From Candidatus Hydrogenedentota bacterium (GTDB lineage Bacteria; Hydrogenedentota; Hydrogenedentia; Hydrogenedentales; SLHB01): 64,000 nucleotides of DNA. The translations under genes were made by a program, and so were the position numbers. The stretch is taken from assembly GCA_045863335.1 (NCBI GenBank), contig BTVY01000001.1, forward strand, positions 1 to 64,000, in the 5' to 3' direction. The notes under the pieces are model-generated. The model did no database searches. It was given only the letters and a program-made list of their open reading frames with translations, and was not told where the DNA came from. The first letter of the stretch is position 1, and every line of letters starts with the position of its first letter. Shown here one piece after another: positions 1 to 64,000 of the stretch.

Positions 1-36
1 ATTTATTACAGAATTCGCGGTATTCCCAGATCTGCA

Positions 37-305
37 CCCCTTCAAAGGGGGAAAATATACAATCTCGAAGTCTCGACCCACACGAACGCTACCTGCCTTT
101 GGAAAGCGTTCATTCATTCCATTCCGCGGAGCAAAGCGAACGCGTTCCGCCCTTTGACGCGGGTATCTCGCAATATCAACGCATCGAATTGCACGAATGA
201 CATCTCATTTTCGCCATCACTCTACCGCACCAGACCGCGGAGCGAAGCGAACGCAATTCCCCCTTCGAAGGGGGCAGGCCCGAAGGGCCGAGGGGGATGT
301 TCTCC
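37..305. repeat. Degenerate CCCCCTTnnAAGGGGG palindromic repeat pair (same family as the elements at 53189 and 54364)
   Basis: ccccttcaaagggggaa near 37-53 and ttcccccttcgaaggggg...gagggggatgttct at about 257-303; internal direct repeat ccgcggagcRaagcgaacgc at about 124 and 235. Confidence 0.6.
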
Positions 306-315
306 CCGCACTCGG

Positions 316-1320
316 TCACGACCCCACCCGCTGCCAGGTCTGCGTCTCGGCGGACTTCAGCGCGGCGAGGTTGACGCGCAAGGTCTGGATGCCATCCTCC
401 AACGGGCACAGCAACTTCGCCTTCCCTTCCAGCACGTCCAGATACGCATCCGCATGCGCCACATACCACGAGTCCCGGTCTTTCAACTCGTATACATGGT
501 CTTCCCAAGTCCCCTCGGGTTCGGTCATCGCACGCCACCGCTTCTGCTGCAAATCAAAACGCAGCGTGCCGCGTTCGCACACGACCGTGATCTGGGTTTC
601 ATTCGGATGTTGATACATGTTCAACGTGTAGTTCGCCATCACATCGCCGTGCCGGGCGATTACGTTCACCGTATCTTCCACGGTGACCCCCTCCAGCGCC
701 TGATGATCGGCGTCAACGGCCAATCGCGTGATCGGCCCCGCCAGGAACTCCGCCAGATTGAGCAGGTGCGTGATGGCGTCCTGAATCGCCCCGCCGCCAT
801 GTTCCCGCCGCGCGAAATACACGTCGCGATACGCGGGACGGTAGAACGGAAAATGCTGTCCAATGGACCCATACACCTGCAACGGTTTCCCGAAGCGCCC
901 CGAGTCCAGCGCCTCCTTCATACTGCGCACGCCGGGATGCGCCCGGTACTGGTACCCCACGGCCGCAATCAGCCCCTTCTCCCGCACCAGCGCCTGCAAC
1001 GCCTCGATACCGTCCAACGACGTCGACAGGGGTTTTTCGATCAGGAGATTGATGCCGCGACGCGCCACCTCGAGGGCAACGGCGACGTGCGTATGCGCCG
1101 GCGTCGCCACCAGCACCGCGCCCCATGGTTCCGCCAGGGCCTCGTCCAAGGACCCATAGGCCCCGGCGACCTCGTACTGCTGCGCCACCGCGTCCCGACG
1201 TTCCACGACCGACTCGCATATACCGACCTCCGCGCGCCCCGTCGCCAGGAAACACCGCGTGTGCCGCTCCCCAATCGACCCCACGCCCACCACCAAGATC
1301 CGATGCTTCGCGTTACTCAA
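316..1320 (-). CDS. Gfo/Idh/MocA family oxidoreductase
   Basis: N-terminal Rossmann VVGVGSIG, EKP motif (LLIEKPL), GGGAIQDAITH; TTG start with purine-rich RBS. Confidence 0.9.
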   Translation of the reverse strand: MSNAKHRILVVGVGSIGERHTRCFLATGRAEVGICESVVERRDAVAQQYEVAGAYGSLDEALAEPWGAVLVATPAHTHVAVALEVARRGINLLIEKPLSTSLDGIEALQALVREKGLIAAVGYQYRAHPGVRSMKEALDSGRFGKPLQVYGSIGQHFPFYRPAYRDVYFARREHGGGAIQDAITHLLNLAEFLAGPITRLAVDADHQALEGVTVEDTVNVIARHGDVMANYTLNMYQHPNETQITVVCERGTLRFDLQQKRWRAMTEPEGTWEDHVYELKDRDSWYVAHADAYLDVLEGKAKLLCPLEDGIQTLRVNLAALKSAETQTWQRVGS

Positions 1321-1475
1321 AACAACCCCTCTCTACCGGAAATGATCTCCGACTTGAACGCAGGAAACAGCATTCCAAACACGACACATTCTAGACCCGT
1401 GCGGAACTTTTTGGAAGATCAGCGAGGTGCCACGGGCTTCCAGCCCGTGATTCTGCAGGTAGTCAACGACAACGC

Positions 1476-1769
1476 TCACTCTCGGACATCCTCATCGCGC
1501 AGAATCTGACTGCCGCGGCGAACGGTGAGAATCTCGATACGTGTCGAGACGCTGTACAGTACGCGGTATGCCCCATATGCAATTTCGCGGATTCGTGGCA
1601 CGGCGATCTCGGGCACAACCCGGCCGCTCGCCGGATAAGCGTTCAATTGCTCTACCCGATCAAACAACTCTTCCACCCAACGTACCGCCGCGTCGGGATT
1701 GTCGCGCGCAATGTACGCGGCAATCTCCTCGACCCGTTCCAGCGCCAACGGCGACCACGCGATCTTCAT
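1476..1769 (-). CDS. Type II toxin, RelE/ParE family
   Basis: 97 aa, WSPLA..YIARDNPDAA..YPASGRVVPE..YRVLY pattern; start overlaps the antitoxin stop (ATGA). Confidence 0.88.
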   Translation of the reverse strand: MKIAWSPLALERVEEIAAYIARDNPDAAVRWVEELFDRVEQLNAYPASGRVVPEIAVPRIREIAYGAYRVLYSVSTRIEILTVRRGSQILRDEDVRE

Positions 1770-2047
1770 CGGGTGATCTTCTTGAGTACCTTCGCTCGCG
1801 CGCGTTCATGGGGTACCCCTTTCCCCGCTGCGAGTTGTTCTTCCGCTTGATAGACCTCTTCGAGCATTTCGAGGCGCTCCCGCATGCGCTCGTACTCGCC
1901 CGCTTCCACCAAAACGGCAACGCCCCGTCCCCGTTGGGTCAACACCATCGGACGTCCCGTTTCCCGAATCTGTTTCACAAAAGACGCGACCCCCGCCCGA
2001 AACTCCGACAATGGCCGGATATCCTGATCGACTCTGAAGCTCGGCAT
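1766..2047 (-). CDS. Type II antitoxin, Phd/YefM family
   Basis: IRPLSEFR..TGRPMVLTQRGRGVAVLV..EYE; ATG at 2047 with GGAGG RBS. Confidence 0.88.
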   Translation of the reverse strand: MPSFRVDQDIRPLSEFRAGVASFVKQIRETGRPMVLTQRGRGVAVLVEAGEYERMRERLEMLEEVYQAEEQLAAGKGVPHERARAKVLKKITR

Positions 2048-2089
2048 GTACACCTCCTTGCACTATTTAATGTACACGTAATTGTACAT
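2047..2089 (-). promoter_or_regulatory. Probable TA autorepression operator (TGTACA boxes)
   Basis: ATGTACA-CGTAAT-TGTACAT at 2070-2089 (TGTACA at 2071 and 2083, 12 bp apart) plus a third TGTACA at 2047 touching the start codon. Confidence 0.75.
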
Positions 2090-2293
2090 CAGAAGAGCAC
2101 AAGACGCAACGCCAAGACGACCACCGGACAAACCGAAAAGCACCTCAAGAAGGGGGAATTCTGTCGCGCCCCCACGCGTGAAAATATGAACCAAACAGGC
2201 GAGCCGAACGTAGTATCATCACCTATGAATTCATACGAGACGTAGTCGAGTTTGGAAGCGCGCCCAGTCGGCGGATGCCAGAGGGGGAGCATT

Positions 2294-3067
2294 ATGATAC
2301 CACGTGATTCGACTATTCGTCGCATTGCAGCGGGCACGCTCGCCCTACTGCTTGCGGGTGTTATCATACTGTTCGGACTCGCCGGTTGGGGAATGCGCGC
2401 GGACGACTTCCGGGCGGCGACAAACCTCAAACTCCTCGGGATTTCGCTCGCGATGTACGCGCAGGACGACTACTACCCCGAACTCTCTCCCGAACCCCGC
2501 CTGCTCATGTTCAAAGGCGAAACCCTCTTTCCCGAGTACCAATCGGACGTCTCCATCCTAATCAGTCCCGCGGACCCAAACTACACGCAGGATGACAGTC
2601 TGCCTCCGGAAGCCTACGTTCTTGATCACTCCAGCTACTGGTATCTCGGCTATGTGGTCTGGGACGACGAGACAGTCGAAGCATTTGCTGACGCGTACCG
2701 CCAGCGGATCGAACAAGAGTCGGGGTTCGGTACCGACCTTCCTGTCAACCTACCGATTGAACGGCTGACACGCTTGGACGGCATGCTGCGACGTCACGGA
2801 TTCATCACAGACGACGATAGCCAGCAACCCAAATGGGAGTTCCTGCGCCACCGCGACGCCGAGATCCCCGTGCTGATCGAGCGCCCCCACCCCTACCCCG
2901 GCCCGCTCGGCCTCTGGCTCGGCATGCCCGTTCCCCTGTCCAAACCTGTCATCGGCGGCTGCGTCCTCTACAAAGACGGCCACACCGAATTCATCCCCTA
3001 CCCCGGCAAATGGCCCATGACCGAACGGACGATCACCGCGTTGTCCTCGCTCTCCGCTGGCAGCTAA
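2294..3067 (+). CDS. DUF1559-like / H-X9-DG-type membrane-anchored hypothetical protein
   Basis: N-terminal TM helix, ATNLKLLGISLAMYAQD, C-terminal GGCVLYKDGHTEFIPYPGKWPM; ATG at 2294 after GGGGAG. Confidence 0.65.
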   Translation: MIPRDSTIRRIAAGTLALLLAGVIILFGLAGWGMRADDFRAATNLKLLGISLAMYAQDDYYPELSPEPRLLMFKGETLFPEYQSDVSILISPADPNYTQDDSLPPEAYVLDHSSYWYLGYVVWDDETVEAFADAYRQRIEQESGFGTDLPVNLPIERLTRLDGMLRRHGFITDDDSQQPKWEFLRHRDAEIPVLIERPHPYPGPLGLWLGMPVPLSKPVIGGCVLYKDGHTEFIPYPGKWPMTERTITALSSLSAGS

Positions 3068-3115
3068 CTCCGCGCCAACGATGTGCCTGGGGCTTCCAGC
3101 CCGCGATTCGGCAGT

Positions 3116-3230
3116 AAGGAGCATGGGCGTCCCGCCCGTGTTCTTGTTCCTGCAAATACCTATCCAAGCCTGAGCATCAACCTGTCCGAAGCATGGTCGA
3201 GGGTCCACGGGCGGGACGCCCGTGCTCCTT
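3116..3230. repeat. REPIN-like inverted pair of palindromic REPs
   Basis: aaggagcatgggcgtcccgcccgtg (3116-3140) versus the reverse complement of 3206-3230: 24/25 identical. Confidence 0.75.
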
Positions 3231-3399
3231 GAGACCATGATTTCTGTTTGTCTTCGGCTGTCCTACCTCGGCTACTCGCCAACCAGCTTCTCGATGCAAC
3301 GCTCCGTGCAATATCTTTAAGGAGAAGTCTGCTCATGAAAACGACACAGCCCCCTCTCATCCTCGCACTCGTCTCGGCAAATCCACCGCGTCCGAGCCG

Positions 3400-3750
3400 A
3401 TCATCAATCATCATTCCGCATTCATCATTCTGCACCCCCCCCTTGAATCGTCACAGAATCGTAGGACGCACCCTCCGAATCACCAAGGCCGCCGCCATCA
3501 CTCGGTTTCCGCACAACTTGATGTCCGAGGTAGATTTACAGAAGCGAGATCTTCCAATCCGCAATCCGCAGTCCCCAATCCGCAATCGACACCCCCCCTT
3601 GAATCGTCAAAAAAAACGAAGGGGTGTTCCCTATTGAGTATCGAACTCGGCAGCCCAAAGAGAATCATGGGCAGGATGCCCATGGCACCTCGAAGACTTG
3701 GGCAGGGATGCCCAAGGCACCTCGGGGAGCTTCCGGGCAGGATGCCCGGT
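3400..3750. repeat. Composite repeat tract: heptamer runs, a direct repeat and three GGGCAGGATGCCC REP-like palindromes
   Basis: (aatccgc)n at about 3555-3588; acccccccttgaatcgtca twice (about 3434 and 3590); gggcaggatgccc variants at about 3669, 3700 and 3735. Confidence 0.65.
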
Positions 3751-3776
3751 TTGCGGAGAACTTGCGCAATCTGCGA

Positions 3777-4832
3777 TCACTCCCGCTCGACCGGATCACG
3801 CTCCAGCGACGTGCCCAGCGCGTTGAGCTGCGCCATGAACTCCGGCGGAATCACGCCCGTGGCGCTGATGGGGACTTCCCAAGTCACGACGCCGCCGTCG
3901 CCGATGATGCGGCGGGTGATGGCGATGACGGTGTCGTCGGAATAGCGCGGGGGGCTGCCGGCCCACTGCGGGCCGAGGAAACTGAGCATCTGAAACTGGG
4001 CGCCGTTCAGCCAGCGGCCGGGACATTGGACCTTCTCGGCGTCGTTGATTTCGCCGGCGGTGTAGTCCTCTTCGGAGGACAGCGTGATGACGGGGTCGAA
4101 CACGCCGGGGTTGAAGGCGACGACGCTGTCCGGGTTTCCCGCACGGGCGGCGCCGGCGAAGCTGGCGAAGTTGGGCGGCTCGTCGTGTCTATACATCGCG
4201 ATGGGGTAGTAGCACCCGTCGAACCACCAGCCGGACACCTTCGTGCCCCAGCGGGTCGACCATTCCGCGATGACCGTTTCCCACTTCCGCTGGAACGCGT
4301 CGAAGCGGGGGTCGCCGCCGTCGGGTCCCCCTTCGGGATGGCTCCAGATGGGGTACTTGCCCGGCGCCCATTCGAGGGCGGCCATGGCTTTCGGGTCGCG
4401 GTCCGGCGCGCCCGCGGGCAGGTAGACCATGAGCCGGATGTCACGCGCCGCGAGCGCGTCCGCAAGGTCCGCGACGAGATCGCGCCGGGAACAGGTGCTC
4501 GGGTCGTTGCCGACGAAGCGGTCATAGGCCGCGTTGGGCGAACAGTAATAGCCGGAATTCTGGCCGAGGGTCAGCACAAAATACTTGGCATGCACGGAAT
4601 CCAACTGGTCCGCCAGCGCCTCCACGTCGAATCGGTCGACCACCGCGTTCCAGTTCTCCGGAGTGGGTTTGAGGCCCTTCAACGCGATATCGGAGAGGTA
4701 ATGACAGAACACGCCCCATTGCGCCTCGTACATCCATTCCGCCCGGTTCGAATTCGGCACCGGCGAGTCCGGTTCCTGCGCACCAGCCCCCATCAGTCCC
4801 AGCGCCAGAACGAGAAGCAGCCTCGTCGTCAT
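3777..4832 (-). CDS. Secreted glycoside hydrolase, alpha-L-fucosidase (GH29/GH107)-like TIM barrel
   Basis: Signal peptide MTTRLLLVLALG; WGVFCHYL, FDVEALADQL, YFVLTLGQ, RDLVADL, GWWFDGCY. Confidence 0.7.
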   Translation of the reverse strand: MTTRLLLVLALGLMGAGAQEPDSPVPNSNRAEWMYEAQWGVFCHYLSDIALKGLKPTPENWNAVVDRFDVEALADQLDSVHAKYFVLTLGQNSGYYCSPNAAYDRFVGNDPSTCSRRDLVADLADALAARDIRLMVYLPAGAPDRDPKAMAALEWAPGKYPIWSHPEGGPDGGDPRFDAFQRKWETVIAEWSTRWGTKVSGWWFDGCYYPIAMYRHDEPPNFASFAGAARAGNPDSVVAFNPGVFDPVITLSSEEDYTAGEINDAEKVQCPGRWLNGAQFQMLSFLGPQWAGSPPRYSDDTVIAITRRIIGDGGVVTWEVPISATGVIPPEFMAQLNALGTSLERDPVERE

Positions 4833-5066
4833 GACCTGTCCCCCGTGTTCGTTCATCGGACAAATCCTGCATCGTTGGACGCTCGCTGCGATCGGTTTCA
4901 CCGCCGGCGATTGAAAAAGTCGCACCAGGATGCATTGCCGCCTCCGCGGGAATTCATCCTGTCAAGAAACGTGTCTTCGAAGCTATCCAGAGTCCAACCA
5001 GCCGCCGGAAGCAGTACGTGCCCGACCCGCTTCACCGCGGGTGCCGCGTCAGACGAATTGACAGGA

Positions 5067-5321
5067 CTACTTCTTCTTCACGGCCACCCGGTACAGAATC
5101 AGCAGCAGCACCGCGCCGCCGATCGCCAGCAAAAGGCTTCCGATATTGAACCCGGTGACTGTGCCCAGCCCCAGGGTGGAGCCAATAAACCCGCCTACGA
5201 AGGCTCCCGCGATTCCGATCAAGATCGTCACAATAATCCCTCCGGGATCCTTGCCCGGCATGATGAATTTTGCGAGCGCGCCAACAATCAATCCCATCAC
5301 GATCCACGATAGAATTCCCAT
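5067..5321 (-). CDS. GlsB/YeaQ/YmgE family (transglycosylase-associated) membrane protein
   Basis: MGILSWIVMGLIVGALAKFIMPGKDPGG, typical 84-aa family sequence. Confidence 0.92.
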   Translation of the reverse strand: MGILSWIVMGLIVGALAKFIMPGKDPGGIIVTILIGIAGAFVGGFIGSTLGLGTVTGFNIGSLLLAIGGAVLLLILYRVAVKKK

Positions 5322-5404
5322 GGCTCACCTCCCGGATCCGTTCGCCCTGAATATCGACGGCCCAGCGCTTGGGTTCGTCAGCGGAACAATGTGGCTTGAT
5401 TATA

Positions 5405-5917
5405 CTACAAATCTCGCCGTGCCGGCCGATTGACGTCGATTGCGAAGGCCTCCCTTTCGAACCAGTTGTCCCAATACGCGCGGCGGCCGCGAAGAACCTG
5501 CCACAGACTCGACAGCGCGTACGCGGGAAGGAAGAAAGGTCCCCAGCGCTCGTACTGCCGCACATGCACCAGCTCGTGCTCACGGGATGCGGTAAGCGCC
5601 GATTCGCTGACGCCGATAACAACGTGGCCGAGAGTCATCGCGTTGAAGGACAACATGCGCGGCAAGGAAGCGATGGCCCGGCCACCCCATCCCCCGCCAA
5701 CCTCGACAACGCCGGACACCACCCGCGCGCGTCCGCCCAGGCTCAGCAGGATCAAGGCCGCGAGCGCGCCCAGCAGCGTATTCGGCGATGCCCACGTATA
5801 CGCGGCGGCGCGAGCTACCATTTCACGGAAGTTCTTTGTCGGCTTGGTAACGCAAGGGCTGGCACCACCTTCCGTCAGGGTCACTGTGATAAGGTGCGGC
5901 GTACGATCCTCGCTCAT
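5405..5917 (-). CDS. Hypothetical protein with HExxH motif (DUF4157-like)
   Basis: AMTLGHVV..HELVHVRQYERWG..NWFEREA; true start may be nearer 5821. Confidence 0.65.
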   Translation of the reverse strand: MSEDRTPHLITVTLTEGGASPCVTKPTKNFREMVARAAAYTWASPNTLLGALAALILLSLGGRARVVSGVVEVGGGWGGRAIASLPRMLSFNAMTLGHVVIGVSESALTASREHELVHVRQYERWGPFFLPAYALSSLWQVLRGRRAYWDNWFEREAFAIDVNRPARRDL

Positions 5918-6009
5918 GCACCTGCCTCATCGACCACGCAGGTCATCATCATGTCTATATTACAGCCTGGTCGGCTCAGTTGGCTCGATAGAGTCTACCC
6001 GCCGGGCGG

Positions 6010-6381
6010 TCAAACGGTATCGTCCACCTCCTCAATAACCTTCACAGCCTCTGCGCGAATGAAGATCCGCGCGCCGGTCGCGGTTTCGCAGACAACCATC
6101 TGTGAAAGCGAGAACGGAATGCCTCCCTTCGCGGAGCTTTGATCTGTGAAGCCAACAAAACGAACGCTGGCGAAAATCTTACCGCTGTTCAGATGTACGT
6201 TTACAAGTCTGCCGTCCTTAATAAAACGCTTCAGCTTCACGATGTCGAAACTGCGTGAGCGGCCCTTGATATATCCCACGGTGGTAAAAAATACAGTCAA
6301 GACCATAATCCCAATACAGATGGCGGCCACGAAGCCGAACACTTGGTAAAAAGTTTCCATGGGTTTGAAGTTGCCTTTCAC
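6010..6381 (-). CDS. Hypothetical membrane-anchored protein (lower GC)
   Basis: N-terminal TM helix followed by a small beta-rich domain; AT-richer codons. Confidence 0.5.
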   Translation of the reverse strand: MKGNFKPMETFYQVFGFVAAICIGIMVLTVFFTTVGYIKGRSRSFDIVKLKRFIKDGRLVNVHLNSGKIFASVRFVGFTDQSSAKGGIPFSLSQMVVCETATGARIFIRAEAVKVIEEVDDTV

Positions 6382-6681
6382 CGTCTCGTTACATCATTCA
6401 GAACATCTTGGAATCACTAATCTGCGTAATTGCGCCCCGGCTCCCCAATCGCCTAGGCCGTTATTCCTCAATATCGGCAGTAAAAGCGTTCAGCTGTCGT
6501 ATGTAACCGAAGACAGATTAGGGCAAAGTAATGAAAACTGTCAATGGACGAATGCCTTCCGGTTTCTATCCAGCGTGTCGTGGATGAGTTCCGTAGTCAG
6601 CGCCTTGACGCATCCGTTTACTGCCTCAATTGTGAATGCGTGCTTCCCTGGGTTACTGTTTTGGTTGGGGAGGGCAAAGCA

Positions 6682-9144
6682 ATGTATCTGATGTGTACGG
6701 TGATTTACGCGGCGGCAATTATTGGTGCGACACCTGCGCCTGCGGCGATGGATGAAGCGCGGCAGTGGGCGACGGCGAAGTTTTCCGGGGCGGTGGCGAC
6801 GAGCGATACCGCGCAACCATCGTTACACGTCATCGCGAACAACGATCCCGTGCAGCAGAACAGCCGCAACGGCAAGCCAATGCGGATGGGCGGGCAGCAA
6901 TACTCGCGGGGATTGTTTTGCCACGCCAATAGCGAAGTGATCGTGCAAACGGGCGGCCCGGCCAGGACGTTCCGCGCGGTCGTCGGGGTGGACTCGAACG
7001 ACCAGACCTCGGGCGGTCGCGGCAGCGTCGTCTTCGCCGTGCGCGTTGGCGGCAAGGAGCTGTGGCGGTCAGCATTGCTGCGCGAAGGGATGCCGGTGGT
7101 GCCGGTGGAGGTCGCGCTGGACGGCGCGACCGAATTCACGTTGATCGTGGAAGACGGCGGCGACGGGATCTCCTGCGACCAGGCGGACTGGGCCGACGCG
7201 GAGGTGGAACTGGCCAACGGCGACGTACTTTCGCTTGGCGACATCCCCATCGTGGCCGCGCAGAAGGAACCGTACACGTCGGAGCCGTTCTTCTCGTTCA
7301 CGTACGGAGGCGTAGCGTCGAGCGAATTCCTGAAGAACTGGAATGCGAAGCGTTCGGAAAAGCGAATCGACGAGGCGCGCACCGCGTATACGATTACGTA
7401 TACCGATCCCAAGACCAAACTCGAAGTTCGGTGTGAAGGCATTCACTATGCCGATTTCCCCACCGTCGAATGGACGGTCTACCTGCGCAATGACGGCGAC
7501 GCGGACACACCGCTCATTACGGACCTTCGTGCGATCGACACGCGCATCCAGCGAAGTAGTGCCGATGAATTCATCCTGCACCACCACACGGGCGACAACT
7601 GTACCGCGAACAGCTACGAACCTCACGCTGCGTCCCTCCAACCCAATGCGAGTCTGACGATTGCCAATGCGGGCGGGCGGCCCACGCAGCACAACTTCCC
7701 CTATTTCAACCTTCAGGCCGGTCAGGAAGGCGTTGTCTTCGTGGTCAGTTGGGCCGGACAGTGGACCTCCGACTTCGTGCGCGACGGCTCCAACGGCGTG
7801 ACCCTGCGGGCGAAGCAGGAGGATACCGAGTTCGTCCTGCATCCGGGCGAGGAAGTGCGGACGCCCATGATCGTGCTCCAGTTCTGGCGGGGCGACAGGG
7901 CCCACGCGCAGAACGTGTGGCGTCAGTGGATGATCGCGCATAACATACCGCGCCCCGGCGGCAAGCTGCCTCCCCTCCCCCAGCTCGCCGCGTGCAGTTC
8001 CCACCAGTTCGGCGAAATGATCCACGCCAACACGGAGAACCAGATTTTCTTCGTCGACAGTTATCTGAAGCACGGCATGAAGCTCGACTACTGGTGGATG
8101 GACGCGGGCTGGTACATCAACGAATCCGGCTGGCCCCAGACCGGCACCTGGGAGGTCGACCGCGGCCGTTTCCCGAACGGTCTCCGCGAGATCTCCGACC
8201 ACGTGCATGCGAAAGGCATGCGGACGCTCCTGTGGTTTGAACCTGAGCGGGTCGCCAAGCAGACCTGGCTCGCCGACGAGCGCCCGGATTGGGTCCATGG
8301 CGGGACCAACGGTGGTCTCCTGAAATTGGGCGAACCGGAAGTGCGCGACTGGTTGACGAACCACGTCGATGATATTCTCGTCGACGAAGGCATCGACCTG
8401 TACCGTCAGGATTTTAATATGGACCCCCTGAATTTCTGGCGGGAGAACGACGCGGAAGATCGGCGCGGCATCACGGAGAACCGTCACGTCACTTCGTATC
8501 TTGCCTATTGGGACGAACTCCGCCGTCGTCACCCGGACATGCTGATCGACTCCTGCGCCAGCGGCGGCCGCCGCAATGATCTCGAAACCCTGCGCCGGGC
8601 AGTGCCGTTGCTGCGCAGCGACTACATCATGGAACCAGTCGGAAATCAGTGCCATACCCACGTTTTGTCCGAGTGGTTCCCCTTCTACGGCACGGGGACG
8701 TCCAAGACCGATCCCTACCTCGTGCGCAGCGTGTTGTGCCCCCACTTCATCGCCTGCTGGGATATGCGCGACGACGCGCTCGACTTCGACAGACTATCGC
8801 GTGAGATCGCCGACTGGCGGGACTACGGGAAGTATTATTTCGGCGACTACTACCCGCTGACGCCGTACACGCTCGCGAACGATCAGTGGATTGCCTGGCA
8901 GTTCCACGACGACTCGTTGCGTGGCGGATTCGTGCAGGCCTTCCGCCGCGACGCCAGTGTGTACGAGTCGGCTCGCCTCCCGCTCCACGGTCTCGACCCG
9001 GCAAAGCGGTACGCCGTACACGACATCGACACGCCAGACGATACCGCCACGTTCAGCGGCGCAGAGCTGCTTGACGCCGGACTGCCCGTCGCGATGCCGG
9101 AACGCCCAGACGCTGTCATTCTCGTCTACCGCGAGGCGGACTAG
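6682..9144 (+). CDS. Secreted alpha-galactosidase (GH36-like) with N-terminal NPCBM/NEW2 domain
   Basis: Signal peptide; NPCBM motifs (RGLFCHANS, GSVVFAV, DGGDGISCDQADWAD); WWMDAGWY, LLWFEPE, YRQDFN, IDSCASGGRRND. Confidence 0.88.
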   Translation: MYLMCTVIYAAAIIGATPAPAAMDEARQWATAKFSGAVATSDTAQPSLHVIANNDPVQQNSRNGKPMRMGGQQYSRGLFCHANSEVIVQTGGPARTFRAVVGVDSNDQTSGGRGSVVFAVRVGGKELWRSALLREGMPVVPVEVALDGATEFTLIVEDGGDGISCDQADWADAEVELANGDVLSLGDIPIVAAQKEPYTSEPFFSFTYGGVASSEFLKNWNAKRSEKRIDEARTAYTITYTDPKTKLEVRCEGIHYADFPTVEWTVYLRNDGDADTPLITDLRAIDTRIQRSSADEFILHHHTGDNCTANSYEPHAASLQPNASLTIANAGGRPTQHNFPYFNLQAGQEGVVFVVSWAGQWTSDFVRDGSNGVTLRAKQEDTEFVLHPGEEVRTPMIVLQFWRGDRAHAQNVWRQWMIAHNIPRPGGKLPPLPQLAACSSHQFGEMIHANTENQIFFVDSYLKHGMKLDYWWMDAGWYINESGWPQTGTWEVDRGRFPNGLREISDHVHAKGMRTLLWFEPERVAKQTWLADERPDWVHGGTNGGLLKLGEPEVRDWLTNHVDDILVDEGIDLYRQDFNMDPLNFWRENDAEDRRGITENRHVTSYLAYWDELRRRHPDMLIDSCASGGRRNDLETLRRAVPLLRSDYIMEPVGNQCHTHVLSEWFPFYGTGTSKTDPYLVRSVLCPHFIACWDMRDDALDFDRLSREIADWRDYGKYYFGDYYPLTPYTLANDQWIAWQFHDDSLRGGFVQAFRRDASVYESARLPLHGLDPAKRYAVHDIDTPDDTATFSGAELLDAGLPVAMPERPDAVILVYREAD

Positions 9145-9162
9145 CAGCCGGTGACATACGTC

Positions 9163-9249
9163 CTGTAGCGCCCGGTTTCCATGCCGGGCGGAACTCGAAG
9201 CCGCAGTTCTGCAAAAAATACGCCCGCCATGGAAGGCGGGACGCTACAG
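9163..9249. repeat. GTAG-type REPIN (copy 1)
   Basis: ctGTAGcgcccggtttccatgccgggcg ... cgcccgccatggaaggcgggacgCTACag; arms identical to those at 45475-45563. Confidence 0.8.
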
Positions 9250-9400
9250 ATTGCCGCATGCGGACTTTCGCCTCGGGCTATCAGTCGGAACGATATTGAG
9301 GGCAATTCGTTGCGCCTTCCGCAGCGAAACCGCTATACTATCGGTTCGGCGTGTTTTAGCGTCGCATTTCGTAAATCACAATAACAACAGGGGATATACC

Positions 9401-9736
9401 GTGTTACCAAAAGGATTAGGCGGTCTGGGCGACATGGCGGGCATGATGAAACAGGCCATGGCCATGAAGCAGCGGATGGAAGAACTCAAAGAATCCCTCG
9501 CGGACGAAACGGTCGAGGCCTCGGCCGGCGGCGGCATGGTTACCGTCGTCGTGAACGGGCAGATGAAGGTCCTCTCCATCAAGATCGATCCCGAAGTCAT
9601 CAATAAAGACGAATCGGAGATGCTGGAGACGCTCGTCCGTGCCGCCATCAACGACGGCATGGAGAAAATGCAGGCTTTCGTGAAGGCCAAGATGTCGGAG
9701 TTGACCGGCGGTTTGAACATCCCGGGGCTGACGTAG
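9401..9736 (+). CDS. ybaB: YbaB/EbfC nucleoid-associated protein
   Basis: MMKQAMAMKQRM..VEASAGGGMVTVVVNG..IDPEV..LTGGLNIPG; GTG start. Confidence 0.92.
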   Translation: MLPKGLGGLGDMAGMMKQAMAMKQRMEELKESLADETVEASAGGGMVTVVVNGQMKVLSIKIDPEVINKDESEMLETLVRAAINDGMEKMQAFVKAKMSELTGGLNIPGLT

Positions 9737-9861
9737 ATTGGGAAGTCTTTAGTCTGGAGTCTTTAGTCTGGAGTCTTGACTTGGGAGGCCGACGTCCTCA
9801 GCTTCCATTCTCTCCTCCCACTCCAGCCTCCGGTCTCCAGCCTCCCCATACGGAGTATCAC

Positions 9862-10797
9862 GTGCGTACAGTATTCTTCGGCACCCCCGAGCTGGCAGTT
9901 CCTACCTTGGCCGCGGTGGCGGAACATCACGACGTGCTAGCGGTGGTCTGCCAACCCGATCGGCCGCGGGGCCGTGGTAGAAAACCAGAGCCGCCGCCGA
10001 CCAAGGCGTGGGCATTGGACCGTGGCATTCCCGTCGTGCAACCTGAAAAGCTGAACGACGGGTCGTTCGAGCATTGGTTGAAGGGACAGGCGCCCCAGGT
10101 ATGCACGCTGGCGGCTTATGGCCGCATCCTGAAACAACCGTTGCTCGACGTGCCGCCGCACGGCTTCCTGAACGTTCATCCCAGCCTGCTGCCCAAGTAC
10201 CGCGGCCCGTCGCCGATCCAATCGGCCATACTCGAAGGCGAGACGGAAACAGGCGTCACGATCATGAAGATTTCGTTGGAAATGGACGCCGGGGACATCC
10301 AGCTCCAGGAGCGTGTGCCGATTCAGCCCGAGGATACGGGGGAAACGTTGACCGCTCGACTTGCCATGCTGGGCGGCGAGATGATGGTCCGCGCTCTCGA
10401 TTTGGTGAATCGCGGCGAAGCAACCTTCACCCCGCAGGATGAAAGCGCCGCGACGTACTGCAAACTTTTCGAGAAGGCCGATGGCCGTATCGACTGGACG
10501 CAGCCTGCCGCGCGGATCCACAACCTCATTCGCGCGGCGCAACCCTGGCCCATCGCGCATGGTGCGTTTCGCGGTGACATTATTCGGATCCTCGCGTCCG
10601 AGGTCCTGGATGAGCCGGCGACAGCCGCGCCAGGCACCGTCACGCGCGCGGAGAAGGATAGACTCGTCGTCTCCACGGGCAAGAATTTGCTGGCCATTCT
10701 TCGAATCCAGCCGCCCGGAAAACGCCCCATGGCGGTAGGCGATTACCTGCGCGGACACGCGGTCGCCCCCGGCGAGCGTTTCGAGTCCGTGCCGTGA
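9862..10797 (+). CDS. fmt: Methionyl-tRNA formyltransferase
   Basis: FFGTPELAV, QPDRPRGRG, NVHPSLLPKYRGPSPIQ, MDAGDI. Confidence 0.96.
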   Translation: MRTVFFGTPELAVPTLAAVAEHHDVLAVVCQPDRPRGRGRKPEPPPTKAWALDRGIPVVQPEKLNDGSFEHWLKGQAPQVCTLAAYGRILKQPLLDVPPHGFLNVHPSLLPKYRGPSPIQSAILEGETETGVTIMKISLEMDAGDIQLQERVPIQPEDTGETLTARLAMLGGEMMVRALDLVNRGEATFTPQDESAATYCKLFEKADGRIDWTQPAARIHNLIRAAQPWPIAHGAFRGDIIRILASEVLDEPATAAPGTVTRAEKDRLVVSTGKNLLAILRIQPPGKRPMAVGDYLRGHAVAPGERFESVP

Positions 10798-12122
10798 TCA
10801 TCGATATTGTGCGCGACGGCGCTGTCGACGTATTGCTGCGCGTGTACGAACGTGGCGCGCACATCGACGCGGCGCTGAACAAGACCCTTCGGCGCAAGCC
10901 GATCTCCGAACGGGGCCGCCGTTTCCTCAGCCAACTGGCGTACGGCACCGTCCGCCACACGCGGTTATGCGATCACATCCTGTCCGGCCTGCTGCGGCAG
11001 CCAATCCACGATCTGCCCCCCCCAATCCGGGTCATTCTGCGCATGGGCGTCTTTCAAGCCCTGTTCTGCAACCAGGTCACCTTTCCGGCCATGGTTCATA
11101 CCAGCGTCGATCTCGCCAAGAAACGGGGCCACGCGGGCACGGTGAAGCTGGTCAATGCCGTGCTCAAACGTATCCCTCAACGGCTCGAAGATGTCCAGTT
11201 CCCCGACGAGACGCGCAACCCATCGGGCGCGCTGGGCATTCGATATTCGGTCCCCACGTGGCTCGTCGAGAGTTGGATCCAGGAATACGGACTGGACACC
11301 GCACGCGCGATCTGCGAAGCCTCCAATCAGGAAGCCTCGCTCACCCTTCGCGTCAACCGCCTGAAGAGCGACCTGGAAACCTTGCGCGAAGGCCTGGCCA
11401 AGGCGGGCTGCATCGCGGACAAGACCAGCGCCGTCCCTGAAGAATTGACGGTCGTCGACGGAAACCCCTTCAAGACCAAGCTGTTTCAGTCCGGTCATTT
11501 TGCGATTCAGGATGCGGCCTCCATGCTGCCCGCTCATTTGATGGAACCGAAGCCGGGTGACCGGATATTAGATGTGTGTGCGGCGCCCGGAGGTAAGTCG
11601 ACGCACCTGGCGGAGCTGTCCGGCGGCGAAGCACGGATCACGGCGTGCGATCTCGGCTTTGGTCGCCTGGCCCAGATTCGCGACAACGTGGAACGTCTCG
11701 AAACTCCGGGAATCCAGATCGTCGCGGCGGACGGACTGCGCCCGCCGTTTCGCGGGGGGTTCTCCGGCGTCCTGCTCGACGCGCCTTGCACCGGTTTTGG
11801 CACGCTGCGCCGGCATCCCGAACTGAAGTGGCGCGCGCGCCAGGAAGACGCGTCGCGTATGGCGGAGAAACAACGGGATCTGTTGCGGTACGCGGCCCAA
11901 CTTTGCGACAATGGCGGCCGCATCGTGTACTCCGTTTGTACTTTCACGCAGGAAGAGACCACGGAGATCGCGCGCGTTGCGGAATCCCTGCACAACCTGG
12001 ACCCGGAAGACGGACCTGAATGGCTAAATCAGTGGCGAATAAGCAAAGGCCTGTATCGGACCCTCCCCGGCCCCGGCAATTTGGACGGGTTCTTCTTGAT
12101 GCGATTGCGGAAGGCATCCTGA
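10794..12122 (+). CDS. rsmB: 16S rRNA m5C967 methyltransferase
   Basis: NusB-like N-terminus, LDVCAAPGGKS, LDAPCTGFG, YSVCT; follows fmt. Confidence 0.93.
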   Translation: MIIDIVRDGAVDVLLRVYERGAHIDAALNKTLRRKPISERGRRFLSQLAYGTVRHTRLCDHILSGLLRQPIHDLPPPIRVILRMGVFQALFCNQVTFPAMVHTSVDLAKKRGHAGTVKLVNAVLKRIPQRLEDVQFPDETRNPSGALGIRYSVPTWLVESWIQEYGLDTARAICEASNQEASLTLRVNRLKSDLETLREGLAKAGCIADKTSAVPEELTVVDGNPFKTKLFQSGHFAIQDAASMLPAHLMEPKPGDRILDVCAAPGGKSTHLAELSGGEARITACDLGFGRLAQIRDNVERLETPGIQIVAADGLRPPFRGGFSGVLLDAPCTGFGTLRRHPELKWRARQEDASRMAEKQRDLLRYAAQLCDNGGRIVYSVCTFTQEETTEIARVAESLHNLDPEDGPEWLNQWRISKGLYRTLPGPGNLDGFFLMRLRKAS

Positions 12123-12130
12123 AGGTTTCC

Positions 12131-13195
12131 ATGTTCGGCTTCGGGTTCGTGTGGTGGCTGCTCCGTTGGAGCTTTGCGACCGTCTTCTTCGTCGCCATCA
12201 TGGTGGCGTCCGGCTATTACGTCTTTAACGAGGCGGTAGCGGGTGGCGAATACGTCACGGTTCCCGACATCGTCAATCGCCCTTACCAGGATGCCATGGA
12301 CATCCTCATCCGGAACAATCTCGAGATGGGAACCCAAACGCCCATTCAGGTGAGCGACTATCCCGAGAACTACGTCGTCTACCAGTCCCCGGCGGCGGGC
12401 AAGGTGGTCCGCGCGGGCCGCAAAATCTATCCGACGGTCAGCCGCCAGGACCGCGTGGTCGTGCCGAATGTAATTGGGATGGAAGTCGGCCAGGCGGAGC
12501 AGGCACTGCTCGCGGCGCAGCTGAAGTTGGATCCCAAGTTCTCGCGTATCGCGAACGCCGCGCGGCCCGACACCGTGCTCAAGCAAGATCCGCCTGCCGA
12601 ACGCGAAGTTCCGTTGGACAGCGTCGTACACTTGCTCGTGAGTGGAGGTATGGGCACTGAAACGGCCAAAGTATACATGCCGGATCTGATCGGACTCACA
12701 CCCGAACAGGCGGAGGCCGAACTGAAACCGCTCCAGGTCAATGCAAAGCCCATCAAACTCGACGGCACGGAGCCGCCCTTCGACGAGGTGATCAAGCAAG
12801 CGCCCGAACCCGGCATGTTGCTGCGGCCGGGCGATTTGGTCACCTACGAATTCCGCACCAACACCCGGGTGGAAGGCGCGTGGCGGAAAGTGACCGTGGA
12901 GTATGAGATACCTCCGCCTTCCTGGATTGAACGAGAAGTGCAGATGATTGTTGAGTACGCAGACGGAACCCGGCGAACGGCATTTCCTCCGCCGGAGTAC
13001 TACGTGGACGGGCTCCCGCCCAAGTATCCGGGGACGACCAAGATTCGCCAGCCCATCCCCTTCCAAAGTGAGATTACGGTCGAGGTCTACCTCGACGGGG
13101 ACTTGGCCCGTTCGTACCGGTACACGGGCGAAGGGGAGCCCGTGATTCGCGACTATGGAGAAGCATCAGGAGAACCGAGCAGTGCCGGAACTTAA
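12131..13195 (+). CDS. Membrane-anchored PASTA-repeat protein (no kinase domain)
   Basis: TM helix followed by three PASTA repeats (VPDIVN, VPNVIG, MPDLIG, each with a QxPxxG-like motif); alternative start 12020. Confidence 0.85.
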   Translation: MFGFGFVWWLLRWSFATVFFVAIMVASGYYVFNEAVAGGEYVTVPDIVNRPYQDAMDILIRNNLEMGTQTPIQVSDYPENYVVYQSPAAGKVVRAGRKIYPTVSRQDRVVVPNVIGMEVGQAEQALLAAQLKLDPKFSRIANAARPDTVLKQDPPAEREVPLDSVVHLLVSGGMGTETAKVYMPDLIGLTPEQAEAELKPLQVNAKPIKLDGTEPPFDEVIKQAPEPGMLLRPGDLVTYEFRTNTRVEGAWRKVTVEYEIPPPSWIEREVQMIVEYADGTRRTAFPPPEYYVDGLPPKYPGTTKIRQPIPFQSEITVEVYLDGDLARSYRYTGEGEPVIRDYGEASGEPSSAGT

Positions 13196-13829
13196 AATTG
13201 CCCCCTCTATCCTCGCCAGCGATTTCAGCCGTCTCGGCGAAGAGATCAAGGCGGTTATCGACGCGGGGGCCGATTGGATTCACGTGGACGTGATGGACGG
13301 CCATTTCACGCCCAACATTACGATCGGCCCGCCCGTGGTGGCGGCCTTGCGGCCCCACTGCACGGTGCCGATGGACGTCCACTTGATGATTTCCGATCCC
13401 GACGCCTATATCGAGGATTTTGCCAACGCGGGCGCCGACATCATTTCTTTCCACATCGAGGCGGCGACCCATCCCCATCGGGTCATCTCGAAGATCAAGG
13501 ACTGCGGGTGCAAGGCCGGCATCGTGCTCAACCCAGGCACCTCGCAAGACGATATCGAGTTCGTCATTGACTCGGTCGACATGGTCCTGGTCATGACCGT
13601 GAATCCGGGATTCGGTGGGCAGAAGTTCATCCCGGAGATGGTGCGCAAGATTCAATACGTGCGGGCCATGCTCGGCGAACGGGATCTCGAGGTGGACGGC
13701 GGCATCGACGGCACAACTGCTCAAGCGGTCATCGAAGCCGGCGCCAACGTGCTCGTCGCCGGCTCCTACATCTACGGAAGCGATTCGTACCTGGACGCTA
13801 TCGAAAGCCTGCGCAACGCCGATCGGTGA
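13182..13829 (+). CDS. rpe: Ribulose-phosphate 3-epimerase
   Basis: IAPSILASDF, HVDVMDGHF, MTVNPGFGGQ, EVDGGI. Confidence 0.97.
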   Translation: MPELKIAPSILASDFSRLGEEIKAVIDAGADWIHVDVMDGHFTPNITIGPPVVAALRPHCTVPMDVHLMISDPDAYIEDFANAGADIISFHIEAATHPHRVISKIKDCGCKAGIVLNPGTSQDDIEFVIDSVDMVLVMTVNPGFGGQKFIPEMVRKIQYVRAMLGERDLEVDGGIDGTTAQAVIEAGANVLVAGSYIYGSDSYLDAIESLRNADR

Positions 13830-13841
13830 TCGCGGCGAAGG

Positions 13842-15014
13842 TTATCCGCCGTACTGGACCCCGCTTCCGCGCAACCGCTCGACGACGCCGTGGGTCAGCT
13901 TCCACCGCCAGCCAGGGACTTCGAGGTCTTCCGGCACCAACACCGGCACCTCGGCGATGGGGTGTCCGGCCAACTCGACCTGAAGCGTGCCAATCTCTTC
14001 CCCGGCCGTCATGGGCGCATGCAGTGTAGCCGGATAGTTGGGCACATATTCCATGTTCTCGAAGTCGGAAACGCGCGCGACGACCCAGATGTCTTCAGCC
14101 GCCTTGGGGATAACACCGGGCACCTTTGAATTGCGAACCCGCAACTCAGGCTCGATGGCGTCGCCTTTCGCCAGCAAACGCACGCGGCGCGTCTGCGCGA
14201 ACCCGTCTTCCAGAAGCGCCTGGGCCGAAATAAAGCGGTCGGACAACTTGGGGCAGCCCATAACCACCGTGATGATTCGAATCCCATCGCGCACGGCCGT
14301 TGCCGCCAGGCAGAAACCCGCGGCGCGCGTATAACCGGTCTTCAATCCGTCGCACCCGGGCACCATGGCAAGCAGCTTGTTCGTATTGGATTTGGCTTCC
14401 ACGCCCGGTTGAAACTTGATTTCGTCCATGCCAACCCAGGCCATGATCTCTGGCTTATCAATACAGGCACGCGCCAGGATTGCCATGTCGCGCGCCGTGG
14501 TCACGTCCGACTCCTGCCCTTCGTCCGGCGGAAGGCCGTGGGGCGAGTTTACCACCGTATCGAGCATTCCGAGTTCGCGGGCGCGCGCGTTGGCCGCCTT
14601 CAAATACTCTTCGCGGCTTCCCCAGAGGCCCTCAGCCACGGCCGCGGCGGCGTCGTTGGCCGAAGCGATAGCGATCCCCTTCATCAGGGGTTCGAGCGGC
14701 CAGGTTTGGCCCGCCTTCAGATACACCTGTGTGCCCCCGATCCGCTCGACGTCACTGGAAATGGAGATCTCGGTATCCAGGGACCAGCGCCCGTCCTCCA
14801 ATCCCTCGACGACCATCAGCATCAGGATCATCTTGATCATACTGGCCGGCGCGCGGAGTTCGTCGGCGTTGTACTCGTCAATGACGAGACCGCTCTCGGC
14901 GATCACGCTGATGTAATTCGTACACGTCAACCCTTCCGGCGCCGCCCAGGCGACTGCGGGAACGGTCAACACGAACATCAGTAAGGCGGTCTGGCGAATG
15001 ATCTGGTTTTTCAT
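13842..15014 (-). CDS. D-alanyl-D-alanine carboxypeptidase (peptidase S11)
   Basis: Signal peptide; SxxK (PASMIK), SxN (SAND), KTG (LKTGYT). Confidence 0.92.
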   Translation of the reverse strand: MKNQIIRQTALLMFVLTVPAVAWAAPEGLTCTNYISVIAESGLVIDEYNADELRAPASMIKMILMLMVVEGLEDGRWSLDTEISISSDVERIGGTQVYLKAGQTWPLEPLMKGIAIASANDAAAAVAEGLWGSREEYLKAANARARELGMLDTVVNSPHGLPPDEGQESDVTTARDMAILARACIDKPEIMAWVGMDEIKFQPGVEAKSNTNKLLAMVPGCDGLKTGYTRAAGFCLAATAVRDGIRIITVVMGCPKLSDRFISAQALLEDGFAQTRRVRLLAKGDAIEPELRVRNSKVPGVIPKAAEDIWVVARVSDFENMEYVPNYPATLHAPMTAGEEIGTLQVELAGHPIAEVPVLVPEDLEVPGWRWKLTHGVVERLRGSGVQYGG

Positions 15015-15075
15015 AAATCTCCTCGTTGCACAATACGGAAAGCAGGGAACGCGTCGCTCGTTCCATGCAGGTTGC

Positions 15076-17829
15076 CTACACATGCGTAGAGCCTGCCATA
15101 GCTGACATGACCGTTTCCACCAGTTCCTTCGTGGTGAAGGGTTTTTGGAGGACGCCGGCGACCTCCGGGAGGTCCCAGGTTTCCTCGCCCAAACCGGTCA
15201 TAACAAAAAAGGCTGCGCCCGACTGGGTGGCTGCAAGCCGCACGTTGTTGACCAGTCTCTCGGCCTCATCCTGTTTCACGTCCAGATCGGCGAGCACGAC
15301 GCCGGGCGAACGTTCGGCAATCACACCCAGTGCGGAGGCCGCATCGGGGGCACGGACACAGGTAAGCTCCCGACGGCGCAGGGCGGTTTCAATCCAGTCC
15401 AGCAAATCGCTATCCGGCCCGATGCACAAAAGGGCGATACGATGGGCGTTTGACGAACGAAGCGATACCTCTTCCTCGAGCGGGGCAACCGGTCCCTCGT
15501 GGAGCCTGGTCAGACGCGCGGCCAACGCCAACGACGTGAATGGTTTGTATAGAACGTCGATTGCATACCCTTCGCGAGTGACGCCCTCGGATATGCCGGA
15601 ACGTTCCGCCAATAGAAGCACGCCGGTGTCTCCGTCCAATCCATGTTCGATCAAATGCTGGACCGTACCGATCGGATTCAAGGACGGCTGTTCTTCATCA
15701 ACGATGATAAATGCGGGATCGCTCTCGTTCATGAGACGCGCTGCTTCGTACCCGCTCGTGACGTGTGTCGTGTCGTACCCGTATACGCCCAGCGTGCGTC
15801 GCATGGCCGCGGCAAGTTCGGCGTCGCCTGCCACGAGCAGCACGTTGGCCGGCTCGACGCGTCGCGAGACGACGGATTGCTCGCGGTCGTCAAAATACGC
15901 TTCAGGAAATACCAGTGTGAACGTGCTCCCCACGTTAGGCTCGCTGCGCAACTCGATGCCACCGCCGTGGGCATCCATGATCGTCTTGGCAATGGAGAGG
16001 CCGATTCCGGCGCCCTCGTATCGTCTCGTTCGTGAACTATCGGCCTGGAAGAACTTGTCGAACACCCGTTTCTGGGCATCCGCCTCGATTCCGATTCCAA
16101 CGTCTTCGACATCGAGACACACGATTCCCGACCCGCGTAACGACGCTTGCAGGATGACGCGCCCGCCTTTGTGGGAAAACTTGATGGCATTGGACAACAG
16201 AATGGCGAGGACTTGACCGACCCGTTTGCGGTCACCCCACATATACCGCACCGGTTCTCCGCTGCGAATTTCCAGCGTAAGCTCTTTGGCGATAACCTGG
16301 GGTTTCACCGACGCCGCGGCCTCCTGGAGCATTCGTTGCACGGAGAACAGGGTCAAATGAAGTTCAATGCCGCGGATCTCCATCCGGCTAAACTCGATAA
16401 TCTCATCGATGAGCGTGCCCAATCGCTCTACGTTCCGCGTCATCACTTTCAGGGCGGCTAGTTGGGATTCGCTCAAGTCGCCGAGCGAACCGGAGTGAAA
16501 CATTTCGATGTAGCCGCGTATCGTGCTGAGGGGCGTTCGCAGCTCGTGGCTTACATTGGAGAGGAAGCTGTCCTTGGCCCGATCCAGCATGCGAAGTTCC
16601 GCGTTTGCTTCTTCCAATTCCAACGCGCGAAGCTCCAACTGGTGTTGCATACGCTTGAGTTCGCTGACGTTGGTCAGCACCAACGAGAACCGCGCCTCTT
16701 CGTCTGGCGCGGCCTCCACGGGCGCGATCGACACGACTACAGTAAGCGACTGTCCGTCGGGCCGGCGGAGCGCCAATTCCTGGTGTTGCTCGAAGCCTTG
16801 CCGCTCCTGAGCGTCTTCGAGGATCTCCAATAGGCGTCCCCGGGCCGCGGGTTCCACGAAATCGAACGCGTCGCGCCCCAACAAGTTTTCGGAAGGGGTT
16901 TGCAGCAGATCGCAGATGCGCGAGTTGGCGAAAACGATGTGATAGGACTCGTCGAGCGTGAGGAATCCTTCGTTCATATTGACCAGCAGATCGTGGAGGC
17001 GCTGTTGTGATTTCGACAGTTTCTGGGTCCGGTCTTCCACCAGCTTCTGTAGGCCCTGCGTGTATTTTTCGAGGCGCTTGGCCAGCCGGTGCTGCTCGGT
17101 CACGTCGCGAATCGTGGCCAGTGCGCCGGTAAACCTGCCGTGCCGATCGAACAGGGGCGTACCGTTCACCCAAAGCTGCCGTTCCTCACCACCAACGTTC
17201 CACGTGACATGGTACTCGGAAGCGATTCCCCGCCGCCGGTCCTCGATGTGCGGCAGCATGGGTTCCAATTCGAGTTTCTGCGCAAGAATCTTGTCGTTCT
17301 TGCCGAGGAGTTCGCTCTCTTTGAGATTGGTCAGCTTCTTGAGTGCATCGTTCACCAAGGTAATCGTGCCGTCTGGCCCGGTGAGAATGAAGCCTTCGCT
17401 CATGTGGTCCGCCAGATAGCGGAAGCGTTGGGCAATCTCTTCGGATTGTTCCTCGCGGTAGGCCAGGATAACCAAGATAGCGACGAGCCCGACCAGAAGA
17501 CTGCCGAGTCCAAGACCCCGCGATACTTCGATCGCCGTGCCAGGGACATCATCAAGCTCCCCGAAACCGTCGGGAAGACCGGAGACGGTAACCAGGGCGC
17601 CCAGGATCAGCATCACGACGCCGAGAATCAGGAAGGATCGCTGATAGCCGGAACCTGGGATGCGTGAAATGAGCACGCCGACCGCGAAGAGGGGCATGCC
17701 GACGGAAAGGACGATGACGATGGTTTGCAGCGTGGGATCGGCCAATTGGTGGGCGAAGAGCACGCCGCACATGCCCAGCATGATTGGGATGAGATACAGT
17801 GGAATGCTGGTTCGAGACGATCTGGCCAT
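15076..17829 (-). CDS. Membrane-bound hybrid PAS-PAS sensor histidine kinase with two C-terminal receiver-like domains
   Basis: About 4 TM helices, two PAS domains, SHELRTPL H-box, NAIKFS, GAGIGLSI; two REC-like domains ending in KPF. Confidence 0.9.
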   Translation of the reverse strand: MARSSRTSIPLYLIPIMLGMCGVLFAHQLADPTLQTIVIVLSVGMPLFAVGVLISRIPGSGYQRSFLILGVVMLILGALVTVSGLPDGFGELDDVPGTAIEVSRGLGLGSLLVGLVAILVILAYREEQSEEIAQRFRYLADHMSEGFILTGPDGTITLVNDALKKLTNLKESELLGKNDKILAQKLELEPMLPHIEDRRRGIASEYHVTWNVGGEERQLWVNGTPLFDRHGRFTGALATIRDVTEQHRLAKRLEKYTQGLQKLVEDRTQKLSKSQQRLHDLLVNMNEGFLTLDESYHIVFANSRICDLLQTPSENLLGRDAFDFVEPAARGRLLEILEDAQERQGFEQHQELALRRPDGQSLTVVVSIAPVEAAPDEEARFSLVLTNVSELKRMQHQLELRALELEEANAELRMLDRAKDSFLSNVSHELRTPLSTIRGYIEMFHSGSLGDLSESQLAALKVMTRNVERLGTLIDEIIEFSRMEIRGIELHLTLFSVQRMLQEAAASVKPQVIAKELTLEIRSGEPVRYMWGDRKRVGQVLAILLSNAIKFSHKGGRVILQASLRGSGIVCLDVEDVGIGIEADAQKRVFDKFFQADSSRTRRYEGAGIGLSIAKTIMDAHGGGIELRSEPNVGSTFTLVFPEAYFDDREQSVVSRRVEPANVLLVAGDAELAAAMRRTLGVYGYDTTHVTSGYEAARLMNESDPAFIIVDEEQPSLNPIGTVQHLIEHGLDGDTGVLLLAERSGISEGVTREGYAIDVLYKPFTSLALAARLTRLHEGPVAPLEEEVSLRSSNAHRIALLCIGPDSDLLDWIETALRRRELTCVRAPDAASALGVIAERSPGVVLADLDVKQDEAERLVNNVRLAATQSGAAFFVMTGLGEETWDLPEVAGVLQKPFTTKELVETVMSAMAGSTHV

Positions 17830-17850
17830 GGTTTCCGGGTTGCCTTGATT

Positions 17851-18285
17851 CTAGAGCCGGGCGATTGCTTCGGCCGCCAGTTCATCGCAGCGTTCGTTCA
17901 ACGGGTGACCGGCGTGTCCTTTCACCCACTTCCATTCGATCGCGTGTTCGCGGGTTAGCTCGTCGAGCCGCTGCCACAAGTCTTTGTTCTTGAGCATCCC
18001 TTCGCGTCGCTTCCAGCCGTTGCGCTTCCATTGCGGGAGCCATGCGGTGATGCCGTTTTTCAGGTATTCCGAGTCGGTATGAATGACGACACGGCACGGC
18101 CGCTTCAGGGTTTCCAGGGCCCGTACCGCCGCGGTCAATTCCATGCGGTTGTTGGTCGTATTGGCTTCGCCTCCCGAGAGTTCCCGCTCGCGATCGCCAT
18201 ACCGAAGAATGGCTGCCCAGCCTCCCTTTCCCGGGTTAGGCCGGCAACCTCCATCGGTGAATATTTCGACTTGCTTTCGATCCAT
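17851..18285 (-). CDS. rnhA: Ribonuclease HI
   Basis: [35 protein letters not shown]. Confidence 0.96.
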
Positions 18286-18366
18286 CTACAGAAACTACCA
18301 GAAACTCGCCCTTCGGCGGCTTGAGTATAGCAGGTTTGTGCCCGAAAATCAGGCGCCTTCTTCGCT

Positions 18367-19266
18367 CTAAACCGCGCCGACACGCCGATCGGGCAGCACT
18401 ACAAGGTACAACCCGGCGACGACCGCGACCATGGCGACGGCGAGTTTCCACGTGATCGCCTCGCCAAGCACGAACGCAGCCAGCACGGTCGCTACGGGCG
18501 GTTTGAGAAAGAGCATGCTGATGGCCTGCGTCGCATCGACGTGCTCAAGGGCCTTGAAGAACAGATAGTAGGTGATGCCGGTCGTCCCGACGGATAGGTA
18601 GAGCAACGGCACCCAAATATCCGGGATATGGGCCAGGGTCTCGGAGTGACCTTCGGCGAGAATCATGGGGATGAAGTAAACGGCGCCGAAAGCCGCACAC
18701 AAGGCTGTGATCGGCAGACCTGCGTAAGGACCCGCGAGTTTCTTTACGAACACCGTAAACAGGCTCAACGACAAACTGCAACTGAGGGCAAAGCCAAAAC
18801 CGAGCAGCGAGAACGTAGGCGAAGGGGTGCTGCTCGCGAGGACGCCGATGCCGGCCAGGCCCAGCACGACGCCCGTGAGTTTGGCGCGCGTCAACGACTC
18901 CTTCAGTATCAATGCCGACAGGAGCAAGGTGAATAGCGGGCTGGTTCCAAACATGGTGGCCACGACGCCCGCACCGGCGTACTTCAAGCTGTACTGATAA
19001 GAGAGATTCGCCCATACGATGCCGATGAGGGAAAGCCAGGCCGCCTGCACGAGCACGCGCTTGGTAATGACCAGCCCCTTCCGGCGCAAGTCAAAGGGAA
19101 GGAACAGCAGGAGGCAGAGGGCGCCAATGCCGAACCGTGCGCCCGCGAGCTGGATCGGCGTAATCCGGCCGATTACCATCCGCGTGACGACCTCGGCGGT
19201 GCTCCACAACAGGACCGCGAGCACGAGGTTTACGTACGCCGCCTTGCGAACGCTTGGAACGGACAC
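18367..19266 (-). CDS. EamA/DMT family transporter
   Basis: About 10 TM helices in two EamA repeats. Confidence 0.88.
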
Positions 19267-19847
19267 TAGATGTCGCCTGCCGCCGCCTGAAGCTCCAGCA
19301 CTTCCAGGAGATGCACGGTCTTTTCCTGGCCATGGACGCCGGCCAACGCGAGTGGCGTCCGCCCGTCCAGGTTCTCGATGGTAAGATTGGCGCCGTGGCG
19401 TGCCAAAAATGCGGTCATCGCCTGGCGCCCCTGCATTGCCGCAACGTGCAGAGGCGTGTCGCCGAAATGATCGAGCGCGTCGGGATTCGCACCCGCATCA
19501 AGGAGTTGTTGGGCGCGGTTGGTCGCGGTCCACCACGCAGCGACGTGCAGTGGCGTAAGCCCGGTGCGATCGTGGGCGTTTACTTCCGCGCCCCGGTCCA
19601 ATAGCAATTGCACCATCTCGGAGCTTCCGCTCGTGACGGCCATGTGAAGGGGCGTTTTGCCGAGTTCGTTCGTCGACTCGACCAGCGAGGGATCGCGGTC
19701 GAGCCAGGCGGTCGCCGTGGCGAGGTCGGCCATGGCGGCCGCGTCATGGATGGAACGGCCGCAACCGCACACCACGAGAGCCAACAGAATCGACAGCGGC
19801 GCAAGAGAACGGCGCTCGCGGGTTCGGTTCGGGTCAGGACGCTTCAA
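19266..19847 (-). CDS. Ankyrin-repeat lipoprotein
   Basis: Lipobox-like LVVCGC; GKTPLH, GLTPLH, GDTPLH, GRTPL repeats. Confidence 0.88.
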
Positions 19848-20832
19848 CGGTCACCTGCTCGTAGATTTCTGCGGCGTTCTCCGGCGTCACCTTGGTAGGT
19901 TCCAGAATCACTTCCTTGGGCACCTCTTCGCCGTTCAGCAGCTTGATGCCGTATTCAAGCGCCTCTGACGCGCAGGGCGGATAGATGAAGGTGCAAGCCA
20001 GCACGCCGTCCATGACTTTCTTCACGCCGCCCGCCTGACCGCCAAGCCCGTCAACACCGACGAAGATCATTTCCTTCTCGCGCCCCGCATCGCGCGCGGC
20101 GAGGTAGCAGCCGACCGCCATGGGATCGTTGTGCGCGTAGACGACGTCGATCTTCGGATTCGCCTGCAATACGGTTTCCATGCGTTTCTTGGCTTCATCC
20201 TGCAGCCAGTTCGCGACTTCTTCGATGACGGTTACGCCCGCGACGGTGTCGATGTGCTTGCGGGCGCCCTGATGACGCTCATCCTGGGGCTTGGTGCCGA
20301 GGAGGCCCTTCATCTCGACCACGATCGGGTTTTCGATCTGATTCGTATCGAGATACTCCTTTACGAATTCACCGGCCATCTCCCCTATCGCCACATTGTC
20401 GGCGCCAACGAACATGTCGTACACGGGCTCGACGAGATTGCGCTCCAGACAAATGACCTTGATACCCGCGTCGTGCGCCTTCTTCACGACGGGCGTCAGC
20501 GGCGCAGCCTCATTGGGCGCCACGATCAGCAGATCAACTCCCTGGAGGATGATATTCTCGATCTGCGAGATTTGCTTGGAGTTGTCCTGTAACGCGTCGT
20601 GGATGACCAACTCGTAGTTGTCGCCGTACTTCTGAATGTCGCGTTTGAAGATGTTGTTTTGGACGGTGCGGTAGGGCTCCGCGCTGTTGCATTGGGAGAA
20701 TGCGATGCGATAGGTCTTCTCACCGCCCGCCGCGTCGCCGGCGCCCGCGGCATCGGAACCAGGTTGCTGCTGACCGCACCCGACTATGCCCAATCCCAAA
20801 ATCGTTATTGCACAACACGTCCTCAAGAACAT
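19834..20832 (-). CDS. Sugar ABC transporter substrate-binding lipoprotein (RbsB-like)
   Basis: Lipobox IVGC; LIVAPNE, VGADNVAIG, YAHNDPMA, VGVDG. Confidence 0.9.
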   Translation of the reverse strand: MFLRTCCAITILGLGIVGCGQQQPGSDAAGAGDAAGGEKTYRIAFSQCNSAEPYRTVQNNIFKRDIQKYGDNYELVIHDALQDNSKQISQIENIILQGVDLLIVAPNEAAPLTPVVKKAHDAGIKVICLERNLVEPVYDMFVGADNVAIGEMAGEFVKEYLDTNQIENPIVVEMKGLLGTKPQDERHQGARKHIDTVAGVTVIEEVANWLQDEAKKRMETVLQANPKIDVVYAHNDPMAVGCYLAARDAGREKEMIFVGVDGLGGQAGGVKKVMDGVLACTFIYPPCASEALEYGIKLLNGEEVPKEVILEPTKVTPENAAEIYEQVTVEAS

Positions 20833-20886
20833 TGGCTCACCTCGCTGTACGTCATTTCATTCCGTCCGGAACACCGCCCAGATCGC

Positions 20887-21834
20887 TCAAGTTTCTCTTT
20901 TGCGTCCCACCAATTGCAACCACACGGCCACGATGATGATTGCCGCCTTGAGCATCCATTGGGTATTTTCGTCCACGTTATTGAGTCCGAGCAGGTTGGA
21001 GAGGATGCCGAGGGCGAGGGTGCCGACGACAGTGCCGAAGATGGCGCCCTTCCCTCCGGCCAGGCTGGTGCCGCCAATGACGGCCGCAGCGATGGCATCC
21101 AGTTCGTAGGCGACACCGGCATTGGGGCTGCCCTGGTGGTTCTGACAACAGTGGACCACGCCGGCAATGCCTGCGAAGAGCCCCGAGATGGCGTAGACGC
21201 GGACCTTTACCCAGCCGGTGTTGATACCCGACAAGCGTGCGGCGTCTTCGCTACCGCCCACGGCGATGAGGTAACGCCCGAACCGGGTGAACCTCAGTAA
21301 CACAAGCCCCATGGCGGCCACGGCCAGGAAGGACGGAACGACGACTTTCTTCTCGGCAATAAACGCGATGACCTTGTCGATGTATCCGGAACCGAAGCCG
21401 ATGTCGATGTTTGCATTGTTGACCAGCCAGCGCGCGAAGCCCCGGCTGCCGATCATGGCCGCGAGGGTCACGATGAAGGGTTGCATATTGAATCGCGCGA
21501 TAATCACGCCGCTGGCAAGTCCGAACGCCGACGTCACCCCGAGCGCGGCGGCCATGGCTCCGGCCAGTGGCCAGCCCAGATTCAGGAAAGTGTGCGCGAA
21601 GACGGTCCCGGAGAGCGCGAGCAGGGATCCCACGGAGAGATCGATTCCGCCGGAGATGATGACCAGCGTCATGCCGGTCGCGAGGATTCCGATCTCGGAA
21701 ATCTGACGCAGTACGTTGGACAGGTTCATGGGTTTCCAGAAAATGGGAAACCCGTCAACGTATGGCGAGAATATGGTCGCCAGGATTACCACAAACAGCA
21801 AGGTCCCCAGCGGCCGAATCCAGTTCTGCTTCAC
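20887..21834 (-). CDS. Sugar ABC transporter permease (RbsC-like)
   Basis: GGIDLSVGS, PFIVTLA, GGSEDAARLSGI, YELDAIAAAVIGGTSLAGGKG. Confidence 0.92.
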   Translation of the reverse strand: MKQNWIRPLGTLLFVVILATIFSPYVDGFPIFWKPMNLSNVLRQISEIGILATGMTLVIISGGIDLSVGSLLALSGTVFAHTFLNLGWPLAGAMAAALGVTSAFGLASGVIIARFNMQPFIVTLAAMIGSRGFARWLVNNANIDIGFGSGYIDKVIAFIAEKKVVVPSFLAVAAMGLVLLRFTRFGRYLIAVGGSEDAARLSGINTGWVKVRVYAISGLFAGIAGVVHCCQNHQGSPNAGVAYELDAIAAAVIGGTSLAGGKGAIFGTVVGTLALGILSNLLGLNNVDENTQWMLKAAIIIVAVWLQLVGRKRET

Positions 21835-21861
21835 CCTCTCCCCCTCTCCAAACCGGGCACG

Positions 21862-22542
21862 TTATGCCTGCGGACTGACTTTCGGCGTGACGCGGATAAT
21901 GCCGTCCGATACTTCTATACTTTCGAAACGATCCAATGATTCCTGAACCCCCGGTTCCCGGACATACTCCGCCGCGAGGTTCTCACTGCGCAATCCTGCC
22001 ATGAACTCTTCCGGCACGGACGTGCCGCTCACCGTCAACGCATCGAGATGGACGTACAACATCCCGTCCCGTAGGAATACCGTGAAGGTACCCGATCCGT
22101 TCACATAACGGCCAGGAAGCAGCGCGTCAACCGGCATGCTCACGTCGCCGGTAATGCGATCGTCGTCGATGGAGATGTGGACCCGGCCTTTGAGGTTGCT
22201 CCATTGCGGGTCGTTCGCGATTAGAGCGTTGATGTCTTCGGCGGTGAGTTCCAACGGTTCCGTTACGGCGCCGGCCTCCAGTGCCGCGTCAAAGGCGTCT
22301 ACACGCTCCTTCAGCGCGGCGTATTCATCGACGGGCATCTCCGACTGGGGCAACTCCATGGGTTCCGTGTCGGTGTACCGGTCGACGATGCCGCTGAAGG
22401 CCATACGAACGACGATGTACCCGGCGATGACGAGAAAAATCAGCACCGCGACACCACCGAGGCATCCGAAGAGCAACCAGGGAAACTCCCCGCGCTTCTT
22501 GGGCCGGGGCGGAGGCGCAACATTGGGCATGTTCATGGTCAT
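21862..22542 (-). CDS. Hypothetical single-pass membrane protein
   Basis: Pro-rich N-terminus, WLLFGCLGG TM helix, LTAEDINALI; host-like codon usage, RBS GGAGGG. Confidence 0.7.
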   Translation of the reverse strand: MTMNMPNVAPPPRPKKRGEFPWLLFGCLGGVAVLIFLVIAGYIVVRMAFSGIVDRYTDTEPMELPQSEMPVDEYAALKERVDAFDAALEAGAVTEPLELTAEDINALIANDPQWSNLKGRVHISIDDDRITGDVSMPVDALLPGRYVNGSGTFTVFLRDGMLYVHLDALTVSGTSVPEEFMAGLRSENLAAEYVREPGVQESLDRFESIEVSDGIIRVTPKVSPQA

Positions 22543-22592
22543 ATTCCCTCCACACGGGTTATTGCCAGAGTACCACGTTTGCCCCACGCGGA

Positions 22593-23435
22593 TCAGCGCC
22601 CGCGCGATTCCACCGTCCATTCCTCTTCCAGCACCTGGACCCTGCCGTTCGCGACGCTTTCCAGTTTACCCTGTAACGCAGCGCCGTAGGAGCCCGTTGC
22701 GTCATCGAGCACGCAGAGCACGGTGGCTTCATGCGGCGTTTCCTTGGCCTCCTCCGGCATGGTGACGAGCCGACGGGTCCAGGAACCGCTGTCATTTACC
22801 ACAATTAGCGTTGGAACGAAGGCGCCGAGGATGACGCCGTCCATGGGCGAGGTCGGCGGAATGGGTATCAGCCAGTACTTTCGCGACTTCACGACGGCCG
22901 GCGCGATGGCGTCCGCTCCGGCCAGGATGCGAACGTCGCCTTCTTCCCGCAATAAACGAATGGTCGTGCCCCGGCGCAGCCGCACGGTGTTTCGTAGGGC
23001 GGTGTCGCCGGGCTCTCCAGCGACGCGCATGGTCGTGACGCGAAACCGGGCTTTGGGTTCGCGTCCGAGAAGTTGAATCTCTTTCTTGATGCGCATGCCC
23101 GTCTGCTCAGAGGGCGGCCCCAGCAACGCGATGTAGTCCTCCCGATGTTCCACAATCTCCGCGGGACCTCTGCGGCTCGCCGCATCCCGGGCCGTGTACG
23201 GGAGGATATCCGTTTGCAGGCCGCCGGGGTCTATCCAGTCCTCGCTCTCGCGCGCCGCGTCGTCCACCGGCAGCGACGCCAAGAAATTCTCGCCGCCGGG
23301 AACCCCGAGAAATCGAACCGAGAACACGGCGGGGTCGATCTCGACTCGGATGGCGCCGTTGTCGAGAACGATCGGGTCCGTCGCGCTTATTAAACAACAA
23401 ACAGCCAATCCAAGAGCCAAAGCAATCTCCAACAT
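22593..23435 (-). CDS. Secreted hypothetical protein (possibly DUF4380/mutarotase-like beta-sandwich)
   Basis: Signal peptide; LDNGAIRVEIDP, GGENFL; overlaps the next gene region in an operon-like run. Confidence 0.55.
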   Translation of the reverse strand: MLEIALALGLAVCCLISATDPIVLDNGAIRVEIDPAVFSVRFLGVPGGENFLASLPVDDAARESEDWIDPGGLQTDILPYTARDAASRRGPAEIVEHREDYIALLGPPSEQTGMRIKKEIQLLGREPKARFRVTTMRVAGEPGDTALRNTVRLRRGTTIRLLREEGDVRILAGADAIAPAVVKSRKYWLIPIPPTSPMDGVILGAFVPTLIVVNDSGSWTRRLVTMPEEAKETPHEATVLCVLDDATGSYGAALQGKLESVANGRVQVLEEEWTVESRGR

Positions 23436-23666
23436 CACACTACACCGGCGTCGCCCAACAGCGGGGTCCGACGGCATTGTGCAATTGCCGTTGCGTACTT
23501 GCAACCCGGTCCAGGGGAAGGGCGTCCGCGCGCTGGCACTTTGAGTCGGCTGGCTTCCACGAATAGGTATGGTGAGGCCATGGCTTTTTGAACTAAGTAG
23601 AGTGCTTTGTTAAGCTTATTCATTCACAATTTCCCGGAGATCCGGGGTGTAGTTAAAGGAGGAGTC

Positions 23667-25178
23667 GTGGTCGAGCGTGTAGAGATCTTCGATACTACCC
23701 TGCGCGATGGCGAGCAGTCGCCGGGCGCGAGCATGAATGTCAACGAGAAGATTCAGATGGCGTTGCAGCTCGAACGGCTCGGGGTGGATATCATCGAAGC
23801 GGGCTTCCCCATCGCGTCCGAGCAGGAATTCGAGGGCGTCCAGAAAGTCGCCGCGGCGGTAAAGAAACCGCGAGTGGCCGGGCTCGCCCGGGCCAATAAG
23901 GCGGATATTGAGCGCGCGGCGAAGGCCATCGAGAAGGCGGAGCGGCCCGTACTGCATACGTTTATTGCCACGTCCGACATTCATCTCGAACACAAACTCC
24001 GCATGACGCGCGAGCAGGTTCTGGAAAAGGCGGCGGAGGCCGTGCGGCTTGCCAAGACGTTGGTCGGGCGCGTGGAGTTTTCCGCAGAGGACTCGACCCG
24101 CAGCGATCCCAAGTACCTCGCGCAGGTGGTCAAAGTGGCTATCGACGCCGGCGCGGACGTGATTAATCTGCCGGACACGGTGGGTTATACGACGCCTATC
24201 GAGATCGAGGAGATGTTCCGCAACGTCATTGCAACCGTACCGGGATCGGACAAGATCGTATTTTCCTGTCACAACCACAACGACCTCGGTCTGGCCGTGG
24301 CGAATGCGTTGGCCGCGTTGCGCGGCGGCGCGCGGCAGATTGAGTGCTGCGTGAACGGCATCGGTGAGCGTGCGGGCAATACGTCGCTCGAAGAAGTCGT
24401 CATGGCGATGAAGACGCGCCAGAATGTCTATCCCTTCGAGACGGGCATCGTCACCGAGGAAATCACGAACACAAGCCGTCTGCTCGGAAACCTGACCGGG
24501 CTGACGATCTCGTACAACAAGCCCATCGTGGGGCGAAACGCGTTCGCGCACGAGGCGGGCATCCACCAGCACGGGGTCATCGCCAGCCGGATCACGTATG
24601 AAATCATGACGCCGGAATCGGTGGGGCGCAGCAGCAACGATCTCATCCTCGGTAAGCATTCGGGCAAGCATGGTCTCGCCAAACGCTGCGCGGATCTGGG
24701 TTTCACGCTGGACGAGAACGAAGTCACTGAGTTGTACCAGCGCTTCAGCGTACTTGCGGATAAGAAGAAGGAAATCTTTGAAGACGACTTGCGCGTGCTG
24801 CTGGCCACGATGCGCAACGAGAGTTTCGAGACGTATTCACTCGAACAGCTTCGCACGTCGGGCAGCGATCCCGCCATGGCGCTGGTCAAGTTGAAGCGCG
24901 GCGGGGAAGAATTCTTCGATACGGCTATCGGCGACGGCCCGGTCGACGCCGCATGCCAGGCCATCGAACGCGTTGTCGGCGTCAGCGGCCGGTTGCAGGA
25001 GTTCAATATCCGCGCCGCGTCGCCGGGGAAGGATGCGTTAGGCGAGGCCCATGTGACGGTGCTGCTCGATGGGAAGTCGTACTACGGCACGGGCGCGAGC
25101 ACGGATATCATCGAAGCCGCGGTGAAGGCGTACTTAAGCGCCGTGAACAAGTATCTGGCGCTGCAATTGACGGCGTAA
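23667..25178 (+). CDS. leuA: 2-isopropylmalate synthase
   Basis: FDTTLRDGEQSPG, HNHNDLGLA, GIGERAGN, AHEAGIHQHG, regulatory domain GDGPVDA; RBS AAGGAGG. Confidence 0.96.
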   Translation: MVERVEIFDTTLRDGEQSPGASMNVNEKIQMALQLERLGVDIIEAGFPIASEQEFEGVQKVAAAVKKPRVAGLARANKADIERAAKAIEKAERPVLHTFIATSDIHLEHKLRMTREQVLEKAAEAVRLAKTLVGRVEFSAEDSTRSDPKYLAQVVKVAIDAGADVINLPDTVGYTTPIEIEEMFRNVIATVPGSDKIVFSCHNHNDLGLAVANALAALRGGARQIECCVNGIGERAGNTSLEEVVMAMKTRQNVYPFETGIVTEEITNTSRLLGNLTGLTISYNKPIVGRNAFAHEAGIHQHGVIASRITYEIMTPESVGRSSNDLILGKHSGKHGLAKRCADLGFTLDENEVTELYQRFSVLADKKKEIFEDDLRVLLATMRNESFETYSLEQLRTSGSDPAMALVKLKRGGEEFFDTAIGDGPVDAACQAIERVVGVSGRLQEFNIRAASPGKDALGEAHVTVLLDGKSYYGTGASTDIIEAAVKAYLSAVNKYLALQLTA

Positions 25179-25428
25179 GATGGATCCCCGCCTGCGCGGG
25201 GATGACGGTGCTGGTGGTGGCGCAGTCGCTGGTTTGTCTGTTGAAGTAGCGGGGGAAGTCAAGATGGGTCCCCGCGTTCGCGAGGATGACGGTGCTGGTG
25301 GCGGCGCGGTCGATGGTTTGTCTCTTGAAGTAGCGGGGGAAGTCAAGATGGGTCCCCGCCTGCGGGGGGATGACGATTTGGGTGGTGGCGCGGTCGTTGG
25401 TTTCTCGTGTGAAGTAGCGGGTGGATTC
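25177..25428. repeat. Three tandem 84-bp units, each with a GTCATCCCCGCG-type REP hairpin
   Basis: Units start at 25177, 25261 and 25345 (aagatggRtccccg...gatgacg...gaagtagcggg); lies between convergent genes. Confidence 0.88.
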
Positions 25429-25465
25429 AAGACGAGTTCCCGGCGGCGCGGCAACCGGTCTGCAT

Positions 25466-28400
25466 TCAGTCGAACGCGCACAATCCTTCGACGTAGGCTT
25501 TGCTGCCGTCGTTGGCCCAGGGGTCGAGTTCGCTCGGGTCTTTCAGTTGCTGTCCGCGCATCCGTGGTACGGCGAGGAATCCGCAGGCCACATCGGATAG
25601 CGCGGTCATGTCGCTCCATAGCTTCTCGAATTGCGCCACGGGATAAACGTCTTCCTGACCGTGACCCCATCGGCGTTTCACGTCTTTGATCGTCACGTAA
25701 GTCGGAACCCGCTCGGCCACGGCGCGCACGGCTTCGGAGATCTCCGCTTCGGAACGCTCCAGATCGTCCCGCGTGAGACCAAAGAGTTGGAGCACCGGAT
25801 CGATCTGTATCCAGGTGGTCATGGAGTTGTAGTACCGGAGCTTCAGTTCGTCCTCTTCCCGCGGTTGGGCGAGCCCTTCGAGCAAACGCACCTTTCCGTT
25901 AACCCGCGCCAGGCCGCCGCCCCGGTCCGTGATTCGCCGCGGCACCACTTCAAAGGTCAGCATGTTACCCGAGGCAAGATGAGACCCTAATGCCGCAGGG
26001 TCGAGGTCCGCGCCCAGGGTGTCGATGTTGTGCAGCATGATTGTTTCGACTTGGGAATGTTCGCGAAGCAATCGCGCGAGCACGCCGTTGCGCAGGAGGT
26101 TCGGCATCTCGTACCAATGCCCCGGTGGATTAAACCGCTGCTCGGGAAGGTTGTCGACGTAGTCGCTTCCCTCCCCCGCCCCGCGCGCCCACTCCATCAG
26201 GGCCGTGCGCACCGACTCCCGGACCTTCTGCTTCTGCTCGTCCAGGGTCTCCTGCGGCATTTCCTCCCACAAGAAAACTAAATCGCGCACCATGGGGATG
26301 AGACGCTGGCCGATGGAGCGTCCCGGCGACAGGTAAACGGGTCCCTGGTATCCAAAGTTGTTGGTTGCCTGGAGATGCCTCTCAACCGGCTCGTGAGTGA
26401 GGAAACTCGTCGACACGATGTGCGGCGGTTGAATGCCGAACGCGGCGCCCGCACGCTTCGTCTTCGCAAGATGAATCTCCAGGAAGGCTCGATGCTGTCC
26501 ATTCATCTGCACGAAGGGGTTAACGGCCTTGATCACCCCCGCGCCGGAGGTCCATCGGCTTCCCACACCGCCCGCGAGGGACAGCACCGCGACGCGGTTC
26601 TCGCGAAGAGCCTTCTCACCTGCGGCACGATGTTTGGTCGCGGAATCATAAAGCGTCACGTCTTCGTCGCGTACGTCTTCGATGCGCGTTTCGACCGGTA
26701 ATCGGTTGTGTGCGAGCCCAATGCGGCCCGCGCGCAAATCGCCGCGAATCTGCTCGTGTTGCACGGAGTCGAATCCGTTCGCGGCTTTGATTGCCGCCGC
26801 GTCCTTGTCCCATTGCGCCCGGTCGAACGCGGCCGCGCTGGTAACACGGAAGAGGCTGCTGACCATCGTCCGCAACAACCCGAACGTTTCCGCCGGCTCG
26901 CGGGAAGCAGCGGTGAATTGGTCCAGTTCGGCGCGGCGCTGGTAGGGAATCTCGTCTGCGTGGCGGCGGACGAGTTCGGGTACTTGCAACGCGTAGTAAC
27001 GGGACGGCAACAAGGCCTCGGCATCTTGGTGTACCAGCGCGACGGTTCCGGAAGAGTTAATCCGGAAGTCGTAGACCACCGGCTCCATGGCAAAGGGCAA
27101 GGCATCATCCAGGCTCGCCTTCACCTCGCGCATGATCGTCAAGGCGCGATCCCGAAAGGCTGCGTGCCGTTCCGGCGCCACGTACATGGCCATGCCGCCG
27201 CCGGACATGCCGCCCAGCATCTGGAAGCCCCAGAAATCCTGCTTCAGTTCTTGGCGCGACCGCGCGATCACCGCTTCCGTGAAGCGGTTGGTCACCCACG
27301 GAATGATCGTCTTCAACGGCCCGTCCCAGTTGCGGTGAGTATTTGCGGCCAAAGCGCGAATGTCGCCCTCGCGCAATGCGGTCAGCAGGTTGTCGAAGAT
27401 CGCGCGCATTTCGTGCCGCGCGGCCCATTCGGCGGACGCGCGCAGCAGGTACTTCTCGGTCACCATTTCCAAGATCGGGCCGACGTTTTGCGCCATACCG
27501 CCGTGGACGAGCACGAGCGACTGTGCCAGCCGTTCGTCGATTTGCGGATGCACCGCATCGTGTCCCAGCAGGCGATGTCGCGGCAAGAGGCAGCCCTTGC
27601 TGACGCCGTACTCGGGATCGCTTTCCAGCGCGACAGCGCCTTCGATGATTTTGATGCCCGGCCACACGCCGCCGGAATCCTGCCAACCACCTCCGGAACC
27701 GCCCAGCCATTCTCCGAGGATGGCACGCGATGCGACGAGACGCCGTTCCCCCTCGCGCAAGGGGCCTTCCAGACTTGCCGTCTGTCCTGTCGCCCGCATG
27801 AGCGCGCCGATCATTCCTGCCAGCAGGTTCGTCGACACGGCGAGCCGGGAACCCTTTGGAATGTCGTTGATCTTGGTAACGAGTTCGATGCCCATGTGCG
27901 GCGCAACGACACGCTCCAGGATGCCGGCGAGCGATTGGTGGGTGCCTTCAAAGGAAGGCGGCACCAGTCCCGACGCGATCACGCCCGCCTTCAGCAAGCT
28001 CAGATAGTCGTTGCCGAAATTGAAGAGGTCATCGAGATCCGCCACATCCTTGGTGACGCCCAGATCGATACTGGTTAGCCGGATCACGGGTTCAGGGATC
28101 ACCCGCACGTAGGACTCGACCGGCGGACGCACATCCTGGTCGCGTCCGTAGACGCCGAGATCGACGGAGATGTTGAGGACCCGCGCGCCTTCGGGATAGT
28201 CCATTCCAAGAAAGAAGATGTCTGACCAACCGCTATGACTGAGGTCCAGGCGTACCGGAGTCTTCTCCACGAGCACGGGGTACAGCAGCGCACCGTCGGT
28301 GCGGCGCAACATCTCGGGCCGGATGCGCAACGGGTGGTCGTCCGCATGCCCGACGCGAAACATCCACTGATTGCCGCGACTGGACCGGACGCTTCTCCGC

Positions 28401-28816
28401 ACCTGATCGGCCAAGGTCTGGAATGCAAGGTGCCGGTAACACTCGGCGAGCGCGCTCATGACGGCGGCGTTGGGCCCGTTTGTTTCGATGGCACAAATGA
28501 ATCGCCGAATCGCTTCTTCAAAACGCCGTTCGAGCAGGTCGCTGAAGCCGTCATAAGGTATCGCGCCAGTCGCGGGAGTGCTTCGCGATTCTTGGAGGTG
28601 GAACCGGTAAAGACTGTGGAGAAACAGCGTCGCGCGGACCCGCTCGTAAAGATTGGCGGAAGTGCGGCGAAACGACTCCAAATCATCGCACGCAGAAAGT
28701 AGTTCGTCTGTGGACAGGTCTGTGCAAAGCGATGTGAACGAACGATTGCGGACAGCATCGTCGCCATTCGTAATGGAATCGATGAACGGACTGCTTACGG
28801 GCTTCCCGCGCTGCAT
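25466..28816 (-). CDS. Fusion protein: GHMP sugar kinase (fucokinase/HddA-like) + UDP-sugar pyrophosphorylase (UDPGP family)
   Basis: PVRLDLSHSGWSD, IPKGSRLAVS, GSGGGWQD, GGMSGGG kinase motifs; LAGGVGSRW, PPGHW, HNIDTLGA, QFEK nucleotidyltransferase motifs. Confidence 0.8.
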   Translation of the reverse strand: MQRGKPVSSPFIDSITNGDDAVRNRSFTSLCTDLSTDELLSACDDLESFRRTSANLYERVRATLFLHSLYRFHLQESRSTPATGAIPYDGFSDLLERRFEEAIRRFICAIETNGPNAAVMSALAECYRHLAFQTLADQVRRSVRSSRGNQWMFRVGHADDHPLRIRPEMLRRTDGALLYPVLVEKTPVRLDLSHSGWSDIFFLGMDYPEGARVLNISVDLGVYGRDQDVRPPVESYVRVIPEPVIRLTSIDLGVTKDVADLDDLFNFGNDYLSLLKAGVIASGLVPPSFEGTHQSLAGILERVVAPHMGIELVTKINDIPKGSRLAVSTNLLAGMIGALMRATGQTASLEGPLREGERRLVASRAILGEWLGGSGGGWQDSGGVWPGIKIIEGAVALESDPEYGVSKGCLLPRHRLLGHDAVHPQIDERLAQSLVLVHGGMAQNVGPILEMVTEKYLLRASAEWAARHEMRAIFDNLLTALREGDIRALAANTHRNWDGPLKTIIPWVTNRFTEAVIARSRQELKQDFWGFQMLGGMSGGGMAMYVAPERHAAFRDRALTIMREVKASLDDALPFAMEPVVYDFRINSSGTVALVHQDAEALLPSRYYALQVPELVRRHADEIPYQRRAELDQFTAASREPAETFGLLRTMVSSLFRVTSAAAFDRAQWDKDAAAIKAANGFDSVQHEQIRGDLRAGRIGLAHNRLPVETRIEDVRDEDVTLYDSATKHRAAGEKALRENRVAVLSLAGGVGSRWTSGAGVIKAVNPFVQMNGQHRAFLEIHLAKTKRAGAAFGIQPPHIVSTSFLTHEPVERHLQATNNFGYQGPVYLSPGRSIGQRLIPMVRDLVFLWEEMPQETLDEQKQKVRESVRTALMEWARGAGEGSDYVDNLPEQRFNPPGHWYEMPNLLRNGVLARLLREHSQVETIMLHNIDTLGADLDPAALGSHLASGNMLTFEVVPRRITDRGGGLARVNGKVRLLEGLAQPREEDELKLRYYNSMTTWIQIDPVLQLFGLTRDDLERSEAEISEAVRAVAERVPTYVTIKDVKRRWGHGQEDVYPVAQFEKLWSDMTALSDVACGFLAVPRMRGQQLKDPSELDPWANDGSKAYVEGLCAFD

Positions 28817-28820
28817 AGGG

Positions 28821-29771
28821 CTACGCCTTGCCGGATTCGGCGAGAACTTCGACCAGCATGGCAAGTACTTCCTCGCGATCCTGTCCGGCCAACGCCAGCG
28901 ACAACTGCGTGTGCAGCAGTCCGAACGTGGACCCAATGTCGTGGCGCACGCCGCGCACTTCGAGCGCAAGGTGACGCTCCCGCAGCGCCAGTTCTTGCAG
29001 CGCCGTTGTCAGTTGAACGTCGCCGTGGCCTGACACGGCGGCGTCAACGGCTTCCTTCAGGATCGTAAACACGGCGGGCGTGAGCACGTACATGCCGAAG
29101 AAACAGAGGAAATAACCTGCCCGTAATCCGGGGGTGTAGAGTTCCAATTCCGCCTGGCTCACAGACGGTTTCTCGATGATCCGCTCAATCTGATAGGCGC
29201 CCGTGTACTTCGGCACGCGCTTTCCGCACAGCGTGCCGTAGCGGCCGACGAGGTGCTCCCGGGTCGCTTGCACCGCCGCGACCGCGCAATCCTCCTGCAC
29301 GGCGAGGTCGATCAGTTGTTGGGCGCAACGTCTCCCTTCTACCTGGGAAACGTAGAGATGATCGCCCAGCAACAGGAGAAACGGTTCCTCGCCCACGAAC
29401 TCCCGCGCGCAATACACCGCATGACCGTAACCCAAGGCTTCCTCTTGCGGCGCGAAACGCAAGCGGCGCACGACGTTGTTCAGCTTCTCCGCCTGCGCCT
29501 GCGCCCAATCGACGCCGCGATACGATGCGAGCAGGTTGTCGTGAAGCAGCTCGAACTGTCTCCGGTACGCGTCCTCGTCGCCGGGCGCGCAGACGACGCA
29601 GATCTCTTCGATCCCGCTTTCCAAGGCCTCTTCGGCGATGATTTGAATAACCGGTTTGGCCAACCCGTCCCGATCCACCAACGGCAACATAGCCTTCTGG
29701 ACCGTATCGGCCACCGGATACAAGCGAACCCCGCGTCCGGCCGCGGTGATGACAGCTTTGCGCACGTGCAC
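28821..29771 (-). CDS. GalU-like sugar-phosphate nucleotidyltransferase
   Basis: KAVITAAGRGVRLYP..QKAMLP, LGYGHAV, LLGDH, IEKPS, QLTTAL; GTG start with GGGAGG RBS. Confidence 0.88.
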   Translation of the reverse strand: MHVRKAVITAAGRGVRLYPVADTVQKAMLPLVDRDGLAKPVIQIIAEEALESGIEEICVVCAPGDEDAYRRQFELLHDNLLASYRGVDWAQAQAEKLNNVVRRLRFAPQEEALGYGHAVYCAREFVGEEPFLLLLGDHLYVSQVEGRRCAQQLIDLAVQEDCAVAAVQATREHLVGRYGTLCGKRVPKYTGAYQIERIIEKPSVSQAELELYTPGLRAGYFLCFFGMYVLTPAVFTILKEAVDAAVSGHGDVQLTTALQELALRERHLALEVRGVRHDIGSTFGLLHTQLSLALAGQDREEVLAMLVEVLAESGKA

Positions 29772-29935
29772 GCGATACCCCTCCCTGCTGACGACGCTGT
29801 AACAATACCAACCGGCCAAGTCGCGCACAAGAACGGCGGGATCAGTTCTTGAATTCGCGGTCGTCAAAAACACCATAATTGCAGTCGTGAAATGGAGTAG
29901 ACCTCGATAGTGATGCGAAGGGGAAGGAGTCAACG

Positions 29936-31216
29936 ATGAATTGCACCTGGGAACTACGCGTACGCCTGGCCGTATATGCACTGACAATCGTGACGGCGAT
30001 CGCGTTCTCTGCCGTAACAGGAATGGCCGCCGAGATTGGCTATCTCGAGAAGGACGGCCAGACCCTCTTCCCCATCGGGTTCTACGAACTTCCCGAGGAC
30101 GACGCGGCACTGAAGACCATGGCGGACGCGGGCGTCAATCTCCTTCGTTGCGGCAATGCAGCAGAATTGGACCGCGTTCATGCCCTGGGCATGCTCGGCT
30201 GGATGCCGCTTTCGCTGCAGCAAGGTCCGTCCGACGGGATCAAAGATCAGGTCAACGAAGTGAAGGACCACCCTGCGCTGGCCGTATGGGAAGGACCGGA
30301 CGAGGTCGTCTGGAACTTCACCGCGTACAGCGGACTGCACCGCGACATGGGCGTGTATGAACACCCGGACGAGTGGTGGATGCAAACGCCTAAGGCAATC
30401 GCGTATTCCGAAGAAAAGGCCGCGGAGATCATCCCTAACATGCGCGCCGCGGTCGAGTGGATCCGTTCCGTCGATCCGCACAACCGGCCCGTGTGGTTCA
30501 ACGAAGCGCAGCGGAGCGACGTGCGGTTTGTGCGCCAGTGCCTGGAATTTGCCGATATTACGGGCTGCGATATTTATCCCATCAGCACGAATGAGCGCAA
30601 TCTCCCGCGCATGGGCAGCGGCGTAGACCGGTGGGAACTGGTCGGCAAGGGCATGCCCGTGTGGATGGTCATGCAGGCGTTTTCCTGGCACGAACTGGGC
30701 GGCCGTTACGAATCGCGTGGGGTGGCCTATCCAAGCTTTGCGGAGTCCCGTTTCATGGCGTATGAGGTGATCGCGCACGGCGCCAAAGGGATCCTCTATT
30801 GGGGTTCCGACTATCTGACCAACGACGTTTTCCGGCAGTCGTTGTATGCGCTCACCGCAGAGCTGGCCGCGCTTCAGCCTTTCCTCGTTGCGCCGGAAGA
30901 GGACACGGCGCTCCGCCTTATCGAATTCGCCGAGGACATGCAGGGTCTCGGTGTCGCGCACACGGTACGACGCTCCGGCGACGATTGGCTGATCGTGTTG
31001 GTCAATGACGATGACCACAGGCATATGGGGGTCGAAGTTTCCGGGTTGGACGCGATCGACGGCCGGAAACTCGCGCTTCTCTACGGCGAGGAAACCGTCC
31101 CGGTGTCGCAGGGGGAGATCGTGGTCCGCATGCAACCCTTCGAAGTTAAGGTGTACTCGACAAGCCGCGCGTGGGAGATTGCCAAACGCGAGGGCCGCGA
31201 CTACGCGGGCGAGTGA
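29936..31216 (+). CDS. Secreted putative glycoside hydrolase (TIM barrel)
   Basis: Signal peptide; FPIGFY, HPALAVWEGPDE, DITGCDIYP, PVWMVMQAF, HGAKGILYW. Confidence 0.65.
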   Translation: MNCTWELRVRLAVYALTIVTAIAFSAVTGMAAEIGYLEKDGQTLFPIGFYELPEDDAALKTMADAGVNLLRCGNAAELDRVHALGMLGWMPLSLQQGPSDGIKDQVNEVKDHPALAVWEGPDEVVWNFTAYSGLHRDMGVYEHPDEWWMQTPKAIAYSEEKAAEIIPNMRAAVEWIRSVDPHNRPVWFNEAQRSDVRFVRQCLEFADITGCDIYPISTNERNLPRMGSGVDRWELVGKGMPVWMVMQAFSWHELGGRYESRGVAYPSFAESRFMAYEVIAHGAKGILYWGSDYLTNDVFRQSLYALTAELAALQPFLVAPEEDTALRLIEFAEDMQGLGVAHTVRRSGDDWLIVLVNDDDHRHMGVEVSGLDAIDGRKLALLYGEETVPVSQGEIVVRMQPFEVKVYSTSRAWEIAKREGRDYAGE

Positions 31217-31261
31217 CGGAATGGCGTGGGCGTCGGGGTTGGATGACTGGGGGAGGTTGGA

Positions 31262-32626
31262 TTGATGATTTTGGAGAATTCAATACGCTGCGCCGTGATG
31301 GCGCTCTTGTTGTCGGTATCATTTGTCGCATCTGCGCAGGAAAGCGCGACGCCTGACGACATTCAAGCGCTGCTCCAGCAAGAAATGCAGCGGAGCGAAC
31401 CGGACTACGTCGTCTACGTGCCGAAAAGCGTCGACGGTTCGACCTTCGACACGGGCAACGAGCATTTCCTGGTGTTCGAGGGTCCAGATGGTTCGCTCAT
31501 GGCGGTGTGGACGCAGAGCACCCATGAAGGCGCGGGCGACCATCGCATCATGTTCGTCAGAAGTGAGGACGACGGCAAGACCTGGTCGGAACCGAAGCGC
31601 ATCGCCGGTCCTCCGCGCAAGGACGAAGGGAACCAGGCCAGTTGGGCCTTTCCGCTGGTGTCGTCGTCGGGCCGCATTTACGTGGTCTACAACCAGTACC
31701 AGGGGATCGCCGACTACCACCACCAAATCACCGGCACCATGGATGCCATTTACAGCGACGACAACGGGGCGACGTGGTCTGCGCCGGGCACGATCCCCAT
31801 GGAACGCAGCATCTACGATCATCCCGATCCCAAGTATCCTTCCAACTGGATCGTCTGGCAGATCCCCATTAAGGACTTGCAGGGACGTTGGTACACGGGG
31901 TTCACGCGATGGCTGAGCCCGCAAGTGCGCACGAAACCCCACACGAAGGATTGGACCGCGAACGAATCGGTCGTGGAGTTCATGCGCTTCGAGAACATCG
32001 ACGACGATCCGGAACCGGCGGAGATACGCATCTCGTGGTTTGCGTCCAACGAACGAGCGTTGCGGGTGCCGCACTACACCAATCCCCTGCTCAGCATCGC
32101 ACAGGAACCGAGCCTCGTGCGGCTGCCGGACAACCGTCTCTTCTGCACGATGCGGACGATGAGCGCGTACATCTGGTACAGCCTCTCTGACGACGACGGG
32201 GAAACCTGGTGTGCGCCGCGACCCTTGTTGCGAAAAGACTACGGCCTACCCATCCTGCAACCGCTGTTCGGATGCCCCATCTACGAGATGGCCGACGGGC
32301 GTTATTTGCTCGTGCACCATCCCGCCTTTGGAGGCCAAGACCCCGGCAAGTCCGGCGGGCTCGAGAGCAACCGGCGTCCCGCCTATATCGCGGTAGGCGA
32401 GTATCGTCCCGATGCCGAGCAACCGATCTGGTTCAGCGAATCAAAGATGCTCATGGACAACGACGGGCAGGGCATCGGCCCACTCAAGCGCGTCGACATC
32501 GGCGGATACACGAGTTTCACGACACGCGATGGCGAAAACGTATTGTGGCATCCGGAACGCAAGTTCTTCCTCCTCGGGAAGATCATCCGTCCCGAGTTCA
32601 TCGCCGGGCTATCCGTGCCGGAGTAA
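31262..32626 (+). CDS. Secreted BNR/Asp-box (sialidase-like) protein
   Basis: Signal peptide; Asp boxes SEDDGKTW, SDDNGATW, SDDDGETW; QEPSLVRLPD. Confidence 0.82.
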   Translation: MMILENSIRCAVMALLLSVSFVASAQESATPDDIQALLQQEMQRSEPDYVVYVPKSVDGSTFDTGNEHFLVFEGPDGSLMAVWTQSTHEGAGDHRIMFVRSEDDGKTWSEPKRIAGPPRKDEGNQASWAFPLVSSSGRIYVVYNQYQGIADYHHQITGTMDAIYSDDNGATWSAPGTIPMERSIYDHPDPKYPSNWIVWQIPIKDLQGRWYTGFTRWLSPQVRTKPHTKDWTANESVVEFMRFENIDDDPEPAEIRISWFASNERALRVPHYTNPLLSIAQEPSLVRLPDNRLFCTMRTMSAYIWYSLSDDDGETWCAPRPLLRKDYGLPILQPLFGCPIYEMADGRYLLVHHPAFGGQDPGKSGGLESNRRPAYIAVGEYRPDAEQPIWFSESKMLMDNDGQGIGPLKRVDIGGYTSFTTRDGENVLWHPERKFFLLGKIIRPEFIAGLSVPE

Positions 32627-32899
32627 GCCGTAGACAAATCAGAAGTTTATGGGATTGACACAGGGGCCGATTCGGCCTATGATCGCCATGGCGAGTTCGG
32701 TTCGAGCAAGGCGCCAAATCGGGAGCTGGGGTAATGCCTCCCGCGCCGGAGCCGAATCGTCGCACGCCGGGACCGGAACATGGAGCGGAATGCATTCGAA
32801 TGTCGTGGCGTGTACCTTTATCAATCCCGTTCAACTCTCCTTTCACGCATGACGCCCCGTCACTTCTGATGCATTGCGCGCCTTATCGGTTCAACAGTC

Positions 32900-34093
32900 A
32901 TGATTGAGAAACGCGATCTCGCCGACTTTGTGGACCACGCGTCCGACAGCGTGTTCATTACGGATGCCTCGGGCGCGATCGTCTACGTCAACACCGCGTG
33001 CGAACACATTTCCGGGTATGACCGCGGCGAATTGATGGGGCAGAATCCACGAATTTTCAAAAGCGGCAAGCATGACGAGGGGTTCTACGCGGAACTCTGG
33101 CAGACGATCCAGCGCGGCGACGTGTGGCGCGGCCGGCTTTTCAACCGCAGCAAGGATGGCTCGTATTTCGAAATTGAAGAAACCATCACGCCCATCCAGG
33201 GCTCCGATCTCGATCAGCGCTATTTCCTGAGCATCATGCGTCCGACCGACTCGACCGCCAAGGACATCGAGCGGTATTACACGGCGCAGAAGATGGAGGC
33301 TATCGGCGAACTCGCCGCAGGGATCGCGCACGAGATCAATACGCCGACACAGTATATCGGCGATAATCTTCAGTTCCTGGCCGAATCCTTCGAGAAACTG
33401 ATCCCGGTCCTGCGTCGCTACAGGGAGTCCCTCGCTGACGACTCGGGAGAGGGTTCAGAACACACCGATCCCGCGTTAACGGCGCGGGATCTCGACTTTC
33501 TGCTGGAAGAGATCCCGGGCGCCATCAAGGAATCGCGTGAAGGCAATCGCAAGGTTGCGGCCATCGTCCGCGCGGTGCGCGAGTTCGTTCATCCAGATCT
33601 CGAGGAGAAGCTCCCGGTCGAGATCAATCACTCCATCGAGAACACCATTGCGCTCGCGCGGAATGAGTGGAAGTACGTCGCCGAAGTGCAAACCGACTTC
33701 GATCCCGAGATCGCGGAAGTGCTCACGGTATCCGGCGCGTTGAATCAGGTCGTCTTGAATCTCCTCGTCAATGCCGCACAGGCCATCGGTGAAGCGCGCG
33801 AACAGGGGAACAAGGAAAAGGGCACGATTACCGTTTCGACACGACGGGTTGGCAAGGAACTGGAAATCGCCATACAGGACTCCGGCCCGGGCATCCCCGA
33901 GGCGATTCGGTCGCGCATCTTTGAGCCTTTCTTCACGACGAAGCGCCCCGGACGCGGCACGGGGCAGGGTCTCGCCATCGTGCGCGCACTCGTCGCGGAA
34001 CGCCTCGAAGGGACGCTCACATTCGAGTCTGAAATGGGACGGGGCACGACGTTCGCAGTGCGATTGCCGTATGAAACGGGTAAGAGAACGTAG
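32900..34093 (+). CDS. Cytoplasmic PAS sensor histidine kinase
   Basis: PAS (GQNPRIFKSG), AHEINTP H-box, NLLVNAAQA, FTTK..GTGQGL. Confidence 0.92.
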   Translation: MIEKRDLADFVDHASDSVFITDASGAIVYVNTACEHISGYDRGELMGQNPRIFKSGKHDEGFYAELWQTIQRGDVWRGRLFNRSKDGSYFEIEETITPIQGSDLDQRYFLSIMRPTDSTAKDIERYYTAQKMEAIGELAAGIAHEINTPTQYIGDNLQFLAESFEKLIPVLRRYRESLADDSGEGSEHTDPALTARDLDFLLEEIPGAIKESREGNRKVAAIVRAVREFVHPDLEEKLPVEINHSIENTIALARNEWKYVAEVQTDFDPEIAEVLTVSGALNQVVLNLLVNAAQAIGEAREQGNKEKGTITVSTRRVGKELEIAIQDSGPGIPEAIRSRIFEPFFTTKRPGRGTGQGLAIVRALVAERLEGTLTFESEMGRGTTFAVRLPYETGKRT

Positions 34094-34132
34094 GGAGACG
34101 CGCATGAAGCCGGACTCAAAGGGAGATCGTCC

Positions 34133-35251
34133 ATGGCAATAGGCCGCATGGCCCGCATCCTGTTCGTCGACGACGAACCGAACTTCCTTTCGGGCATCCG
34201 CCGGATGCTTTGGGATGACAGTTCGGAATGGGATCTCTTCTTTGCCGAAAGCGCGGACGAGGCGCTGAAGATCGCTTCGCAGAAGGTTCTCGACACGATT
34301 GTCTCCGACGTATCCATGCCAGGTAAGGATGGGCTTGAATTGCTGAAGGAACTGAAGGCCAATCCCGCGACCAATGCGATTCCCGTCGTCATTCTTACCG
34401 GGAACGCGGAAGCGCATCTGAAACGAAAAGCCCTCGATCTCGGCGCGGCCGATTTGCTGAACAAACCAATCGACCGGGAGGACCTGATCGCGCGTTTACG
34501 CAGCGTGCTTCGGCTCAAGCGCTATCAAGACGAACTTCGCGCGCACAATGAATTACTGGAGTTTCGCGTGCGCGAACGCACGCGGGAGCTGGAATCATCG
34601 CGCCGCGACATTATCTGGCGTCTCGCAAAAGCCGGCGAGTTCCGCGACGAGGATACCGGCGATCACGTGGTCCGCGTGGCCTTATCCAGCCGCATCCTGG
34701 CGGCGCAAATCGGCCTCGATCAGGAACTGGTCGAAACCGTGTTTCTGACGAGCCCGTTACATGACATCGGTAAAATTGGAATACCGGATGGAATTCTCCT
34801 GAAACCAGGCAAACTAACCGATGAAGAGCGTGCGCAGGTTCAGAAACATTGCGAGATTGGCGCCTCGATTCTCGTGGAGTTGCCTAAAGGCGCAGAGTAT
34901 TTCCTGAACAGCCAGGAGGACGGCGATCGCCTGCCCATACTCGAAGCCATCGAACCGATCCGGGAGTTTGCCGCGACGATCGCAATGACCCATCATGAGC
35001 GCTGGGACGGTACCGGGTATCCGAAAGGGCTCGGTGGCGACGAGATTCCGATCGTGGGGCGCATCGTGGCGGTCGCCGATCTCTACGATGCCTTGCGGTC
35101 TTCGCGTCCTTACAAGAAGGCCTTCGATCGCGCCAAGGCTACGCAGATCATGGAAGAGTCCGTCGGCACCCATATCGATCCCATGGTTTTTGACGCGTTT
35201 GTCCGGGTGCAAGACGAGGTGGAACAGATCCGCGAGGTCAATTTCCGATGA
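34133..35251 (+). CDS. Response regulator with HD-GYP (c-di-GMP phosphodiesterase) domain, RpfG-like
   Basis: REC FVDDE..SDVSMP..KP; LHDIGKIG, HHERWDGTGYP. Confidence 0.93.
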   Translation: MAIGRMARILFVDDEPNFLSGIRRMLWDDSSEWDLFFAESADEALKIASQKVLDTIVSDVSMPGKDGLELLKELKANPATNAIPVVILTGNAEAHLKRKALDLGAADLLNKPIDREDLIARLRSVLRLKRYQDELRAHNELLEFRVRERTRELESSRRDIIWRLAKAGEFRDEDTGDHVVRVALSSRILAAQIGLDQELVETVFLTSPLHDIGKIGIPDGILLKPGKLTDEERAQVQKHCEIGASILVELPKGAEYFLNSQEDGDRLPILEAIEPIREFAATIAMTHHERWDGTGYPKGLGGDEIPIVGRIVAVADLYDALRSSRPYKKAFDRAKATQIMEESVGTHIDPMVFDAFVRVQDEVEQIREVNFR

Positions 35252-35270
35252 CGGAAAAAGGGATTTCCCA

Positions 35271-36485
35271 TTGAAGCGCGCCATATTTGTTGATGACGAG
35301 CCGAATCTGCTGCGCGGACTGCGCCGTATGCTTCTCAGCATCCGCCGCGATTGGGACATGACCTTCGTGGACAGCGGCGCCGAAGCGTTATCGCTCATGG
35401 ATGCCAACGGTCCCTACGATGTCGCCGTGACCGACTTGACCATGCCGGAAATGGACGGCATCGAATTCCTCACCGAAGTAACGAAACGATACCCGCAAAC
35501 CGTGCGCTTTATCTTGTCCGGTCAAACCGACACGTCGAGTTTACTGCGGGCCTCCACGGTCACGCATCAGTTCCTCACGAAACCTTGCGACCCTCAGGTG
35601 CTCCACAATCTCCTGGCCCGCGCATTTTCCTTGACCGATTCGTTGCAAGGCTCCCCCATCAAACGCACCCTGCTGGAGATGGGCGCGTTGCCGAGCATGC
35701 CGGTCATTCACCAGGAAATCGTCAATGAGATGCAATCGCCGTCGCCCTCCATCGCGCGCATCGGCGGCATCATCGAAAAAGACGCGGGCCTGAGCATGAA
35801 GCTCCTTCAAATCGTCAACGCGGAGTACGTGGGGACGGGCAAGCAGATTTCGAGCGTGGCCGAAGCGGTTCAACTTATGGGGCTGGAGAACATCAAGAGC
35901 CTTGTCCTCATGGTGGAGGTTTTCTCGCCCATGCAGGAACAGGATGTCGCCGGCGGGGTCAGCCTGGATTTCCTGTGGCACCGAAGCCTTGCCGTGGGCG
36001 ATTATGCCATGCGTATCGCGGAGTACGAAACCCACAACACGCCCGTCGCGCAGGAGTCCTTCACCGCGGGGTTGTTGCACAAGGTCGGAATGCTGATCCT
36101 GGCGACGAAGATGAGCAAGGAATTCGTGGAGGTCGTGGAGCAAGTCCGCAGCGGCGGCATCAGTCTGAGCGAGGCGGAGCGGGATCGGTTTGGCGCGACG
36201 CATGGCGAGATTGGCGGTTTTCTCTTCGACCTGTGGGGGCTTCCCGATGCGATCGTCAAGGCCGTCACCTACTACGATTATCCGTCCGCGCTGCCGGAAC
36301 AACTCTACGGCGGGGGCGATGGCAAGCAGTTCACGTCCTTAACCGCAGTGCACGTCGCCAACTATTTCTGCTCCGATCGCGAAGGCATGGGCGATTTCCT
36401 CGGCGGCGCCCACCTGGATTCGGATTACCTCAACCGCCTCGGTCTCGCGGAACACCTCGCGCGCTGGTTCGACCTCTGCGTGTAG
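35271..36485 (+). CDS. Response regulator with HDOD domain
   Basis: REC FVDDE..TDLTMP..KP; LPSMP, IEKDAGLSMKLLQIVN, GLLHKVG, WGLP; TTG start. Confidence 0.88.
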   Translation: MKRAIFVDDEPNLLRGLRRMLLSIRRDWDMTFVDSGAEALSLMDANGPYDVAVTDLTMPEMDGIEFLTEVTKRYPQTVRFILSGQTDTSSLLRASTVTHQFLTKPCDPQVLHNLLARAFSLTDSLQGSPIKRTLLEMGALPSMPVIHQEIVNEMQSPSPSIARIGGIIEKDAGLSMKLLQIVNAEYVGTGKQISSVAEAVQLMGLENIKSLVLMVEVFSPMQEQDVAGGVSLDFLWHRSLAVGDYAMRIAEYETHNTPVAQESFTAGLLHKVGMLILATKMSKEFVEVVEQVRSGGISLSEAERDRFGATHGEIGGFLFDLWGLPDAIVKAVTYYDYPSALPEQLYGGGDGKQFTSLTAVHVANYFCSDREGMGDFLGGAHLDSDYLNRLGLAEHLARWFDLCV

Positions 36486-36542
36486 ACGGTCGTCGTTCAA
36501 GATTCATAGCGCAGACCGGCCTCGTTCGGCAATCGATCACCA

Positions 36543-36803
36543 TCACGACAATGGCGGAATCTTCTCAAAAGGCATGAATTTTTGTCCGAGATCCCAATCG
36601 GCAAGCAGCTCCTGCCGGTGCAGTGTTGCCCATTCACTGACCAAACCCATCGCCCGAGGAGGCAACGAACCAGCAAGAACGGCCAACGAACGAATCTCGA
36701 TTAAAGCTTCGTCATCCCCGTAGTATGCGTGGAAGTGAGGCGGATTGTGCTCGTTAAAGTACATTCGGATCACGATACCGTAGAAGCGGGAGATCTCAGG
36801 CAT
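36543..36803 (-). CDS. DUF4160 family protein (putative TA toxin)
   Basis: MPEISRFYGIVIRMY..HNPPHFHAYY..WATLH..IPPL. Confidence 0.9.
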   Translation of the reverse strand: MPEISRFYGIVIRMYFNEHNPPHFHAYYGDDEALIEIRSLAVLAGSLPPRAMGLVSEWATLHRQELLADWDLGQKFMPFEKIPPLS

Positions 36804-37083
36804 GGGCGTTTTCGCGATTCAGATTCGCGAATAATTCTTCCGGTTCCTTTCCTGTGGCCTCAAGGTAAAGGGCATCGGGACAAAGATCGAGACTGTCATC
36901 CCACTGGAGTTCGCCGGCTGGACCAATCTCCACCTGCCGAAATCGATCCTCATCGTTCCACTGCGCAAAGACCCCGCGGCCGACCAAGTGGGAGAGGTCA
37001 ACTTCGCCGGACTCTCCTGTGTCAAAGGTTAGCGCCAAACGGAAGTTTGGGAGAACTTTCACGTCCGTGATCTTTCGCATCAT
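36796..37083 (-). CDS. DUF2442 family protein (putative TA antitoxin)
   Basis: LALTFDTGESGEVDL..F..LQWDDSLDLCPDALY. Confidence 0.88.
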   Translation of the reverse strand: MMRKITDVKVLPNFRLALTFDTGESGEVDLSHLVGRGVFAQWNDEDRFRQVEIGPAGELQWDDSLDLCPDALYLEATGKEPEELFANLNRENAHA

Positions 37084-37270
37084 ACGTCTCCAGTGATACC
37101 TGCCAGGTTCTTAAAAAGAAAGAACGCTCGCCTGACAACAGTATACCAAAGAAACCGCGTTCGGCCACGACTCGCAAACAAGTCGCAACCGTGTGTCGAT
37201 TTGTGCATCATAACTCCCCAGCCACTGCAACGACCCTCTGACAAACCCGTAGCTTACAGGAGCCAATTCA

Positions 37271-39067
37271 ATGCGACTGACCAACCTCGCGTTTTGCCTG
37301 GGTATCTTCACCATCTTCGCGACGAGTTCCTGCGCCACGTCCATGGAGCACAGCGTCTCCGGCTCGCTGACCAAGTGGTCGCCGGTCACGATCGACTTTC
37401 GCGGTCCGTTGGCAGCGGCGTCGGGCAGTGACCCGAATCCATTTCTCGATTACCGGCTGCAAGTCGAATTTACCGGTCCGAGCGGTGCGGAATACAGCGT
37501 GCCAGGCTACTTCGACGGCGACGGCCAGGGGGGTCTCAACGGCAACACGTGGCGCGTGATGTTCTCGCCGGATGAGACCGGCAAATGGAGCTACCAAGCG
37601 TCATTCCGGAGCGGCGACGACGTGGCCGTCGCGCTGGAACCGGATGCGGGCGAACCGGCTGCCTTCGATGGCGCGAAAGGATCCTTCGAAGTCGAACCGC
37701 AACCGGACGACGCCCCCGGTTTCTATCGTTGGGGACGGCTCGAATACGCGGGCGGCTTCTATCTGAAGTTTCGCGACGGAAACTATTGGATCAAAGGCGG
37801 CACGGACAGTCCCGAGGATTTTCTCGCCTACAACGGTTTCGTGAACACGCCGCGCCGGCCGCACCGGTATGATGCGCACATCGCCGATTGGCAGGACGGC
37901 GATCCCGACTGGGGCGATGGACATGGCAAAGGGATCATCGGCGCGTTGAATTATCTCGCCTCCATGCAGGTGAACAGCATCTACTTTCTTCCCATGAACA
38001 TCGGCGGTGACGGAAAGAACGTCTGGCCGTTCCTCGGTGAGCCGGATGCAGGCGGCAGCCCGGACAACGACAACGTTCACTACGATCTCGCGAAGCTGCG
38101 TCAATGGGGAATCGTGTTTGACCATGCACAGCGCAAAGGACTGATGCTGCACTTCGTCCTCAACGAGGCGGAAGAACCCAACAAACGCGAACTCGACGAC
38201 GGCGCGATCGGCGTCGAGCGCAAGTTGTACTATCGCGAACTCATCGCGCGCTTCGGCCACTTTCCCGCGCTGCAATGGAACCTCTGCGAAGAGTACAACC
38301 TTCGTTATCGTTTTGATCCGGAAGTGGTGAAGAGCTTCGCGCAGTACATTCGCGATGTCGATCCCTACGACCATCCAGTCACCGTCCACCACGCAGGCAA
38401 ATGGCAAGAGGCCTGGGGCCCGTTCCTTGGGGATGACCGCTTCCAGGTCACGTCGTTTCAAGTGAACGAACTGGACGTGGTCGAGGCGTGGCGGCAACAG
38501 TCGCGCGATGCCGGATTCCCGCAGGTCATTGGCATGGACGAGTTTTTCCCAGACAAGACGCACCCCGACAATATCGAGCGCCATCGCAAGGAATACCTCT
38601 GGCCCATTTACTTCTCCGGCGGCAACGTGGAATTCATCCTCGACGATCTCCTCAAGACGGAAGACTTCCGCCGCTACGAGGCCCTCTGGCAATACATGGC
38701 CCACGCGCGCGCCTTCATGGAAACCCACCTCCCCTTCTGGGACATGGAACCCCGCGACGACCTCCTCACCGGCGAATCGGAGTTCACCGGCGAAAACAAT
38801 GTCGTGCAAGGGCAAGTCTTCGCAAAAAGAGGTGACATTTACGCCGTGTACCTCCCAGTCGCCACCCAAACCGGCACGCTCGACCTCACGCGAGCCCCCG
38901 GTACCTTTCAGAAACTGTGGTTCAATCCTCGCACAGGTAACTCCGTAATCGATAAGCCCATCGAAGGCGGTAAGTTTCTGGCGCTGAATGGCCCGCCCGA
39001 TTCTTCGGGTGAAGACTGGGTCGTACTGGTGAGAAAAAGCCGCGAAGTGCTGACCCGACCACGCTAG
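37271..39067 (+). CDS. Secreted DUF5060-domain glycoside-hydrolase-like protein with C-terminal beta domain
   Basis: Signal peptide; NPFLDYRLQVEFTGPSG..VPGYFDGDG..WRVMFSPDETGKW; WNLCEE; LWFNPRTG..DWVVLV. Confidence 0.78.
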   Translation: MRLTNLAFCLGIFTIFATSSCATSMEHSVSGSLTKWSPVTIDFRGPLAAASGSDPNPFLDYRLQVEFTGPSGAEYSVPGYFDGDGQGGLNGNTWRVMFSPDETGKWSYQASFRSGDDVAVALEPDAGEPAAFDGAKGSFEVEPQPDDAPGFYRWGRLEYAGGFYLKFRDGNYWIKGGTDSPEDFLAYNGFVNTPRRPHRYDAHIADWQDGDPDWGDGHGKGIIGALNYLASMQVNSIYFLPMNIGGDGKNVWPFLGEPDAGGSPDNDNVHYDLAKLRQWGIVFDHAQRKGLMLHFVLNEAEEPNKRELDDGAIGVERKLYYRELIARFGHFPALQWNLCEEYNLRYRFDPEVVKSFAQYIRDVDPYDHPVTVHHAGKWQEAWGPFLGDDRFQVTSFQVNELDVVEAWRQQSRDAGFPQVIGMDEFFPDKTHPDNIERHRKEYLWPIYFSGGNVEFILDDLLKTEDFRRYEALWQYMAHARAFMETHLPFWDMEPRDDLLTGESEFTGENNVVQGQVFAKRGDIYAVYLPVATQTGTLDLTRAPGTFQKLWFNPRTGNSVIDKPIEGGKFLALNGPPDSSGEDWVVLVRKSREVLTRPR

Positions 39068-39202
39068 ATATCGTTTACATTTGGGTACTTGCGTGGTCGG
39101 ACTTTCCGAACTCCTACAAAAAATGAACGTGTACTGCACAGGACTATTCCGCTATAGTTCATTATCCGATATGATGAGCCTAGACACAGGGGAGTTTCTC
39201 GC

Positions 39203-41476
39203 ATGAAGCACGTGTTCATATCACATGCAGGAGCCGACAAAGAGATTGCGGAGAAGCTCTTTGAGGATTTGCGGAACGCTGGACACTCCACAGTAATCGA
39301 CATCCACGAGCTCCAACTTGGCAATGACCTCGTGGACTTTATTAACGATAGCATTACGGATGCCCACACGATCCTATTGTTATACTCTCGCCACACCCCC
39401 CAAGCCCGCTGGCAGAAGCTAGAGATCAACGCTGCCGTTTGGAACGAGGTCGAGCAGGACGGTGGAACTTGCATCGTCGTTCGCCTAGACGACACTGACG
39501 TACCTCCAACTCTTGGACCTAAAGTCATGGGGCGGTTGGAGACCGATAAACCTGAATCATACAAGACGCTTCTCGATCAACTCTGCGAAACACTTCTACC
39601 GAAAGAAACAGCTTCTTCAATTGTCGCCAAGGCATTCCGCAGCAACTCTCAAAACCCATTCCGCCGTGTTCGCGCTGAGTTCTTCGAAGATAGACCCGAC
39701 CTTCTTGCTGCAACCTTCGCCCCACCGGAGGCTCTCAAGGCGGGTGCTCTAGAGGAAATGAAGCCCTGCTTCCTAGAAGGATCTCGCGGTACGGGAAAGT
39801 CTATGTTGCTGCTATCCTTGCGAGCTCGCAACTATTTGGCAAGATACAAGCAGGTACCGGAGCGATTCTCGATATTTGGATTCTACCTGAAACTGACACG
39901 AGGCGCTCTGTGCAACGCGGGCCTTACCGTCGACGAAACTTCGTTGCTAGATTTCCCCGCTAGAGAACGAACACAGATTGTCGACATGTCATCACAAGAG
40001 ATCTATCTTTGCCTTCTTGAGAGCCTTATCTCCGAAATAGTTTTTTGCACTCGCGAAGCCACACTTGAACTGACTCCGTCCAAGGAGAAACTGATCGCGG
40101 ACGAGATCGCGGAGCTTTTAATACCCCACGAGGCCAATCGGCCAACCACCCTGGAGGAACTAGCCGATCTTCTGGCCCGCACCCATACTAGGATCGCCAG
40201 TTTTATGCGTGCGCGATTCGTCTACATGGAAGTGGGTCTAGCGCCAATAACGACTCTCGATTTGGAGTCATTCAAAAGGGCCCTGGATGCGATTCGCAAG
40301 CATATACCGCAACTTCAGGCATCGCTTTTTATCGCCCTACTGGACGAATATGAAAACCTCTTTGCTTATCAGCAACGTATCGTTAATGGAATAATAAAGC
40401 TTGCCACTCCATCGTTCTCTGTTAAAGCCGCCAAGAAACTTGGTAGTGACGATGTATCCGGCACCACGACCGGCCAAGAACTTCAAGAGACTCACGACTA
40501 CACGCGACTGATGTTGGTTTACGACGTAGAGCATTCTGAGCAACTAAGGCATTACAAAAACCTGCTCTCCACAATCGTTTCCAACCTCCTTCAGAGTGAG
40601 AATTGGCCCGCGCATAGTATTGATGCACTACTCCCAGAGGATCGCTCAATTGAAGTTGATGAGTCGAAATGGCTAGATGAAGTATCGCGTCTCTGCAAAG
40701 TGAACAAGGACGAGTTTTTGGCTTGGCCCGAGGAGCGTCGCAAAGAAAAACTAACCTACTATGGCGAAGCGGCAACTTATAGAGTTCTCTACGGCTCGAA
40801 GGGTCGCAGAAGACCTAAACGGTTCTGCGGCTTTCATGATATGGCATTCTTGAGTTCCGGCGTGATTCGCTATTTTCAAGAGTTCTTGGGTGTCAGTTTT
40901 CACATGCTCCAAGATGAGGAAACGCATGAGAAAGCGCTGTCAATTCCAGCGTCTATACAAACTAGAGCTATCCACCTAGTTTCGGAGCATAACCTTACTA
41001 CTCTAAGCCGAAATGTTGAACTGCATGGGGAAGTGCTCAAATACTTGCTTCTTGATATTGGAGATTGTCTGCGCCACAAGCTTCTAAAGCACGGGAGCGA
41101 ACCTGAGGCAGCGCGCATTGTACTCGTCGATCCTGAGAATCTGCATGATGAGAATATGGTCGCTCTACGCGAATTGATACTCGTCGGTGAGCGAGAAGGT
41201 GTGTTTCAAACCAAAGAAGGCCGACCAACGTACAAACCACGACACGGATCAGATCCGCAACCAGCTGAACTTCGACTCTGCCGAGTATTCGCCCCCGTCC
41301 TTGAGATAAGTCCTCGCTTGCGCTGGCGTACAGAGGTACGATGCGATCAACTTGCAGGGCTGCTCATTCCTGGGCTTCGCGGTCAGGCGGTTAGTAAATT
41401 GAAGAAGAGTATGGTACGCGAAGTTGGCGGCGGCGACCAGAGTGAGTTTCCACTTTCAAAGGAGATCAAGCGGTGA
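39203..41476 (+). CDS. TIR domain + P-loop NTPase (ORC/CDC6-like AAA+) protein
   Basis: TIR: HVFISHAGADK..LLLYS..WQKLEINAA; NPF motif; Walker A FLEGSRGTGKS; Walker B ALLDEYENL; LSSGVIRYF. Confidence 0.85.
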   Translation: MKHVFISHAGADKEIAEKLFEDLRNAGHSTVIDIHELQLGNDLVDFINDSITDAHTILLLYSRHTPQARWQKLEINAAVWNEVEQDGGTCIVVRLDDTDVPPTLGPKVMGRLETDKPESYKTLLDQLCETLLPKETASSIVAKAFRSNSQNPFRRVRAEFFEDRPDLLAATFAPPEALKAGALEEMKPCFLEGSRGTGKSMLLLSLRARNYLARYKQVPERFSIFGFYLKLTRGALCNAGLTVDETSLLDFPARERTQIVDMSSQEIYLCLLESLISEIVFCTREATLELTPSKEKLIADEIAELLIPHEANRPTTLEELADLLARTHTRIASFMRARFVYMEVGLAPITTLDLESFKRALDAIRKHIPQLQASLFIALLDEYENLFAYQQRIVNGIIKLATPSFSVKAAKKLGSDDVSGTTTGQELQETHDYTRLMLVYDVEHSEQLRHYKNLLSTIVSNLLQSENWPAHSIDALLPEDRSIEVDESKWLDEVSRLCKVNKDEFLAWPEERRKEKLTYYGEAATYRVLYGSKGRRRPKRFCGFHDMAFLSSGVIRYFQEFLGVSFHMLQDEETHEKALSIPASIQTRAIHLVSEHNLTTLSRNVELHGEVLKYLLLDIGDCLRHKLLKHGSEPEAARIVLVDPENLHDENMVALRELILVGEREGVFQTKEGRPTYKPRHGSDPQPAELRLCRVFAPVLEISPRLRWRTEVRCDQLAGLLIPGLRGQAVSKLKKSMVREVGGGDQSEFPLSKEIKR

Positions 41477-42417
41477 AAAGGCTCCTTCAAAGCGCCGAAC
41501 TTCCGACACATAGCGTATTGGTGACATGTTCGAGCCATGAAGATAGATGCCTCGCGTTTCTCTCCAGGATCAGTGATTGGAAACCCAAAATGGCGGTGGT
41601 ATTCCACTACGACGACGAGAACCCAAAACGTGAGAAGAATCATAGTTTGATGCTTGCCAAGCTCGAGGAAACGGATATACCCGCCCGCGAAGTAGTCTTC
41701 ACTGAACGAAGAATTGTTAAGAGCTTTCGAGAAAATACAAAACTTTTTCACGAGACACTTTTGCAGAGCGACGTACAGAACGTCGTTCTGGATATTTCTG
41801 TATTCACCAAGAGGCACTTACTCACCTTGCTTCAGTGGTTCGACGACCACAGCTTTTGGGACCATCTACACGTCGTTTACAGTGAGCCGGAAGAGTATAT
41901 CGTGTCCACCCATATACCGCTTTCCTTTGGCCTTTCGTCAATGCGACAGATACCGGGGTTTCCTGCCAGCCCAAATCTGAGCCGGCCACTTCATCTTGCC
42001 CTGTTCCTTGGATACGAAGGCGACCGTGCCCTTGCTGTACATGAGCATGTGCAACCTATGACCACCACAATGTTCATAGGCGACCCGCCATTCCGACCTG
42101 AGTGGCGGGGCAGGTCCGAACTCTTCAACCAAGAACTGATTGCAATAGTGGGTGAAGATCGCGTAAGAAATGTTGATTCTATCGACCCAATGAAGACCCT
42201 TGATGCCCTGATCCAGATTTTCGATACCGGATCGCACAGGAGCCCCTATTCTAGGGCAATCTCGCCGTTGGGTACTAAGCCTCAAACACTGGGAATATAT
42301 GAGTACTTGCGACAAACAGACGATGCACCGGCGGTTGTATATGCCAGTCCGCTTAGGCATAATCATCGATTCTCATCAAGGGGGTTCGGACCGACGTGGA
42401 CATTAAAGGGTGACTAA
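41473..42417 (+). CDS. Hypothetical protein with two tandem CARF-like Rossmann domains
   Basis: Half 1 VTCSSHEDR..VVLDISVFTK..VVYSEPEEY; half 2 LFLGYEGDR..AISPLGTK..VVYASP; GTGA overlap with the upstream gene; fold assignment is inferred. Confidence 0.6.
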   Translation: MKRLLQSAELPTHSVLVTCSSHEDRCLAFLSRISDWKPKMAVVFHYDDENPKREKNHSLMLAKLEETDIPAREVVFTERRIVKSFRENTKLFHETLLQSDVQNVVLDISVFTKRHLLTLLQWFDDHSFWDHLHVVYSEPEEYIVSTHIPLSFGLSSMRQIPGFPASPNLSRPLHLALFLGYEGDRALAVHEHVQPMTTTMFIGDPPFRPEWRGRSELFNQELIAIVGEDRVRNVDSIDPMKTLDALIQIFDTGSHRSPYSRAISPLGTKPQTLGIYEYLRQTDDAPAVVYASPLRHNHRFSSRGFGPTWTLKGD

Positions 42418-43600
42418 CGCAATGCCCCCTTCTCCATCGTATATTGATCGGTACCCCGCGAAGATGGTCCATCACTTGGCATCCAGGTTGATTGATTCCT
42501 ATGCGCGAAAGGCGACGAGGATTCTCGACCCGTTCTGCGGGTCCGGAGCTGTCTTAGTGGCTGCACAACGCAGAAGAATCCCCGCCTATGGGATAGATCT
42601 AAATCCAGTTGCGGGGCTGCTCACGCGAGTGAAACTTGAGGGATTTGACCAACGAGAGTTGGTTGGCCTCACTGAGAAACTGTTGGACTCAGCCGAGTCG
42701 GGTAAATCCTGTTTGCCCATGTCATTACCTAACAAATGCTACTGGTTTACCCCCGCAACTCTGGCCAAGATCGAGTCAATTCGTGGCGCCGCTTCCATTT
42801 CAGACCTTTGGAACTCGCGCGAGGGCAGGGCCTTGGTACTAGCGTTCGCACTAAGCATACGACTGTGTTCCAGGGCCGACCAGCGTAGTCCAAAGCCGTT
42901 TATCTCGAAACAAGCACGAAGCTCACGAGTGGGCCGACATTACGACCCATATACTATCATCAACAAAATCGTCGAGGAAATCTCCGATCACTATGGCGAA
43001 CAACGCCAAACAACAATGACAGCGTTCGGCAGGGGCGACATTGTATCCGACCGCAAATTGATAAGGTTTATGCCCGGCACCTCTCACGTGATCACATCGC
43101 CACCTTACATTAACGCTCAGGATTACTTCCGGAATTTCAAACTTGAATTGCACGCATTGGAAGGCGTATTGCCATTCCGAGTAGCAGAGCTTCGCGACCG
43201 ATTTATTGGTACTGAGCGCGGCGATTTACTCCGCCCAGTAACAAGCTTACGGATCTCGGAGAACATACGCATGCTCCCCGAACTTCCGGATCTCGCGAAG
43301 CGGAAGCCCAGACATGCTGCCATAATTCATCGTTATCTTTCGGATATGTACCATACTTTCAAACAGTTATCTTGCCACATGAACCGCAAATCAACGTTTG
43401 TGCTGGTGTGCGGTGATAACCTCGTGGGCGGAGTTCACATTGCCACCTGGCAATTGCTTGGATCGATGCTTGAGCAATTGGGCTACTGTCTGCAGGATCG
43501 CTTCGCCGATCCAATTATAGATCGGGTCCTTGCGCCAAAAAGGTGTGGCCATAAGGGACTAATCAAGGAGGAGGTCATCTCTGTCTTCGAAAGGTTCTGA
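42410..43600 (+). CDS. Site-specific amino-DNA methyltransferase (m4C/m6A, alpha-type motif order)
   Basis: YPAKM, motif I ILDPFCGSG, GIDLNP, motif IV VITSPPY; overlaps the upstream stop. Confidence 0.85.
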   Translation: MTNAMPPSPSYIDRYPAKMVHHLASRLIDSYARKATRILDPFCGSGAVLVAAQRRRIPAYGIDLNPVAGLLTRVKLEGFDQRELVGLTEKLLDSAESGKSCLPMSLPNKCYWFTPATLAKIESIRGAASISDLWNSREGRALVLAFALSIRLCSRADQRSPKPFISKQARSSRVGRHYDPYTIINKIVEEISDHYGEQRQTTMTAFGRGDIVSDRKLIRFMPGTSHVITSPPYINAQDYFRNFKLELHALEGVLPFRVAELRDRFIGTERGDLLRPVTSLRISENIRMLPELPDLAKRKPRHAAIIHRYLSDMYHTFKQLSCHMNRKSTFVLVCGDNLVGGVHIATWQLLGSMLEQLGYCLQDRFADPIIDRVLAPKRCGHKGLIKEEVISVFERF

Positions 43601-43639
43601 GTCCGCAGCAATCGGCAATAGCGAATGTTTTTCCTTAGC

Positions 43640-43677
43640 GGGCGGCTCGCGCCGGTCTTGGTGCGAGCCGCCCCTTT
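43640..43677. terminator. GC-rich hairpin between convergent genes (possible terminator)
   Basis: gggcggctcgc..gcgagccgccc stem followed by cttt. Confidence 0.55.
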
Positions 43678-43685
43678 GTATCCCT

Positions 43686-45122
43686 TCACGCCTCCTGCAC
43701 GACCTTGAAGCCCATAAGGTGGGCGAGGTCGTTGATGCTTTGGCTGTGGTCGCCGTAGAAGACGACGCGGTGGAGCAGAGTCATGGTATCGCTGCCGAGG
43801 AGGTCTGCGCCCCAGTTTTGGAACATGCTGCGAGCGTCGGCGACTTCGGTGACGAATTGCGTGCGGCACCCGAGTTCGTCGTGGGTCACGTCGATGATCT
43901 TGCCCGTGGACAACAGCATGGTGTCGAGATTGACGAACTTCGCGCAGGTGACCGGCTGGCCGATGCGGTTCTCCACGTCGAGCGAAACGCCCCGGTCGCT
44001 GTCGGTCTGGGTGCGGATGGTGAAGGGCAAGCGCTCGCCGTCCGGTCCGTCCATGCGCGTGGCGGACGTGCAGTGGAAGTGGATGAGCGCGTTGCGGGCC
44101 GTATCGAACACGGGATCCGTAATGAACCCCGGCACGCCAAAGGCGTAGCTGAACATCAACATGGTCAGCGTCGAATCCATGTCGCCTTCGCAAGCGCCGA
44201 CGAATCCCATGTCATTGAGTTTGCTGAACGCGAGACAGCCTTTCGCGGGTTCACCCATGCAATTGGAACTCGTAACGGCCTGCGCCCCGTGGGCAATCAT
44301 GAGTTCCTTCATGGCGAGGTAGAGCCGCGTCGCGTCGACGATTTCCTGCCGCGTGGGTTCAACGATGGCCTTGGCCTGGCCGAGCCAATAGGCTTCCGCC
44401 TCGGCCTCGGCAAGGGCCGGGTCGACCGCGTCAAACGCGGCAATCGTATCCTCCACCGTGATAGGAATCATCTCGGCGCCCCACCGCTCTTTGAGTTGCG
44501 CGCCGTCGCAGGCAGCCGGCGTACCCATAGGGCCGCGCACGACGAGGATCTTCGTGTTCCGCATGCGCGACGGCACCCGCATGAGCGCGGCAACCCGGTC
44601 GATCTCGCTCCAGTCACTGGACGGAATCGAAACCACCTTTTTGCCTTCCTTTTGCCAGAGCGGGAAGTACATCCAGCCGTGGCCGCTGAAGGGTTGCGAG
44701 AACACGGCCGTGGGCAGGCCCGCGGCGACGATCTGTTCCATGGCTTCCCGTGGCGCGCCGCCGCCGTGGCCGGACAGGTGAAACATGAGCACGCCATCGG
44801 CCTTCGGGAGCTGCTCCAGTACGGCGGGCAATTCATCCGGCGGCACCAGTTGGCCGCCCACGAATTTCACGTCGCCCAAGCGGGTTTCCAGATCCGCGAG
44901 GTAAGCCTTGAACTTGTTGATCTCTTCGGTCGGACGGGAAAGATAGATGTCGCCGGTGCGGCCGATGAACACGGAATGGATGTTGATCAGTTCGGGCTTG
45001 GGCCAACGGTCGTCGTCGAAGGCGACGGTCCGTGCGTAGCTCTTCATCTGCGATGCGAGCAATACGCCCCCGGCCACACTGCATCCCAGGAATTGCCGCC
45101 GGCTCACGCAAGAAGAACACAT
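43686..45122 (-). CDS. Tat-signal L-fucose/L-arabinose isomerase-like protein
   Basis: SRRQFLG twin-arginine motif; PAKGCLAFSKLND, GACEGDMDS, HFHCT, CRTQ, LHRVVFYGD. Confidence 0.72.
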   Translation of the reverse strand: MCSSCVSRRQFLGCSVAGGVLLASQMKSYARTVAFDDDRWPKPELINIHSVFIGRTGDIYLSRPTEEINKFKAYLADLETRLGDVKFVGGQLVPPDELPAVLEQLPKADGVLMFHLSGHGGGAPREAMEQIVAAGLPTAVFSQPFSGHGWMYFPLWQKEGKKVVSIPSSDWSEIDRVAALMRVPSRMRNTKILVVRGPMGTPAACDGAQLKERWGAEMIPITVEDTIAAFDAVDPALAEAEAEAYWLGQAKAIVEPTRQEIVDATRLYLAMKELMIAHGAQAVTSSNCMGEPAKGCLAFSKLNDMGFVGACEGDMDSTLTMLMFSYAFGVPGFITDPVFDTARNALIHFHCTSATRMDGPDGERLPFTIRTQTDSDRGVSLDVENRIGQPVTCAKFVNLDTMLLSTGKIIDVTHDELGCRTQFVTEVADARSMFQNWGADLLGSDTMTLLHRVVFYGDHSQSINDLAHLMGFKVVQEA

Positions 45123-45474
45123 GGGTACCTCCTTGGGCCGAGGCAAGTCCCCCGGCCCCGTATCCACCAGAGATCATCCGATGAAAACAAGGTCCCCGTT
45201 CCGGCAGAGCACACAGACAGAGCGAGCGTTCGGCCGCCCCATCCCCCGTTTCCGGGACGACTCATGGTGGGAGAAAATCGGCGGGTGGATCGCACCACCC
45301 TCCCCCGTGGGTTTAGTCTAGCCCTTTCCGCCGGATCTGGCAAGGGCATTCCAACGCGGGGCAATCGCTCCAAGACTTCCAAATGCTTCGGCGTGGGAAT
45401 TCATCTGCGAACGCGGAAGGCATAGAAACTGAAAAGATGGCCCCCCATTCGCGAGGGTGACGGGGTAGTGCTTC

Positions 45475-45563
45475 CTGTAGCGCCCGGTTTCCATGCCGGG
45501 CGAGATTCACATCCGCTAATTCACGGAGAAACAACGCCCGCCATGGAAGGCGGGACGCTACAG
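45475..45563. repeat. GTAG-type REPIN (copy 2)
   Basis: Arms identical to 9163-9249 with a different spacer; a degenerate GTCA-REP lies adjacent at about 45434-45462. Confidence 0.8.
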
Positions 45564-45594
45564 ATTGTCCTATGCTGATTTCTGCCACGGGTTG

Positions 45595-47187
45595 CTAAAC
45601 CAGCGGCGTTCGGTCCTGGGTCCAGACGGTCAGGTTGGTGAGGTCGCGGGGTTTGCGCGGCAGAAGCAGGCCCATCGCGTAACCCGCGATAAACATGACG
45701 ATATGGCCGATCACGCCGGTGTAATACACGTCGATGGGCAGGCGCAGACTCTCCGGAATGCGGAGCCACTCGGGCAGCGCGGTGTCATACTGGATGAACG
45801 TCATGTAGGCGGACCAGAGCACGGTGCATCCGATCGCGATGCCCACGCTGCGGGCGTCGCCGATCCGCGTGAGGAATCCGAGCAGGTAAAGGCCCAGCAG
45901 CCCGCCCGCGATGATGGAACTGATGATCAATCCGGTTTCGGCGATCGTCTTGCTTTCCGAAACGAGGAATACCCAGGCGCCGCCGATCATCATCACCGAT
46001 GCCGCGATGCCGATCCACCGCGCCACGGAGAGGTAATGCTTGTCGTCCCGGTGCTTCACGAGATGGCGGCGGTACACGTCGACCACGCTGACCGTGGCAA
46101 TGGCGTTGATGCTGGAATCCAGGGAAGACATGGCCGCGGCAAAGATCGCGGCGAGTACAATGCCGGTCAGCCCCGCGGGCAGTTTCTGGCTGATGAAGTA
46201 CGGCAGGATCTCCTCTGCTTTGCGCGCGCCGGTCAACATGCCATCGGCGGCGGAGTCGGGGTGCGCCTGATAGTACACATAGAAGGCTGTGCCCAGGAAG
46301 TAGAAGAAGATCCACATCCCAAGACTTGCGATGCAACTGACGAACAGGGCCTTCCGGGCTTCGTGCATGTTGGCCGATGCGCAATAGCGTTGCACGACGT
46401 TCTGGTTGCACGCGTACTCTGCCATGAAATGGGTTAGCCCCACGAAGAAGATCATCAGCGCGGTCTTCTCGCTGAGGCTAAAGGTCCAGGAGGCCTGCCG
46501 CAACGAACCGTCCGGCATAAGCTCTCGGAACGCGAGCTTGTCATGCGCCAGCCCGACCGAAACAATCTCGCCAAATCCGCCCGGCAACGCCTGGACGACC
46601 GCGACGAGACACAGCACGGCCCCCACGGCCAGCACGATGGTCTGGACCACGTCGGTCCAGACCACCGCCTCGATGCCTCCCGCCACGGTATAGAAGGCGA
46701 CAAACACGCCGCATAGGAGAATGCAGATCGTCGGATCGAGCCCCGTGACCGTGGCGAACATGAGTGCGAGCAGATACAGGACCATCGCGAGCCGCGTGAC
46801 CTGGGATATGAGAAAGGCCAGGGCGCCGTAGAGGCGCGTGGACGGGCCAAACCGCGCTTCCAGATACTCAAAGGCCGATGTGACTTTGCCGCGCCGGTAG
46901 AAGGGAAGAAAGAGGTAGGCGCCCGCAAACACCGCCAGGGGGAATCCGAGACTGAACGCGAATCGAATCCACGAGGTCTTGTACGAGTCCGCGGGAATTC
47001 CAAGAAAAGAGTTGGAACTGATGGACGTTCCTACCAGGGAAATGCCGATGGCCCAACCGGGAAAGGCGCGGTTTCCCAGGAAGTATTCTTCCGTGCTGGT
47101 GTTGCGCCGGGCGAAATAGACACCGGCATACGCCATGCCCGCGAAGTACAGGACCATGACCAAATAGTCGATCCAGGAAACGCCCAC
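45595..47187 (-). CDS. Sodium:solute symporter (SSS family; sugar/sialic acid-like)
   Basis: EYFLGNR, AFEYLEARFG, GGIEAVVWTDVVQ, NQNVVQRY, AAAMSSLDSSINA. Confidence 0.92.
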   Translation of the reverse strand: MGVSWIDYLVMVLYFAGMAYAGVYFARRNTSTEEYFLGNRAFPGWAIGISLVGTSISSNSFLGIPADSYKTSWIRFAFSLGFPLAVFAGAYLFLPFYRRGKVTSAFEYLEARFGPSTRLYGALAFLISQVTRLAMVLYLLALMFATVTGLDPTICILLCGVFVAFYTVAGGIEAVVWTDVVQTIVLAVGAVLCLVAVVQALPGGFGEIVSVGLAHDKLAFRELMPDGSLRQASWTFSLSEKTALMIFFVGLTHFMAEYACNQNVVQRYCASANMHEARKALFVSCIASLGMWIFFYFLGTAFYVYYQAHPDSAADGMLTGARKAEEILPYFISQKLPAGLTGIVLAAIFAAAMSSLDSSINAIATVSVVDVYRRHLVKHRDDKHYLSVARWIGIAASVMMIGGAWVFLVSESKTIAETGLIISSIIAGGLLGLYLLGFLTRIGDARSVGIAIGCTVLWSAYMTFIQYDTALPEWLRIPESLRLPIDVYYTGVIGHIVMFIAGYAMGLLLPRKPRDLTNLTVWTQDRTPLV

Positions 47188-47281
47188 GTGCTCCCTCCCG
47201 CCGCCGCAAAAGGCGAGCCAAACCTAGCACATGGGCGGTGCGACTACAAGGCGAGGCGGTAAGGTCTGTCGCGTGATAGGA

Positions 47282-49822
47282 TCAATCGTCGTCCACCGGA
47301 AATACGAAGGCCGCGCGCACAGGCGCGGGCATGGGGCTGTCCGCGCCCTTTATGGAACGCCACACGATCTCGTTGAACACGAGATCGTCTGCCGCGTCTT
47401 CTTTCTCGAAGTTGAGTTGGGCGGACAGGTCCGAACCCCAGTCGTCCGCGCTGTTGCGGACGGTGCGCAATTCCTCCGGTACGGGCCGGCATTGGTACGG
47501 CGTGAGGTCAGACTCGTGCCGGAACGTGTTGTACATGGGCAAAGCCCCCGCGTCGTACTGGCTCATGGGTTGAAGCCCGAGAATCAATTCCATCGTCCGC
47601 AGCATGCTCGCGGTGGAGTACATGGTGCGGTCCAGACCCCGCCCGCGGGTGTACGGGCTCACCACCATCGCGACCGTCCGGTGCGCGTCGATGTGATCGG
47701 GTCCGTTCTGCGCGTCGTCCTGCACGACGAAGATCGCGGTTTCCGGCCACACGGAGCTTGCGCTGACCGCCTCGACGATCATGCCGAGGGCGAGATCGTT
47801 GTCCGCAACCATGGACCGGGGTGACAGACTGCCCTCCTTCGTGCCGGCGGTGTGATCGTTAGGCAATCGCACGATCATGAATTGGGGCAGCGCGTCCTCC
47901 CCGAGCATGCGATTGAACTCCGAGATGAATCGCGCGGCGCGATCCACATCCAGGTAGTCGAGATCCCAGCCGTTGTAGAAGGGATCGAAATGCCCTTCCA
48001 GCGTCTCCACCGGCGTCGTCGCAGGCTCAAGATGCGCATCCGGATCGCCCGTGGCAATAGTGCCGGTCTGTTCCTGTCCGGCTTCGGGAGTCTTCGGTTC
48101 TGGATTTCCCACGAACTCGCCGAAGCTGAAGTACGACACGCCCGCCTCGCGGCACTTGTCCCAGATGTATCCCGACTCCGGGTACGCGATGGGCCAGCGC
48201 CCCTCCGACGGATAGGTCAGCCCGTGGCCGCCGTAGGAGCTGGGCCACGTCTTCTGGACGAAATCGGTGGCGTACGCGCCGGTGGTCCATTCATGACCGT
48301 CCGCGCTCACCTGCGATTCCACGTAGAAGTTGTCCAGCAGCACGTACTCCCGCGCCAGCGCGTGGTGGTTCGGCGTGAACTTTTCCGGGAAGAGACACAA
48401 ATCCGGGTCGCCGCGACCCTCCGGCATGTCGCCGAAAATCTGATCGTAGGTTCGGTTTTCTTTGATGATGTAGATACAGTGTTTGACAGGCGAGGGATCG
48501 CCCACCTTCGCGGGAATGGGGTTTCCTGAGGTGGGTTCCGCAACCGGCTGCTTGTCCTCCCGGTATGGAGAGCAGCGGCGTACTCGCGCCGTCAATTCGG
48601 GCAACACGTCGTTTGGCGGCATAGGAATGATCGACAGCGTTCCCGGCGTCATCACCTTGGCATGTTGTTCGTAGGTCCTTCGCGTGTCGTCACGCATGTA
48701 CGGATTCGGACCGCGTGGATTGGCGTTGGAGGAGAAACCCTTGCCGTTGGCGACGTAGATGGTCTTTCCGTCGGCGGATACGCGGACGGACGTGGGATAC
48801 CACCCAACCGGAATGGCGCCCAGCGCGCGCGAGCGTCCGGGCTCCTCAACTCCAAAAACCGCAACCGAGTTATTGTCCGCGTTGGCGATGAACAGGAGTT
48901 CGCCATTCGGCGACAGGGCGAGCGCGTTTGGCGTGCTGCCTTCCAACGCATCGGGATACAGCGCCGTGTTCAGCGTTTCCGTGACCTGCATGGCCGCCGT
49001 GTCGATGGCCGATACGGTGTTCACGTTCGCATTCGCCACGAAGAGCCGTGACCCGTCCGCGGAAAGCAACAATTCATTCGGGTGTTCGCCGGTTTCCACC
49101 AACACAGGCTCGCCGATCCCCTCGCCTTCCAGCGGTATCATGGCGACCTTGGCCTGTCCCCAGAGGCTGACGTATAGGCGCGAACCGTCCGGCGAAAACG
49201 CGCAATCATAGGGCCTGGATTCCGTGCCGAAATCGCGCCGCCACCGCTGAACGCCGGTCTCGGCATTCCACACGCCGACCGCGTTGCCCCAGGTTTCCGT
49301 GACGGCGAGCCATGTGCCGTCGGGACTCACCTGGATGCCGCAGGGAACGTGCTGCTCCTTCACGGGCGCGATCGAGAAGCTCCCCGGATTGGATAAGTAC
49401 CCATCGTCGAAGTCAAAGGAGTGAATGACCTCGTCTTCGCCACCGCTCACGTACAACCGCGACCCGTCGGGCGAAAACGCGAGGCCGTAATACACGTTCG
49501 GCAACACCACGCGACTGACGAGCCGATTTCCACTCGTGCGGAAGACCATCAGTTCGTGCTCGCCCGCGCCGCAGTGGGCGACGACAAGATACTGCCCATC
49601 GGGAGTCAACCGCATGTTCATCGGGAACTGCCCCAAAGGCCGGTCGTCCCCTACCGGGTCCAGGTACCATTGATTCGGCAACAGGATACGGTTCGGCGCA
49701 ACCTCTCCTGTTCGCGCCGGTGTCTCTTGCGCCCCCGCGACAATTCCGAGCATTGAACAGACGATTGCGACCCGTATAACGAAGCGATTTCCGGCAGGCG
49801 AAAAAAGAACATGGTGTGGCAT
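47282..49822 (-). CDS. Secreted YncE beta-propeller + phosphoesterase/alkaline-phosphatase-like protein
   Basis: Repeated SPDG..LYV blades; IIKENRTYDQ, SADGHEW, LPNDHT, DDAQNGPDHIDAHR. Confidence 0.88.
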   Translation of the reverse strand: MPHHVLFSPAGNRFVIRVAIVCSMLGIVAGAQETPARTGEVAPNRILLPNQWYLDPVGDDRPLGQFPMNMRLTPDGQYLVVAHCGAGEHELMVFRTSGNRLVSRVVLPNVYYGLAFSPDGSRLYVSGGEDEVIHSFDFDDGYLSNPGSFSIAPVKEQHVPCGIQVSPDGTWLAVTETWGNAVGVWNAETGVQRWRRDFGTESRPYDCAFSPDGSRLYVSLWGQAKVAMIPLEGEGIGEPVLVETGEHPNELLLSADGSRLFVANANVNTVSAIDTAAMQVTETLNTALYPDALEGSTPNALALSPNGELLFIANADNNSVAVFGVEEPGRSRALGAIPVGWYPTSVRVSADGKTIYVANGKGFSSNANPRGPNPYMRDDTRRTYEQHAKVMTPGTLSIIPMPPNDVLPELTARVRRCSPYREDKQPVAEPTSGNPIPAKVGDPSPVKHCIYIIKENRTYDQIFGDMPEGRGDPDLCLFPEKFTPNHHALAREYVLLDNFYVESQVSADGHEWTTGAYATDFVQKTWPSSYGGHGLTYPSEGRWPIAYPESGYIWDKCREAGVSYFSFGEFVGNPEPKTPEAGQEQTGTIATGDPDAHLEPATTPVETLEGHFDPFYNGWDLDYLDVDRAARFISEFNRMLGEDALPQFMIVRLPNDHTAGTKEGSLSPRSMVADNDLALGMIVEAVSASSVWPETAIFVVQDDAQNGPDHIDAHRTVAMVVSPYTRGRGLDRTMYSTASMLRTMELILGLQPMSQYDAGALPMYNTFRHESDLTPYQCRPVPEELRTVRNSADDWGSDLSAQLNFEKEDAADDLVFNEIVWRSIKGADSPMPAPVRAAFVFPVDDD

Positions 49823-49919
49823 CGTGTAACTCCCCGCGATGGATTAACTACAGGACGCAGCATGCGGAAATGGTATGGCGGATGCAACAGGTGCGTAAAC
49901 TTGATGGGCGATGCGAACG

Positions 49920-51932
49920 TTACAGAATCCCCAAGATCGACAGGATAATTCTCAACAATGGCCAACGCACCGTTGTCGAACCCTCTTTTTCAGGATCCGA
50001 CGTTTGGGGAGGCTCGGGGTCTAACAGCGTGACGGACCCGTCGCTATCGTCAAATACGCCGGGATCGTCTTTCGACAGGACGCGAATGGAATACCCGCCT
50101 CCGGGTTCTAGTGCGGAATCGATATTCCACCGCGCTTTGCCATCGTTCTTGGTGCCTTTTTTGATGACCTGCACGAAATTGCCGTTGCGCCAGAGTTCGA
50201 TTCGAATCTTTCCTGCGATACCCACGGACGTCCACCGGATTCCGCGACGGCCCCCCAGCGGCCAGCTCTTCGCTCCATCCGGGCGCGTGACGGTGATCTC
50301 GGGAACAATCATTGGATTGAGATACGCCGCCATGAGCGGATAGCTCACGTCGAACCGGCCGTAGTAGTCCAGGTTCGTAGTAGCCGAACAGGAACCCGGC
50401 CCGCCCCAGAGCTGACCAATAATCTGTTGCGTGGATTCGATCATGAGCGGACTTCCCGAGGAGCCCGGCTCGGTCGTGCCCAAAGTCCAACTCGACTGGT
50501 AGTACCGTTCCGCCGGCCGGGTGTCCCGAAGAGACTCGGCCACGTCCGTGACGATTCCGAAGGTGATCCGTTTGAAATCGATGGAGGGATGATGAATGCA
50601 CGTGGTGGTCGTTCCGAGCGCCGTGGGCGAGGAGTTCCACCCCAGATACGTCAAACCCGCCGGGGGACTGTTGTTCAGACGCAGCAGCGTGAAATCGGTC
50701 CCCGCGCTGGCCGTACTGGTTGCGAGCAGTTGAGCCCCGCCCGTGGTTCTCGGCACGGTAGAGGGACTCGGCGGCACGCCATTGCAGGTGGACGTCTGAT
50801 AGAGCCAATAGAACTCGAGCGTCGACGCCAACGAACTGGAGGAAACGCAATGGTTGGCCGTCAACAGGTAGGGCACCTCGGAAGTCGCGTCGGTGTCGGC
50901 GATCAACGCACCGGAGCAGAAGAAGCTGCCGCCGATGCTGACGGTACCGACGCCGCCCACGCCTTTCGCCGTGTCGGCCCAGGCGGGATAACAGGACACA
51001 TCCTTATTGCAGGAACCCGCTGCCTTCAGGCCCGCATATTCGGAAAAGGGAATGTAATTGTGCACGACGCGATCGAGGGAGATGTGTACCGATTCACGAT
51101 CCACACCGGCGGGCACGTAACACTCGACGACCACCGTATCCGTGAAACAGGTCGCGCTCCAGAAGTCGTCGGCGCTTGCGCTAGACTCCGGATAGGGGCC
51201 GTAAACTTCGGCGGGCTCGTTGGCATCGTATACGACCAACTCCGCGCCGGCGGGAAGGTCGATGTCTGCAAAATGTACGCGCATGCCGAGGGCTTCAGGA
51301 GAGAAGAGCGCAATAGACCAAAGATGCCCGCCGCCGGGGACAGACTGCCAGAAGCCGTGCGACACGGACTCACCATGCACGTTCACCGGTTCATCGATTT
51401 CCTGCACGACGCCAATCCGCATCGCGCCTTTGCCTTGTTCGGCGGCGCGGGCCATGTCTTCGGCAATGGCTGCGTCGACATCCACGTCCGGCAACACCGC
51501 CGCCCCGCTGATCGACAGGGCAAACTTCGGACCCACCGCGGCCGGCGCCGGGGCGATTCGCTTCTCATCGCGCTGAAGTAACTCCGCAGGCACCTCAGCA
51601 GGCGGAAGGTCCCACTGCTTGGGCTGAATTCCCAGCTGACCCAGTTCGGCGTCAGAGAGAACTGACCCGGCCTCGTCAAGGTACAGGTCGAAGGGTTCGC
51701 CACTGACCCGCGGCATCACCCGGTAGCCATGGATGTACCTATCCTCTTCCGACGGGGCGCGTTCCGACCAGGCCAACAGTATCTCGACATTGGAGGATCC
51801 GATTGCCGTTTCGAGATGGGACTCGAGCGCTTGCTGATGCAGCGCTTCGGGAGTGAGGCCCGGTTCTTCAGCCCGAAGGACTGCGAAACACGGGATCACG
51901 CAAAGAACGACCAGAAGGAACTGCCGAATCAT
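49920..51932 (-). CDS. Secreted S1 serine protease (lysyl endopeptidase-like) with C-terminal Ig-like domain
   Basis: Triad LLTANHC / DFTLLRL / TEPGSSGSP; long prodomain; C-terminal ITVTRPDG..IRWTS domain and hydrophobic tail. Confidence 0.88.
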   Translation of the reverse strand: MIRQFLLVVLCVIPCFAVLRAEEPGLTPEALHQQALESHLETAIGSSNVEILLAWSERAPSEEDRYIHGYRVMPRVSGEPFDLYLDEAGSVLSDAELGQLGIQPKQWDLPPAEVPAELLQRDEKRIAPAPAAVGPKFALSISGAAVLPDVDVDAAIAEDMARAAEQGKGAMRIGVVQEIDEPVNVHGESVSHGFWQSVPGGGHLWSIALFSPEALGMRVHFADIDLPAGAELVVYDANEPAEVYGPYPESSASADDFWSATCFTDTVVVECYVPAGVDRESVHISLDRVVHNYIPFSEYAGLKAAGSCNKDVSCYPAWADTAKGVGGVGTVSIGGSFFCSGALIADTDATSEVPYLLTANHCVSSSSLASTLEFYWLYQTSTCNGVPPSPSTVPRTTGGAQLLATSTASAGTDFTLLRLNNSPPAGLTYLGWNSSPTALGTTTTCIHHPSIDFKRITFGIVTDVAESLRDTRPAERYYQSSWTLGTTEPGSSGSPLMIESTQQIIGQLWGGPGSCSATTNLDYYGRFDVSYPLMAAYLNPMIVPEITVTRPDGAKSWPLGGRRGIRWTSVGIAGKIRIELWRNGNFVQVIKKGTKNDGKARWNIDSALEPGGGYSIRVLSKDDPGVFDDSDGSVTLLDPEPPQTSDPEKEGSTTVRWPLLRIILSILGIL

Positions 51933-52274
51933 GACTCAAGTATATCCATTGAACGCCGGCCTCTCGAACCACATTTGAGAATAGCACACACCGCGCCGCA
52001 GGGTACCCTTTCCACGCATCTAATAACACCACAACGGCTTAGCACACAACAACCCGCCCCCCGATCTTTCGGCGAATCGAATCAACTATTCTACAATTCA
52101 GGCAAACCCGCGTTTCGAACGGGTGAAATTCCACGCGTTTTCTTGAATCAAAACCGCCGTTCTGCTACGTTCATACGGTGTGTGCACAGGGGGTATTCGC
52201 GCAGCAACACCCTTCCCGGACGTGCAAACCGATCCCACCGCCGCACGCTGCATTGCTGAGAAAGGAGCGATCCC

Positions 52275-53108
52275 TTGTCCGAAGGTACCGATATCTACGA
52301 TCTCAAAGGTAAAGTGGCCGTCATCACGGGAGGCGGAGGCGCGTTAGGCAGCTCCATTGCCTGCGGGTTTGCCCGGGCAGGCGCGGAGTGTGCCGTAACG
52401 AACGTGACGCTGGACAAGGCGGAATACGTCTCGGCCCAGCTCGCGGAAGCCTGCGGACACGCCAAGGGGTACGAACTGGACGCCATGAAGGAAGGTGCCG
52501 TCGAGGATCTTTCCGAGGAGATCTTCAAGGAGTTCGGCCACGTCGATATCCTCGTGAATTGCGTGGGCGGTAATCTCAAGGAGGCCACCACGGCCCCCGA
52601 CAAGACCTTCTTCGACCTGGACCTCGACGCCATTCAGAAGGTCATGGACCTCAATTTCTTCTCGTCGGTGGTGAAACCCTGCCAGGTCTTCGGCAAACGC
52701 ATGCTGGACAACGAGCACGGCGGTTCGATCATCAATATTTCGTCCATGGCGGCCATTCGGCCACTGACTCGTATCGTCGGGTACAGCGCGGCCAAGGGCG
52801 CGGTGAACAATTTCACCCAATGGCTGGCGGTGCATCTCGCGAAGGATTGCGGCAAGAAGATCCGCGTGAATGCCATCGCGCCGGGGTTCTTCCTGACCGC
52901 GCAGAATCAGTTCCTGCTAACCAACGACCGCACCGGCGAGTTGACGGAACGCGGACAGGCCATCATCGACCACACACCCATGGGCGATTTCGGCGTCGGT
53001 GAAGACCTCATCGGCGCGGCGCTTTGGCTCGCGTCGGACTCGTCCCGCTTCGTCACGGGCACGGTGATTCCCGTGGACGGGGGCTTCTCCGCGTTCGCCG
53101 GGGTGTAG
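52275..53108 (+). CDS. SDR oxidoreductase, D-mannonate/fructuronate reductase-like
   Basis: TGGGGALG, YSAAK, RPLTRIVGY, NAIAPGFF..LTERG..PVDGGFSA. Confidence 0.82.
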   Translation: MSEGTDIYDLKGKVAVITGGGGALGSSIACGFARAGAECAVTNVTLDKAEYVSAQLAEACGHAKGYELDAMKEGAVEDLSEEIFKEFGHVDILVNCVGGNLKEATTAPDKTFFDLDLDAIQKVMDLNFFSSVVKPCQVFGKRMLDNEHGGSIINISSMAAIRPLTRIVGYSAAKGAVNNFTQWLAVHLAKDCGKKIRVNAIAPGFFLTAQNQFLLTNDRTGELTERGQAIIDHTPMGDFGVGEDLIGAALWLASDSSRFVTGTVIPVDGGFSAFAGV

Positions 53109-53188
53109 CAACGGGAGTGACCCCTTCCCGCGTATTTTGAAAAGCAGTACGGGTCTTATTGAGATACGAACAGAACAGAAATACTCAG

Positions 53189-53354
53189 AAGAACATCCCC
53201 CTTGATCCCCCTTCAAAGGGGGAATTCCGCACAACGCTTCGCGTTGTGAATGGTAGGGGCCAAGCCGCTGGCTCGGCGCAGATTGCGTCGAATATCGCGG
53301 AGGCTATGGCTATACAGATTCCCCCTTTGAAGGGGGATCAAGGGGGATGTTCTT
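53189..53354 (+). mobile_element. MITE/REPIN-like element (about 166 bp, 37-bp terminal inverted repeats), copy A
   Basis: aagaacatcccccttgatcccccttcaaagggggaat ... attccccctttgaagggggatcaagggggatgttctt. Confidence 0.8.
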
Positions 53355-53436
53355 GTGACAGATACGCGTTTCACAAAGCGCATTCTCGATATACAGATGT
53401 GTACGAAGAAGACGATCAGCGGAAAGGCATTCGATC

Positions 53437-54327
53437 ATGAGCGATCCGGTTGCAGCACTGAAGAACCACAAACCGAACCACGAATTCCTCATCGCCATCG
53501 ACTCCGATGGCTGCGCCTTCGATACGATGGAGGTGAAACACAAGGAATGTTTCATTCCGAACATCGTGAAGTTCTGGGATCTGCAGCCCATCTCCAAGTT
53601 CGCCCGCGCGGCGGCGGAGTTCGTCAATCTCTATTCCAAGTGGCGCGGCGTGAATCGCTTTCCGGCGCTGCTGCTCACCTTCGATCTGCTCGCGGACTGG
53701 GACAAGGTCCAGGAGCGCGGATGGAAGGCGCCGGACATTCCCAACTTCAAGAAATGGATCCAAACCGAGACGAAGCTCGGCAACCCCGCGCTGGAAGCCT
53801 ACTGCAAGGAGCACAATCAACCAGATCTCAAGCGCGGGCTCGAGTGGAGCAAGGCCGTTAACGTTTCGGTAGCCGATATCGTCAAGGATGGACTGCCACC
53901 GTTCCCGCACGTGCGTGAATCGCTGGAGAAAGCGCACGACCGCGCGGATATGCTGGTCTGCTCCCAAACGCCCACCGAGGCCCTCACCCGCGAATGGGCG
54001 GAGCAGGGAATCGCCCAGTTCGTCTTTGCCATCGCGGGACAGGAAATGGGCAAGAAGTCCGAGCATATTGCCTTCGCTGCCGACGGCCGCTATGAAAAAG
54101 AAAAAATGCTCATGATTGGTGACGCGCCCGGCGACTACAAGGCCGCGCGCGACAACGGCGCGCTCTTCTTCCCCATCAACCCGGGCGAAGAAGAGGTCTC
54201 GTGGCAGCGGCTCCACGACGAAGCCCTCGACAAGTTCTTCAACGGCACCTACGCCGGCTCCTACGAAGAAGCGCTCATCAAGGAGTTCGATTCCTATCTG
54301 CCCGACACGCCGCCCTGGAAGTCGTAG
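53437..54327 (+). CDS. HAD-superfamily hydrolase
   Basis: Motif I IDSDGCAFD, motif IV MIGDAPGD. Confidence 0.85.
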   Translation: MSDPVAALKNHKPNHEFLIAIDSDGCAFDTMEVKHKECFIPNIVKFWDLQPISKFARAAAEFVNLYSKWRGVNRFPALLLTFDLLADWDKVQERGWKAPDIPNFKKWIQTETKLGNPALEAYCKEHNQPDLKRGLEWSKAVNVSVADIVKDGLPPFPHVRESLEKAHDRADMLVCSQTPTEALTREWAEQGIAQFVFAIAGQEMGKKSEHIAFAADGRYEKEKMLMIGDAPGDYKAARDNGALFFPINPGEEEVSWQRLHDEALDKFFNGTYAGSYEEALIKEFDSYLPDTPPWKS

Positions 54328-54363
54328 GTGAGTGTTTCCATGATTGAGCGCTTGACAAACTCG

Positions 54364-54530
54364 AAGAACATCCCCCTTTATCCCCCTTCAAAGGGGGAAT
54401 CTTGCGTATCCATAGCTGTCGATGTATGCGGCGCGACCTGCGCCGCCCCCCGGACTTACCCCCTCTCCGTCACAACGCGAAGCGTTGTGCGACATTCCCC
54501 CTTTGAAGGGGGATCAAGGGGGATGTTCTT
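54364..54530 (-). mobile_element. MITE/REPIN-like element, copy B (inverted relative to copy A)
   Basis: Same TIRs (one mismatch); the reverse complement shares internal gcacaacgcttcgcgttgtga and gctatgg with copy A. Confidence 0.8.
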
Positions 54531-54584
54531 TTGCATCGCAAGAGACACCCGTTCTCCGTTGATTCGCAGCAGGCCGCGACACGT

Positions 54585-55727
54585 ATGAAAATCATCGCTG
54601 ACGAAAATATTCCGTATGCGCGGGAGGCTTTTGGGCTGCTTGGGGACGTGACGACTGCGCCGGGGCGGAGTATGACGTCCGACCTCTTGCGCGACGCCGA
54701 TCTCCTCTTCGTGCGCTCCATCACCAAGGTCAACGCCGCGCTGCTGGACGGCACCCGCGTGCAGTTCGTGGGAACCGCGACGATTGGCGAAGACCACGTA
54801 GACAAAGCGTACCTCACCGAGCGCGGGATCGGCTTCTCGAGCGCGCCGGGCTGCAACGCGAACAGCGTCGGCGAATACATCGCCGCGGCGTTGCTGGTCC
54901 TGGCGGAAACTCGTGGATTCAAGCTCACGGATCGCAAGCTCGGAATCATCGGGCACGGCAACGTGGGCAAACGGGTCGAGCAGAAGGCGCGCGCCCTGGG
55001 GATGGAATGCGTGCTCAACGATCCCCCCTTGGCGCGACAGACGGGTGACGCGAAGTACCGGCCCCTCGACGAGATCTTCGAGTGTCAGATCATTACGGCG
55101 CACGTGCCGTTGACGAAGGCCGGCGAAGATGCCACCTACCATCTGCTCAATGAAGCTTTCTTCAACCGGGTCAAGACCGGCACGATCATTATCAATACGT
55201 CCCGTGGCTCCGTCGCCGATGGTCAAGCACTGCGCGCGGCATTGGAGTCCGGCAAGGTCGGGGCCTGCGTCCTCGACGTGTGGGAAGGCGAGCCGAATAT
55301 CGATCTTAACCTGCTGGCCAATCTGGCGTTGGCGACGCCGCACATCGCGGGTTACTCTTTTGACGGCAAGGTGAACGGGACGCGGCAGGTGTATGAAGCC
55401 GCATGCCGCCATCTCGGCATGACGCCTTCGTGGGACCCAGCCCCCCATCTGCCGGAGCCGGATTGTCCCGAGATCGAGGTCGACGGCGCACTCCCCCCGC
55501 AGCGGGCATTGCTGAACGCGGTTTCCGCCGTGTATGCCATTCGGGAGGACGATCGGGCGATGCGTGCTATCATTCACAAATCGACCGAGCAGCGCGCCGC
55601 CTATTTCGACCAACTGCGCAAGGAATACCCGCAACGGCGGGAATTTCACAATACACGCGCAGCGGTCCAACCCGAGAACGCAGCAATCGCGCAGACGCTT
55701 TCGGGTCTGGGATTCCAGATGGCTTGA
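54585..55727 (+). CDS. pdxB: 4-phosphoerythronate dehydrogenase
   Basis: MKIIADENIP, FVGTATIGEDHVD, APGCNA, LDVWEGEP, TPHIAGYS, FDQLRKEYPQRRE. Confidence 0.92.
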   Translation: MKIIADENIPYAREAFGLLGDVTTAPGRSMTSDLLRDADLLFVRSITKVNAALLDGTRVQFVGTATIGEDHVDKAYLTERGIGFSSAPGCNANSVGEYIAAALLVLAETRGFKLTDRKLGIIGHGNVGKRVEQKARALGMECVLNDPPLARQTGDAKYRPLDEIFECQIITAHVPLTKAGEDATYHLLNEAFFNRVKTGTIIINTSRGSVADGQALRAALESGKVGACVLDVWEGEPNIDLNLLANLALATPHIAGYSFDGKVNGTRQVYEAACRHLGMTPSWDPAPHLPEPDCPEIEVDGALPPQRALLNAVSAVYAIREDDRAMRAIIHKSTEQRAAYFDQLRKEYPQRREFHNTRAAVQPENAAIAQTLSGLGFQMA

Positions 55728-55756
55728 CCGCCTGTTGAATTCCGCGGAGGTCTACG

Positions 55757-56125
55757 ATGCCCCGAGTGATCCATTTTGAGATGCATGTCAAGCGGCCCGA
55801 CCGGGCGGCCCGGTTCTACGCGGAAGCGTTTGGCTGGCTGACGCACCCCTGCGGCGGGCCGGATGACTATTGGGTCCTCAGCACGGGCCCCGACTCGGAA
55901 GCGGGGATCGACGGCGGTGTGATGCGCGCCCGTGATAACGCGCCGCGGATCGTCAATACGATAGCGGTCGAATCGATCGACGATTCCATTGAACGGATCG
56001 TTGCGAACGGCGGCGAGATCGTGGTCCCCAAGACGGCCGTGCCCGGCGTAGGGTACAATGCCTACTTCAAGGATACGGAAGGCAACTGCTTCGGCCTGCA
56101 CCAGTCAGACGCCGAAGCGGAATGA
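55757..56125 (+). CDS. VOC/glyoxalase family protein
   Basis: VIHFEM..FYAEAFGW..GIDGG..YFKDTEGNCFGL. Confidence 0.88.
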   Translation: MPRVIHFEMHVKRPDRAARFYAEAFGWLTHPCGGPDDYWVLSTGPDSEAGIDGGVMRARDNAPRIVNTIAVESIDDSIERIVANGGEIVVPKTAVPGVGYNAYFKDTEGNCFGLHQSDAEAE

Positions 56126-56144
56126 TGGACACGGTAAATTGACG

Positions 56145-57431
56145 ATGCTTAAACATGTGAATGACGCCGGGTATTTGACAGAGTCCGACCTGCGGGGATT
56201 TGTCGCCCGCGCATTTGAGAAGGAACACGTCGAGGGTAAGCGCGTCCTGTTTGTCATCCCGGACGCGACGCGCAGCATGCCCATGCCCGCCATGTTCCGC
56301 GCCTTGCACGAGACCCTGTATCGACGGGTAGCCCGCATGGACTTCCTGATCGCGCTGGGTACGCATCCGCCCATGCCGGAAGCGGCGATCCACAAACTCG
56401 TGGGAATCACGCGCGAAGAGCGCGAAGGCAAGTTCCGTAATGTGGGCCTCTTCAACCACGAGTGGAAAAACAACCACGCCCTGATCAAGATCGGCACGCT
56501 GACGGAAGATATGCTCGCCGAAATCTCGGACGGCCTCCTGCGCGAGGAGGTCGACGTCACCATCAATAAGCGCATCTACGACTACGACCTCATTTGCATT
56601 CTCGGTCCTGTGTTCCCTCACGAAGTGGTGGGGTTCAGCGGGGGCAACAAGTATTTCTTCCCCGGCATCGCGGGCGCCGAAATCCTCAACGTGTTCCACT
56701 GGCTCGGCGCGCTCATCACAAACCCCATGATCAACGGCACGAAGTACACGCCCGTGCGAAAGGTCGTGGACACGGCCGCGTCCATGATTCACATCGAAAA
56801 GCGCTGCTTCTGCCTGAACGTTATGGGCAAGGACTGCAAAGGCATCTTCTATGGAACGCCGGAGGAGGCCTGGGACGCCGCTGCCGACCTGTCCGCGCAG
56901 ACGCACATCCGCTACATGGACAGGCCGTTCAAGAGCGTGCTCGCCATGGCGCCGGAGATGTACGACGAGATCTGGGTCGCGGGCAAGTGCATGTATAAGC
57001 TCGAACCGGTTGTTGCGGACGGCGGCGAACTGATCATCTACGGAGCGCACATCAAGGAAGTCAGCGTTACCCACGGCGAACTGATCAAGAAGATCGGCTA
57101 CCACACGCGCGACTATTTCCTCGCGCAGATGGACAAGTTCCAAGATATCCCCGGCGGCATCCTCGCCCACTCGACGCACGTGCGCGGCATCGGCGCCTAC
57201 GAAGATGGCGTGGAGAAGTGCCGCGTTCAGGTGACGCTCGCCACGTCCATTCCGGAAGACGAGTGTAAGGCCATCAACCTGGGCTACCGCAATCCCGCGT
57301 CCATCAACCCGGAAGAGTGGCGGAACCGTGAAGATGAAGGCCTGCTCCTGGTCGAACGCGCGGGCGAAGTGTTGTATCGATTGAAACAGGGAAATCCGGA
57401 ACCCCAGCGGCCCGCGACAATAAATCTATAA
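56145..57431 (+). CDS. LarA (lactate racemase) family protein, probably a sugar-acid 2-epimerase
   Basis: IPDATRS, ALGTHPPM, PHEVVGFSGGNK, AHSTHVRG. Confidence 0.85.
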   Translation: MLKHVNDAGYLTESDLRGFVARAFEKEHVEGKRVLFVIPDATRSMPMPAMFRALHETLYRRVARMDFLIALGTHPPMPEAAIHKLVGITREEREGKFRNVGLFNHEWKNNHALIKIGTLTEDMLAEISDGLLREEVDVTINKRIYDYDLICILGPVFPHEVVGFSGGNKYFFPGIAGAEILNVFHWLGALITNPMINGTKYTPVRKVVDTAASMIHIEKRCFCLNVMGKDCKGIFYGTPEEAWDAAADLSAQTHIRYMDRPFKSVLAMAPEMYDEIWVAGKCMYKLEPVVADGGELIIYGAHIKEVSVTHGELIKKIGYHTRDYFLAQMDKFQDIPGGILAHSTHVRGIGAYEDGVEKCRVQVTLATSIPEDECKAINLGYRNPASINPEEWRNREDEGLLLVERAGEVLYRLKQGNPEPQRPATINL

Positions 57432-57495
57432 CCGTTCGCGGTCGGGAACACCCGGCACCAAATAGACCGACTATGTAGAGAGGAGATCCAGGGGG

Positions 57496-58782
57496 ATGCC
57501 AAAGAACGTTATCGTTGCACAATCGGGTGGCCCGAGCCCCGTCATCAATAGCTCGTTGCGCGGCGTCATCGACGCCTGCAAACTGTTTCCGGAGACCTTC
57601 GGCACCATCTACGCCGGATGGCACGGAATCGAAGGCGTGCTGAAGGAAGAGCTCCTGAACCTCTCCGCCCAGGACGAAGAAGAGGTTGCGCTGCTGCGCT
57701 ACACGCCCGCCGCCGGTTCCATCGGCACCTGCCGCTACAAGCTCAAGAAGAATCAGCAGGCCGATTTCGAGCGCGTCATTGATGTCATGAAGGCCCACGA
57801 CATCGGCTACTTCTTCTACAACGGCGGCAACGACTCCATGGACACGGCCCACAAGGTCAGCGTGCTCGCGCACGAGCGCGGGCTCGATCTGGTGGCAGTT
57901 GGCGTGCCCAAGACCATCGACAACGACGTGGGCGATTCGGAATTCAAGCTCATCGACCACACGCCCGGCTACGGCAGCGTTGCGCGGTACTGGATGGGCA
58001 TCGTCCAGAACGCGAACGAGGAGAACGCCGGTTCCTGCCCTGCCGATCCGGTGCTCGTGTTGCAGGCCATGGGCCGCAAGATCGGCTACATCCCCGCAGC
58101 GGCGCGCCTCGCGGATCCCAAGCGCGAGATGCCGCTTCAGATCTACTTGACGGAGTCCGCCGTCACCGCCGAGGAGATGTGCGACAACGTCAACGACCAA
58201 CTCAAGAAGGACGGCCGTTGCATCATCGTCGTCAGCGAAGGGTTCGAAGTCGGCGACATCGGCGCCACGAAAGACAGCTTCGGACACACGCAATTCAGCG
58301 CTTCGAAGACGACCGTCGCCCAGCAGGTCGTCACGATGCTGAACGAGCGCGGCCTTCCGGTTCCCGGAGCGGCGCGCGGCCAGGTCTCGGGCACGGACCA
58401 GCGCGACACGTGCCTGTATGCCTCCATTCCGGATCTCGACGAAGCCTACAAAGTGGGCCAGAAAGCGGCCCTAATCGCGGAATCCGGCGAGAACGGCTGG
58501 ATGGCAACCATCCTTCGCGAACCCGGCCCCATCTACAATGTGCGCTACGACAAGGTGCCCTTGGAGAAAGTCGCCAACTCGGAACGCACCTTCCCCAAGG
58601 AATGGCTTGCCCCGAGCAAGATCGACGTAACGGACGAATTCGTGCGCTACGCCAAACCGCTCATCGGCGAAGACTGGGCCAGCGTGCCGGTCGTCAACGG
58701 CCGCCAGCGCTTCACGCGGTTCAAACCCATCTTCGCGGAGAAGAAGCTGCCCGAGTACACGTTGGAAGCCTTGCGCAAGTAG
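57496..58782 (+). CDS. Phosphofructokinase family protein, probably PPi-dependent
   Basis: AQSGGPSPVIN, GGNDSMD, PKTIDND, MGR, VVSEG. Confidence 0.88.
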   Translation: MPKNVIVAQSGGPSPVINSSLRGVIDACKLFPETFGTIYAGWHGIEGVLKEELLNLSAQDEEEVALLRYTPAAGSIGTCRYKLKKNQQADFERVIDVMKAHDIGYFFYNGGNDSMDTAHKVSVLAHERGLDLVAVGVPKTIDNDVGDSEFKLIDHTPGYGSVARYWMGIVQNANEENAGSCPADPVLVLQAMGRKIGYIPAAARLADPKREMPLQIYLTESAVTAEEMCDNVNDQLKKDGRCIIVVSEGFEVGDIGATKDSFGHTQFSASKTTVAQQVVTMLNERGLPVPGAARGQVSGTDQRDTCLYASIPDLDEAYKVGQKAALIAESGENGWMATILREPGPIYNVRYDKVPLEKVANSERTFPKEWLAPSKIDVTDEFVRYAKPLIGEDWASVPVVNGRQRFTRFKPIFAEKKLPEYTLEALRK

Positions 58783-58806
58783 CAAAGGAGTTGTCCCGGC
58801 CGGCCG

Positions 58807-59721
58807 ATGATTTTTTACTACAACACGGACTACGACAAACCTTCGGGCGGCATGTGGGCCTGTTACCGCCACGTCGATGTCTTGAACGAGCACGGCATCG
58901 ACGCGGCGGTTTTGCATGTGGAGCCCGGGTTCCGCGTGAGTTGGTTCGAGAATGCGACGCGCGTCGAGAACATGAAGGAAGTCGTCGCACATCCCGATGA
59001 CATCGTCGTGATTTCCTCGATCATTGAACATCAGTGGCCGGATGTCTTCCCGGGACTGCGCAAGGTTATCTTCAACCAGGGCGCCTACCTGACCTTTCAC
59101 GCCTACCCACTGGGCTACGCGGGCAAGTATCACTACGAAGATGCGTTGGGAACCATCGTCGTTTCCGAGGACAGCGAGCGCTATCTCCGGTGCGCCTTTC
59201 CGGATATCCCCATCTTCCGGACCGTATACGGCATCGATCCGAGCCTCTTCCATTACGACCCCGCGATCAAGAAAGACCAGATCGCCTTTGTCCCCGCGCG
59301 GAATCCGGACGAGGCGAAGCAGGTTCTATGCATCTTGACGAACCGGGGCATGCGCCTTCCCCTCGTGCCCATCCACGACAAACCGCGGGAAGAGGCGGCC
59401 CGCATCCTGCGCGAGTCGCGGTACTTCCTTTCCTTCGGCTTCCCCGAAGGGTTCGGCCTGCCTCCCTGCGAAGCCATGGCCTGCGGCTGCATCGTTATCG
59501 GCTATCACGCCATGGGCGGCAGGGAGTTCTTGAAAGCGCCGTACGCCTTCCCGGTCGGCCAGGGTGACGTGATTGAGTTTGTCCACACTGTCGAACGGGC
59601 GCTCGCGGAGGACCATACTGCCACCGCACTGGCCGCATCTGCCTTCATCGCGGCGCAGTATTCCCCCGCGCGGGAGCGGGAAAGCATTCTGGGTTGTTGG
59701 CATCAGCTGCTGGGCGCGTAG
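58807..59721 (+). CDS. Glycosyltransferase (GT-B, GT4-like)
   Basis: KPSGG..YRHVD..; EGFGLPPCEAMACGC. Confidence 0.85.
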   Translation: MIFYYNTDYDKPSGGMWACYRHVDVLNEHGIDAAVLHVEPGFRVSWFENATRVENMKEVVAHPDDIVVISSIIEHQWPDVFPGLRKVIFNQGAYLTFHAYPLGYAGKYHYEDALGTIVVSEDSERYLRCAFPDIPIFRTVYGIDPSLFHYDPAIKKDQIAFVPARNPDEAKQVLCILTNRGMRLPLVPIHDKPREEAARILRESRYFLSFGFPEGFGLPPCEAMACGCIVIGYHAMGGREFLKAPYAFPVGQGDVIEFVHTVERALAEDHTATALAASAFIAAQYSPARERESILGCWHQLLGA

Positions 59722-59887
59722 CCCGGTGGTCCAAAACTTCGTTCGCCACCCCGTTTTGTAGTACAATTCTAGCCACTGTGCGCCCTATCCATTCCCGGGC
59801 GAGGGCACCCAACAACCCAATTGCCATGGATTGGCGCGCAGGTTTGGGGGAAACCAGCAACGTGGTTATTTGAGGAGAACGCTACCC

Positions 59888-61339
59888 ATGGCTGAAATGG
59901 ACATCGGACTTATCGGGCTCGCCGTTATGGGCGAAAACCTTGTTTTGAATATGGAGAGCAAGGGCTTCTCCGTGGCGGTCTACAACCGCACCGTCGAGAA
60001 GGTCGACAACTTCATCAACGGCCGCGGCAAGGGCAAGAACTTCAAAGGCTGCCACAGCATCGAAGAACTTTGCGCCAACCTCAAGCGTCCGCGCAAGGTC
60101 ATGATGCTCGTCAAGGCCGGCAAACCGGTTGACGATTTCATCGAGCAACTAATCCCGCACCTGGAAAAGGGCGACATCATCATCGACGGCGGCAACAGCC
60201 ACTTCCCGGACACGATCCGTCGCGCCGAGTATTGCGAAAGCAAAGGCCTGCTCTACATCGGCACGGGCGTGTCCGGCGGCGAGGAGGGCGCGCTGAAGGG
60301 ACCGTCCATCATGCCCGGCGGCTCGCCAGAGGCGTGGGAACATGTGAAGCCCATCTTCCAGGGCATCTCGGCGAAGACGGACGACGGCATTCCGTGCTGC
60401 GACTGGGTCGGCGAAGGCGGCGCGGGCCACTTCGTGAAGATGGTCCACAACGGCATCGAATACGGCGACATGCAGATGATCTGCGAGACGTACCAGCTCA
60501 TGAAGCAGGGTCTCGGCATGTCGAACGAAGAAATGCACCAGGTATTCGCCGAATGGAACAAGGGCGAACTCGATTCGTACCTCATTGAAATCACCCGCGA
60601 TATCCTCGGTTACAAAGACGAAGACGGCAACGAGGTCGTCGACCTGATTCTCGATCGCGCCGGCCAGAAAGGCACGGGCAAGTGGACCGTCGTGGCGGCC
60701 CTCGACGCAGGGCAGCCTTTGACCCTCATCGGCGAAGCGGTCTTTGCGCGCTGCCTGTCCGCGATCAAGGACGAACGAGTCGAGGCTTCGAAGCAGTTGG
60801 AAGGCCAGGTGGCTTCCTTCAGCGGCGACAAGAAGGCGTTCGTTGACGATCTCCGCAATGCCCTCTATGCTTCCAAGATCGTCAGCTATGCGCAAGGCTA
60901 CCAGCTCATGCGCGCCGCGGCCGAAGAATACGGCTGGAACCTCAATTACGGCGGCATCGCCCTCATGTGGCGCGGCGGCTGCATCATCCGTTCCGTCTTC
61001 CTGGGCAAGATCAAAGAAGCCTTCGACGACAATCCGGAACTCGTCAACCTGTTGCTCGACCCCTTCTTCAAGGACGCCGTCTCGCAAGCCCAGGCGTCGT
61101 GGCGGCGCGTCGTGTCCACCGCGGTCAACATGGGAATCCCCGCGCCCGCCATCGGCTCCGCGTTGGCGTACTTCGACGGTTACCGTTGCGAGCGCCTTCC
61201 GGCCAACTTGCTGCAGGCGCAGCGCGACTACTTCGGTGCCCATACCTACGAACGCATCGACAAGCCGCGGGGCGAGTTCTTCCACACCAACTGGACCGGT
61301 CGTGGCGGGAGCACCTCCGCCTCGACCTACGTCGTGTAG
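59888..61339 (+). CDS. gnd: 6-phosphogluconate dehydrogenase, decarboxylating
   Basis: [50 protein letters not shown]. Confidence 0.97.
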
Positions 61340-61373
61340 CCTGAGCAATTCGAAGGAGGCGCGTACAGAGCCC

Positions 61374-62282
61374 ATGGAAGGTTCGATTCAGGAATACGCC
61401 AAGATTGGCATCGTACACTTCATGGCCTATCCCGCCTGTGGGGGCGGCGACGGGCCGGTTCGGGAATCGGTCGAAGCACTGGCGAAAGATCCCCTGTTCG
61501 AAGTGATTGAGGTTACGCGGATCAATGATGCCGCGCTGCGGAAGCAGGTCCGGTCCATCGCGGAAGGAAACGGCGTAGAACTGTGTTTCGGGGCGCAGCC
61601 CATCTTGCTGGGCGGGAGTCTGGACCTCAACCATCCGGAGAACGACGAGCGGATCAAGGCGATCGAGGCGGTAAAGAACGGCATCGATCAGGCGCAGGAA
61701 CTCGGCGCCAAAGGCGTGGCCGTCCTAAGCGGCAAAGTCAGCGCCGACAAGAATGCGGCCATGGCCCGTCTTGTCGATTCCCTTCGCCAACTCGGCAATT
61801 ACGCTGGCGACAAGGGCCTGCCCCTCGTGCTCGAAACCTTTGACCAGGTCCCGTACGGGAAGAACTGTTTGATCGGATCGACCACGGACGCGGTCACTGT
61901 GTCGGAAGAAGTCCGGAAGGATTGTCCGAACTTCGGCATTATGCTGGACCTGAGTCATCTGCCGTTACAGGAAGAACGCGCGCAGGACGCCATCCCGGCC
62001 GCCGGCGACCATCTCGTTCACGCGCACATGGGCAATTGCGCGATGGACGATCCGGACCATCCCGCATACGGCGACAATCATCCGCGTTTCGGAGCGCCCG
62101 GAACGCGAAACGATGTGCCGGAACTCGCCGAGTACTTGAGAGTTCTGTTGGATACCGGCTATCTGGACAAGCAGAACCGCCGCGTGCTTAGTTTCGAGGT
62201 CAAACCCATGGCCGGCGAAGCATCCGAAGAGATCGTGGAAGAATCGAAGCGGAAGCTCGACGAGGCCTGGAAACGAGTCTAA
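61374..62282 (+). CDS. Sugar phosphate isomerase/epimerase (xylose-isomerase-like TIM barrel)
   Basis: LVLETFD, LDLSHLP, HAHMGN, GDNHP, SFEVKP; RBS AAGGAGG. Confidence 0.8.
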   Translation: MEGSIQEYAKIGIVHFMAYPACGGGDGPVRESVEALAKDPLFEVIEVTRINDAALRKQVRSIAEGNGVELCFGAQPILLGGSLDLNHPENDERIKAIEAVKNGIDQAQELGAKGVAVLSGKVSADKNAAMARLVDSLRQLGNYAGDKGLPLVLETFDQVPYGKNCLIGSTTDAVTVSEEVRKDCPNFGIMLDLSHLPLQEERAQDAIPAAGDHLVHAHMGNCAMDDPDHPAYGDNHPRFGAPGTRNDVPELAEYLRVLLDTGYLDKQNRRVLSFEVKPMAGEASEEIVEESKRKLDEAWKRV

Positions 62283-62397
62283 TCGCAACCGCGCCCGCGA
62301 GCCGCTCTGGACCGCGGGCGCGTCCATTTCGCTAACCGCAAGGATTGCCGCCGGCCTCGCACGGTTTCCGGCGAACACGAAAACAATGGAGGCTCCC

Positions 62398-63378
62398 ATG
62401 GCCAGGATCTTTGTTGCACGCCGCATTCCCGACGCTGGATTGAACCTGCTTTACGACGCGTTTGGCAAAGAGAACGTCGCCATTTATCCGGAAGATCGGG
62501 TCATCCCGCGGGATGCCCTCCTAAGCGGTGTCAAAGGTATGGACGCCATCCTTCCCATCCTGACGGACCGCATCGACGGAGAGGTCATGGCCGCCGCAGG
62601 GCCGCGATTGAAGATCATCGCCAACTTCGCGGTCGGCTACAACAATATCGACGTGGATGCCGCCACCCAACGGAAGATCCCCGTGACCAACACGCCCGGC
62701 GTCCTCACGGAAACCACCGCCGACCTCACGTGGACCCTGATGCTGGCGGTCGCACGGCGCGCCGGGGAGTCGGAGCGCATCCTCCGCGCCGGAAAATGGA
62801 CCGGCTGGGGCCCCATGCAGTTGATGGGGTCTGATGTCTACGGCAAGACGCTCGGCATCTTCGGCTACGGCCGCATCGGCCAAGCCGTGGCACGGCGCGC
62901 CCTCGCGTTCGACATGAAGGTTATTTACGCGAGCCGGCGCCCCGTGGACTCAGGCCTGGATCATAAGACCCACCCTCGTGCCGTGGATAAGAAGACCTTG
63001 CTCGCAGAGTCCGACTTTGTGAGCATCCACTGCCCCCTTCTCCCCGAAACCACCCACGCATTCGGCGCCGCCGAGTTCGATGCTATGAAGAACACCGCCT
63101 ATCTCATCAATACGTCGCGCGGCCCGGTCGTAGACGAAGCGGCCTTGGTAGACGCTTTGAAAGGCGGCAAAATCGCCGGCGCTGGACTGGACGTCTACGA
63201 GGAAGAACCCAAGATCCATCCGGGCTTGTTCGAGTGCGAAAACGCGGTGCTTCTACCCCACCTCGGCAGCGCTACGCAGGAAACGCGCGGCAAGATGGCC
63301 CACATTGCCGCCACCAACATCGTCGCGCGCCTGAATGGCGAACAACCACCCAATTGCGTGAATCCGCAAGTGCTGTGA
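62398..63378 (+). CDS. D-glycerate dehydrogenase / glyoxylate reductase (2-hydroxyacid dehydrogenase)
   Basis: AVGYNNID, TNTPGVL, GYGRIG, INTSRGPVVDE, LDVYEEEP, LPHLGSA. Confidence 0.9.
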   Translation: MARIFVARRIPDAGLNLLYDAFGKENVAIYPEDRVIPRDALLSGVKGMDAILPILTDRIDGEVMAAAGPRLKIIANFAVGYNNIDVDAATQRKIPVTNTPGVLTETTADLTWTLMLAVARRAGESERILRAGKWTGWGPMQLMGSDVYGKTLGIFGYGRIGQAVARRALAFDMKVIYASRRPVDSGLDHKTHPRAVDKKTLLAESDFVSIHCPLLPETTHAFGAAEFDAMKNTAYLINTSRGPVVDEAALVDALKGGKIAGAGLDVYEEEPKIHPGLFECENAVLLPHLGSATQETRGKMAHIAATNIVARLNGEQPPNCVNPQVL

Positions 63379-63515
63379 GTAGCGCTGGCGCTGTCGCAGT
63401 TCCTGTGCGCGCATGGGCTGGCAGTAGTTAGACGGAACGGAATCCTGACCGCAGGGATTAACGTATTGTGGGACAAATCTGACGGATACTCGGGCCAGAT
63501 CGGAGGGCTATTCCA

Positions 63516-64000
63516 ATGCGACTTCAGAGCCTGCTCATTGCCGTACTACTGCTTTCCGCAAGCTGTATCCCCTTATCGCTGCACCCCTTGTACACGGACG
63601 AGGACCTCGTTTATGACCCGGGACTCGAGGGCGCGTGGGGCGAAGAGGGCGAGCAGTGGATATTCGAAAAGGCGGACGAGAAGGAGTACAAACTCACCAT
63701 CAAGGATAATGACGAGTCCTTCATCTTCTCCGCGCACCTGGTCCAATTGAAGGAATACCGATTCCTCGACATGCAAGCCAGCGAAGTGGCAGGACTTTCC
63801 GATTTCTTCGGTGGGTTCTTGGTCCCGGCCCATGGGATCTTTCAGATCGAGCGCGAGGGCGACACGTTCCGGCTCCGGACGATGGACTACGAATGGCTGG
63901 AGGATCGGCTTGAGAAAGGCCGGCTCTGGGTTGCCCACGAGGAACTCGACGACTGGTTTGTGTTCACGGCCGACACCAAACGCATGCAACGGTTTTTCTT
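63516..64000 (+). CDS. Hypothetical lipoprotein (partial, runs off the window; absent from the ORF track)
   Basis: ATG at 63516 after GGAGGG; translates MRLQSLLIAVLLLSASCIPLSLHPLYTDEDLVYDPGLEGAW with lipobox LSASC. Confidence 0.7.
   Translation, partial: MRLQSLLIAVLLLSASCIPLSLHPLYTDEDLVYDPGLEGAWGEEGEQWIFEKADEKEYKLTIKDNDESFIFSAHLVQLKEYRFLDMQASEVAGLSDFFGGFLVPAHGIFQIEREGDTFRLRTMDYEWLEDRLEKGRLWVAHEELDDWFVFTADTKRMQRFF

Follow-up and report, generated by a model that had tools for sequence, protein, structure and literature searches.

The three-gene locus and its surroundings

The window, that is, the whole stretch of 64,000 nucleotides that we analysed, carries three overlapping genes on its forward (+) strand. 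Gene 1 (39203..41476, 757 aa) encodes a TIR domain at aa 4-122 (nt 39212-39568; Pfam TIR_2, E 1.8e-20) followed by an ORC/Cdc6-like AAA+ ATPase at aa 151-707 (nt 39653-41323; Pfam ORC-CDC6-like PF24389, E 1.3e-54). Among 23 orthologues the TIR residues W70 and E74 are conserved in at least 90%, and the Walker A residues G193, G196, G198 and K199 are invariant, as is D381. When the protein was compared by sequence with solved structures, only its TIR part found matches. We read gene 1 as the effector plus the switch subunit. Gene 2 (41473..42417, GTG start) encodes a 314-aa protein that we call CARF2; its start overlaps the stop of gene 1 by 4 nt and its end overlaps the start of gene 3 by 8 nt. 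Gene 3 (42410..43600, 396 aa) encodes a DNA methyltransferase (Pfam N6_N4_Mtase, E 4.6e-10; PADLOC MTase_II, E 1.9e-26) in which motif I reads DPFCGSG (aa 40) and motif IV SPPY (aa 230), and full-length orthologues of it lie downstream in 32 of the 36 close loci.

Forty nucleotides past the stop of gene 3 lies a GC-rich hairpin with a 15-bp stem (43640..43673, +), called both as an inverted repeat and as a terminator-like site, which from its sequence is likely to mark the end of the three-gene operon. Such calls are consensus scans, and the number of these sites in the region is not above the shuffled expectation. The three genes sit on a low-GC island (39000..43600, no strand assigned; GC ~0.48-0.52 against 0.58-0.63 in the flanks) with no convincing direct repeats flanking it, and no tRNA gene was found at 30-52 kb of the window. 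None of the RNA runs contained the locus. Domain-model searches found no nuclease family in any of the three operon proteins, and we rejected a classical restriction-modification system, which would pair the methyltransferase with a restriction endonuclease.

CARF2 is an internal duplication with predicted CARF folds

The earlier note had described gene 2 as two CARF-like halves that repeat the same motif order and carry no effector, and this description held up throughout. All six motifs are present (VTCSSHEDR at aa 17-25, VLDISVFTK at 105-113 and VVYSEP at 134-139 in the N-half; LFLGYEGDR at 177-185, AISPLGTK at 262-269 and VVYASP at 288-293 in the C-half) and all fall on invariant or nearly invariant columns of an alignment of 25 homologues, in which many polar residues are also invariant (H22, E23, R25, D107, S109, K113, R114, H115, R295-H298). 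Alignment of the N-half (aa 8-165) with the C-half (166-314) by hhalign, which drew on an 83-sequence alignment, gave a probability of 96.2% and an E-value of 2.7e-9 over 138 columns, and it paired the motifs in the register first proposed. Across 81 controls the reversed C-half reached E 0.25, the best of 40 column shuffles 0.037 and the best of 40 block shuffles, which was also the best control overall, 0.0069. CARF2 is thus confirmed as an internal duplication, and domain-model searches of the protein found no effector domain in the chain.

A full-length AlphaFold2 model (pLDDT 79.6, pTM 0.84) contains the b-a-b-a-b-a-b-a-b-b topology twice, with strands spanning 14-143 (14-19, 40-46, 71-76, 103-107, 132-137 and 141-143) and 175-303 (175-179, 196-203, 231-234, 260-265, 287-291 and 301-303). 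The CARF superfamily has a Rossmann-like fold of six strands, the fifth and sixth of which make a hairpin (PMC4012209), and this topology, hairpin included, is seen in the full-length prediction. Over most of aa 141-230 the pLDDT of that model is only 53-75, and in a model of the C-half alone strands 5' and 6' are unresolved (pLDDT 59-67). When the whole model was compared with solved structures by VIA-align, the thirteen best matches were all CARF proteins (Z 12.8-10.1), among them VC1899 (Z 12.8), Can2 (12.4), Csa3 (11.6) and Card1 (11.5), and the first non-CARF protein followed at Z 9.7. For the C-half alone the nineteen best matches were CARF proteins (Z 12.4-7.5, first non-CARF at 7.3), with TtCsm6 at Z 12.4 and Can2 at Z 12.0 (rmsd 2.6 over 111 residues). 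Sso2081 and SSO1393 were also among the matches of the whole model (Z 8.7-11.0), and Foldseek paired CARF2 with the CARF domain of Csm6 at a probability of 1.00 (E 5.5e-5). At the level of predicted structures, each half folds as a CARF domain; we place the domains at ~aa 14-143 (nt 41512-41901, +) and ~aa 175-312 (nt 41995-42408, +) from the models and the fold matches.

A sequence-profile search of the PDB with CARF2 recovered no solved CARF, NCBIfam had no match, and the Pfam CARF matches among 83 members stayed below threshold (HFX_2341_N in 26, CARF_Card1 in 12 with a best E of 1.6e-4, Csa3_N in 2). The conserved residues lie at the positions to which Makarova et al. (2014; PMC4012209) assign the ligand pocket of CARF domains. 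Among 35 diverse members R25, D107 and S/T109 are kept in all and E23 in 34, and the [DN]x[ST]xxx[KR] signature, whose basic residue comes after strand 4 and which in the N-half of the window protein reads D107-I-S109-V-F-T-K113, is complete in 32. The polar S/T that ends strand 1 corresponds to S20 and S21, and 34 of 35 members have S, T or G at position 21. It is unusual for a phosphate-binding loop to have a conserved Glu behind strand 1. The C-half has G180-Y181 after strand 1 and so lacks the polar S/T feature; at its signature site G267 (33/35) and K269 (34/35) are kept and there is no D/N. Because of these absences, and because E182 and R185 are replaced in the kinase clade, there may be clades in which the second half-site does not bind ligand. 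By analogy with other CARF proteins, the motifs of the two halves would share a single pocket.

The family itself is not new, as PADLOC already lists it under the name CARF6: the model CARF6--CARF_CARF_CARF (PDLC01917) matches CARF2 over aa 12-302 at E 3.6e-27, ten such models match in all, and relatives reach E-values down to 1.4e-103. The likeness to the PADLOC entries (CARF6--CARF_CARF_CARF, CARF6--CARF_STK_AAA) is one of direct profile membership. The name CARF6 reportedly comes from Makarova et al. 2020 (NAR), and the ORC-CDC6-like, PRTase-CE and HD-CE families of Pfam from Nicastro et al. 2023 (NAR); the ATPase system and its tandem CARF may already be described in these papers. Our literature search found no experiment or solved structure for the CARF2 family; for tandem or two CARF domains it returned Can1, Csm6-2 and reviews only, and for CARF6, CARF/TIR/ORC/methyltransferase defence and HD-CE/ORC it found nothing on this system, which may still be published. 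The ESM Atlas returned only clusters labelled 'hypothetical protein', and the cluster members that come from NCBI are without names.

CARF2 is paired with an ATPase gene while the effector is exchanged

The protein had also been described as a stand-alone sensor, and here the genomic context argued otherwise. Of 62 related loci, 60 have the CARF2 gene behind a gene for an ORC/Cdc6-like ATPase, the ATPase lying directly upstream in 34 of the 36 close loci and in all 26 further loci. Twenty-four of the latter ATPases score above the Pfam PF24389 cut-off; those of L061 and L106 fall below it and do not match the TIR-ATPase profile. Moreover, CARF2 is fused to the C-terminus of the ATPase in ten natural proteins, nine of 1211-1248 aa plus L105 (1233 aa), in which it occupies ~aa 870-1226 after the ORC-CDC6-like ATPase (in P0299, for example, aa 872-1195, E 3e-37). 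The N-terminal kinase of these fusions is in part putative: precomputed Pfam matches give Pkinase in two of nine, the N-terminus of L105 is weakly kinase-like (phmmer E 1.8e-5), and the remaining proteins align to 83-94% of the kinase-ATPase query. Congruently, positions 34-813 of the PADLOC fusion profile PDLC01925 match kinase-ATPases and positions 877-1179 match CARF2. A fused kinase-ATPase-CARF architecture, the Zn-ribbon/kinase/AAA+/CARF/wHTH family, was described by Makarova et al. (2014; PMC4012209), and our profile matches confirm it; compared with that family, the window locus is split, a TIR replaces the kinase, and a methyltransferase is added. A search for longer homologues with the CARF2 profile returned only P0270 (locus L015), a degenerate second copy of CARF2 and not a clean fusion, and a partial CARF2 fused to a methyltransferase (P0165) was seen once.

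The effectors that accompany the ATPase and CARF2 core are varied. Kinases were found in nine loci (seven by Pfam and two by phmmer), HD-CE in four, PRTase-CE in four and calcineurin-like proteins in three, while SIR2 was fused in one locus and encoded by a separate gene in another. TIR was found in the close clade plus L063; the other 25 of the 26 further loci have a non-TIR effector or none that was recognised, so that no specific coupling to a TIR signal producer was seen. The CARF2 tree tracks the type of effector (7 label changes, where 300 shuffles gave no fewer than 11 and 15.2 on average) and barely follows the chemistry of the methyltransferase (6 changes, shuffle minimum 5, mean 8.5). 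Methyltransferases of three families, N6_N4 (SPPY/SPPF), D12 (DPPY) and C5, adjoin CARF2 in 51 of the 62 loci and are absent beside 11. Four of 26 loci have an additional copy of ThyX next to them.

Loci of this kind were found in 4 of 135, 11 of 401, 14 of 401 and 10 of 401 genomes of four phyla (the last ten include G988, which carries a flag as unpublished) and in none of five other genomes of the same genus. The distribution is patchy and mobile, covering bacteria and archaea and ~2.5-3.5% of the sampled genomes in four phyla; a scan of viral contigs found no relative. The genome of the window, which is 99.4% complete, has no match to SMODS, Cmr2 or Csm1, and no Cas10 or CD-NTase was found in 26 annotated CARF2 neighbourhoods.

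Comparison with known systems

CARF domains have become known as the receptors of Cas10-made messengers, and they bind a cyclic oligonucleotide or another nucleotide ligand at a two-fold interface. A single-chain parallel to CARF2 is Can1 of Thermus thermophilus, which also holds two non-identical CARF domains. Can1 is a monomer whose CARF domains (aa 3-151 and 293-422) enclose cA4 with asymmetric recognition of the ligand (PMC6981274). Both halves of the CARF2 model superpose on it at once (6sce_A; 231 residues, model 13-298 on chain 3-583, Z 11.1, rmsd 4.0). However, in Can1 a nuclease and a nuclease-like domain are placed between and after the CARFs, and the protein has a tie to type III CRISPR, neither of which applies to CARF2; and while few residues are reported as conserved from one CARF domain of Can1 to the other (PMC6981274), the sequences of the CARF2 halves can still be recognised as similar (E 2.7e-9). 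SAVED proteins such as Lon-SAVED and Cap4 likewise consist of two fused CARF-like domains, an arrangement suited to asymmetric ligands (PMC9704534), and CARF2 shares the two CARF-like domains in one chain. SAVED is fused to an effector and acts downstream of CD-NTases or Cas10, whereas CARF2 has no effector and its genome no SMODS or Cas10 match; no SAVED family appeared among the Pfam matches to CARF2 (E up to 1), nor any SAVED chain among the 50 fold matches listed for the whole model and the C-half.

A link between TIR signalling and a CARF-like fold had been proposed, but it would not be new, as CARF-TIR fusions are already published: Cat1, an effector of type III CRISPR, joins a CARF sensor with a TIR NADase (PMC12162218; PDB 9mud), and its sequence is matched by the TIR of the window (9mud, E 4.1e-9). 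The CARF of Cat1 is directly fused to the TIR and binds cA4 made by Cas10; here an AAA+ ATPase stands between them, the CARF tandem is on a separate chain, and there is no cyclase. As for PUA-Cal-HAD, which is triggered by methylome-derived m6-dAMP without a signal synthase (bioRxiv 10.64898/2026.01.15.699771), its effector family Calcineurin-CE also occurs in CARF2 loci. Its sensor is PUA-like, it has no ATPase, and the methylation is that of the host Dam; its logic would carry over to CARF2 by analogy only.

The fused CARF2 proteins have the order effector, NTPase, sensor in one polypeptide, which shows a shared working logic and does not bear on membership of the STAND clade. STAND/Avs-type tripartite defence NTPases are built in this order with a C-terminal sensor, and their N-terminal effectors, TIR and SIR2 among them, can be swapped, as in the CARF2 loci. 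In contrast to them, the sensor here is a CARF pair of the small-molecule type and not a set of protein-recognising repeats, the NTPase belongs to Pfam ORC-CDC6-like, and a methyltransferase is the usual companion.

A proposed mechanism and its alternatives

We consider it reasonably probable that CARF2 is a single-chain pseudo-dimer of two CARF domains that serves as the ligand-sensing input module of a split effector-ATPase-sensor switch. Gene order and the natural fusions suggest that in the split form CARF2 would bind the ATPase physically, sitting on its C-terminal side. It would bind one asymmetric nucleotide-like small molecule in a pocket that both halves line with the loops following their strands 1 and 4; binding would license the ATP-dependent assembly of the ATPase, which would gather the TIR domains, leading to NAD+ hydrolysis and abortive infection. 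We infer small-molecule binding, oligomerisation, NADase output and an anti-phage function for the operon in this way, and regard the locus as a widespread candidate anti-phage system. The ligand would be made neither by the effector nor, in this genome, by a Cas10 or CD-NTase. Since no gene besides that of a DNA methyltransferase recurs, methylation probably has a link to the signal or to its gating. The role of the methyltransferase is not explained by the sensor model alone.

A more specific version, tentative and on the unlikely side of possible, is that CARF2 is a CARF receptor that works without a cyclase and takes its alarm ligand from methylation chemistry: m4-dCMP, m5-dCMP or m6-dAMP released when phage degrades a host chromosome marked by the operon methyltransferase, or an adenosine metabolite of the SAM/SAH type. 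In that case the methyltransferase would write what later becomes a danger signal, not protect DNA from a nuclease. The missing synthase, the methyltransferase as sole other recurrent gene, the precedent of PUA-Cal-HAD and the ThyX genes beside 4 of 26 loci speak for it; the weak relation between the CARF2 tree and methyltransferase chemistry and the 11 of 62 loci without an adjacent methyltransferase speak against it. If true, it would extend CARF signalling past the messengers of Cas10 and CD-NTases.

What sets these loci apart is a tandem CARF in a horizontally mobile module without a messenger synthase, where the sensor would act by way of an ORC/Cdc6-like ATPase on exchangeable effectors of the kinds that deplete NAD+, target nucleotides or phosphorylate proteins. 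The structural insight of the earlier note was correct and already in the catalogues; the value lies in the proposed mechanism, not the fold. The identity of the ligand would show which infection cue is read and why a methylase comes without a nuclease, and the three-gene TIR version of the window is compact and suited to a ligand test.

The suggestion that the ligand is possibly a TIR product, with CARF2 sensing a nucleotide made by the TIR in a Thoeris-like pair of signal and sensor and having no effector of its own, could draw on the presence of both in one operon, in the window as in the whole close clade, and on the conservation of the catalytic-type Glu E74. We find it highly improbable because the effector on the ATPase varies: the same core is also found with effectors that are unable to make a TIR product (kinase, SIR2, HD-CE, PRTase-CE and calcineurin-like), the pocket motifs of the N-half are the same across effector clades, and nothing lies downstream for a TIR signal to activate. 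It is also very unlikely that CARF2 is an enzyme akin to ring nucleases and destroys a nucleotide signal, either as an off-switch or against the messenger of another system. Like Crn1-type ring nucleases, it has no effector domain in its chain; its fold matches include Sso2081 and SSO1393 (Z 8.7-11.0), and many of its polar residues are invariant, but neither in the genome nor in the 26 annotated neighbourhoods was a Cas10 or CD-NTase found, and fusion to the C-terminus of the ATPase suits a sensor better than a free scavenger. Ring nucleases of the Crn1 type stand alone, are encoded with type III CRISPR and cleave cOA, and assignment to this type does not fit either: the chain is separate, but there is no Cas10 in the genome and the ATPase is always paired with it.

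A last alternative, in our judgement distinctly doubtful, resembles restriction-modification: the methyltransferase would mark self, the ATPase would read unmethylated invader DNA and fire the effector, and CARF2 would be a structural adaptor or a DNA- or protein-binding subunit without small-molecule input. Three methyltransferase families beside 51 of 62 loci and an operon with neither nuclease nor signal synthase are consistent with it, and ATPases of the ORC/Cdc6 clade accompany methylases in further systems of the RM kind, as with DUF499 (PMC7641849) and SspC (PMC10853773). Yet the CARF2 residues best conserved across clades are those lining CARF ligand pockets, CARF2 takes the sensor position in the fused proteins, and 11 of the 62 loci have no adjacent methyltransferase, all of which speaks against it. 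A sensor role for CARF2 and gating based on methylation are not mutually exclusive.

The CARF2 operon

The gene of CARF2, the tandem-CARF protein under study, is the middle of three co-directional genes on the forward strand. Gene 1 (39203-41476) encodes a 757-aa protein in which a TIR domain (TIR_2, E 1.8e-20) precedes an ORC-CDC6-like AAA+ ATPase (PF24389, E 1.3e-54); the catalytic-type Glu of the TIR domain and the Walker motifs are conserved. Gene 2 (41473-42417) starts with GTG and encodes 314 aa; it gave no significant match in Pfam or NCBIfam. Gene 3 (42410-43600) encodes a 396-aa N6_N4-type DNA methyltransferase whose motif IV is SPPY; SPP[YF] is typical of N4-cytosine methyltransferases. 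The overlaps are 4 nt between genes 1 and 2 and 8 nt between genes 2 and 3, a GC-rich 15-bp hairpin lies after gene 3 (43640-43673), and the GC content of the three-gene stretch is ~0.48-0.52 as compared with 0.58-0.63 in the flanks. Two further features lie on the reverse strand. An ORF of 493 aa (43686-45167) that runs towards the operon matched nothing in Pfam with an E of 0.001 or below, and ~2 kb upstream of the low-GC island, at 36543-37083, DUF4160 (86 aa) and DUF2442 (95 aa) are encoded by small overlapping genes whose arrangement resembles a toxin-antitoxin pair.

CARF2 is built from two CARF-like halves

The earlier note had read CARF2 as a CARF-like pseudo-dimer with motifs repeated in the same order in both halves. 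The six motifs, paired by position (aa 17-25 with 177-185, 105-113 with 262-269 and 134-139 with 288-293), sit on invariant or nearly invariant columns among 25 homologues sharing 51-57% identity with the window protein. When profiles of the N-half and the C-half, built from 83 sequences with 22-54% identity to the window protein, were compared with each other, 138 columns were aligned with a probability of 96.2% and an E of 2.7e-9, and the motifs were paired in the same register as had been proposed. Controls were far weaker, with an E of 0.25 for the reversed C-half and best values of 0.037 among 40 column shuffles and 0.0069 among 40 block shuffles, so the repeat in motif order is upheld.

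In the AlphaFold2 model of full-length CARF2 (pLDDT 79.6, pTM 0.84) a b-a-b-a-b-a-b-a-b-b unit occurs twice. A VIA-align fold search of this model against ~48,000 PDB representatives returned CARF proteins only in rows 1-13, with the first non-CARF row at Z 9.7; the matches were led by VC1899 (Z 12.8), Can2 (12.4), Csa3 (11.6), Card1 (11.5) and Can1 (11.1), with SSO1393, Csm6, Csx1-Crn2, Cad1 and Cdn1 ranked below. Foldseek likewise found a Csm6 CARF domain at probability 1.00 (best E 5.5e-5). Since most alignments of the whole model covered a single domain (~120-139 residues) and left the C-half without a test of its own, we folded and searched it separately. Modelled from 33 sequences (pLDDT 88.2), it again matched only CARF proteins in rows 1-19, among them TtCsm6 (Z 12.4), Can2 (Z 12.0, rmsd 2.6 over 111 residues) and Cam1 (Z 10.9), and the first non-CARF row had Z 7.3. 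Together with the profile statistics, the two fold searches bear out the CARF-like nature of both halves. Can1 is the one solved monomer that has two CARF domains, and these enclose cA4 (PMC6981274). A single alignment of the full CARF2 model to Can1 spans both halves (231 residues), which supports a predicted arrangement of the halves like that of a CARF dimer, in a model of low confidence over most of aa 141-230.

According to Makarova 2014 (PMC4012209), a CARF domain is recognised by three features: a fold of six strands, of which 5 and 6 form a hairpin, an S/T that follows strand 1, and, behind strand 4, the signature [DN]X[ST]XXX[RK]. The N-half has the fold with its hairpin, the S/T and the signature; the C-half retains only the fold and a G-x-K after strand 4. 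Conservation across all clades was high at R25 (35/35), E23 (34/35), D107 and S/T109 (35/35 each), K/R113 (32/35) and K269 (34/35), residues that correspond to those lining the ligand pocket in CARF domains. In most of the clade with kinase effectors (loci L042, L043, L060, L085, L087 and L088) the G-x-E-x-x-R of strand 1 in the C-half is changed to S/T-x-N-x-x-Q/L/E with the N-half motif unaltered, and the second half-site of this clade may have diverged functionally.

CARF2 as the probable sensor of a neighbouring ATPase

Scanning one genome per species for close relatives gave 36 loci from Acidobacteriota, Latescibacterota, Verrucomicrobiota, Planctomycetota, Nitrospirota, Spirochaetota and three archaeal groups. 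By tblastn, a TIR-ATPase lies upstream of CARF2 in 34 of them; among these 34, the ATPase match is gapped by ~0.9-1.8 kb in four and the whole cluster is spread apart in a fifth. Such splits occur in L005, L007 and L026, and in L010 the genes lie ~1.6-1.7 kb apart, as expected of insertion elements. Of the 36 loci, L016 and L036 show degradation. L036, like L015, is a degraded second copy whose genome has another copy as well.

For distant members, whole-genome searches in four phyla yielded 28 annotated loci, two of which (L064 and L089) are the same as L021 and L033, leaving 26 new ones. In each of the 26, a gene for a P-loop ATPase immediately precedes CARF2 or is fused to it; in 24 it scores above the Pfam ORC-CDC6-like cut-off. 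In nine fusion proteins (1211-1248 aa) the ATPase is followed at its C-terminus by a complete CARF2, as in the 1219-aa P0299 (aa 872-1195, E 3e-37), and locus L105 holds a tenth. The fused forms retain the N-half motifs and K269. CARF2 had been proposed to be a stand-alone protein; paired with an adjacent ATPase and fused to it in ten natural proteins, it is instead probably the sensor of this neighbour.

Around this pair the effector changes. Among the 26 further loci, a protein kinase is fused to the ATPase in seven by Pfam, and also in L103 and, weakly, L105 by phmmer. HD-CE and PRTase-CE are each present as a separate gene in four loci, a calcineurin-like gene in three, and TIR and a PLD-like gene in one each; SIR2 is fused in one locus and a separate gene in one of the kinase type. 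No effector was recognised in three of the 26. The PRTase-CE at L080:4008-4934 matches the PADLOC retron 'PRTase_III-A' models (E 5.3e-46), a sequence similarity that connects this putative effector with the family of retron type III-A effectors. What does not vary is the pair of ORC/Cdc6-like ATPase and CARF2, with effector, NTPase and sensor following one another in this order. Tripartite defence NTPases follow the same logic, but here the place of the sensor is held by one of small-molecule type.

We mapped effector type and methyltransferase chemistry on a maximum-likelihood tree of 35 CARF2 sequences, whose related rows are not independent and which has several long branches. Effector type required 7 changes; when its labels were shuffled 300 times, the minimum was 11 and the mean 15.2. 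For methyltransferase chemistry, the 6 changes compare with a shuffled minimum of 5 and mean of 8.5. These counts indicate that CARF2 co-evolves with the ATPase and its effector and hardly with the kind of methylation.

The family in public catalogues

Public catalogues already contain this family as well as its fused relatives. Ten PADLOC-DB models named CARF6--CARF_CARF_CARF match CARF2 (best E 3.6e-27, over aa 12-302), relatives at other loci reach CARF6 scores down to 1.4e-103, and on the 1187 positions of CARF6--CARF_STK_AAA the kinase-ATPases align at 34-813 and CARF2 at 877-1179. The name CARF6 reportedly originates with Makarova et al. 2020. The family is large: 90%-identity clusters gave 405 hits, and at 50% identity 807 cluster representatives matched with E up to 0.001. 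Almost all of the latter are 300-360 aa long, and family members that are named in the sources are called only "hypothetical". In 83 aligned members, Pfam gave solely sub-threshold matches to HFX_2341_N (26 members; we take this to be the former DUF6293), CARF_Card1 (12) and Csa3_N (2). Makarova 2014 (PMC4012209) already lists a "fusion of two CARF domains", as well as a family that combines a Zn ribbon, a kinase, an AAA+ ATPase, CARF and wHTH domains. Sequence searches brought up no solved structure, and the literature searched, in which coverage of key papers is incomplete, contained no experiment on the family.

Distribution and mobility

The genome of the window has one CARF2 copy, and none was found in five other genomes of the genus. 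CARF2 occurs in 4/135 genomes of the phylum and in 11/401, 14/401 and 10/401 genomes of three others, the last count including one flagged as unpublished (G988), which was left out of further analysis. The CARF2 sequences of L002 and L008, from Latescibacterota and Nitrospirota genomes, are all but identical (branch lengths 0.055 and 0.10), and copies from methanogens and Nitrosopumilaceae (L031, L032, L089) nest within the bacterial TIR-type clade, both being signs of recent transfer between phyla as well as between domains. This distribution is that of a mobile candidate defence module. A scan of viral contigs found no CARF2 relative. At L106:3562-6947 (-) two TniQ-family genes directly adjoin the ATPase-CARF2 pair, which suggests that it is carried on a Tn7-like element, and an ArdC-N-like gene lies near the module of L100.

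Ligand and role of the methyltransferase

The order effector, NTPase, sensor and the conserved pocket, TIR Glu and Walker residues led us to adopt a ligand-gated ATPase as the working model. CARF2 would bind a nucleotide-like ligand and, so occupied, would gate the ATP-dependent assembly of the ATPase; assembly would switch on the TIR NADase and abort the infection. We regard this course of events as rather probable. The earlier note had suggested a TIR product as the ligand, which is unlikely because systems with other effectors share the sensor. A Cas10 or CD-NTase messenger is also unlikely here, since the window's own genome (99.4% complete) has no SMODS, Cmr2 or Csm1 match.

A full-length methyltransferase lies downstream of CARF2 in 32 of the 36 close loci (by tblastn, none was seen at L034 and L035), and one adjoins 19 of the 26 further loci, as an N6_N4 type in eight, C5 in seven and D12 in four. 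A restriction-modification-like system, in which the ATPase would read unmethylated DNA, accounts for this gene but gives CARF2 no role. Alternatively, the methyltransferase might write the precursor of the ligand, or CARF2 might read a SAM-type metabolite; this idea follows the PUA-Cal-HAD system, whose trigger, according to a preprint, is m6-dAMP from degraded Dam-methylated host DNA (bioRxiv 10.64898/2026.01.15.699771). The lack of a synthase, the three interchangeable methylation chemistries and an additional ThyX copy beside four loci speak for such a methylation-derived ligand; however, co-variation with methyltransferase chemistry on the tree is weak and 11 of the 62 loci lack an adjacent methyltransferase, and we consider it improbable.

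The ThyX genes (flavin-dependent thymidylate synthase, PF02511) adjoin the ATPase-CARF2 module in 4/26 loci, at L059:4244-5176 (-), L100:6133-7050 (-), L102:8100-9026 (-) and L103:8148-9125 (+). All four genomes have another thymidylate synthase (ThyA in G973 and G979, further ThyX copies in G378 and G1338); not being the sole enzyme of its kind, the ThyX beside the module looks like cargo rather than a housekeeping neighbour. Finally, an EndoIII-like HhH-GPD glycosylase accompanies the C5 methyltransferase in four of the seven loci of that type, fused at L059:5173-6969 and L063:5191-6972 and separate at L080:8018-8836 and L081:6981-7622, where it may serve to repair the T:G mismatches left when 5mC is deaminated, or act in the system in some other way.
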